Assembly (NCBI RefSeq): GCF_035594765.1
Contig: NW_026943819.1
Span: forward strand, 1,054,001-1,118,000
Source of the DNA: Anolis carolinensis
Lineage: Eukaryota
DNA: 64,000 bases
Direction of reading: 5' to 3'
Positions within the stretch are counted from its first letter, which is position 1; each line of letters opens with the position of its first letter. A program made the translations under genes and the position numbers. Under the pieces are notes generated by a model, which made no database searches, was not told where the DNA came from, and saw only the letters and a list, made by a program, of their open reading frames with translations. This document shows, piece by piece, positions 1-64,000 of this stretch.

Positions 1-180
1 ATCTGGCTCTTGTATCTGAAACCCAGAATCCCCTTCTTCATCCTCACTCTGGCTATGCTGTGGCTGAGTCACAACACTGAGGTACATTCTGCACAACCAA
101 CCAATGTGTCTCCATCCCTCCTCTTCCTTCCTTCCTTCCTTCCTTCCTTCCTTCCTTCCTTCCTTCCTTCCTCCCTGCAG

Positions 181-1105
181 CTCCCTCTTCCAGGACAACC
201 TGGACACGGTCAGCGCCTATGCCCTGGAGCTGCAGAAGCAGGTGGTGCCCTTTGCCGAGCAGCTCCACGGCCGCATGGCGGAAGACTCCCAGAAGCTGAA
301 GGAGCAACTACGAGAGGAGCTGGACCAGTTGCGCGCCCGCATCACGCCTCGCGCCGAAGAGGTCCGGCAGCAGATGACCGGCGCCATCCAGAACCTGCAG
401 GCCCAGCTCGGCCCGTACGCCGAGGAGCTGCGCAGCCAGGTGAACCGCAACGCGGCCGAGCTGCGCCAAGGGCTGGAGCCGCTGGCGGAGGAGATGCGTG
501 CCAAGCTGCAGGAGAACGTGGCCGACCTCCACGGGGCCCTCTCCCCTTACGCCGACCGGCTGCAGCAGCGCATCGAGGCGCAGGTGGGGACCCTGAAGGC
601 CGCGCTGGACCCCTACGCCAACAAGCTCAAGGCCGAGGCCGACCGGACCCTGGAGGAGCTGCGCGCCGGCCTGGCGCCCTTCGCCCAAGACGCCCAGGGG
701 CAGCTCAACCGCCAGCTGGAGGGCCTCTCCTTCCAGATGCAGAAGGGCATTGAGGAGCTGCGGGCCAAGCTCTCCGAAGGGACCCTCGACCTGGAGGCCA
801 AGCTGAGCCCCTTGGCCCACGAGCTGCGGGAGAAGCTGCAGCGCGCCTCTGAGCTGCGGGAGAGCCTGGCGCCCTACCTGGACGGGCTGGGCGGGCAGAT
901 CGAGGGCCGGATCGAGGAGTTCCGCCAGGCGGTGGGGCCCCACGGAGAGAGCATCAACCGGCTCCTGGTGCAGAAGGTGGAGGAGATGAGGAGCAGCCTG
1001 GAGCCCTACGCCGACCAGGCCGGGGACCACCTGGGCTTCCTGGAGAAGAACCTGAGGGACAAGCTGGCCTCCTTCTTCGAGGCCCTCAAGCAGAAGGAGA
1101 ACTGA
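181..1105 (+). CDS. APOA4: Apolipoprotein A-IV, terminal coding exon (upstream exons lie outside the window)
   Basis: (CCTT)n pyrimidine tract and AG acceptor at 179-180. Translation SLFQDNL...QLEGLSFQMQK...DHLGFLEKNLRDKLASFF has 22-aa Pro-punctuated amphipathic repeats and matches recalled human APOA4 (LFQDKL, QLEGLTFQMKK, HLSFLEKDLRDKVNSFF). TGA at 1103-1105. Confidence 0.93.
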
Positions 1106-1124
1106 GGGACAGTCCGCAGTGGTC

Positions 1125-1800
1125 TTGTGCCTTCGTGACTCTGGGGTCTTTGGGCTTCAGAGCTTGAGGTCCTCCAAACTCCCACAATGGCCTTCGTCTA
1201 GGACTCCAGTCCTCTTGCACTTCAGAGCTTGAGGTCCTCCAAACTCCTACAAAATCCCACAGTGGCCTTTCTTTCTTCTGTGACTCCAACACTCTTGGGC
1301 TTCAGAGCTTGAGGTCCTCCAAACTCCTACAAAATCCCACAGTGGCCTTTCTTTCTTCTATGACTCCAACACTCTTGGGCAGTGGTTCTCAACTTGGGGT
1401 CCTCAGATGTTTTTGGCCTACAACTCCCAGAAATCCCAGCCAGTTTACCAGTTGTTAGGATTTCTGGGAGTTGAAGGCCAGAAACATCTGGGGACCCCAG
1501 GTTGAGAACCACTGCTCTTGGTATTCTAAGGTTGAGGTCCTCCAAACTCCCATGGAATTCCCACAATGGCCTTCTATGACTCCAACCCTCTTGAGATTCC
1601 AAGGTTGAGGTCCTACAAACTCCCATGGAATTCCCACAATGGCCTTCTATGACTCCAACCCTCTTGAGATTCCAAGGTTGAGGTCCTACAAACTCCCACA
1701 GAATCCCACAATGGCTTTTCTTTCTTTTTTTCTATGACTCCAACCCTCTTGGGTTTCAGAGCTTGAGGTCCTCCAAAATTCCCATAAAATCCCACAATGG
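1125..1800. repeat. ~60-70 bp tandem repeat immediately after the APOA4 stop codon
   Basis: Recurring unit tgactccaaccctcttg...ttgaggtcctccaaactccc...cccacaatggcctt. Confidence 0.85.
1380..1514. mobile_element. hAT-type MITE
   Basis: TIRs CAGTGGTTCTCAAC...GTTGAGAACCACTG; 8-bp TSD ctcttggg/ctcttggt. Confidence 0.85.
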
Positions 1801-1801
1801 T

Positions 1802-2142
1802 TCTCTGACAGAAGCTTTTCCAACAACACAGGGAGTAAAACAGGGGTGCTTACTGGCCCCTACTCTTTTAACATCTATATGGATGTTTTAGTGCTTTGTT
1901 TAGCTAAAACTGACTCTCCTTCACCAGTAGTCAGGAAGAGAAAGATTTTCACCCCGACGTATGCAGACGATCTAGCGCTCATCTCGCTCTCTCGGTTGGA
2001 TCTTTAAAATCTTCTGGAAGCTTTCAGGACCTTCTGCCAAGAGGAATATCTGTCAATAAATTACTCCAAGACCAAGGTTATGGGTTTTGGCAGGCACTTC
2101 CCCAGGGATACGTGGTCTTTAGACCAACATGCCATAGAGCAA
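1802..2142 (+). mobile_element. Degenerate non-LTR retrotransposon reverse-transcriptase fragment (RTE-like)
   Basis: Manual translation TQGVKQGCLLAPTLFNIY...TYADDLAL...*...INYSKTKVM shows RT motifs including YADD, with an in-frame stop. Confidence 0.85.
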
Positions 2143-2634
2143 ACAATGGCCTTTTGCCTGTGACTCTCTCACTCCAGTGGCATTTTGGAGGACCTTACGC
2201 TCGGAAGCCCAAAGAGAGAGGAAACTTTCAAAACTGCCGATTATTTGGCATCTCTGTTACTCTGTTACTTGTTCGCTGCTGCTAGCAACCTCCGCACACT
2301 TGATATGTCTGTGCAAACACATCTGGCTGGCAAAGGTTACACATTGTGCCGTAATAAACGAGCAACTCAGCAATGCACGATGGGCACTCTTGGCTTCTTT
2401 CACGACGGGCACTTGGGAGGCTGTGTGTGAGGGGGTGGTCTCTGAGGGTGTCCTTGCGTGGGTTTTGTCTTCCTGCGCATGTCAACATAGGATAAGGTGC
2501 CAGGCATAGGTTTTCTGCTGCCTTTGAGATATTTAGGTAGCTGTATTGCCTGGTTTGTAACAATGGGAGGGTTTATTGGATGTCAACTCCCAGGGCTGTC
2601 CATCGGCCACCGAGGGGATTCTGGAGCCCAAGAG

Positions 2635-2856
2635 GTTTGTTTGCTCAGCTCTCCAAACACAGGAAGGAGCCCCTCGGTGCCAAAGGCCTCGGTGGCGTCC
2701 AGCAAAAGCTCTTGTTTACCGGCCAGACCTCGGAAGAGGTCAGAGTCTGCGCAGCCCACAAAGTCCAGATTGCGGCCTCTCTCGGCACAGCCATCAGCCC
2801 ACCGTGGGTGTCTGTCTTCCCTGGAGCTGACCACTGACCGCTGACCTTTCCCCAGC
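2635..2856. promoter_or_regulatory. Putative liver/intestine enhancer (FOXA, HNF4 and tandem DR1 motifs)
   Basis: TGTTTGC 2638-2644; TGTTTAC 2713-2719; AGGTCAgAGTCTG from 2737; CAAAGTCCA 2759-2767; minus-strand TGGGGA-a-AGGTCA-g-CGGTCA-g-TGGTCA 2828-2854. Confidence 0.5.
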
Positions 2857-3030
2857 TCGCCCTCTCCATGGCTTTCCTACAAATTGCCCCATTGGCAGCT
2901 AAGCAAGGCCGGATCTGGTTAGGATAAGGAAGAAGTCCAAACTCCTGCCAGGCAGGAAAAGCACAATCAAAGCCCCCCTGACAGATGGCCATCCAGCCTC
3001 TGCTTAACAAATAATAATAATAATAATAGT

Positions 3031-3490
3031 AGTATTGGAAAATGAACATGCAAAGATACTGTGAGATTTCCGAATCCAGACTGACAAAGTTCTGGAACAC
3101 AACACACCAGACATCACAGTTGTGGAAAAGAAAAAGTTTTGGATCATTGATGTTGCCATCCCAGGTGACAGTCGCATTGACGAAAAACAACAGGAAAAAC
3201 TCAGCCACTCTCAGGACCTCAAGATTGAACTGCAAAGACTCTGGCAGAAACCAGTGCAGGTGGTCCCGGTGGTGATCGGCACACTGGGTGCCATGCCAAA
3301 AGATCTCAGCCGGCATTTGGAAACCATAGACATTGACAAAATTACGATCTGCCAACTGCAAAAGGCCACCCTACTGGGATCTGCAGCATCATCCGAAAAT
3401 ACATCACACAGTCCTAGACACTTGGGAAGTGTTCGACTTGTGGTTTTGTGATACGAAATCCAGCATATCTATCTTGTTTGCTGTGTCATA
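3031..3490 (+). mobile_element. 5'-truncated R4/Dong-clade non-LTR retrotransposon (REL endonuclease end)
   Basis: [42 protein letters not shown] is a PD-(D/E)xK-type REL motif; flanked by (TAA)n on both sides. Confidence 0.85.
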
Positions 3491-3494
3491 ATAA

Positions 3495-3531
<37 letters not shown>

Positions 3532-3632
3532 GAGTTGGAAGAGACCACATGGGGCATCTAGTCCAAACTCCTGCCAAACAGGAAAAGCACAATCAAAGCC
3601 CCCCTGACAGATGGCCATCCAGCCTCTGCTTA

Positions 3633-3670
<38 letters not shown>

Positions 3671-3850
3671 GAGTTGGAAGAGACCACGAGTTGGGAGGGG
3701 ATGGACCATGAACAATGGGACTTGCATATAGAAGTTGTAGATCACCCACACCCACTGCACCCATCTGACATTGGATCTAGACTAAACTTGGAACACAAAC
3801 AAACAATGCCTTTCTCAAATATTCCGGGCACTGCCGGGTTCCCAAGCTAG

Positions 3851-5070
3851 TATATAATAATATATAAATATTGTGCTATACTAATAATATAATATATTGT
3901 ATATACATATAATATTGATAATAATATTACAATGTAATACAATATAATAATAATAACTATACACTATTATAATTGTATAATTATATAGTACATGTAATTT
4001 TACTAATAATATTGCAGTATAGTGGTATAGTACAACATAGTAAAATAAAACGCTTATATTGTGCTATGCTAATAATATAATATATTGTATATACATATAA
4101 TATTGATAATAATATTTTAATGTAATACAATATAGTAATACACTATTATAATAGTATATTATATATTACATGCAATATTACTAATAATATTGCAGTATAG
4201 TGGTATAATACAATATAATAATATATAATGCTTCTATTGTGCTATGCTAATAATATAATATATTGTATATACATATAATATTGATAATAATATTATAATG
4301 TAATACAATATAATAATAATACACTATTATAATTGTATAATTATATAGTACATGTAATTTTACTAATAATATTGCAGTATAGTGGTATACTACAACATAG
4401 TAAAATAAAACGCTTATATTGTGCTATGCTAATAATATAATATATTGTATATACATATAATATTGATAATAATATTTTAATGTAATACAATATACAGTAG
4501 AGTCTCACTTATCCAAGCTAAACAGGCCGGCAGAAGCTTGGATAAGCGAATATCTTGGATAATTAGGAGGGATTAAGGAAAAGCCTATTAAACATCAAAT
4601 TGGGTTATGAGTTTACAAATTAAGCACCAAAACATCATGTTAGACAACAAATTTGACAGAAAAAGTAGTTCAATACGCAGTAATGTTATGTTGTAATTAC
4701 TGTATTTACCAATTTAGCACCAACGTATCACGATATATTGAAACATGGACTACAAAAATGGCTTGGATAATCCAGAAGCTTGGATAAGCGAGACTCTACT
4801 GTAATAATACACTATTATAATAGTATATTATATATTACATGCAATATTACTAATAATATTGCAGTATAGTGGTATAATACAATATAATAATATATAATGC
4901 TTCTATTGTGCTATGCTAATAATATAATATATTGTATATACATATAATATTGATAATAATATTATAATGTAATACAATATAATAATACACTATTATAATA
5001 GTATATTATATATTACATGTAATATTACTAATAATATTGCAGTATAGTGTATAGTACAGCATAGTAATGT
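3851..5070. repeat. AT-rich ~180 bp tandem array interrupted by a MITE
   Basis: Recurring tattgtgctatgctaataatataatatattgtatatacatataatattgataataat. Confidence 0.8.
4495..4801. mobile_element. Tc1/mariner (pogo/Tigger-like) MITE; family copies at 45116-45438, 55154-55475 and 62411-62780
   Basis: TIR CAGTAGAGTCTC...GAGACTCTACTG with TA TSD in all four copies. Confidence 0.88.
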
Positions 5071-5129
5071 TGCAAATAAATAAGTAAACAAATAAATAAA
5101 TATATGTATATCTAAATCCCACTTGACTG

Positions 5130-5225
5130 GTGGTGACGTCACGGGCGCTGGTCAACAAGCTAGAGAGAGGCGCATGCGCGGGGCTCCGCTTCCGGCCCGG
5201 GGCCTCATTCCCGCTTCCGGCTGCC
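5130..5225 (+). promoter_or_regulatory. ZPR1 CpG-island housekeeping promoter
   Basis: Palindromic CRE TGACGTCA 5134-5141, NRF1 GCGCATGCGC 5170-5179 and two ETS CTTCCGG sites just upstream of ATG 5254. Confidence 0.75.
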
Positions 5226-5253
5226 GAGGGAGTCGGTTGGCGCTTCAGTCAGG

Positions 5254-5743
5254 ATGTGGGCCTTGGGGGAGCCCGGCCGCCCGCCCTCGCCTTCGCCTTC
5301 CCCGGCCTCGGTCTCCTCCTCCGCGGGGCCCGCCTTCCGCCCGCTCAGCGCCGAGGACGAGGAGCAGCTCCCGGCCGAGGTGGAGTCCCTCTGCATGGCC
5401 TGCTTCCGGAACGTAAGCCACGCGCTTCCCTCTCAGCCTCTGCCGCTTCTGCTCCTCAGGAGGCAGGCAAAAACACCGGGAGAGAGGCCTTCTCAGGCCT
5501 TTGGAACTCATTCCGTCTTGAACTATGATAGTGGGATATCCATAATAATAATAACAAGAACACCAACAACAACAATAATAAGTGTTGGGTTGTGACAGTG
5601 GGCTTTCAATAATAATAAGAAGAAGAATATGTGTTGGGTTGTGACAGTGGGCTTTCAATAATAATAATAATAAGTGTTATGATGTGACAGTTGGCTTTCA
5701 ATAATAATAATAATAATATGTGTTGGGATGTGACTGGGCTTTC

Positions 5744-5786
<43 letters not shown>

Positions 5787-5816
5787 GTATGTGTTGGGAT
5801 GTGACAGTTGGCTTTC

Positions 5817-5847
<31 letters not shown>

Positions 5848-5920
5848 TGTGTTGGGATGTGACAGTTGGCTTTCAATAATAATAATAATAATATGTGTTG
5901 GTATGTGACAGTGGGCTTTC

Positions 5921-5958
<38 letters not shown>

Positions 5959-6227
5959 TAAGTGTTGGGATGTGACAGTGGGCTTTCAATAATAATAATA
6001 ATAATAATATGTGTTGGGATGTGACAGTTGGCTTTCAATAATAATAATAATAATAATAATAATATGTGTTGGGATGTGACAGTGGGCTTTCAATAATAAT
6101 AAGAAGAAGAATATGTGTTGGGTTGTGACAGTGGGCTTTCAATAATAATAATAATAAGTGTTATGATGTGACAGTTGGCTTTCAATAATAATAATAATAA
6201 TATGTGTTGGGATGTGACTGGGCTTTC

Positions 6228-6258
<31 letters not shown>

Positions 6259-6285
6259 TGTGTTGGGATGTGACAGTTGGCTTTC

Positions 6286-6325
<40 letters not shown>

Positions 6326-6444
6326 TGTGTTGGGATGTGACAGTGGGCTTTCAATAATAATAATAAGTGTTGGGATGTGACAGTAGGCTTTCATTAATAA
6401 TTATAATAAGTAGTAGTAGTGTTGGGTTGTGACAGTAGGCTTTC

Positions 6445-6487
<43 letters not shown>

Positions 6488-7346
6488 GTATGTGTTTGGA
6501 TGTGACAGTGGGCTTTCTGGATTCAGAAAATGGATTATTGTGTATGACAGCGTAGATAGGGCCTTCGCTCTCAAATCCCTTCCTGAAGGTCATTCCACAG
6601 TCTTTCCAAGGCAGCCAATGAAATTAAGACTTCTGGGTGACGGTTGCATCCATAGAGAACGGGAGGACGAGGGATGTGTCCCTTTCCAGGTTTTGGGGGG
6701 CTTTGTCATTTGCTGCCATTGAAACCGATGCCCCTTTCCCCGCAAAACTAGGGCGTGACTCGGTTGCTGCTGACCAAGATCCCCTTCTTCAAAGAGATCA
6801 TCGTCAGCTCCTTCTCCTGCAGCCACTGCAACTGGACCAACGCCGAGATCCAGTCAGCCGGAAGGATCCAGGAGCAAGGAGTCTGCTACACACTGACTGT
6901 GCGGAGCAAGCAGGTGAGTGGCAGCTTTGGCTCTGGGCTCATGGATCTATCTGGCAGGAACTGATTCTGAGCATCAGCTTTCAGCCTGGAAAGAGCCCAG
7001 CTTCCAGAGGATCAGTCTCAGAGGATGTGATCCAGCAGTGTTGCTAAAGCCCACTGGCTCTGGGTCTGATTAAAATCTGGATGGGAAATGGGAAATGAGG
7101 GGGCTATCACAGGCACGGGCCAACTTCAGCCCTCCCTCCAGATATTTTGGACTTCAACTCCGACAACAACAATAACAACAACAATATAGGACTGTGGCAG
7201 TGAGCGTTCCTCAATAATAATAATCATTATTTATTTATTTATTTATTTATTTGCGACATTTATATCCCAACCTTCTCACCCCGAAGGGGACTCAGGTCGG
7301 TTTACAAGTATATATACATACAATATATATTAATATATATAATTAT

Positions 7347-7377
<31 letters not shown>

Positions 7378-7534
7378 TAGGGACAGCAAGTTTTCCTCCA
7401 TAATAACAATATAATGCCGTGACAGTAGGCTTTTCTAAATAATAATATAAGGCTGTAACAGTGAGCTTTCCTCAACAATGACAACAACAACAACCAACAA
7501 CAACAATATAGGACTATGGCAGTGAGCGTTCCTC

Positions 7535-7568
<34 letters not shown>

Positions 7569-7727
7569 GGATGTGACAGCAAGCTTTCCTCCATAATAAC
7601 AATATAATACTGTGACAGTAGGCTTTTCTAAATAATAATATAAGGCTGTAACAGTGAGCTTTCCTCAACAATGACAACAACAATAACCAACAACAACAAT
7701 ATAGGACTGTGGCAGTGAGCGTTCCTC

Positions 7728-7773
<46 letters not shown>

Positions 7774-10700
7774 TAGGGATGTGGCAGCAAGCTTTCCTCC
7801 ATAATAACAATATAATACTGTGACTGGGCTTTTCTAAATAATAATAATATAGGGCTGTAACAGTGAGCTTTCCTCAACAATGACAACAACAACAACAATA
7901 ATAAAGGACTGCGACGGTGGATTTTTCTAAATAATATTAGGCTGTGACAGGGAGCTTTCCTCCATAATAATGATAGTAATAATAATGATACAGGGCTGTG
8001 ACAGTGAGGAACTGTGGGAGTTGAAGTCCAAAACACCTGGAGGGAGGATGAGGTTGGCCATGCCTGGGTTATAACTATTAAGCATGTGATGAAGTGTATC
8101 CTAGAAAAACATTGGGATCTCCTCTCTATGCTCAGTCGGGGTGTTTTTTCCCCCTTGTTGGCTTGCCTTGTCCTTGGCCCCGGTTTCCCGGCTGGTATAA
8201 CCTTTCCTGTACATCATTCTCTCCAGGATATGAATAGGGAAGTGGTGAAGACTGACTGTGCCACAGCTAGAGTCCCAGAGCTAGACTTTGAAATCCCTGC
8301 TTTTTCTCAGAAGGGAGGTGGGTATCCGTGGCTGCTTTTGGTTTATCGTGGGGCAGGTGGTGGTAGCTGTGTGGCGAGGGAGCTTCTTGCACAGCGTGGG
8401 CCTCTCGCAGAAAGGGGCCGGGGCTTTGGGCTGAGGAAGGGAACGTGTTTAAGAGGGGATCGCAAGGAGGAGGCTTCTGCCGGGAGTCCCGGGTCAAATT
8501 GTAGTCAGGAATGCTTATAATTCTTTCTTTAAAATCCCAAGATTGCATAGCATTGAGCCATGGACATGGCTTTTATGTTTAGCCGCTTTGAGTCTCCTTT
8601 GGGAGAGATAAAGCAGGATATAAATATAATAATAATGATAATGATAATAATAATGCACGCAGATCCTATTATTATTATTATTACACAGCAAACAAAATAG
8701 ACATGCTGGATTTCATATCACAACATCACAAGTCGAACACTTCCCAAGTGTCTAGGACTGTGTGATGTATTTTCGGATGATGCACGCAGATCCCAGCAGG
8801 GTGGCCTTTTGCGGCTGGCAGATCGTAATTTTGTCAATGTCTATTGTTTCCAAATGCCGGCTGAGATCTTTTGGCACGGCACCCAGTGTGCCCATCACCA
8901 CCGGGACCACCTGCACTGGTTTCTGCCAGAGTCTTTGATGTTCAATCTTGAGGTCCTGATAGCGGCTGAGTTTTTCCTGTTGTTTTTCGTCAATGCGACT
9001 GTCACCTGGGATGGCAACATCAATGATCCAAACCTTTTTCTTTTCCACAACTGTGATGTCTGGTGTATTATTATTATTATTATTATTATACATTACACAG
9101 TCCTAAACACTTGGGAAGTGTTCGACTTGTGATTTTGTGATACGAAATCCAGCATATCGATCTTGTTTGCTGTGTCAGACTATGTCATTGTGTCAATAAT
9201 AATAATATAGTGATATAGATGATGTCCCTCAAATAGGAGCTCCAGGTGCTGTTAAAGCAGTTTCCCCTTTGGCTTTACCATATTACGCAAATCTAAGTCA
9301 CACCCCAAATTTTGGGAAGGTAATTTAGCCAAGAAAGGTGACCACTAGATTCGAGTAAATACGATAATTGAGATTCAAACATACACACTTTGCAAACTGA
9401 TAGGATACAAGCACCGAAACAGATCCAAGTACTGCCTGTTAGGGTTTGATATCTGATAGTTGGGACTGGGATAGGAGGGAGAAAAGGGAATGGCAGGTGG
9501 AAGAGGCGTCAAATGCACATGGTTGAGTCCTTGCAGAGGCTCTGAAGGCTCCTCTTCACATCGGTCTCATTGTGGGCCATCTAATGCCAGCGTACCCTGC
9601 GGCAACCCATCCCCACCTGTGAGAGCCAGCAAATGTCCTTGTTTCTAATCGTAGCGGCCGTTGTGTCAACCAGAGTAAAAGAGCAAAACCGCCGGGTGTG
9701 ATAATGGGGTAGTAATGCCTGCGGTTTCTTCCTCTTCCCAGTTCTTACCACTCTTGAAGGGCTCATCGACAGAGCCGTTGCAGGGCTGGAGCAGGACCAG
9801 CCGAGACGCCGGGTAAGTGGCTTATCGGGCGTCTAGAGGCCCTTCTTAAATTAGAAAGCAACCATTTCTTGAGCTAATTGTAAGACCCATAGGCAGCAGA
9901 ACAGTAGGTAGACCCCATCTGTAGGGAGAGATACACTGGCCTGGCATTCAGCCGCCGATGTTGCTCTTGGCTGCAGTTTGCAAAGGCTGAAAGCTACTGC
10001 TGTTGCTTCTTGTTGGTGACAGGAAACAGATGCAGCCCTGGCTGAAAAGATTGACGGGTTCGTCTCCAAGTTGAAGCGCTTGAAGGAAGTGGATTCACAC
10101 TTCACTTTTGTAAGTCCCTCCTGGGAACGGTGTGGCCTGTGCAAGCGTTCCCTGCTAAAGTGAGACGCATGATCCCAAGGCCCCATTTCCCCATTTCTCC
10201 CTGCTAGATTCTAGACGACCCCTCAGGAAACAGCTTTGTGGAGAACCCTCGGGCCCCGCTGCGAGATGAAGCCCTGGTGGTCACCCACTACTGGAGGACG
10301 GCTCAGCAGGCGGCCATGCTGGGCCTCGAGGTGACTGGGAAGGGCAGCCTGGGTGTGAGGGACTGGAAGGTGTCCATTGGAGGGCCACTAAAAGGATCGA
10401 AGCTCTGGAGACCAGGAATACTCCCTCTGAGGAGCGCCTTAAAGAGCTGGGTCTGTTTAGCCTGCAAAAGAGAAGGTGGAGAGGAGACAGGAGAGGGGCC
10501 ATGTATACATATAAATATATATATAATAATCACTAGCTGTGCTCGGCCACGCGTTGCTGTGGCGAAGTCTGGTGGTATGGGAAATAAAGTATTGAGGAAT
10601 TGGTGGTAGTTAAGGTAAAGGGTCATGTTTATATTGGATAAGTGGGACTCCACTGTATATTTATAATCTTATATTATCTGCTTAGAACTGGATGATATGA

Positions 10701-12973
10701 GGCCCCTTCTACACAGCTGGATAAAATGCACACTGAAGTGGATTATATGGCAGTGTGGACTGAAGATAATCCAGTTCCAAGCAGATAGTATAAGATTATA
10801 AATGGGTTATATAGCTGTGTGGAAGGGCCTTGAGTCTACACTGCCATATAATCCAGTTAAAATCTGATAATCTGTATTTTATAGGCAGTGTGGAAGAGGC
10901 CTAAGTGAGGCCTAACTCTGCTTGTCCCCTGGGCTGAGTGGGTTGCTAGGAGACCAAGTGGGCAGAGCTTAGCCTTCTAACTGGCAGCAATTGGATAAAA
11001 ACAATTATTCCTCTCCCTCTAATTAGGACTTTATTTTTCTTTTCTTTTTGTTGTATGAACGCAGAGGCATGGATGAGGGGTTGTGCTGCCAAGTTTAGTG
11101 TTTCTGGGATGTGTAGTTTTGTTGTTTTGTCCTAGGCCGAAATTTCATTACCCTTTTATATATATAGATTAACCCTTCCCCATGCCATCTCTTTCAGGCC
11201 GAGAAGCCCCAGGAGAACTCAACCGACACAGAGGATGATCTGAGAAATGAGGTGGGTGAGTTTTTTGGACCCTTCTAATGCTCCCTGAGTGGGTTTGCAT
11301 GGTTTTCAGAGGCCGCCTCCACACTGTTTCCTTTTCCCGCTGCTGTCTCAGGTGCTGCAGTTCAACACAAACTGCCCCGAATGCAATGCGCCTGCCACTA
11401 CGAACATGAAGCTGGTGCGTATCCTTTCAGCTACGAAAGGAAGGAAGGAAAGAAGGAAGGAAGGGAGAGAGAGAGGGAGGGTTGACTTTGCAAATCATTA
11501 TGTCAGGAAAGCTCTGTGTTGGGAATTTGGAGTAAACATATAAATCCAGGTTATGTCCCAAAACCCTGTTAGAGATTTTGGTCCAGGAAGATAACTTTCC
11601 AAATGCGTGGGCTTCTGGCAGCACAGGGAGGAAGGGCCGCTATCTGGCCTCGTGTTTGTGTACATCAAGATGGGAAGTGTGAGCTTGGCTGTCAAGAGGC
11701 AGGTTTCCTTGACGCCTCCATCCAGAGATCCCGCACTTCAAGGAAGTCATCATCATGGCGACCAACTGCGAGGCCTGCGGGCACCGGACGAACGAGGTAA
11801 GGCCGGGGAGGCTGCGAAGAAGGCCGTTCCTTTGGGCTCTGCCCCCGGCTCTGTTTGATGGCCCTCCTGCCTGTCCGCAGGTCAAATCCGGAGGGGCCAT
11901 AGAGCCCTTGGGCACCAAGATCACCCTTCGCGTGACTGACGCCTCCGATCTGACGAGGGACGTTCTCAAGGTGGGCAGAGGGATCCGCCGGCAGGGTTCA
12001 GGGTTGTGCGGTGGAACCTCCTTCCTTGGAGGCTTTGAAACAGGCTAGATGGCCATCTGTTGGGAGGGTCTTGATTGTGCTTTTCTTGCATGGCAGAAAG
12101 GGGGCTGGAGTCGATGGCCCGTGTGGTCTTTTCCAACGCTGTTCTATGATTCTATGACCCAGTTGCATCTCTTCCTTCCCTCCTCAGTCGGAAACCTGCA
12201 GAGTGGAAATCCCGGAGCTGGAGTTCGAGTTAGGAATGGGCGGCCTGGGGGGAAAGTTCACGACTCTGGAAGGACTGCTGAAGGACATCCAGGCCCTGGT
12301 GAGCAGCCTCCCTTGCTTAATAATAACCACAATACAACTCGCTTTCCCGATTTAAGGGGGCCAAAAAGGGTCACCTGTGTCCTCCCTCTCCCACAGGTGG
12401 AAAGGAACCCCTTCACCCTCGGAGACAGCTCTAACCCGGACAGAACGGAGAAACTCCATGCGTTTGGAAGGAAACTGCAGCAGGTCAGGCACTTCCCTTT
12501 TGGCCCGCTGCCTTCTGTGTCTTCTGATGGTGCTGGACGTCCCTTTGGGTTGACCTTCCTCCTGAATATGAGCTGGGAGGGAAGGGATGCAAAAGCTTCT
12601 TCATTCTTGGATAGTTTTGCCTTTTGTCTCCCTCCCAGATCCTGGATGGGCAGCTCAAGGTCCACTTGATCCTGGACGACCCTGCAGGCAACAGCTATCT
12701 CCAGGTAAACACTTTGATTAAGAATGTTTTGAAATAAAACATCTATCCATAGCATCACATTTGGTGCACAAAGTTGCAGTCATACCTTCCGTAGTCTTCA
12801 TTACTCCAAGATGTGGGCCTCACAGAGAAGATTACTATCATTATTACTGTTATTATTACTATTACTATTATATGACACAGCAAACAAGATAGATATGCTG
12901 GACTTTGTATCACAAAATTACAAGTTGAACACTTCCCAAGTGTCTAGGACTGTGTGATGTATTACTATTATTA

Positions 12974-13017
<44 letters not shown>

Positions 13018-13440
13018 TTATTATGACACAGCAAACAAGATAGATATGCTGCATTTCGTATCACAAAATCACAAGCCGAACACTTCCCAAGTGTCTAGGA
13101 CTGTGTGATGTATTTTCAGATTATTATTATTATTATTATTATTACTACTATTATTTTATTATGACACAGCAAACAAGATAGACATGCTGCATTTCGTATC
13201 ACAAAATCACAAGTCGAACTCTTCCCAAGTGTCTAGGACTGTGTGATGTATTTTTGGATAATGCGCACAGATCCCAGTCGGGTGGCCTTTTGCAGTTGGC
13301 AGGTCATAATTTTGTCAATGCCTATTGTTTCCAAATGCCGGCTGAGATCTTTTGGCATGGCACCCAGTGTGCCCATCACCACTGGGACCACCTGCACTGG
13401 TTTCTGCCAGAGTCTTTGAAGTTCAATCTTGAGGTCCTGA

Positions 13441-13488
<48 letters not shown>

Positions 13489-13826
13489 GTTTTTATGCCC
13501 TGCATTATCTCTTCTGAAGGATACTCAAAGCGGCTTCCATTAAAAGTATGACCACACAAATTTATATATGCAAACATGAAACCAAAATTAAACATTATTT
13601 GGGTTTGAGAAGCAGTGCAAGGGAAGGGAGAGAGGTGGCCTTGCACTGTTGTATCGTTACCTGGAGTTTCTGGTTCTCTTTCTACCTGCAGAACACCTAC
13701 GCTCCCGAGGAAGACCCCGAGATGGCTGTGGAGCGCTACGAGCGGTGCTTTGAGCAGAACGAGGAGCTGGGCCTGAACGACATGAAGACGGAGGGCTACG
13801 CGGATGAGGCCTCTCCCCAGCGGTAG
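5254..13826 (+). CDS. ZPR1: Zinc finger protein ZPR1, 14 coding exons
   Basis: Exons 5254-5412, 6752-6913, 8227-8317, 9742-9812, 10023-10109, 10208-10330, 11198-11251, 11352-11418, 11726-11796, 11881-11970, 12188-12298, 12397-12483, 12639-12704, 13692-13826, all GT-AG and in frame. Two C4 fingers (CMAC..CSHC; CPEC..CEAC) and C-terminus [20 protein letters not shown] at 13897-13902. Confidence 0.96.
5570..6516. repeat. Compound minisatellite tgtgttgggatgtgacagtgggctttc + (AAT)n
   Basis: About 20 copies of a ~27-bp core separated by variable AAT tracts, ZPR1 intron 1. Confidence 0.9.
7110..8066. mobile_element. hAT MITE whose interior is filled by a ctgtgacagt-core minisatellite
   Basis: Ends caggcacgggccaac.../...gttggccatgcctg; degenerate TSD ggctatca/ggttataa; array at 7165-8008. 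Confidence 0.65.
8684..9066 (-). mobile_element. R4/Dong retrotransposon 3' fragment (a second 3' end lies on + at ~9094-9195)
   Basis: ORF 8752-9093 [24 protein letters not shown]...IIRKYITQS; TAA/TTA tracts at the junctions. Confidence 0.85.
10533..11168 (-). mobile_element. Non-autonomous Helitron
   Basis: Minus strand A|TCTATATA... 5' end; 3' GC-rich stem gccacagcaacgcgtggc then CTAG|T; no TSD. Confidence 0.75.
11419..11725 (+). other. U12-type (minor spliceosome) GT-AG intron of ZPR1
   Basis: 5' splice site GTATCCTTT; branch site TTCCTTGAC 11705-11713, about 10 nt before the AG; no long polypyrimidine tract. Confidence 0.9.
12873..13440 (-). mobile_element. Stack of three R4/Dong 3' ends separated by (TTA)n
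   Basis: tgacacagcaaacaagatag...ttcccaagtgtctaggactgtgtgatg occurs three times. Confidence 0.85.
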
Positions 13827-14488
13827 CAGTGCCCCTTCCCGGCCACGGAGGGACTCCTCGGAGGCGGGCGTTCGCCCTCCGCAAGCTTGACCATGCAATA
13901 AAGCTGAGCCAGGGCTCGGTTGGACACTCGGATTGGCTCCTCTGTGGTGTTTGGGCTCCGTTTTGTGCAGCGGCACTCCCAAGAGGTCGGTTCAGGCCTC
14001 AGTTCCATCCAGTGCAGGCATGGGCAAACTTCAGCCCTCTAGGTGTTTAACTCCCACCATTCCTAACAGCCTCAGGCCCTTTCCTTTCTCCCTTCAGCCA
14101 CTTAAGCTCTTAGGAATGGTGCGAGTTGAAGGTAATGTTATGCAATATTTCAAATAATATTGTCCATGGAAAGTTTGGGAAGGTCTGCTTCGAAGCCAGT
14201 TTGGACCTATCGGAGCCCAAAAGAAGGACAATATGGATTTAAGGAACATATTACTTTTGTATAATTATGATGATTCTTACGTACTTCTGTCCTAACCTCT
14301 TTCCCCTCCACAAATAATACAATTAAACGGTTCTATCTTCTTTGGGTGCCTTGCTGGGAAAAAGACAGGAGATAGAGAGACAGATAGATAGATCTATAGA
14401 TGATAGATAGATTCCTCCAGTATATATTCTAATTAGCCCCAATGCTTAAGGATAGATGGATGGAGATTTATATATCTCTACATATATA

Positions 14489-14852
14489 GTAAGGTAAAGG
14501 TATCCCCTTGACATTAAGTCTAGTCGTGTCCGACCTTGGGGGTTGGTGCTCCCTTCAGGGAAATGGAGGCAGGATACAAAAATAAAGTTATTATCATTAT
14601 TATTAAGCCGAACAGCTGGTGTTGTCCGTAGGGTCATGTGTCCATGGGCATGACTGCATGGAGCACCGTTACCTTCCTGCCGGAGCGGTACCTATTGATC
14701 TTCTCACATTTGCATGTTTTCAAACTGCTAGGTTGGCAGAAGCTGGGGCTAACAGCGGGAGCTCATTCCGCTCCCAGGATTTGAACCTGCAACCTTTTGG
14801 TCTGCAAATTCAGCAGCTCAGCAGTTTAACCCGCTGTGCTACTGGGAGCTCC
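14489..14852 (-). mobile_element. Sauria SINE (further fragments at ~22718-22800 and 32750-32965)
   Basis: tRNA-like head, body cagcttctgccaacctagcagtttgaaaacatgcaaatg and (ACCTTT)n tail match the recalled Sauria SINE consensus. Confidence 0.8.
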
Positions 14853-14857
14853 ATGTA

Positions 14858-15379
14858 TCTATATATATAAAAGAGTGATGGCATCAGGGCAGCGGACAAA
14901 ACAACAAAACTACAGGCCCCCCAACCTCGAAATTTGACAACACAACCCATCATCCACGCCTCTAGGTTGATACAACAAAAAGAAAAGAAAAATAAAGTCC
15001 TAATTAGAAAGAGAGGAATAATTGTTTTTATCCAATTGCTGCCAGTTACAAGGCTAAGTTCGCCCACTTGGTCTCCTAGCAACCTCCTCAGCCCAGGGGA
15101 CAGGCACCAGAGTTTGGAGAGACCCCTAAGGGCCAACCAGCCCAACCCTTTCTACTATGCAGCAGGACACAATGCAAGCATTCCCAACACATGGACAACT
15201 TATAAATACTATACAATACTACACAGGGACACAGACCCCCTCTACCCTCACCACTTTCACAGTACACAAACAACCAAATGCATACTCAACATCAAGACAA
15301 CCATACAACAGACATTCAATACCACCACGACCTCAACAAGTTCTCACCAACACCACCAGACAACGCCACAGCAACGCGT
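14858..15379 (+). mobile_element. Non-autonomous Helitron (3' end runs into an N gap)
   Basis: A|TCTATATATATAAAAGAGTGATGGC 5' end shared with the 33100-33542 copy; ends gccacagcaacgcgt before the gap. Confidence 0.7.
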
Positions 15380-15529
15380 NNNNNNNNNNNNNNNNNNNNN
15401 NNNNNNNNNNNNNNNNNNNNNNNNNNNNNNNNNNNNNNNNNNNNNNNNNNNNNNNNNNNNNNNNNNNNNNNNNNNNNNNNNNNNNNNNNNNNNNNNNNNN
15501 NNNNNNNNNNNNNNNNNNNNNNNNNNNCC

Positions 15530-16095
15530 CTTCTCACCCAAAGGGACTCAGGGCGGCATACAAAATTGGCAACAATTCGATGCCTATACATAATTAAAAC
15601 AGCAATAAAAATCCAATAAAACAATTAAAACAATATAAAAATATAAAAACATATGATTAAAATCCATTCCTCCAAAATCCTCGTGCTGTAGCCATAAATC
15701 AGTCCGGGTCGTCATTATCATTTAATCTTCAAAAGCCTGGGCACATAGCCATGTTTTCAGGGCTTTTCTAAAACTCAAAAGGGTTGGGGCGTGCCGTATT
15801 TCTCTGGGGAGGGTGTTCCACAGCCGAGTGGGGAGCCACCACCGAGAAGGAAGGCCCTGTCTCGTCCCCACCAGCCGTGCCTGTGAGGCAGGCGGGACCG
15901 AGAGCAGGGCCTCTCCAGATGACCTTAGGGATCTTCCTGGCTCATAGGAGGAGATACGTTCGGACAAGTAGATTGGGCCAGAACCGTTTAGGGCTTTATA
16001 GGTCAAGACCAGCACTTTGAATTGGGCTCGGTAGCATATCGGCAGCCAGTGGAGCTGGCTAAGTAGGGAGGTGGTACGCTCCCTATAAGCCGCCT
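15530..16095 (-). mobile_element. L2 LINE 3' fragment
   Basis: FKVLVLTYKALNGSGPIYL...RSLRSS...LWNTLPREIR...FRKALKTWL is a typical L2 ORF2 C-terminus. Confidence 0.85.
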
Positions 16096-16679
16096 ATAAG
16101 CGCCTATATATACACACACATACATATATATATAAAATACCTGTAATATAATATATAATAATAATTTATAAATATATAATATATTGTATACACATATAAT
16201 ATTGATAATATTATAATGGAATGCAATATTATACTAATGATACAATATAATAATATTGTATTATTAGTAATATATTACTAATAATATTACAATATAATGA
16301 TATAGTACAATATAGTAATTTAATGCTTATATTGTGCTATGCTAGTAATATATTGTACGTTCATTTGATTTGTAAGCCGCTCTGAGTCCCCTTCGGGGTG
16401 AGAAGAGCAGGATATAAATGTAGCAAATAAATAAATAATATCCTAGGCCCTTGGAGCTCAATATTCAGAGCCGAATCCCAGACACTTGGAGCTCATGTGC
16501 ATGTGTGCTGTGTTGTTGTGCACATGGAACATGTATTATTGTTGGGCAATTCCTCCCAAGCTGGTCTGGTGCTCCAGAAAGTGGCGGCGGCCGCCAGGGG
16601 TCGCTCTGCGCAAGCGTGTCTCTTTTGAGGCAGGAGCGCGTCTCTATGGGTTTTTCTCTGCCCAGGCGGGCCTTTTCCT

Positions 16680-16711
16680 CCGCTTCCGGCCTTGGCGGGC
16701 AAGATGGCGGC
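16680..16711 (+). promoter_or_regulatory. BUD13 proximal ETS and YY1 motifs
   Basis: CTTCCGG 16683-16689; CAAGATGGCGGC overlapping the ATG. Confidence 0.55.
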
Positions 16712-19700
16712 GGTGGGCCTCTCGAAGGCGGAGTACCTGAAGCGTTACTTGGACGGAGGAGGAGGAGGAGGCGGCGGGAAGGAGGCGGAGGAGGAGGGCA
16801 AGAAGCGGCGCCGGAGGAGGAAGAAGGAGGCGGAGGAGGAGAAGGGGGCGCCCAGGAGCCGGTGAGGAGGGAGCGAGAGAGAGAGGGAAGGAAGGAAGGA
16901 AGGGAGGAGGCCGAGAGAGTCTGGCTGACTGACTGACTGACTGAGGCAAGGCCGCCACCCAGCCAACCCTCACAAACTCCCCCAGGATTCCCAGTTGGCC
17001 ATGTTGGGTCTGTGTGCCCAATTTGGTCCAGATTCCTCATCTGCTGGATTCAGTGTTCTCTGACTACGGGGGAACTATAACTCCCTGGTGCCAAAGTCAA
17101 TCACCCCAAAGTCCACCAGCCTGCAAAGTTGGGCAGCGTTGGGTCTGTGTGCCAAGTTTGGTCCAGGTCCGTCATCAGATGGGTTCAGTGTTCTGTGGAT
17201 AAGGGTGAACTACAACTCCCAGATTCCCGGGAAATCACTTTGAAACCATACCAGTATTTCCAGTTGGCTATGCTGGGTCTGTGTGACCAATTTGGTCCAG
17301 ATCAGTCACTTGCTGGGTTCACCCGTATTCTCAGAATATGCGTGAACTACCATGTTTCCCCGAAAAGAAGGCAGTGTCTTATATTAATTTTTGCTCCCAA
17401 AGATGCGCTAGGTCTTATTTTCAGGGGATGTCTTATTTTTCCATGAAGAATTCACATTTATTGTTGAACAAAAAAAATGAACATTATATACTGTACAGTA
17501 GTTGTCATCACAAACCAGCATAACCAGATAAACTGTGAATCCTATCAAGAATTTCTTGTTATTGCCATTATTTGCATGTACAACACTGGTATGTACATTT
17601 ACCAAACCCGCATACTCTGGTGTTCTGTTCGGCGGGCATGCTTCCAAACAAAAACTTCGCTAGGTCTTACTTTCAGGGGAGGCCTTATATTTAGCAATTC
17701 AGCAAAACCTCCACTAGGTCTTATTTTCTGGGGATGTCTTATTTTCAGGGAAACAGGGTATAACTCTCTGGTGCCAAGGTCAATCACCCCAAAGTCCACC
17801 AGCCTGCAAAGTTGGGCAGCATTGGGTCTGTGTCAAGTTTGGTCCATGTCCGTCATCAGATGGGTTCAGTGTTCTGTGGAAAAGGGTGAACTACAACTCC
17901 CAGATTCCCGGGGCAACCACCTTGAAACCGTACCAGTATTCCCAGTTGGCCATGTTGGGTCTGTGTGCCCAATTTGGTCCAGATCCATCACTTGCTGGGT
18001 TCACCCGTATTCTCAGAATACGCGTGAACTATAACTCTCTCATGCCAAGGTCAGTCACCTCAAGTGGGCAGCATTGAGTCTGTGTGCCAAGTTTGGTGCA
18101 AGCCAGGTGATTACTGGGCTTCTTATTATATTCTGATATCGTCATGAGTGGTCGTCACATTGGATTTCTTTTTCTCTGTTGACGCTTAGGATGCGCATCG
18201 TGGATGACGATGACACAAGCTGGAAGAGCGTTCCTGTGGAGCAGGACAATGCGGATGAGGAAGGGGAGGAAGGGGATTTGCCTGTGGTGAGGCTCTGAAA
18301 GCTGCATGGCATGGCGGCACTAAAGTTGTGTAATTGCACTACATAACACAATTTCTGTTCCTGGGTTATTTATTTACTTATTTACAGTATTTATATTCCG
18401 CTTCCTCGCTTGGAAAATGCTTAATCTTGGAGCGAAAGTGGCCTTTGGATGAAGTCTGGATGACATTTTAATCTGTTGCCTTCAGGTGGCAGAGTTTGTT
18501 GACGAGCGGCCAGATGAAGTGAAATGGATGGAGACGTTCCGCACCAGCAACAAATGGAAGCTGATGGGAGGTTAGCATCATGCCGTTCTTTTAAAGCTCC
18601 TTAGCGTACTTCTTTAACATACTGTCCTCAGACTTTTCCCCAAGGATGGGAACTTCATCTTGGCATCCCAGATTCAGAGTGGCTTGGGGTGTTCTTGTTA
18701 TGTCTTACTTGCATAGGATTTATATAGAGACACGTGTTGAGGGTAATTGTGGTGCTTTCTTTTCTTAGAACAAAAGGAGGAGGAGCCCCAAAAGTCTGAT
18801 CATTCTGCTTTTGCAAAATCGGCAAACAGGTGAGGAGTGTGAGTGGTTGAACAGCTTGCTGTCTGAGGCTGGGAAGTCTGCTTAAAAGCCTTTTGCAGCT
18901 TCTTGTATGTAATAATAATAATAATAATTAATAATAATAATTTTATTTCTTACCCGTCTCCTCTCATGGCTCAAGGCATTTATATTTATTTACTCCTCGC
19001 CTCTCCTTTTGGCTTGAGGTGGGGCACAACATAGTCAAGGTTTGGTTAATTAAAAACTCACTTTTGCTCTTCAGCATATGGAGAGGAGGAGGACAAGGAC
19101 CCTAGGCACCTAATGTACTGCTGGCTTGTTGGCTAGTGGGCTGTGTTACAGCACTGCGACATAATTAATTTTAATGTATTTGCAATTAAACCTTGTTTTT
19201 TTTTATAAACTAAGGTTCATGTTTTTATGCTAAATAATTTTAATTTTAATTTGTTGAGAGGTGTTAGCTGGCCCTGATAGTTTCTTGTCTGGAATTTTCA
19301 GAGTGTTGTTCTTTATTTACTGTTCTGATTTTAGAGTTTTCTAAATGCTGGGAGCCAGATAGTGTTCATTGTCATGGTTTCCTCCTTTCTGTTGTCCACG
19401 TGCTTCTTGTGGATTTCAATGGCTTCTCTGGGCAGTCCGACATGGTGGTTGTGAGAGCGGTCCATCTTTTCTGTGTTCTCAAATAATATGCTGTGTCCAG
19501 GTTGGTTCATCAAGTGCTGTGCTATGGCTGACTTCTCTGGTTGGATCAGTCTTGAGTTATTTATTTATTATTTTATTTTATGCACGCTGTGATCTTTCTC
19601 GCTTCCCTTGCCTTCCAGTTCAGAAGCTGCAAAGCAACAGAAAACGGCCCCTTTCCCAGATCAGTCCCCGCCAAGAAGGAGCCGCCATGATTCACCGGAC

Positions 19701-22700
19701 GCGTCTCCGCCCAGGAAAGGCCGCCATGATTCGCCGGACCTGTCCCCGCCCAGGAGGGACCGTCATATGGGGCCCCAATCCGGAGCAAGCGGAAACAACA
19801 GCAGGTCTTTGGACCAAGGCCGGCGGGAGCGCTTCCCGGAAAAGGACGCAGCCCGTCCGAAGAGGCAAGCAAGTCCTGATGCAGCGGCACCTCAGAAGAA
19901 GACACACCGTTCGGATGCAGACCTGCTGCTGCCTCGAAAGCAGCCGGCACCCAGAGGTCGGTGGAAAGCAACGTCCTTTTTTGTGGGCTCTGAATTGACT
20001 TCTAAATCGACTTAAATCATTTCTCCTAAAAATCACATGTCTTTGTGCCCAGTATTTCTGGGACATATTATTTATTTATTTCTCTCTTTTCTCCCGGACT
20101 CAAAGCAACGCACAACATGTAAAAAGCAAGAACATAACATACAATAAAAAACAGCAGCGTCGTAGACATAATACTTTTTATAAAAATCATATGAACCGAC
20201 ATAAAAGTGATTGACATCTAAACATAGAGACACAAACAGTCAATAGATTTAAAAGAACCCATCAACTATCATTTCGTTTAGGCTGCAGCCAGGTCCATTG
20301 CCAGAGGACCATTTCAATCCAGACATTGCACATTATAGATGTGGCATTTGTTCTCCTTCAGGGAAGGCCTGTTTCCACAGGAAAGTTTTTACTTGGTTCC
20401 TGAAATTTTTGTTCCGTGTCAGGAGCGACTTGAGAAACTGCAAGTCGCTTCTGGTGTGAGAGAATTGGCTGTCTGCAAGGACGTTGCCCAGGGGATGTTG
20501 CCCAGATGTTTTGATGTTTTACCGTCCTTGTGGGAGGCTTCTCTCATGTCCCCGCATGCATGGGGAGCTGGAACTGAATGATAGTAGGGAGGGAGCCATT
20601 CTAACTCCGTTAAGAAGGGAGTTCCAGAGCCCTGCTAACCCTAACCCAAAAAGGCACCCTCTCTCATTCCCGCCAGTCGCACTTGGGGTGATTAGTAGGT
20701 GTTTAGAATGTGTTTAGCCTGTATGTTGTAGAGAAAGACGTGCTAGTTACTTTTGTATGTAAGAAAACATTCGTGAGTTGATCCATTTCTGCACGCTCGC
20801 TTGTTTCCATGAGCGGATTGTCTTGTGTCAATTTCCTTCCTTGTTCTGACTCTGGTCTTCCTCTTCAGGCGACAAGGCCGCCCCTTCCCCACAGAGGCGC
20901 CAAAGGCACGATTCCGATTCCAGTTCGGCTTCCCCTTTGCGGCGCAGCCAGGCCGGAGCAGACTCAGACTCAGACCTGTCCCCTCCGCGGCCCTCTCTCA
21001 ACCCGCAGCCTCGGCAGGGCTCTCCTTCGGACCTCTCTCCGCCCAGAAGGAAGCGCCGCGTATCGTCAGGCTCTTCGGACTTGTCTCCTCCCCGACGGGG
21101 TCGAGAGCCCCCACGGAAAGGCCGCCGGTCCAGGAGCCCCCCTGACCGCTCGCCTCCCCATCGGACAGAGGATACCAAAGGCAGGGGCAGCGGCCAAAGG
21201 GTGAGGAGGTGGTCAAGGGGGAAGGGACTGACATGGGATTGCCTTCCAAGCCATGGGAGGCCTTGGATGGCGTCTCCCTTGTAAAAATTATCGTTAGTCC
21301 TCGTAAGTTGGATTAAATACGTACTTACGATGTGATATCCGACACGTGCCAAAAACTTGAGAATCAAAACTTGCAGAATACTTTTTCTTTTGAATTCTGT
21401 AATGATTGGAAGTCAGTTTCACGTTCAGTGCAAGGAAGCAAAGCAAAGCCAAAAAGGCTGCCTTTCCTCTTGAAATGAAAATGGCTAGGTGTAAGTAATA
21501 GATGTGTTGAACCGTGAAAGATAAAATCTAGCCAACAGAATGTGTTACCGTATATACTCAAATATAAGCCGAGGCATCTAATTTTACCACAAAAAACTGG
21601 GAAATCATTGACTCAAGTATAAGCTGAGGGTGGTAAATTTCCGAAATAAAAATAGATACCAAAAAATTACATTAATTGAGGCATCAGTAGGTTAAATGAT
21701 TTTGAATATTTACATCAAGCTCTAATTTAAGATAAGACTGTCCAACTCTGATCAAATCATTCTTCTCATCTTCTTCAATGTAAATGTGCTTATGTATCCT
21801 TTTTAATAACAATAGAGTAAAATAATACATGTAATAATAAATACAGGAAAATAATACATGTAATAATAAATAGAGTAGAATAATAAATGTAATAAGATCA
21901 GAGTGAAATAATAAAAGTACTACTAATAATAAAAATAGAGTAAAATAAATGTAATAGTAGCAGCAATAATAGAATACAATAATAAATGTAATAATACCAT
22001 TAATAATAATAGAGAAAAATAATAAATGTACCATATATTCTCGAGTATAAGCTGACCCCAAATATAAGCCAACCAGGATCCTCACTCAAGTATAAGCTGA
22101 GGAGGCTTTTTTAGTCCTAAAAAAGGGCTGAAAAAGTAGGCTTATACTTGAGTATATACAGTATATTATATTCTTGTGTGCATACAATTGTGACATTGTT
22201 ACAAATCATGTACCTCTAACCAATTAAAAAAATAACATGCTTCAAGATGACATCGCTGAAAGAATTAAATATATGGATGGAGAATTGGGGGTCGAAATTG
22301 GTTCCTGTTGATGTTTTTGTCACCACCTTTATGCTGGCTTTGCCTTTCAGGACCCTCAGATGCTGTCGGGCGGCAAGGCGGGCCTGGTGTCGGCGGAGTT
22401 GCTGCGGAGGGAACAGAAGGAGCGAAGGCAGCAAGGAAGCGGCAGCAGCAAACACCTGGAAGGTGAGCACCTGGGGCACCTCATGGCTTTGGTTGCGCAG
22501 GGGGAGAGGCCGGCTTGTTCAAGCTCAACCGGGCCCTCATGGAGCCCAGTCCGGAGCAAACAGCAGCAACAGCGGAGCCTCCTTGATGTTCCTAGGATGC
22601 GCCTTTGGCCCTTTGTGCACAGATTCCCTTAGAGCAGGCATGGGCAAACCAAGACCCTCCAGATGTTTTGGACTCCAACTCCCACCATTCCTAACAGCCT

Positions 22701-23777
22701 CGGGCCCTTTCCTTTTCCAGACAACGCTGGCTCTTCAGCTTGGCAATGGAGATGAGCACCAACCCCCAGAGTCAGACACGACTGGACTTAACGTCAGGGG
22801 AAAACCAAGAAAGTGTTCCTTCCCTGGGTGGTCCCTTCCCGACTGTTCTTTTGATTCCTTGTCTCCTTCTTTCAGCTGAATCTCAACATGCCGAGACCGT
22901 TTTCCGGGACAAGTCTGGCCGCAAGAGGGACCTACAACAGGAGAAGCTGGAGCTGCAGAAGAAGGCGGAGGAGAAGTCCGAGCGAGAGTTGCAGTACGCC
23001 CAGTGGGGGAAAGGGTGAGCCGCTCCTTGCCTCTCTTCTGTCTTTCCAGGATGCTTAGCAAGCAATGGCCGGTCAGTCAGTGGGTCTCTGCCAGGCCTGG
23101 CGGGTCCTCTTCTAAACCGCGGCCCTTCCTTTCTGCCCCCAGCCTGGCGCAGAGCAGGCAGCAGCAGCAGAACGTGGAGGACGCCGTGAAGGAGATGCAG
23201 AAGCCCCTGGCGCGCTACATCGACGACCAGGACCTGGACAAGATGCTCCGGGAGCAGGAGCGGGAAGGCGACCCCATGGCCGGCTTCCTGAGGAAGAAGA
23301 AGGCCAAGGAGAGGAAGGACGTGAAAGGTCAGGCTGTGAGCGGGGAGCGGGCGGCAGCGGGGTGTTTCTGCCAGCACAATTTTCTGGCTTCTGCTATAGA
23401 TTGTTCCTCTCTCCTTCCCTCTTTCCTGTGCAGAAAAGCCAAGATATAATGGCCCAGCGCCTCCGCTGAACCGGTTTAACATCTGGCCTGGGCATCGCTG
23501 GGACGGAGTCGACAGGTGAGCCAAAGTTAATCAATCCTTCCCCTCTTTTGCCCTCCCTGATGCAGTTTTCCAGGCTCCAATTTTCTTAGGGTGGTGTCTT
23601 CAGCCAGACCTTAATATTCCCTTAGCCAGACCCCAGTTGTAACATTTCATTCAGTCCCTTTGTCGCTCTCCCTTCCTCCGCAGGTCGAACGGTTTTGAGC
23701 AGAAGCGCTTTGCCAGGCTCGCCAGCAAGAAGGCCGTGCAGGAGTTGGCCTACAAGTGGAGCGTGGAGGACATGTGA
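16704..23777 (+). CDS. BUD13: BUD13 homolog (RES complex subunit), 11 coding exons
   Basis: Exons 16704-16861, 18190-18286, 18486-18570, 18769-18829, 19619-19956, 20869-21200, 22351-22462, 22876-23014, 23143-23327, 23434-23515, 23684-23777. N-terminus [25 protein letters not shown] repeats, C-terminus [25 protein letters not shown]...YKWSVEDM. Confidence 0.95.
16975..18105. repeat. Tandemly duplicated intronic repeat with a nested TA-flanked Tc1/pogo-type MITE (~17350-17758)
   Basis: Repeated cagttggccatgttgggtctgtgtgcccaatttggtccaga; MITE ends ccatgtttccccgaaa/ttttcagggaaacaggg. Confidence 0.7.
19258..19548 (-). mobile_element. Penelope-like element fragment (GIY-YIG endonuclease C-terminus); second fragment at ~30265-30680
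   Basis: [23 protein letters not shown]...REAIEIHK. Confidence 0.75.
21548..22162. mobile_element. TA-flanked Tc1/mariner MITE family (copies at ~41956-42190, 44616-45805 and 55053-55984)
   Basis: Ends ccgtatatactc(a/g)a.tataagcc / ggcttatact(t/c)gagtatatacag. Confidence 0.75.
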
Positions 23778-25730
23778 GGAGCAAGGGCCTCTTGGCCAAC
23801 ACGATCCACCTTCTGTGCCACAGAAAGTGACTCCAGACTGGCAGATGGGAAGGATTAAAGGGCCTCAAGTCCATCATAGGGGGGCCTCAATTCCATCATG
23901 GAGAGGCCTCAATTCCATCATCGTGGGGCCTCAATTCCATCATGGAAGAACATTGAGTTCATCATCGTGGGGCCTCAAGTCCATCATGGAGGAGCCTCGG
24001 GTCCATCATGGAGGCTCAGTTGAAGACCACGGTTTCCTTGATCTCCTCGATTGCAGCCAGTTCTGTCAGGGTCCTCTTTGGGGAACCTTCCTTTCATGCC
24101 GGAGAGTAGAAGGCCATGGTTTCTGGGGGGATTGGAGGCTTTGCGCTCTGAGTTAAATGCTGCACCGGGTTCAGCTCCCTTTGCTGCCCGGCTGGGGATG
24201 CCTCCTTGAGAGCGCAAAGTCACCGGCTTGGATATTGCTTTAATGCTTTGCCCACAAACTCACTGCCGGTATCAACTCAAGACGTTGGCTGAGAAGTCAA
24301 GGAAGCCTCTTGTTCTTGGAGAAAGGGCTTCGGCTGGACATCAAATCAAGACTTTTTCATAGGAAGCTCCATTCCTGGCATCTCGGGGGACAGGGTTGAA
24401 GAAGGCTGTCCGCAGCCAGTATTTCTTCTCTCCTTTGTAATTTGGACGCGCTGTTTGTATCTAATGACATTTTAACAAAAAACAGTAGTGTGTCTTTTAA
24501 ATGCTTCACTGCCATGTTGATATGAATGAACGGGATGGCAGATGGTTGACTGGGCCGATTACGAGTTTGTGTTAATACATTCCTTTTTATAAAAAAAAAA
24601 AAAAGATATTGCGCATGGCTCTTGAGTTTCCTATCATTGGCCACACATGAACAAAAGGTGTAAATATTGCACACCCTTCGCCTGTTTAATATCCAAGGTG
24701 CTGATTTGTTTATTATGGGCAACGGATCTTTCTGTCTGGCTCAGGGTTTGGATGTGCGAAGGCCGACACCAGTTGAAGGCCATTCCCACGTCAAGCCTGT
24801 GAGACCAGTGGTTCTTCTTCGTGGTGTCTGAAATCGCACATATGGGTTCACTCAGGGGTTGGGAGTTATAGTTCACCCACATTGACAGGATTTTCTGTCT
24901 GTTTCCAGAAGAAAAGAGAAGGACAGGCGGAGAGATCTTCAGCCTTCTCTGCCAAAGGGGCTCCTCTAAGACCATCAGAAATACATTATTTTTGGCGGTT
25001 TTTGGCAACCCCTCTGATACTCCTTTGTGACCACCCCCCCCCAGGGGTCCTGACCCCCAGGTAGAGACAAAAAGGTTCTGGATGGGAATGGCCTCTGCAA
25101 GGGCTGGTGAGCGGCAGAACTGGAGCCTAATGTGCACCCCCCCCCTCTCTCTCTTGAGCTCTCTCTGCCCCTCAACATCTGGACTCTGCTTTCCTTCCTT
25201 TCTCCTTCCCACCTTCTTTCCTCCCTCCCTCACTTTATTTCTCCCTTTCCTTTTAGGGGCTGTGCAATGTGGACGGAACGGGTGCTTGGTTTTGTCATTT
25301 GTACAAATAGGATGTGATTGCGGGTGGCATTGAATTCCAGATGTCCAACGACAATAAAGCTGATCTATTCTCCTTCCTTTCCCTTCTCTCCTTCCCTTCT
25401 TCCCTTGCCCTACTCTTTCCTTCCTTCCTTCCATCTATTTCCTTCTCCCCCCCTTCCTTCCTTCCTTCCTTCCTTCTCTCCTTCCTTCCTTCCATCCATC
25501 CATCCTGTCCTCCTTTTGTTTGTTCATTCCTTCTCTCTCCCTCCCTTCCTTCCTTCCTTCCTCCCTTCCTTCCTTTTCTCCTTTCTCCTACAAGACCCCC
25601 AGACTCTTAGTATGACCCTTTTGTTGGAATCCTTTCCCAGGTCTTGTGGCAGGACATTTGGACCCAGGACAAAACCCAAAACCCAGGCCAAGCCTGTTAG
25701 GCGAAGAAAAGGGTCTGGGTGGGAACGGCG

Positions 25731-25795
25731 TCTGCAAAGTCTGGTGAGCATAGAATCCTAGATCCTATGGTTCTATGCTCACCAGCCTTTGCAGA
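25731..25795. repeat. Near-perfect 25-bp inverted repeat (65-nt hairpin)
   Basis: tctgcaaag-t-ctggtgagcatagaa [15 nt] ttctatgctcaccag-c-ctttgcaga; one mismatch. Confidence 0.85.
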
Positions 25796-25915
25796 GCAGC
25801 ACAAAGGGAGCCTTGCAGGGAGCGGTCCCAGTGCGCACTCTCTCAGCCTTGCGCTGCGTCCGAAGGGATGAAGTCAGGCCCAAAGCCTCCTCTTTGCGGC
25901 TCCACATCTGGGCTC

Positions 25916-26159
25916 GGTCCTGCCTAAAAAAGGACCGTCTCCTGGGGCCAGAAGCCTCCGCTCTGAGTCAGAGGCATGCGGGGAATGTCCTCCATCGCGC
26001 CCTTTTGGAGTCTTTCCCCAAATATGGAGCCCTTCGCGGAGGGGAGGGAGGGGGCCGCCCACCAACAGCCTTTTAACCCCCGGACAGGCTCCCCGGGCTC
26101 AGTCGCCTCGCCCAGCCTCGTCCTCCGTCCTCCATCCGTTGGCTGACCGGCAAGACATT
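25916..26159 (+). promoter_or_regulatory. TAGLN (SM22) smooth-muscle promoter and non-coding exon 1
   Basis: CArG CCAAATATGG 26018-26027 in context TCTTTCCCCAAATATGGAGCC (recalled SM22 CArG-near); degenerate CArG CTAAAAAAGG 25924-25933; AP-1 TGAGTCA 25964-25970; TEAD GGAATG 25982-25987; TTTTAA 26071-26076; donor GTGAGT at 26160. Confidence 0.85.
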
Positions 26160-26409
26160 GTGAGTCCTGGCACGTCTGGGGGGGGGAGGGGGTGATGGCC
26201 AAGGCGGGTGGCACGGGGCAGTGCATGATACCTGCTTGACAGGTCTGTTGGGATATGGGTCTAGTATTATCATCCCAATGATAATGCAGATGTTGCCTTT
26301 CAGCATGCGCAGACCAACTTTGGCCTGGCGGGTGTTTTGGACTTCAACTCCCACCATCCCTAACAGCTGGAAGGCATGGTGGGAGTTGGAGTCCAAAACA
26401 CCTGGGATT

Positions 26410-26461
<52 letters not shown>

Positions 26462-27123
26462 GGGTTGCTGTATGTTTTCCGGGCTGTATGGCTATGTTCC
26501 AGAAATATTCTCTCGTTCGACTTGTGATTTTGTGATATGAAATCCAGCATATCTATCTTGTTTGCTGTGTCATAATAATGATAATAATAATGGGGTTGTA
26601 TGTTTTCCGGGCTGTAATGCCATGTTCCAGAAGTATTCTCTCCTGACGTTTCGCCCACATCTATGGCAGGCATATAATAATAATAATACTAATAATAATA
26701 ATAGTTTGAGGAGGCTAAGTGGCTGCCCGAGAACAACTGCCCAGCTCTTGTCTGTCCAGTGTCTGCAAACAGTTTATGGGCTAGCAAAGCATCAGTTGGT
26801 GTTGTTGACGACCATCAAGCCCACTTCAGATGAAGGGCACTGAGTGAGCGAGAGACTCCAAGAGATCCCATCATCCACAGCATTCTCCCTCTTGCCAAGC
26901 GCGAGTGCATGTCCCATCCAGCCGTGCCTTCTCATGGCTTGGCCAAACGGCAGCCACCTCAGTTGAGTCATCTTCCGTTTCTTGTTTATTACGCGGAGAG
27001 CCATGGTTGTGCAACCTGGAAACTTTCCATTTGTAGGAGGAAAAGGATAGGTAGGTAGGTAGGTAGATAGGAGGATTAGGTAGGTAGGTTGATAGAAGAT
27101 GGCTGGAAAGGTAAATAGAACAG

Positions 27124-27186
<63 letters not shown>

Positions 27187-27414
27187 GGTAGGTAGATATG
27201 GCCGCACCTAGATTAGATTGCAGGCTGTGAGGCATCGTGAGAGTCGGAGTCCAAAACACCTAGAGGACCGAAATTGGCCCACGCCTGGATTAGATTGTAG
27301 ACTGTCAGGCATTGTGGGAATTGGAGTCCAAAACCAGGAGTCTCCTTGTGGATGGTATAAATCAACAACAATAATAATAGTCTGGGGAGGCTGCCCGACA
27401 ACAACTGCTAGGCT

Positions 27415-27597
27415 GTCGTCGAAGGCTTTTGTGGCCGGGATTACAGGGTTGTAATCAGAACCCTGTAATCACAATCTCAGGGTTGTAATCACAATTACCT
27501 CACAACCTCCGAGGATGCCTGCCATAGATGTGGGTGAAATGTCAGGAGAGAATACTTCTGGAACATGACCATACAGCCCGGAAAACATACAACAAAC
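27415..27597 (+). mobile_element. Penelope terminal-repeat fragment with a mutated hammerhead motif (a truncated copy lies on - at ~26592-26673)
   Basis: cctCCGAGGAtgcctgccatagatgtgggtGAAATGTCagg, homologous to 49287-49327. Confidence 0.7.
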
Positions 27598-27629
27598 TGC
27601 TGGGCTCTTTGCAACCCCTCGATCTCTCT

Positions 27630-28005
27630 ACTTACTTACTTGCTTACTTAGGCAATCCCTCGTAGTTCAAGGATGATGGTCCTCCATCCTTGGTGTCTTG
27701 GGGATGGATCCGTAGATGGCTGAAGAGACCCATTCTTGATCCGCACGTTCTCCCTTCCGCAGTGAGGACAACGGTTTCCAGGTGGAAGGCGGTCCCGGTC
27801 AGGGTTGGCTTGAGGCATGTTTCTCCCTCTCGCCCTCCATTCGTGCCTCTTCGAACTCCGCAGCACTGCTGGTCACAGCTGACCTCCCATTAGAGCGCTC
27901 AAGGGCTTCCCAGTTCTCGGCTTCTATGCCACAGTTCTTAAGGTTGGCTTTGAGCTCATCTTTCCATCTCTTTTCCTGCCCACCAACATGACGTTTCCCG
28001 TTCTT
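27630..28005 (-). mobile_element. RTE-clade LINE 3' fragment
   Basis: GKRHVGGQEKRWKDELKANLK...CPHCGR; (TAAG)n tail. Confidence 0.8.
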
Positions 28006-28225
28006 GATCTCTCTACCGGACCCTTGAAACCTACGTCATGGGATGAACACAGTGGGTTGCCTGCCGTTTGTTAAGAGTTTGGCTCAATAGGATTCAATGC
28101 CAGTGAGGAAGTGCCAGGTCTTCCAAACGCTTGGCCTGTTTAGCTGGATGGAGTGATGCCAGTCCCTTGGCCTTCCTTTGCAGGTCTCCTTCCTCCGTCC
28201 TCCTCCTCCTCCTCCTCCGCTGACC

Positions 28226-34354
<6,129 letters not shown>

Positions 34355-34467
34355 GGCCGCCTCCGGACCCCCGCAAGACCCCCAACACACCCCGACAACC
34401 TCCTTCCATCCATCCTTTCCTTCCTTTGCAATCCCTGCTTGGCTGCAAAAAGCACCCTCGCTCCCAT

Positions 34468-35237
34468 TAGCCATGTGCAAAAAAATATGATTCAAAACTC
34501 ATTACAACATTTCGTTCCCAAAACGTTCCTGGCGAAAATTTCGTTCCGAAATTGGTTTTGTGCATGCTCTTGGGGAAGCTTCCCGAGCTCCTTTCGTTTT
34601 TGCAGATATAGAGGAGAAATTTGCTATGTTTATAGAATATGTTCCCCGCTGTTAGCATGCCAAGTTTTGGAGCATTTCACCCATGCATGGATTTATGGGG
34701 AATTTTTACCATGTTTTTCGTTCCGAAATTCATTTCATGCATGCTTGTGGGGAAGATTCCGGGGTTTTTTCTCCCTCGTTTTCGCAGCGATCAGGGCGAA
34801 ATTTGCTATGTTTATAGAATATGTTCCCCACTGTTATCAGGCCAAGTTTCGGAGCGTTTCACCCATGCATGTATTTTTGGGGAATTTTTACAATGTTTTT
34901 TGTTCCGAAATTCATTTCGTGCATGCATGTGGGGAAGCTTCCCGAGCTCTTCTCCCTCATTTTCGGAGATATTGGGGCGAAATTTGCTATGTTTATAGAA
35001 TATGTTCCCCGCTGTTAACATGCCAAGTTTCGGAGCGTTTCACCCATGCATGGATTTTTGGGGAATTTTCACCATATTTTTACAAAACATATATTTTTTT
35101 AAAAAGCACAAGAGCAATCGCCTCGGGTTTCGTAGGCTATGACCCTAGATAACAGGGGATCATTCCTGCCAAGTTTCGGAAAAATACACACAACTATTGA
35201 TTTTTTGGGAATTTTAAAATTCTTTTGCATGGGCCAA
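34468..35237. repeat. ~181-bp tandem repeat (3 copies) inside a possible TIR element in the TAGLN 3' UTR
   Basis: aaatttgctatgtttatagaatatgttcccc at ~34617, 34798 and 34980; imperfect inverted ends tagccatgtgcaaaa/ttttgcatgggccaa. Confidence 0.65.
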
Positions 35238-35385
35238 CTTGGGTGCTTCATCCGAAAAGGAAGGCCCAAGTTGGCCCATGCCTGCTGTAAACAATGGAGA
35301 GGAATTATATCCCCTTCTCTTCCCCTCTGTTTTGTATTTCATCGTCGTCGTCCATCGATTAAAAACAAAATATACGACATTTTAA

Positions 35386-35415
35386 AATAAAAAAAAGCTT
35401 TCTTGGTCTTTTATT
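35386..35415. terminator. Convergent polyadenylation signals of TAGLN (+) and PCSK7 (-)
   Basis: AATAAA on + at 35386-35391 (ATTAAA at 35358-35363); AATAAA on - at 35410-35415. Confidence 0.65.
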
Positions 35416-35811
35416 TGGAGCCTCCGTCCCCATTTCCCCAAGTCCGGAAAGCTGGGAAAATAGACACAACAAGGCCGATGACACGCAACACAAGGAGCGG
35501 GATCCAAAGGCACCTTTGGTCAGCGTGGGTTTAGTTTTGGAAAGATGCAAAAGAAACAGGTCCCGGCTGTCGACGTTGTTGTTTTTCCAACAAAAATGGT
35601 AATCAAAACAATAATAATCACAAGAATAACAACCTTGGCTTTGGTGGTAAGGAGGTCATTCTCTCCAATGACCAAAAGCATCTATCGGCAGAGGATAGAG
35701 GAGAGAGCAAGTGTTGGCTTGGGGATGCCAGGATGGACAAACGGCTGGACAAATGGCCAGACGTCCATGCAAAAAGGCAGCCCAGTGAATGCTGGCACTG
35801 ACCGCCATCAT

Positions 35812-36345
35812 CCCATTGCAAAGCCAATGCAAAGCCATTGCTAGACCATTGCAAGGCCATTGCAAAGACACTGCAAGGCCATTACAAACCATTGCAAGGC
35901 TATTGCAAGGCTATTGCAAAGCCATTGCTAGACCATTGCAAGGCCATTGCAAAGACACTGCAAGGCCATTACAAACCATTGCAAGGCTATTGCAAGGCTA
36001 TTGCAAAGCCATTGCAAAGCCATTGCTAGACCATTGCAAGGCCATTGCAAGGCCACTGCAAAGACACTGCAAGGCCATTGCAAACCATTGCAAGGCTATT
36101 GCAAGGCCACTGCAAAGACACTGCAAGACCATTGCAAAGCCATTGCAAGCGATTGCAAACCATTGCAAAGCCATTGCTAGACTATTGCAAGGCCATTGCA
36201 AGGTCACTGCAAGGCCATTGCAAGGCTACTGCAAGTTCACTGCAAAGCCACTGCAAGGCCATTGCAAGGCTATTGCAAAGCCATTGCTAGATCATTGCTA
36301 GATCATTGCAAGGCCACTGCAAGGCCATTGCAAAGCCATTTCAAG
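35812..36345. repeat. 11-bp minisatellite (ccattgcaagg)n in the putative PCSK7 3' UTR
   Basis: Dozens of degenerate 11-mers; a separate longer-period duplication follows at ~36450-37030. Confidence 0.9.
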
Positions 36346-37393
36346 GGCAGCAAAGCAATGAGGGAGAGAAGCTGCAACCGAAAGGCCACCGAAAGCAAAG
36401 GCAGAGAATAAACAGAGATTCCGCACCCAAAGGCTTTGAGCCACAAATGTCAACAAGTCCAGGGTTCAAAGCACAGGTCGGGTGTCCAAGCGTAGTCCAA
36501 GGCCCAGCGCACAAGTCCAGTATCCGAAAGCATTGTGCAAAAGTTCAAGGACATCCAGGATTCATGGCTGTCGCACCAAACGATGGTTGCGTCCAGCAGT
36601 GAGGTGTTCCAAACACCGGCCTTTTGACACCAGAGGCAGTTCAGTAAACACAAGCGAGCCAATTCCAAGTGGTCTAAATGCACCAACGTTTACCACAAGT
36701 CCAGGTCCGAGATCCAAGGTGCAATCCAGGGTTCGAGTGTCCAAGCGTAGTCCAAGGCCCAACAGACAAATCCAGTATCCGCAAACGCTGTGCAAATGTG
36801 CAAGGGCATTCAGGACACACCGTTGTTGCAGCAATTCCAGTGTCCATTCCAAGAGGTCTAAATACACAAGTCCGGGTCCAAGATCCAAGGCGCAGCCCAG
36901 GGTTCAAAGCACAGGTCTGGTGTCCAAAAGTAGTCCAAGGTCCAGCATCCGAAAGTGCCGTGCAAAGGTGCAAGGGTATCCAGGATGCACGGCTGGCGCG
37001 GTGAAGTGTTCCAAACACCGGCCTTTTACGCAGCTGCACTTTCCTTCTTCCAGCCAATCGATTAGACTGACACATGGCCCACGCTGTTCTTCCTCCTCCG
37101 CAGGTTCCCACTCAGGTGTTTCCGTACCTGAACGGTCCTGCTCCTGCTCAGCAGTTGTAGCCAGGCTGCTCGGACTCTGCTCATCCGGCCTCAGCAAAGA
37201 TCTGCAAACGCAAGGGCTTCCCAGCCAGTTAAGGCAAAGGGCCAGAAAGTGTGTGCGTTGTGCAATACAGCGTAACGTAGCACAACAGTGCGCCACGCTT
37301 TGGTGAGGCCGACCCCAGGGCCAAGCCCAGTGCCCTTTGGGCCTTGCTGTTGTCCCAGTTGGCACACGTGGTCGGACGGAGGAGAGGCCACGG

Positions 37394-38729
37394 TCAGCAG
37401 GCCTGGAGGTCTCGCTCGGCGGCGTCCACGGGTCCGGGGGGGTCCTGGCCCCGCTCTCCCTCCTCGTGGCCCCCCAGCAGGCAGCGCGCCTCCTCGGCGT
37501 CCCCGGCCTCCGTCCCCCGGCACAAGGGCACCCCCTCCTCCATCTCCGTCTCGTCCCGTCCCTCCGGGGCCCAGCGGCAGACAGCGGCCCCCCCGCAAGG
37601 ACCCCGCTCCCGGACCCCCGGCCGTGGGCGCGACAGGAAGGCCTCCAGCAGGTAGTAGGCGGTCCAGAAGACGGAGAAGCAGCCCAGAAGCATCAGCGTC
37701 TGCAGGGAAAGGCATGGGAAACCCACATTCATTATCATGCATTACACTCTGCAACACAAATTTGTGATCCTGGGTCATAGACGTCATTTCCTATACAGTA
37801 GTATTCGTATATTATTATACTAATACTATTATATTATTATAATACATTACACATTATCTTATATTATTATACTATTATTATAATATATTGCACATTATAT
37901 TATTATACTATTATATTATATTATATTATATTACAGTACTATTATATTATGATACTAAATTACACTTCATATTATGTTATTATATTATACCTTATATTAT
38001 ATTCTTATACTATTATATTACTATATTATCATTACACTATGCAACACGTTTTGCTCCTGGGTTATAGGCGTTATTTCCTAATTGGATCTCTCACAAAGAC
38101 ACAGGGAAAGTGGATTCAACTGCAAAAGCATTGCACGGTGTCCCAGGTCCCACCCGTGACTCTCCCAGCCCCTCCCCGCCCGCCTCCCCGTATCTCACCT
38201 TGAGGGTGTTGGTGGAGGTGGAGAAGCCCTCCTGGTCTGGGATGCGCAGGCCCGGGGGGCACGGCCAGGCCGAGGGGCGATCCAGCTCCCATCCGCTCAT
38301 GGCCTCCTCCAGGCGCCTGCAGAGACAGAATTGATCAGGCATTTCCTTCCTTCCTTCCTTCCTTCCTTCCTTCCTTCCTTCCTTCCTTCCTTCCTTCCTT
38401 CCTTTCCTCCTGTCCCCTCCCGTCCCATCCATCTCACTGGGGGCCCAATGGCGGGGCCACCCTCCCTGAGCCCGGGGCCACCCTCCCTCCCTACCTCCCT
38501 CCTCACCTCTGCCTCTCCCGGATCTCTCCGGGGCCCCAGGCGGAACCGTAGAGCGTCAGCTGCCATTGCTTCAACACGCCGGGCTTTGGGGCCTCGTCCC
38601 CTGCAAAGGAGGAAGCGGGCGAGAGAAATAACCCCCCATCACCACCACCACTATCTAGGGCTGTGACAGTGGGCTTTCCTCCATAACAACAGCGACATAG
38701 GGCTGTGACAGTGGGCTTTCCTCCATCAT

Positions 38730-38760
<31 letters not shown>

Positions 38761-39505
38761 TAGGGCTGTGACAGTTGAGTTACCATCACCACCACTACTA
38801 TATAGGGCTGTGACAGTGGACTTTCCTCCATAACAACAACAACAAAAACAACAATATAAGGCTGTGACAGTTGAGTGAACACCACCGTCACCCTACATAG
38901 GGCTGTGACAGTGGGCTTTCCTCCATAATAATAATAACAACTACATGAACAACAACATAGGGTTGAGACAGTTGGGCTTCCACCACCACCATATAGGGCT
39001 GTGACAGTGGGCATTCCTCCATAAGAAGAACAACAACAACAACAACAACATCAACAACTTAGGGCTGTGACAGTTGGGTTATTATCACCACCACCACCAT
39101 ACAGGGCTGTGACAATGGGCTTTCCTCCATAATAATAATAACAACAACATAGGGCTGTGACAGAGGGCATTCCTCCATAAGAAGAAGAAGAACAACAACA
39201 ACATCAACAACATAGGGCTGTGACAGTTGGGTTACCACCACCACCACCATCATATAGGGCTGTGACAGTGGGCATTCCTCCATAACAACAACAATGGGCT
39301 GTGACAGTGGGCATTCCTCCATAACAACAACATAGGGCTGTGACAGTGGGCATTCCTCCATAAGAACAACAACAACAACAACAACTTAGGGCTGTGACAG
39401 TTGGGTTACCATCACCACCACCACCATACAGGACTGTGACAGTGGGCTTTCCTCCATAATAATAACAACAACATAGGGCTGTGACAGTGGGCATTCCTCC
39501 ATAAG

Positions 39506-39542
<37 letters not shown>

Positions 39543-42500
39543 TAGGGTTGAGACAGTTGGGTTACCACCACCACCACCACCATACAGGGCTGTGACAATG
39601 GGCTTTCCTCCATAATAATAATAACAACAACATAGGGCTGTGACAGTGGGCATTCCTCCATAAGAAGAAGAACAACAACAACAACATCAACAACATAGGG
39701 CTGTGACAGTTGGGTTACCACCACCACCACCACCATATAGGGCTGTGACAATGGGCATTCCTCCATAACAACAACAATGGGCTGTGACAGTGGGCTTTCC
39801 ACCACCATCACCACCAAGAGGAGAGGAAGCGAGTGCCACTCACCCACATCGTGGACCCAGAGCCGGTAGGTGCCTTGGGCCTCCTCCCCCCAGCAGCGCA
39901 CCGTGGAGAAGGTCCAGTCCACAAAGCCCACGGGGTCCCTGCAGCCAAGACATAAGAGTTTGGGGAGGGGGACATCGGGGAAGCCTTAGCACGGGGCCGG
40001 CCCCAAGGGGAGACTTTCTGGTTCAAGTGGGAATGGGTGGAGGGTGCCTGTGCCGGACGCTTGCCCACTCACGAGTCCATGCTGCGGGGCGTGCCGACCA
40101 GGGAGGTCATGCCGCTGGGGCAGGCCAGCCGGACGTCCAGGTTGCCCCTCCGCGGGTGGGCGATGGTCAGCGTGACGGCCACGTGCTCCAGCGTCCGCAT
40201 GCCGGACAGGGACAGGTCCGCTTCCGTCACTGCGCAAACAAGGGAGCAAGAGGCCTGAGTGACCGCTATTCCACTCCGGCCAGCCTCGGCCCTCCCTGCA
40301 GCCGGTTCGGACTTGCGTTTTCATAAACTGCAAAAGCTTTCTCTGCAGAACATTATAGTATATTATCATGCTACTATATTATTATACTATTGCTATAGTA
40401 TTATATTATTATACCATTATATTGTTATTGTATTGCATTATAATATCACACTACTATATTTTTATACATTATACTATTGTATTACTATATAATTATACCT
40501 TTCATATTGCTATAGTATTACTGTATGTTATCATGCTACTATATTATTATATTATACTATTATATTATAATATTATTATACCATTATATTGTTATTGTAT
40601 TGCATTATAATATCATACTACTATATTTTTATAATATATTACACATTATACTATTGTATTACTATATAATTATACCTTTCATATTGCTATAGTATTACTG
40701 TATATTATAATGCTACTATATTATTATATTATACTATTATATTATAATATTATTATACCATTATATTGTTATTGTATTGCATTATAATATCATACTACTA
40801 TATTTTTATAATATATTACACATTATACTATTGTATTACTATATAATTATTATACCTTTCATATTGCTATAGTATTACTGTATATTATCACGCTACTATA
40901 TTATTATGTTATTATATTATACTATTATATTATAATATTGTTATACCATTATATTGTTATTGTATTGCATTATAATATCATACTACTATATTTTTATAAT
41001 ATATTACACATTATACTATTGTATTACTATATAATTATTATACCTTTCATATTGCTATAGTATTACTGTATATTATCATGCTACTATATTATTATATTAT
41101 TATATTATACTATTATATTATAATATTATTATACCATTATATTGTTATTGTATTGCATTATAATATCATACTACTATATTTTTATAATATATATATATAT
41201 TTATTTATTTACAGCATTTATATTCCGCCCTTCTTTCTCACCCCGAAGGGGACTCAGGGCGGATCACATTACACATATAGGCAAACATTCAGTGCCTTTT
41301 TAACATAGAACAAAGACAAGACAAACATAGGCTCCGAGCGGGCCTCGAACTCATGACCTCCTGGTCAGAGTGATTCATTGCAGCTGGTTGCAGCTGGCTT
41401 GCTCTCCCACCTGCGCCACAGCCCGGGCCCATTATAATATCATACTACTATATTTTTTATAATATATTACACATTATACTATTATATTACTATATAATTA
41501 TTATACCTTTCATATTGCTATAGTATTACTGTATATTATCATGCTACGATATTATTATACTATTATATTATTATATTATACTATTACATTATAATATAAT
41601 GATACCTTTTATATTGCTATAGTATTATATTATTAAACCATTATATTATTATTGTATTGCATTATAATATCACACTATTGGCGATGAGAGCGAAAGGGTT
41701 GCACCGGCACCCAAGGCAAACTGGCCCTGGCGTGTATTTCCCAGCCTACTGGTTTTATGGCTTTTTTCCAGCTGCAAAGAGGAGGAAAGGAAGAAAGGAG
41801 CGAAAGAATGCAAGCCTTTTAGGGGAAGAAAGAGAGGCAAAGCCCTCCTGGGAGGCAGCCAGGCCTTGTGGAGTCTTGCCGGGAATCCAGCAAAGGAGCC
41901 CGGCCTTCAGGCGGAAACTCTCAGGATATAAATGAAGATACATATATATATATACCATATATACTCGAGTATAAGCCAACCCGAATATAAGCCAAGGCAC
42001 CTAATTTTACCACAAAAAAACTGGGAAAACATTGACTCCAGTATAAGCCGAAAGTGGTAAATTTCAGAAATAAAATGACATTAATTGAAGCATCAGTAGG
42101 TTAAATGTTTTTGAATATTTACATCAAGCTGTAATTTAAGATAAGACTGTCCAACTCTGATCAAATCATTATTCTCATCTTCTTCAATGTNNNNNNNNNN
42201 NNNNNNNNNNNNNNNNNNNNNNNNNNNNNNNNNNNNNNNNNNNNNNNNNNNNNNNNNNNNNNNNNNNNNNNNNNNNNNNNNNNNNNNNNNNNNNNNNNNN
42301 NNNNNNNNNNNNNNNNNNNNNNNNNNNNNNNNNNNNNNNNNNNNNNNNNNNNNNNNNNNNNNNNNNNNNNNNNNNNNNNNNNNNNNNNNNNNNNNNNNNN
42401 NNNNNNNNNNNNNNNNNNNNNNNNNNNNNNNNNNNNNNNNNNNNNNNNNNNNNNNNNNNNNNNNNNNNNNNNNNNNNNNNNNNNNNNNNNNNNNNNNNNN

Positions 42501-42942
42501 NNNNNNNNNNNNNNNNNNNNNNNNNNNNNNNNNNNNNNNNNNNNNNNNNNNNNNNNNNNNNNNNNNNNNNNNNNNNNNNNNNNNNNNNNNNNNNNNNNNN
42601 NNNNNNNNNNNNNNNNNNNNNNNNNNNNNNNNNNNNNNNNNNNNNNNNNNNNNNNNNNNNNNNNNNNNNNNNNNNNNNNNNNNNNNNNNNNNNNNNNNNN
42701 NNNNNNNNNNNNNNNNNNNNNNNNNNNNNNNNNNNNNNNNNNNNNNNNNNNNNNNNNNNNNNNNNNNNNNNNNNNNNNNNNNNNNNNNNNNNNNNNNNNN
42801 NNNNNNNNNNNNNNNNNNNNNNNNNNNNNNNNNNNNNNNNNNNNNNNNNNNNNNNNNNNNNNNNNNNNNNNNNNNNNNNNNNNNNNNNNNNNNNNNNNNN
42901 NNNNNNNNNNNNNNNNNNNAAATAGTAGTAGTAGAAGTAGTA

Positions 42943-42978
<36 letters not shown>

Positions 42979-43652
42979 TTGATGGGTACCCAAGGTAATA
43001 GTAGTAGTAATAATACTAATATTGGTGGTGGTGGTGGCTATCTCCTTCCTCTTCCTCCTTGAGGGCCAAACAGCCCCTTGTGTGTGTCTGTGCGCGCGCT
43101 GAGTGTGCCTGTGTGCCAGCGCTGTGTTTACACAAGCCAAAGGCCGGCCAAGGCGGGAGCCGCATTGCCTAAAATGGGCCAAAACGGGAGCGGCTGCGAA
43201 GGAGCGTCCCTGGCTCTCTGCTCTCACTCACTAGAAGCGCAACGCAGGTTATGACTCTGGACTGAGGACACGGGGCCGTAATGGGTCCCAATGGCAGAAA
43301 AAGAGACCCCAACTGAACGTTAGGAAGACTTCCTAGACCTGTTCAACAGTGGAACTCTCTTCCGATTGTAATTGGGCATCTGTCGGGAGGGCACACACAG
43401 TGCACACTCAGGCACACGCAAGGAGGAAGAGGAAGGTGATATCCACCACCACCATCAATATCATTATTATTACTAGCTTGGGTACCCAGCGATACCCGGG
43501 TATTTAGAAAAGGGCCTTATTACAAAGGCTGGATGGGCATCTGTCGGGAGGGCTTTGATGGTGCTTTTCCTGCATGGCAGAAAGAAAGGGGATGGAGTGG
43601 ATGGCCTTTGGGGGTCCCTCTCAACTCTCTGAGATAAGTATCCATTATTGTC

Positions 43653-43707
<55 letters not shown>

Positions 43708-43848
43708 TTATTGTATGACACAGCAAACAAGATAGATATGCTGGGTTTCGTATCACAAAATCACAAGTCAAACACTTCCCAAGTGTCTAGGACTGTGTGA
43801 TGTATTTTCGGATGATGCGTGCAGATCCCAGTCGGGTGGCCTTTTGCA

Positions 43849-43887
<39 letters not shown>

Positions 43888-46800
43888 TTATTGTATGACA
43901 CAGCAAACAAGATAGATATGCTGGGTTTCGTATCACAAAATCACAAGTCAAACACTTCCCAAGTGTCTAGGACTGTGTGATGTATTTTCGGATGACGCGC
44001 CCAGATCCCAGCAGGGTGGCCTTTTGCAGTTGGCAGATCGTGATCTTGTCAATGTCTATTGTTTCCAAATGCCGGCTGAGATCTTTTGGGACGGCACCCA
44101 ATTATTATTATTATTATTATTATTTTACATTCATAATCTAATAATAACCATAACAACAACAAAACAACAACAGCAATAATAAACTAATGCCACAAACCGT
44201 TCCAGGTGACTTCCAGGCGTCTGGGGGCCAAGGGGACCTCCTGGCCCTCTTTCAAGACGGGGCTGACGTAGGAGGCCAGGTACGGGACCGACTCCCAGAC
44301 CTGCGGGGAGGAAAGAGCAGGTGAAGAGCGCTGGACAGGCAGGTCAGCAGGTAGGAAGAAGGAGGCAAAGGGACAAGGGACACCCAAGCCCTTTGCTGGC
44401 CTTTGCTGACCCCCTGGAAGACCTGGGCCCCTCAGACCGCACTGACCTTGGCTGCGTTGACCAGTCTCCAGGCGTTGAGGAGGCCGAACCCGTGCTGGTG
44501 GCTGTGGCTGAGCCCAGCGCTGTTGGTGTCCCAGCTGGCACGGTGGTCTTCGTACTGCAAAAGCAAAGGCCGTAATTAACTTCATCCAAGGCAAAAGTAA
44601 GTAAGTAACTAATTACTGTATATACCCAAGTATAAACCTAGTTTTTCAGCCCTCTTTTTAAGACTGAAAAAGCCCCCCTCGGCTTATACTCGGGTGGCTT
44701 ATATTTGGGTCAGCTTATACTCTAGAATATATGGTACATTTATTATTTTTCTCTACTATTATTGGTATTATTACATTTATTATTTTTCTCTCTGATTGTT
44801 GCTACTATTACATTTATTTTACTCTATTTTTTATTATTATTATTACATTTATTATTTCACTCTGACATCATTATTATTATATTTATTATTTTAGCCTATT
44901 TATTATTCCTTGTATTATTTTACTGTATTTATTATTATTATTATTACTATTATTATTACTTGTATCATTTTACTCTATTATTATTAAAAGTATACATAAG
45001 CACATTTACATTGAAGAAGATGAGAATAAGAATTTTATTTATTTATTTATTTAGAGTATTAATATTCCGCCCTTCTTTCTCACCACGAAGGGGAGTCAGG
45101 GTCACATTACACATACAGTAGAGTCTCACTAATCCAAGCCTCGCTTATCCAAGCCTCTGGATAATCCAAGCAATTTTTGTAGTCAATGCTTTCAATATAT
45201 CATGATATTTTGGTTCTAAATTCGTAAATACAGTAATTACAACATAACATGACTGCGTATTGAACTACTTTTTCTGTCAAATTTGTTGTATAACATGAAG
45301 TTTTGGTGCTTAATTTGTAAAATCATAACCTAATTTGATGTTTAATAGGCTTTTCCTTAATCCCTCCTTATTATCCAAGTTATTCGCTTATCTAAGCTTC
45401 TGCCGGCCTGTTTAGCTTGGATAAGTGAGACTCTACTGTATAAGGCAAACATTCAATGCCTTAACATAGAACAAAAACAAGACAAACGCAGGCTCCGAGC
45501 TGGCCTCGAATTCATGACCTCTTGGTCAGAGTGATTTGTTGCAGCTGGCAGCTGTCTTGCTCACCAGCCTGCGCCACAGCCCGGGCGCAGAGTTGGACAA
45601 TCTTATCTTAAATTAGAGCTTGATGTAAATATTCAAAAACATTTCACCTACTGATGCCTCAATTAATGTCATTTTATTGGTATCTATTTTTATTTCTGAA
45701 ATTTTCCACCCTCGGCTTATACTGGAGTCAATGTTTTCCCAGTTTTTTTGTGGTAAAATTAGGTGCCTCGGCTTATATTTGGGTCGGCTTATACTTGAGT
45801 ATATATGTTAATTATTATAAAACCCAATACAGGAGTCTGTGTCTACTTCTTTCTCTGAAAGTGCCCAATACAACCTGTCTCACTGAAAGCGGAATAACAG
45901 AACCTTTTAAAAGTACTGATGACAGGGGGAGAGGCTTCAGAAGCAGCTTTGGGGCTCAGGCATTGCTGGACCTGTCGGCACTTTTAAGGGATGGCTATGG
46001 AGGCGCGGAAGGAGCTCACCTTGGTGGCGGTGAAGACGATGATGTGCTGGACGTCCCTCCAGGTCAGGCAGGGCCGCACCTGCAGCATGAGCGCAATCAT
46101 GCCCGCGGCCAGTGGGGCGGCTGCCGAGGTCCCAGTGTGGCCCTCCGTGCAGCCGGTGCCCCTCTGCAGGTCCCAGTCCGTGGTGGCCTGCAGGAAAGAC
46201 ACCGCCCAGCACCCAGTCTCAACCGATTCGACAGAGTGTGTGGCACAAAAACAAAGTTTCCGGAATAGAACAACTACTTTTTATTTAAAAAAAATTTTCT
46301 TAAGATACATCAATACATCAGTACCATCAACACTCCTATATTTCACACTTATTTCATTGCATCAACTGTGTGTGTGTATGTCTATATCTATCTATCTATA
46401 TATAAAAAGGTAATGAAATTTCGGCCTACGGCAAAACAACAAAACTACACATCCCAGAAACATTAAACTTGGCAGCACAACCCCTCGTCCATGCCTCTAC
46501 GTTCATACAACAAAAAGCTCCAGCTACTCCAGAAAACGGCCAGGCTTTGAGACTGCAAGGCTATTCACTGCCATTCCACCTGGCCAACAAAGGATTCCCA
46601 TAAGCCACAGCCGGGCAAAGCTAGTGATANNNNNNNNNNNNNNNNNNNNNNNNNNNNNNNNNNNNNNNNNNNNNNNNNNNNNNNNNNNNNNNNNNNNNNN
46701 NNNNNNNNNNNNNNNNNNNNNNNNNNNNNNNNNNNNNNNNNNNNNNNNNNNNNNNNNNNNNNNNNNNNNNNNNNNNNNNNNNNNNNNNNNNNNNNNNNNN

Positions 46801-47850
46801 NNNNNNNNNNNNNNNNNNNNCACCTCTGTGCCCCCCCCCCCCCCCCCCCCGAGCCACTTCAATTTACATTCTCTTTCCCAAATACCATTTCTTCTTGTGG
46901 AGGTAATTTCCCATCTACTTCTTTTAAACCCTTCTCAATAATTTTTCCCCAAACCTCGTCAAAGTCATTTTCCTTCCATACCCCTTTCCTAACTCTTAGC
47001 CTATATGTCAACTTGTCTTTTATTGCTAATTTCCATAGTTCTTTATACCATTCTTCGATTTGTATGTTTATTTTACCTTTCCAATTCCTTGCTATCAACA
47101 ACCTTGCTGCAGTTAGCATGTTGTTTATGGCATCCTTCTCTGTTTTTTTTTTCAATTTCTTGACAGTAAATAATGACAACAATGCAATACTTGCACTTTT
47201 CCCCATCTTCATATCCATTGTGGCTTCTATTTCACTAAATACCTTCCCCCAAAATTCACTTACATATTTACATTGCCACCACATATGTATATATGTACCC
47301 ACCTCCTGGCAACCTCTCCAACAGTTTTTTGTGGCAACTACTTTCAAAGTAAGTGACACACAATCAAAGAGGAAACTAACACTTCCGAACCAGGAACAGT
47401 GCATTTACAGGGGGAAGAGACTCACGATGCTCCTCATGAGCTTGTCCCCGCCGCTGAAGGTCACGGCCAGCATGGAAGCGCACTCCTCCGCATAGAAAGG
47501 CATGAAGCCCATCTCATCCACGGCTCCTAAGGAAGGAAGGAAGGAAGGAAGGAAGGAAGGAAGGAAGGAAGGAAGGAAGGAAGGAAGGATGATGTTGACT
47601 ATTATTCCCCACACACCAATGGCTGTGAGCACCCAAAATAAGCAGCAGATTCCAAGAAGAGGAGAATGGTATCCATCCCCAGATGCCACAATTACCGATG
47701 GTGACGGTGTAGATGGAGTTGGCATAGCCGTCGTAGTTGCAGTTGTCGTTGTGGTGCCCTCCGTTGCCGCTGGCCACCACAAAGATGCTGCCGAAGCCCC
47801 GCCGGCCGGCAATCACCCCGTGCTGCAAGGCGGCCTGAGGAGAAAATAAC

Positions 47851-47888
<38 letters not shown>

Positions 47889-48812
47889 CTGATCCTTGCA
47901 GCCCAGGGGCAAGCCATCAGAACAAATGCAATTCAGGCCAAGATCAAAAAATCAGCTGATGACCCAAAATGCAGACTGTGCAAGGAAACCGACGAAACCA
48001 TTGATCATCTCCTCAGCTGCTGTAAGAAAATCGCACAGACAGACTACAAACAGAGGCACAACTATGTGGCCCAAATGATTCATTGGAACTTATGCCTCAA
48101 GTACCACCTCCCAGCAGTAAAGAACTGGTGGGATCACAAACCTGCAAAAGTATTGGAAAATGAGCACGCAAAGATACTGTGAGACTTCCGAATCCAGACT
48201 GACAAAGTTCTGGAACACAACACACCAGACATCACAGTTGTGGGGGAAAAAAAGGTTTGGATCATTGATGTTGCCATCCCAGGTGACAGTCGCATTGACG
48301 AAAAACAACAGGAAAAACTCAGCCGCTATCAGGACCTCAAGACTGAATTTCAAAGACTCTGGCAGAAACCAGTGCAGGTGGTCCCGGTGGTGATGGGCAC
48401 ATTGGGTGCCGTGCCAAAAGATCTCAGCCGGCATTTGGAAACAATCGACATTGACAAAATCACGATCTGCCAACTGCAAAAGGCCACCCTACTGGGATCT
48501 GCACGCATCATCTGAAAATACATCACAGAGTCCTAGACACTTGGGAAGTGTTCGACTTGTGATTTTGTGATACGAAATCCAGCATATCTATCTTGTTTGT
48601 GTCATATAATGTTGTATAATAGTAATAGTAATAATAATAATAATGCTAAACTAGTGTTGAGGCCCGAGAAGCCTCTGAGGATGAGGACGGGGATCTTCTG
48701 GTTGAGCCTGGTGTTTCTGTGGTGGAAAACGGAAGAGTTTTCCAAGTCGATGGGAATGTTGTTGGGAAAAGAGGCAGTGATTCTCATGAGAATTAGCCAG
48801 GGATTGACCCTC

Positions 48813-48863
<51 letters not shown>

Positions 48864-50636
48864 ATTTTATTTCTACCCTGCCACCATCTCCCTGAGGGGA
48901 CTTGTGGCGGCCAACAAAATACAGCAAAGTGCCGCAGATAGACAATACATAAATCTGAAACTATAAAAACCACACAATTACAACCACATACATACATAAT
49001 TACAATGTGAAACATTAAAATTCATGAAATCAATTGATTGTGGAGGAGACAGGAGAGCTACCGATAGATAACCCAACATTTACAGATCAGAAGGGATTGT
49101 GTGAAACAGAAACAAACTCAATGTGTTGTCGAAGGCTTTCATGGCCAGAATCACAGGGTTGTTGTATGTCTTTCGGGCTGTGTGGCCATGTTCCAGAAGC
49201 ATTCTCTCCTGACGTTTCGCCCACATCTATGGCAGGCATCCTCAGAGGTTGTGAGGTATGGAATACCTCACAACCATACCTCACAACCTCTGAGGATGGC
49301 TGCCATAGATGTGGGCGAAACGTCAGGAGAGAATGCTTCTGGAACATGGCCACACAGCCCGAAAGACATACAACAACCCAGAAACAAACTCGTTATTCCC
49401 AGAGACTGAAGGATAAACAAAGGGAACCCAGGTGTGGGAACGGGTGGTGTCACGGGCAAGAGTGAGTCTTCTTAAGGTCTCCAATACCTTTCCAAGCTGG
49501 TGAGGCCCGTCCACGGTTTTGCCGTCGTCGTCTGGACCCCAACTGCAAAGAGAGGACCCCAAAACAACAGGCATAAAACTTGGAGTCCAACACGGAGGAA
49601 GCGTGATAATGCCACATGGATTGAGGCTTGTTTGCTGCCCCGACTGACCTGCAGCTGTAGATGTCGTTGATCTGGTAATGCTTGTTGAAAGCAACGGCCT
49701 CCATGCTGTCCGTGAGCGGCCCGTCCAGCACCCGGATCCCTGCGGAGGAAGGAAGGAGCGGGGCGAATGGGTCCCACCCTCAAATGGGACACGGGCAAAG
49801 CGAGACCCCCACCCAGTGACATCCAGGAGGGACCACGATATGCCACAGTGACCAAACCAAGCTAAAAGTATGGGCAGAAGAGGGTCGGATATGGCTCGTG
49901 GTTATGGGCGTTATCTCACGGAGGGAATTCTCTATTGAAAGGGGAAGGGGATGCTGCCCCCTGGTGTGCAGAGCAGGGGCTGCAGCCTCCTCTTGCCTTC
50001 TTGGGGGCTCTCCAAAGGGGCCCAGTGGGGGGGGGGAGGGGGCGTACCTGCGATGCGGCTCCCGTAGGCGACTCCGACGGCGCAGAAGCTGTTGTTGGAG
50101 ACGGCGGCGATCTCCCCGGCGCAGCGGGTGCCGTGGTGGTTGCCGTTCTCCTCGTCCGGGTGCGGCATGGGGTCCGGGTCATCCGAGTTCAGGTCGTAGC
50201 TGCCTTCCGGGCTCTGGGGGGACAGCGGGACGGGGCTGCCGTCAGGGCCACCCTCCTGTCNNNNNNNNNNNNNNNNNNNNNNNNNNNNNNNNNNNNNNNN
50301 NNNNNNNNNNNNNNNNNNNNNNNNNNNNNNNNNNNNNNNNNNNNNNNNNNNNNNNNNNNNNNNNNNNNNNNNNNNNNNNNNNNNNNNNNNNNNNNNNNNN
50401 NNNNNNNNNNNNNNNNNNNNNNNNNNNNNNNNNNNNNNNNNNNNNNNNNTACATACATACATGGATGNNNNNNNNNNNNNNNNNNNNNNNNNNNNNNNNN
50501 NNNNNNNNNNNNNNNNNNNNNNNNNNNNNNNNNNNNNNNNNNNNNNNNNNNNNNNNNNNNNNNNNNNNNNNNNNNNNNNNNNNNNNNNNNNNNNNNNNNN
50601 NNNNNNNNNNNNNNNNNNNNNNNNNNNTAGATACTG

Positions 50637-50701
<65 letters not shown>

Positions 50702-51652
50702 GGAGGGATAGCTACTGTAGATAAATAGACAGACAGACANNNNNNNNNNNNNNNNNNNNNNNNNNNNNNNNNNNNNNNNNNNNNNNNNNNNNNNNNNNNN
50801 NNNNNNNNNNNNNNNNNNNNNNNNNNNNNNNNNNNNNNNNNNNNNNNNNNNNNNNNNNNNNNNNNNNCCGCAGGGCCGGCTGTCCGCAGGGCTACTCACG
50901 TAGTTGGGCTGGATGTCCTTGATGGTGTGCTCCACCCCGTCGTCCACCACCACCACGGTCACCCCGTGGCCCGTCACGTTCCTCTCCCAAACGCCCGTCA
51001 CGTTGATGTCCATCCCGGGGCTCTTGCGGTTGTTCTGGGCCAGCGGGGAGAAGGAAGGAAGGAAGGAGGGAGGGAAGGCAGGGGCAACGGTCAAGAGGGC
51101 AATTAACAGAGGCCAGTGGGCATTCAGGGCAAGGGTCTGGGACCCCCAGGACCCCCCCCCCCCGAGGCTCACCAGGTGCCACTGCTGGGGGAACTTGGGG
51201 TCGTTGAAGGCCAGGCCGCGCTTGGAGCGCTTCAGGGGCCGCTGCTCCGCGTGCCAGCGCACCCCTCCGTGCCGCGCCAGGGCCGCCTCCACCGCACGCC
51301 GGGCGGCCTCTGGGTCGCGCCCCGGTCCCGCTCCGCCCGGCCGGCAGCCCAGCAGGTAGTGGCCACGGAGCTGCCCCACGCGGCCCAGGCTGGCCAGGCC
51401 CGCCTCCGCGGCCAGGCGCTCGGCCCACCGGTCCAGCGCTTCCTCCGGCCCCTCCTCAGCGTCCTCCAGGCACACCGCCCAGGTCGCGTCCGAGGGGCAG
51501 GCGCTCCCTGTCGCTGGCCGCCGCTCCGCCCCGCAGGCCACTCCGCCGGTCAGCAGCCAGGCCAGGCACAGGCAGAGGCACAGGTGGACACGCAGGGCGG
51601 GCGGGGGCACCGCTTCCCATGGTGGAGCCTTCGCGCCCCGCCCGGGAGGCAT
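37394..51652 (-). CDS. PCSK7: Proprotein convertase subtilisin/kexin type 7, 15 coding exons
   Basis: Exons in transcript order 51652-51173, 51034-50900, 50213-50048, 49739-49649, 49542-49488, 47834-47696, 47526-47426, 46187-46020, 44554-44447, 44300-44198, 40229-40073, 39938-39844, 38600-38507, 38316-38199, 37699-37394. Signal peptide, KRSKR prodomain site, catalytic VDDG/HGTRC/SGNGG/GTSAA, P domain, TM helix and VPLC tail. Confidence 0.96.
38655..39802. repeat. Compound minisatellite tagggctgtgacagtggg(c/t)...cctccat + (AAC/ACC)n
   Basis: More than 20 copies; core shared with the arrays at 5570-6516 and 7165-8008. Confidence 0.9.
40350..41680. repeat. AT-rich ~180-190 bp tandem array with an inserted SINE-like element (~41200-41430)
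   Basis: Recurring tatacctttcatattgctatagtattactgtatattatc. Confidence 0.8.
43712..44100 (-). mobile_element. Two stacked R4/Dong 3' fragments in (TTA)n
   Basis: Near-identical duplicated 3' ends at 43712 and 43892. Confidence 0.85.
46395..46624 (+). mobile_element. Short Helitron derivative
   Basis: TCTATATATAAAAAGGTAATGAAATTTCGGCC 5' end as in the 10533-11168 copy; ends gccgggcaaagCTAG|T. Confidence 0.7.
46860..47335 (-). mobile_element. L1/Tx1-type LINE ORF2 C-terminal fragment
   Basis: [18 protein letters not shown] zinc knuckle followed by [11 protein letters not shown]. Confidence 0.8.
47887..48605 (+). mobile_element. Longest R4/Dong fragment (zinc knuckle plus REL endonuclease)
   Basis: [19 protein letters not shown]...QRHN...PDITVV..IIDVAIP; (TAA)n on both sides. 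Confidence 0.88.
49208..49248 (-). ncRNA. Minimal type-I hammerhead ribozyme motif (Penelope-associated)
   Basis: cct-CTGAGGA-t-GCCTGC catagat GTGGGC-GAAACGTC-agg: CUGANGA and GAAA cores, stem II, palindromic ACGU stem III, GUC site. Confidence 0.65.
49287..49327 (+). ncRNA. Second minimal hammerhead motif (one stem II substitution)
   Basis: cct-CTGAGGA-t-GGCTGC catagat GTGGGC-GAAACGTC-agg. Confidence 0.55.
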
Positions 51653-51699
51653 CCGGCAGGAGCGCTGCGCAGGGAGGGAGAGACGGGGTTATGTCCAAG

Positions 51700-52342
51700 G
51701 ATGCCTCCAGGCAACAACAGCCAGGCCACCTCTATGCAGGTACCACAAGGCTACTCAATGCTTTTCAAGCCGGCTAATTGCGACACTCACATCTGCCTCC
51801 AACAGACAAGGGTCATTATTCCACAGAGGGCGCCTCCAGGTAACAACAGCCAGGCCACCTCTATGCAAACACCCTTGCTGATTGACTTTGCAGGCACAAG
51901 GCTACTCAAGGCTTTTCAAGCTGGCTAATTGCGGCGCACACACTTGTCTCCAACAGACACGGGTCATTATTCCACAGAGGGCGCCTCCAGGCAACAACTG
52001 CCAGGCTACCTCTATGCAAATACCCTCGCTGATTGACTTTGCAGCCACAAGGCTACTCAGTGCTTCTCAAGCCGGCTAATTGCAACACTCACACTTGCCT
52101 CCAACAGACAAGGGTTATAGAGGGCGCCTCCAGGCAACAACAGCCAGGCCACCTCTATGCAAACACCCTTGCTGCTTGACTTTGCAGGCACAAGGCTACT
52201 CAAGGCTTTTCAAGCTGGCTAATTGCGGCGCACACACTTGTCTCCAACAGACACGGGTCATTATTCCACAGAGGGCGCCTCCAGGCAACAACTGCCAGGC
52301 TACCTCTATGCAAATATCCTCACTGATTGAATTTGCAACAGC
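51700..52342. repeat. ~150-160 bp tandem array (about 4.5 copies), probably Penelope-LTR derived
   Basis: gcctccaggcaacaacagccaggccacctctatgca...caaggctactcaa...cacacttgcctccaacagaca repeated. Confidence 0.75.
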
Positions 52343-53099
52343 ATTGGATCTAATGCGCACCTTTGTTTGCAAAGTGTCCTCCTTCCCTCCCTTTCTTCCC
52401 TCTTTCCTTCTTCCTTTCCTCCCTTCCTTTGCTTTCCCTTTTCCCTTCTCTTCTGTCTTTCCTTTCTTTCTTCCTTCTTTCGTTCCTCCTCACTTTTCCA
52501 CCTCATTTCCTCCCTTGTATCTCTCTTTCCTTCCTTCCTTCTCTTTTTTCTCTTTTCTCCTTTCTTTCTTTCCTCCTTCCTTTCCTTNNNNNNNNNNNNN
52601 NNNNNNNNNNNNNNNNNNNNNNNNNNNNNNNNNNNNNNNNNNNNNNNNNNNNNNNNNNNNNNNNNNNNNNNNNNNNNNNNNNNNNNNNNNNNNNNNNNNN
52701 NNNNNNNNNNNNNNNNNNNNNNNNNNNNNNNNNNNNNNNNNNNNNNNNNNNNNNNNNNNNNNNNNNNNNNNNNNNNNNNNNNNNNNNNNNNNNNNNNNNN
52801 NNNNNNNNNNNNNNNNNNNNNNNNNNNNNNNNNNNNNNNNNNNNNNNNNNNNNNNNNNNNNNNNNNNNNNNNNNNNNNNNNNNNNNNNNNNNNNNNNNNN
52901 NNNNNNNNNNNNNNNNNNNNNNNNNNNNNNNNNNNNNNNNNNNNNNNNNNNNNNNNNNNNNNNNNNNNNNNNNNNNNNNNNNNNNNNNNNNNNNNNNNNN
53001 NNNNNNNNNNNNNNNNNNGTGGTTCCCCTCCTTCCTTCTTTCCTTCCTTCCTCCCTCCATTTCTTCCTTCCTTTTTTCTTTCTCTTTTCCTTCCTTCCT

Positions 53100-53720
53100 T
53101 CCTTCCTTGGCTCCTCTCCCGCGTCACATCCGGAGCCTGCCCCCCTTTCCCAAATCTAGGGGTCCCCTTGCCCCCCCCATCCCAAAGAGACCCCTCCCCT
53201 TTCCCCCTCCCTTTTGCACCCCCTCTTTGCATTCCCCTCCCCCCGACCCCTCCCCAGCCCCCCTCCCGCTCCGCACTCTGCACATGCTCTGCCGCCCCCT
53301 CGACACCCATAAGGGGGGGGGGGGAGAGCGTGCAGGCCCCTCCCCGCGCACCTTCTGGGTGAGATCTCTCTCTCTCTTTCCTTCCCGGGGCTTCCTTCTT
53401 CTCTCCTTCCTTCTTCCTTCTTCTCCTGGAGGACCGCGGTTGGGGGGCGCTGTGGTTCCCCTCCGCGTCCGCCGCTCCCTCCCCAGGCCCCGCCCACAAG
53501 AGAGAGAGAGAGAGAGAGAGGAAGGAAGGAAAGGAGGAAGGAAGCAGAGGAAGAGAGAGAAGGAGAGAGAGAAGGCAAGTCTGGGCCGAGCCCCCTCCCT
53601 CGCAGCCCCCCCCCCCCCTTTTGCAGCCCCCTTGCCCACTACTGCACCTCCCAGCCTCCCCAGGCCCTGCCGTCGGAGTTCTGCCCCGCTCGGGACTACA
53701 GCTCCCATCATGCACTGCTT
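53100..53720. promoter_or_regulatory. Putative bidirectional PCSK7/RNF214 CpG promoter with ZNF143-type motif
   Basis: GC/CpG-rich segment between divergent genes; ACTACAgcTCCCAtcATGCAC 53695-53715. Confidence 0.6.
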
Positions 53721-53799
53721 GCTTGGCTATGCCTTGCTCTCTTATCTATCCTACAGTGCAAGAGTGATGGGCCTTTCAGTGTGTGTGTGTGTATGGGGG

Positions 53800-54620
53800 G
53801 GGGGGGTGAGGACTACAACTCCCACCATCCCCTGGCTGGAGCTCTCATGCAGCTCACGTTGCAGCTACAATTGCAGGGATGATGGGCCTTTGTGTGTGTG
53901 GAGTCCTTCCCTTTTAGGTAGAGGACTGCAGCTCCCATCATCCAGTACTATCATGAAGCCCAGTAGTACAAGGATGATGGGCCTTTGAGTGTGTGGAGTC
54001 CTTCCCTTTTAAATAGAGGACTGCATCTCCCATCATCCAGTGACTGTGTGCTACTATCATGCAGCCCAGTAGTACAAGGATGATGGGCCTTTGAGTGTGT
54101 GTGTGGATAGAGGACTGCAGCTCCCATCATCCAGTACTATCATGAAGCCCAGTAGTACAAGGATGATGGGCCTTTGAGTGTGTGGAGTCCTTCCCTTTTA
54201 AATAGAGGACTGCATCTCCCATCATCCAGTGACTGTGCGCTACTATCATGCAGCCCAGTAGTACAAGGACGATGGGCCTTTGAGTGGGGAGTGCTTCCCT
54301 TCTAAGCTGAGCACTACAACTCCCACCATCCCCAGGCTGGAGCTATCATGCAGCTCACTGTTGCAACTATATTGCAGGGATGATGGGCCTTTGAGTGTTT
54401 GTGTGGAGTCCTTCCATTTTAGATAGAGGACTGCAGCTCCCATCATCCAGTGGCTATGCTCTACTATCATGAAGCCCAGTAGTACAAGGATGATGGACCT
54501 TTGAGTGTAGGGGGTTCTTTCCCTTTTAGACTAAGGACTGCAACTCCCATCATCCCATGCCCGTATGTATCACGTAGCTCACCTTGCAGCCGTATTGCAA
54601 GGATGATGGGCCTTTGAGTG
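53800..54620. repeat. ~100-bp tandem array containing gact(a/g)ca.ctccca(t/c)catcc
   Basis: About 8 units ending aaggatgatgggcctttgagtg. Confidence 0.85.
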
Positions 54621-54849
54621 GAGTTTTAACCTTGAATATGGATTTTAACTGATTTTTTTTTAATGTCATTCATATTCCATTCTGATTCAAACAAAAGGAC
54701 ACAAGTTTCAAAATTCATGCTTAGACTGAGCAGCATTGAGGAAAGGACCCTCCAGCGGCCATCTAGTCCAACCCCTGCCGCCTTTACGTGCTGAGTGCTG
54801 TGTTGCAGGGAGGCCCTGTGTGCTGACCGTTGGGCGGCTGTGTTTGCAG

Positions 54850-64000
<9,151 letters not shown>

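What the first reader, a model, noticed from the sequence alone, without database searches (positions are those of the whole stretch)
49108..49391. Inverted pair of hammerhead-ribozyme motifs in a PCSK7 intron
Seen: a 260-bp insert with a 12-bp flanking duplication and two 106-bp inverted arms ~110 bp from an exon. Each arm has CTGAGGA-stem II-GAAACGTC with a CCT/AGG stem I and one extra U after the CUGANGA box. The intact copy is in PCSK7 sense orientation. Known: Penelope-like elements carry minimal type-I hammerheads with a palindromic stem III, thought to cleave as dimers, and often leave inverted 5' repeats. Inference: PCSK7 pre-mRNA contains a potential self-cleaving motif together with its own antisense, a ~106-bp hairpin that could mask it and be an ADAR/Dicer substrate. 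The solitary copies in TAGLN intron 1 are damaged: the sense copy (27506-27546) has core changes and the antisense copy (~26640-26673) is truncated. That fits, but does not prove, selection against unmasked sense ribozymes.
Basis: partly seen in the sequence, partly recalled or inferred. Interest (0 to 1): 0.7.

Follow-up and report, generated by a model that had tools for sequence, protein, structure and literature searches.

The report
Polymorphic Penelope stub in PCSK7 intron
This is a young, back-to-back scrap of a very common lizard jumping gene (Poseidon, a Penelope-like element), missing at this spot in some other individuals; its small self-cutting RNA motif is predicted to be locked in a long hairpin, so it is likely an ordinary passenger in the PCSK7 intron and not a switch.

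Summary
In detail: a 259/260-bp insert, a 12/13-bp target duplication, 106-bp arms at 99%, and a minimal hammerhead on each strand, the intact one sense to PCSK7. It is a stub of PAc/Poseidon_Ac. The long arm differs at 2 of 142 bases from intact 846-aa RT/GIY-YIG copies, and the motif's 5' half has 23,149 exact copies. Two of four other runs hold the empty site. The hairpin is predicted to abolish the ribozyme fold, and the published PAc ribozyme does not cut without PAc protein. The selection idea is unsupported: core positions are changed in 13.9% of copies, controls in 16.8%; orientation bias was not tested. The layout is published, and the scan has reported it repeatedly in this and other lizard genomes. 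The residual interest is mechanistic: 48 of 48 TSD-bounded pairs join one arm ending near +84 to one ending near +118, and many inner ends sit near -19, behind a TATA/Inr-like site. This favours priming from both nicked strands on an RNA that starts in the pLTR.

The parts
49107..49119 (.). Left target-site duplication (13 bp; 12 if the first C is given to the arm)
   Evidence: single copy in empty-site contigs of X2 and X8
49120..49261 (-). Long arm: PAc pLTR from -22 to +120 relative to the element's ATG, sense to the host gene
   Evidence: 2 differences in 142 from an intact element
49120..49155 (-). One-sided 'tail' (+85 to +120), ending at the published RT start site (+111 to +118)
   Evidence: PMC11167929 main text
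49208..49248 (-). Intact minimal type I hammerhead; predicted cleavage between 49211 and 49210; A9-U-G10.1 is the element's start codon
49262..49273 (.). Centre junction: short fold-back duplicate of the arm's inner end (13-nt direct repeat at 49263-49275 and 49276-49288)
   Evidence: D4, I3; junctions differ between copies
49274..49379 (+). Short arm: PAc pLTR from -22 to +84, antisense to the host gene and transcribed first in its pre-mRNA
49287..49327 (+). Second hammerhead copy with one stem II mismatch
49379..49391 (.). Right target-site duplication
49488..49593 (-). Neighbouring host coding exon (3' part; donor GT at 49487-49486)
   Evidence: translation; this short piece alone had no Pfam hit
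27414..27595 (+). Older PAc-family insertion upstream of the TAGLN coding exons: tail-only inverted arm plus sense arm -19 to +81, 12-bp duplication with one mismatch; hammerhead changes U4>C and two CpG transitions
26462..26673 (-). Two truncated PAc-family arms (+32 to +84 and +1 to +79), both lacking the CUGA box

Best explanation
The insert is a young, polymorphic, head-to-head stub of the Penelope-like retrotransposon PAc (Poseidon_Ac), likely made in one event when both staggered nicks of the target primed reverse transcription, and its hammerheads are predicted to be inert passengers in the PCSK7 intron. Shown here: family identity, TSD, empty allele, copy number, and the fixed pairing of one +84 end with one +118 end. 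Shown in vitro by others (PMC11167929): PAc cuts and extends both strands, starts copying at two internal sites that bound the tail, is predicted to be a dimer, and its ribozyme does not cut without PAc protein and is not needed for insertion. Inferred: one nick primes at about +118 and the other at about +84; both cDNAs run to the RNA's 5' end near -20, a likely pLTR start site; their 3' ends anneal through 1-3 nt or short fold-backs and are filled in, leaving a 12-13-bp TSD. In the host pre-mRNA the antisense arm is made first and pairs with the sense arm as it emerges, so the ribozyme would not fold.
For: Family: the long arm is 98.6% identical to pLTRs of intact 846-aa ORFs with RVT_1 (E 1.6e-13) and a C-terminal GVY...YIG motif read by eye. 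The RNA in Fig. S1 of PMC11167929 reads the same as +30 to +125 of that copy (compared by eye). Abundance: 6,104 exact copies of a 35-mer and 23,149 of the motif's 5' half. Empty allele: X2 and X8 contigs match 49000-49119 with no difference and continue into the right flank for 34 and 43 letters; X14 and X10 were uninformative. Ends: of 90 arms, 48 end at +80 to +91, 39 at +112 to +125, 3 elsewhere. Pairs: 48 of 48 TSD-bounded pairs are short+long (34 + 14 in two samples; p 4e-15 against a 50:50 draw), TSD mode 12-13. Two multi-kb inverted arrays end the same way (L103/L104, L106). In 9 of 26 adjacent pairs the +84 arm reaches further upstream than the +118 arm, so it cannot be a fold-back copy of it. 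Inner ends: 30 of 90 arms end at -16 to -25, mode -19, solitary copies among them, 31 nt behind a TATA-like run. Masking. No second intact sense motif on the - strand of the readable window to act as dimer partner.
Against: No insertion intermediate was seen; the mechanism is read from end products. The +84 start site is inferred from the paper's text (two sites bounding a 30-40-nt tail), since Fig. 1G could not be viewed. The -19 peak is weaker in the second, older sample: 11 of 47 arms at -16 to -25 and 9 of 47 at -28 to -40; paired arms are not independent, and a TA/AT microhomology lies at that spot. One long/long neighbour pair (L208) was seen and dropped because it has no TSD. The filled allele in X1 is bridged by fewer than the tool's 31 letters on the insert side, and X1 may be the assembly's own source. 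1,976 window bases read N and could hide another copy. No RNA evidence at this locus.
Confidence: 0.82

Rival explanations
1. Same passenger, different origin: one cDNA self-primes (folds back) and copies itself, or an antisense template self-primes, as proposed for Adineta vaga Penelope; the endonuclease then trims one arm to give the one-sided tail.
For: PMC3846280 (passages) explains head-to-head palindromes by self-priming; PMC8557442 (passages) attributes the tail to endonuclease resolution. Arms mostly share subfamily markers (five positions: 34 both-variant, 19 discordant, 182 both-reference). 12 of 26 adjacent pairs have matched inner ends. This insert's centre holds a short fold-back.
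Against: The +118 arm always holds sequence that the +84 arm lacks, and in 9 of 26 adjacent pairs the +84 arm also holds sequence that the +118 arm lacks. In vitro both strands are extended from both start sites. Some older pairs differ at two or more markers (L213, L217).
Confidence: 0.12
2. One reading: the sense hammerhead can cut PCSK7 pre-mRNA, the antisense arm is what makes it tolerable, and unmasked sense copies are purged or damaged by selection.
For: The sense copy is intact and predicted to be masked; the unmasked sense TAGLN copy has a U4>C core change. A preprint abstract reports exclusion of tandem retrozymes from introns and exons (10.64898/2026.07.22.740005, part 1 of 5; the methods say this was done in two Xenopus species).
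Against: PAc's motif shows no cleavage without protein, and no RNA-seq reads begin or end at the site. A Schistosoma minimal monomer was inactive. Stem I of the monomer has a pair probability of about 0.01. There is no core excess genome-wide, 3,737 of 26,886 against 4,671 of 27,820, though this pools orientations and intergenic copies. The window offers one sense unmasked copy.
Confidence: 0.05
3. The ~250-bp palindrome is an independently amplifying non-autonomous family (MITE- or SINE-like), copied as a unit.
For: All 40 best-scoring genome matches have the same two-arm layout and similar length (chosen by similarity, so biased).
Against: Centre junctions differ among the 30 copies printed; arm lengths run from tens of bases to kilobases with the same outer ends; the tail falls on either side.
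Confidence: 0.04
4. Passenger by origin but not neutral: the 106-bp duplex about 100 nt from a 5' splice site is edited by ADAR or slightly alters PCSK7 splicing. This can coexist with the best explanation.
For: Predicted near-perfect 106-bp stem; long intronic duplexes are general ADAR substrates (recalled).
Against: No locus-specific RNA data: only assembled contigs were available, and those of this multi-copy sequence cannot be assigned to the locus.
Confidence: 0.25

Closest known systems
PAc / Poseidon_Ac of Anolis carolinensis (Frangieh et al. 2024, PMC11167929; parts 1-2 of 4, passages, extracted text of two supplementary PDFs; the GenBank supplement could not be read)
   Same: Same sequence family; ORF starts at hammerhead stem II; the long arm ends at the reported RT start site; AT-rich targets.
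   Different: The paper's main text does not discuss inverted genomic pairs or TSDs ('inverted' occurs once, about a blocking dT; 'TSD' and 'duplication' not at all). This copy has no ORF beyond 40 codons.
Standard EN+ PLE layout: inverted 5'-truncated copy plus one-sided 30-40-bp tail (PMC8557442 Fig. 2 legend; Pen2a_Av in PMC3846280; D. virilis Penelope in PMC2377424; passages only)
   Same: Head-to-head pLTRs, tail on one arm only, TSD (8-10 bp in A. vaga), and a putative TATA and Inr inside the pLTR (A. vaga).
   Different: Here both arms are minimal (106 and 142 nt). PMC3846280 proposes self-priming, whereas the present counts favour two primed cDNAs. The D. virilis promoter is TATA-less and internal.
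Minimal type I hammerheads of metazoan PLEs (Cervera and De la Pena 2014, PMC4209133; parts 1-2 of 4)
   Same: Extra nucleotide after A9, G10.1-C11.1 pair, long stem II, short stem I, palindromic stem III stub; pairs 100-700 bp apart on opposite strands were already reported in Schistosoma.
   Different: Stem I is only 3 bp as drawn; nothing else differs in kind.
L1 twin priming (recalled; seen only in search listings)
   Same: Both target strands prime cDNA synthesis, and the cDNAs join through microhomology inside a TSD.
   Different: L1 primers copy non-overlapping parts of one RNA; here both arms cover the same sequence and start at two fixed internal sites.

Membership tests
Penelope/Poseidon EN+ PLE (PAc) | Sequence is the pLTR of an element with a single RT + C-terminal GIY-YIG ORF | tested here: met
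   98.6% over 142 nt to loci with 846-aa ORFs; RVT_1. GIY-YIG motif read by eye; Pfam did not report it at E<=0.01.
Penelope/Poseidon EN+ PLE (PAc) | Tandem units forming pLTRs that overlap the ORF start | tested here: met
   2,664-2,666-bp tandem units whose ATG is the hammerhead's A9-U-G10.1
Penelope/Poseidon EN+ PLE (PAc) | Inverted 5'-truncated copy, one-sided tail, TSD | tested here: met
Penelope/Poseidon EN+ PLE (PAc) | Insertion into a previously empty site | tested here: met
   Empty allele with one TSD copy in 2 of 4 runs
Minimal type I hammerhead | Conserved core CUGANGA / GAAA / UH with stems I and II | tested here: met
   (stem II pair probability 0.90-0.97 in the isolated - copy; stem I about 0.01)
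Minimal type I hammerhead | Match to an Rfam hammerhead model | tested here: not met
   No hammerhead among 31 matches at E<=1; expected for a motif without stem III
Minimal type I hammerhead | Self-cleavage at this locus | not testable with these tools
   The family motif cleaves only with PAc protein in vitro; the hairpin is predicted to block it
Host-exapted intronic ribozyme | Fixed, conserved, single-copy, stable monomer fold | tested here: not met
   Polymorphic, more than 23,000 copies, active fold not favoured
Non-LTR retrozyme | Head-to-tail tandem units each with a type I hammerhead | tested here: not met
   The two motifs are head-to-head on opposite strands; definition
Non-autonomous palindromic family copied as a unit | Shared centre junction and fixed length | tested here: not met
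   Variable junctions and lengths

The most novel reading that the evidence does not exclude
These stubs record the whole PAc insertion reaction. A PAc dimer primes from both staggered nicks, one subunit at +118 and the other at +84, usually on RNA from one donor and perhaps on one molecule, and most templates are mRNAs that start at a TATA/Inr site about 20 nt upstream of the ATG. Because the RT start sites lie near the mRNA's 5' end, such mRNAs can only yield 105- and 140-nt cDNAs; full-length copies need read-through from an upstream unit. One rule would then explain the tail, the inverted copy, the TSD, the need for tandem units and the flood of short copies. The six literature searches and the passages read showed no paper stating this, but subscription papers are not searched; earlier scan notes already suggest two-strand priming.
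Probability: 0.45. Interest if true: 0.55.

Novelty: already known. Interest (0 to 1): 0.2.

Why it matters
For PCSK7 it most likely matters little: it is one segregating copy among tens of thousands. Two uses remain. As a presence/absence allele about 100 nt from a splice donor, it allows a clean within-animal test of whether a PLE hairpin or hammerhead affects a host transcript. And the strict +84/+118 pairing with inner ends near -20 links the 2024 in vitro chemistry to the tandem/inverted structures that PMC8557442 describes as arising from still undefined features of the PLE cycle, which makes two-strand priming versus self-priming directly testable.

Tried and rejected
Rfam scan: no hammerhead model hit; the miRNA-family hits over the insert are generic long-hairpin matches below their gathering scores. 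A 750-kb evenly spaced sample (75 stretches) gave 50 alignment pieces, too few and too old for junction work; it did show the same +84/+118 ends and several inner ends at -18 to -21. Templates cut at the hammerhead site (+29/+30) as the main source of stubs: rejected, since only 3 of 90 arms begin between +17 and +29 (the anchor at +31 would have admitted them). Editing or small RNAs: not assessable, all runs laid were assembled contigs swamped by other copies, and 'RNA' was only a guess for X10. Pfam on the C-terminal part failed on a frame slip and was not repeated. A genome-wide count of how far arms reach upstream was not obtained, so the -19 peak rests on two samples from the first 23 Mb of contig 1. 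Sample 1 used loci for all but the last 8 of the 100 matches listed, with 12 overlapping duplicates dropped (58 loci); sample 2 used 40 regions around early matches. Orientation relative to host genes was not tested, because no annotation was available. The GenBank supplement and all figures of PMC11167929 could not be seen and may bear on the position of the second start site.

Full report
Observation. The insert spans 49120-49378 between two 13-bp repeats; the arms (49156-49261, 49274-49379) are 106 nt and 99% complementary. Each arm holds a minimal hammerhead. The minus-strand copy is intact, and the plus-strand copy has one stem II change. The host is a subtilase gene on the minus strand and the neighbour a calponin-family gene on the plus strand; the names PCSK7 and TAGLN rest on recalled motifs and gene order. 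The arm ends 108 nt from the exon's donor. Rfam found no hammerhead at E<=1.

Identity. A search of the window's genome gave 2,863 candidates; the 40 scored all had the two-arm layout, a set biased by similarity. Loci in which the sequence continues past the tail contain tandem 2.66-kb units with 846-aa ORFs, and the long arm matches their pLTR at 98.6%. [quoted passage not shown] Its start codon is the A9-U-G10.1 of the hammerhead, as described for PAc (PMC11167929, parts 1-2 of 4), and the RNA in that paper's Fig. S1 reads the same as this family by eye. So this is a PAc stub; the host is presumably the green anole, which I did not verify. There are 6,104 exact copies of a young-subfamily 35-mer and 23,149 of the motif's 5' half.

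Age and fixation. The arms differ from an intact element at 2 of 142 and 1 of 106 bases. Of four runs laid on the left flank, X2 and X8 (two studies) have contigs that match 120 bases exactly, pass one copy of the duplication and continue into the right flank; X14 and X10 were uninformative. X1 has contigs entering the insert from both sides, though by fewer than 31 letters, and may be the assembly's source. The insertion therefore segregates.

Ribozyme. The whole insert is predicted to fold into one stem of -227 kcal/mol in which the hammerhead's stem II has pair probability about 0, also in transcripts cut 3, 10 or 20 nt past the cleavage site, because the antisense arm is made first. In the isolated motif stem II forms (0.90-0.97) but stem I hardly does (about 0.01). 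No second intact sense motif lies on the minus strand of the readable window (1,976 bases are N). The published PAc motif shows no cleavage without PAc protein, is dispensable for insertion in vitro, and left no read ends in RNA-seq. A Schistosoma monomer was inactive, and opposite-strand pairs were already noted there (PMC4209133, parts 1-2 of 4).

Selection idea. A palindromic insert has one sense motif on each strand, so orientation carries no information here. The TAGLN sense copy has eight differences from the reference. Four are shared with the neighbouring copies, and of the four private ones three fall in the hammerhead, two of them CpG transitions. Genome-wide, six core positions are changed in 3,737 of 26,886 copies (13.9%) and six controls of like composition in 4,671 of 27,820 (16.8%). 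Subfamily variants may inflate the controls, and the count pools orientations, so it excludes only a strong general effect. The orientation-resolved test was not possible.

How it was made. Sample 1 (58 loci, 90 arms, taken in genome order) has outer ends at +80 to +91 in 48 arms, +112 to +125 in 39, and elsewhere in 3. The paper places RT initiation at +111 to +118 and at a second site at the other end of the tail, for both strands. All 36 head-to-head pairs in sample 1 join one short and one long arm; with a TSD required, 34 of 34 in sample 1 and 14 of 14 in an older sample 2 do. One long/long neighbour pair without TSD was dropped (L208). TSDs peak at 12-13 bp, and two multi-kilobase inverted arrays end the same way. 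Among 26 pairs with adjacent centres, inner ends match within 3 nt in 12, the short arm reaches further upstream in 9 and the long arm in 5. Since the long arm always carries the tail, neither arm can be a copy of the other in those 9, which argues against simple fold-back, the self-priming reading of PMC3846280 (passages). Arms usually share subfamily markers (34 both-variant, 19 discordant, 182 both-reference at five positions), so both normally come from one donor, but some older pairs differ at several markers; one RNA or two is not settled. Inner ends cluster at -16 to -25 in 30 of 90 arms, mode -19, against 13 in the 45 nt downstream, and solitary copies show it too. A TATA-like run begins 31 nt upstream of an Inr-like A at -20 (consensus recalled), and a putative TATA/Inr in a pLTR was noted in A. 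vaga. In sample 2 the peak is weaker: 11 of 47 arms, with 9 more at -28 to -40. A transcription start there is therefore a suggestion, not a result.

Comparison with what is known. An inverted truncated copy with a one-sided tail is the standard EN+ PLE layout (PMC8557442, PMC3846280, PMC2377424; passages). The insert meets the PAc membership tests and fails those for a retrozyme, a unit-copied palindromic family and a host-exapted ribozyme. The scan has filed the same kind of stub many times, in this genome and others, some notes with the two-strand priming idea; I had noted that idea, before the look-up, and those notes are not independent evidence. Six literature searches showed no paper giving the fixed +84/+118 pairing or the -20 peak, within an open-access library only.

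Verdict. Real, ordinary and already explained at the level of the locus: interest 0.2. The mechanistic reading of the family (probability 0.45) would merit about 0.55.

Noticed in passing
window 49064-49119 and from 49392: The insertion sits inside an older multi-copy repeat: many unrelated contigs match this flank at 90-95%.
   Followed up: no
window 1406-1488, 26330-26403, 34083-34164: Three short hairpins match Rfam mir-5408 below its gathering score; probably ends of a palindromic repeat family.
   Followed up: no
L131:1553-2213; L230:1914-2532; L196:31-1018; L204:132-953: Head-to-tail arrays of pLTR pieces with periods of 220, 173, 153 and 315 bp. In L131 and L230 most units carry the hammerhead's 5' half and look like retrozyme-type tandems born from PAc.
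   Followed up: no
L147:1583-1598: The centre junction of one pair holds about two telomere-type TTAGGG repeats.
   Followed up: no
L127:1602-1825: About 220 bp that does not align to the reference element lies between two arms, both preceded by a T run, inside a 14-bp TSD; possibly captured flank.
   Followed up: no
L103-L107: Several intact 846-aa PAc ORFs in tandem and inverted arrays with near-identical pLTRs, consistent with a currently active family.
   Followed up: partly
window near 2648-3370, 8701-9129, 13182-13514, 48093-48488, 63086-63334: At least five copies of another repeat with the same translated stretch and TAA-type tails; not identified.
   Followed up: no
window 53868-54614: A tandem repeat upstream of the subtilase gene, seen as recurring translated motifs.
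   Followed up: no
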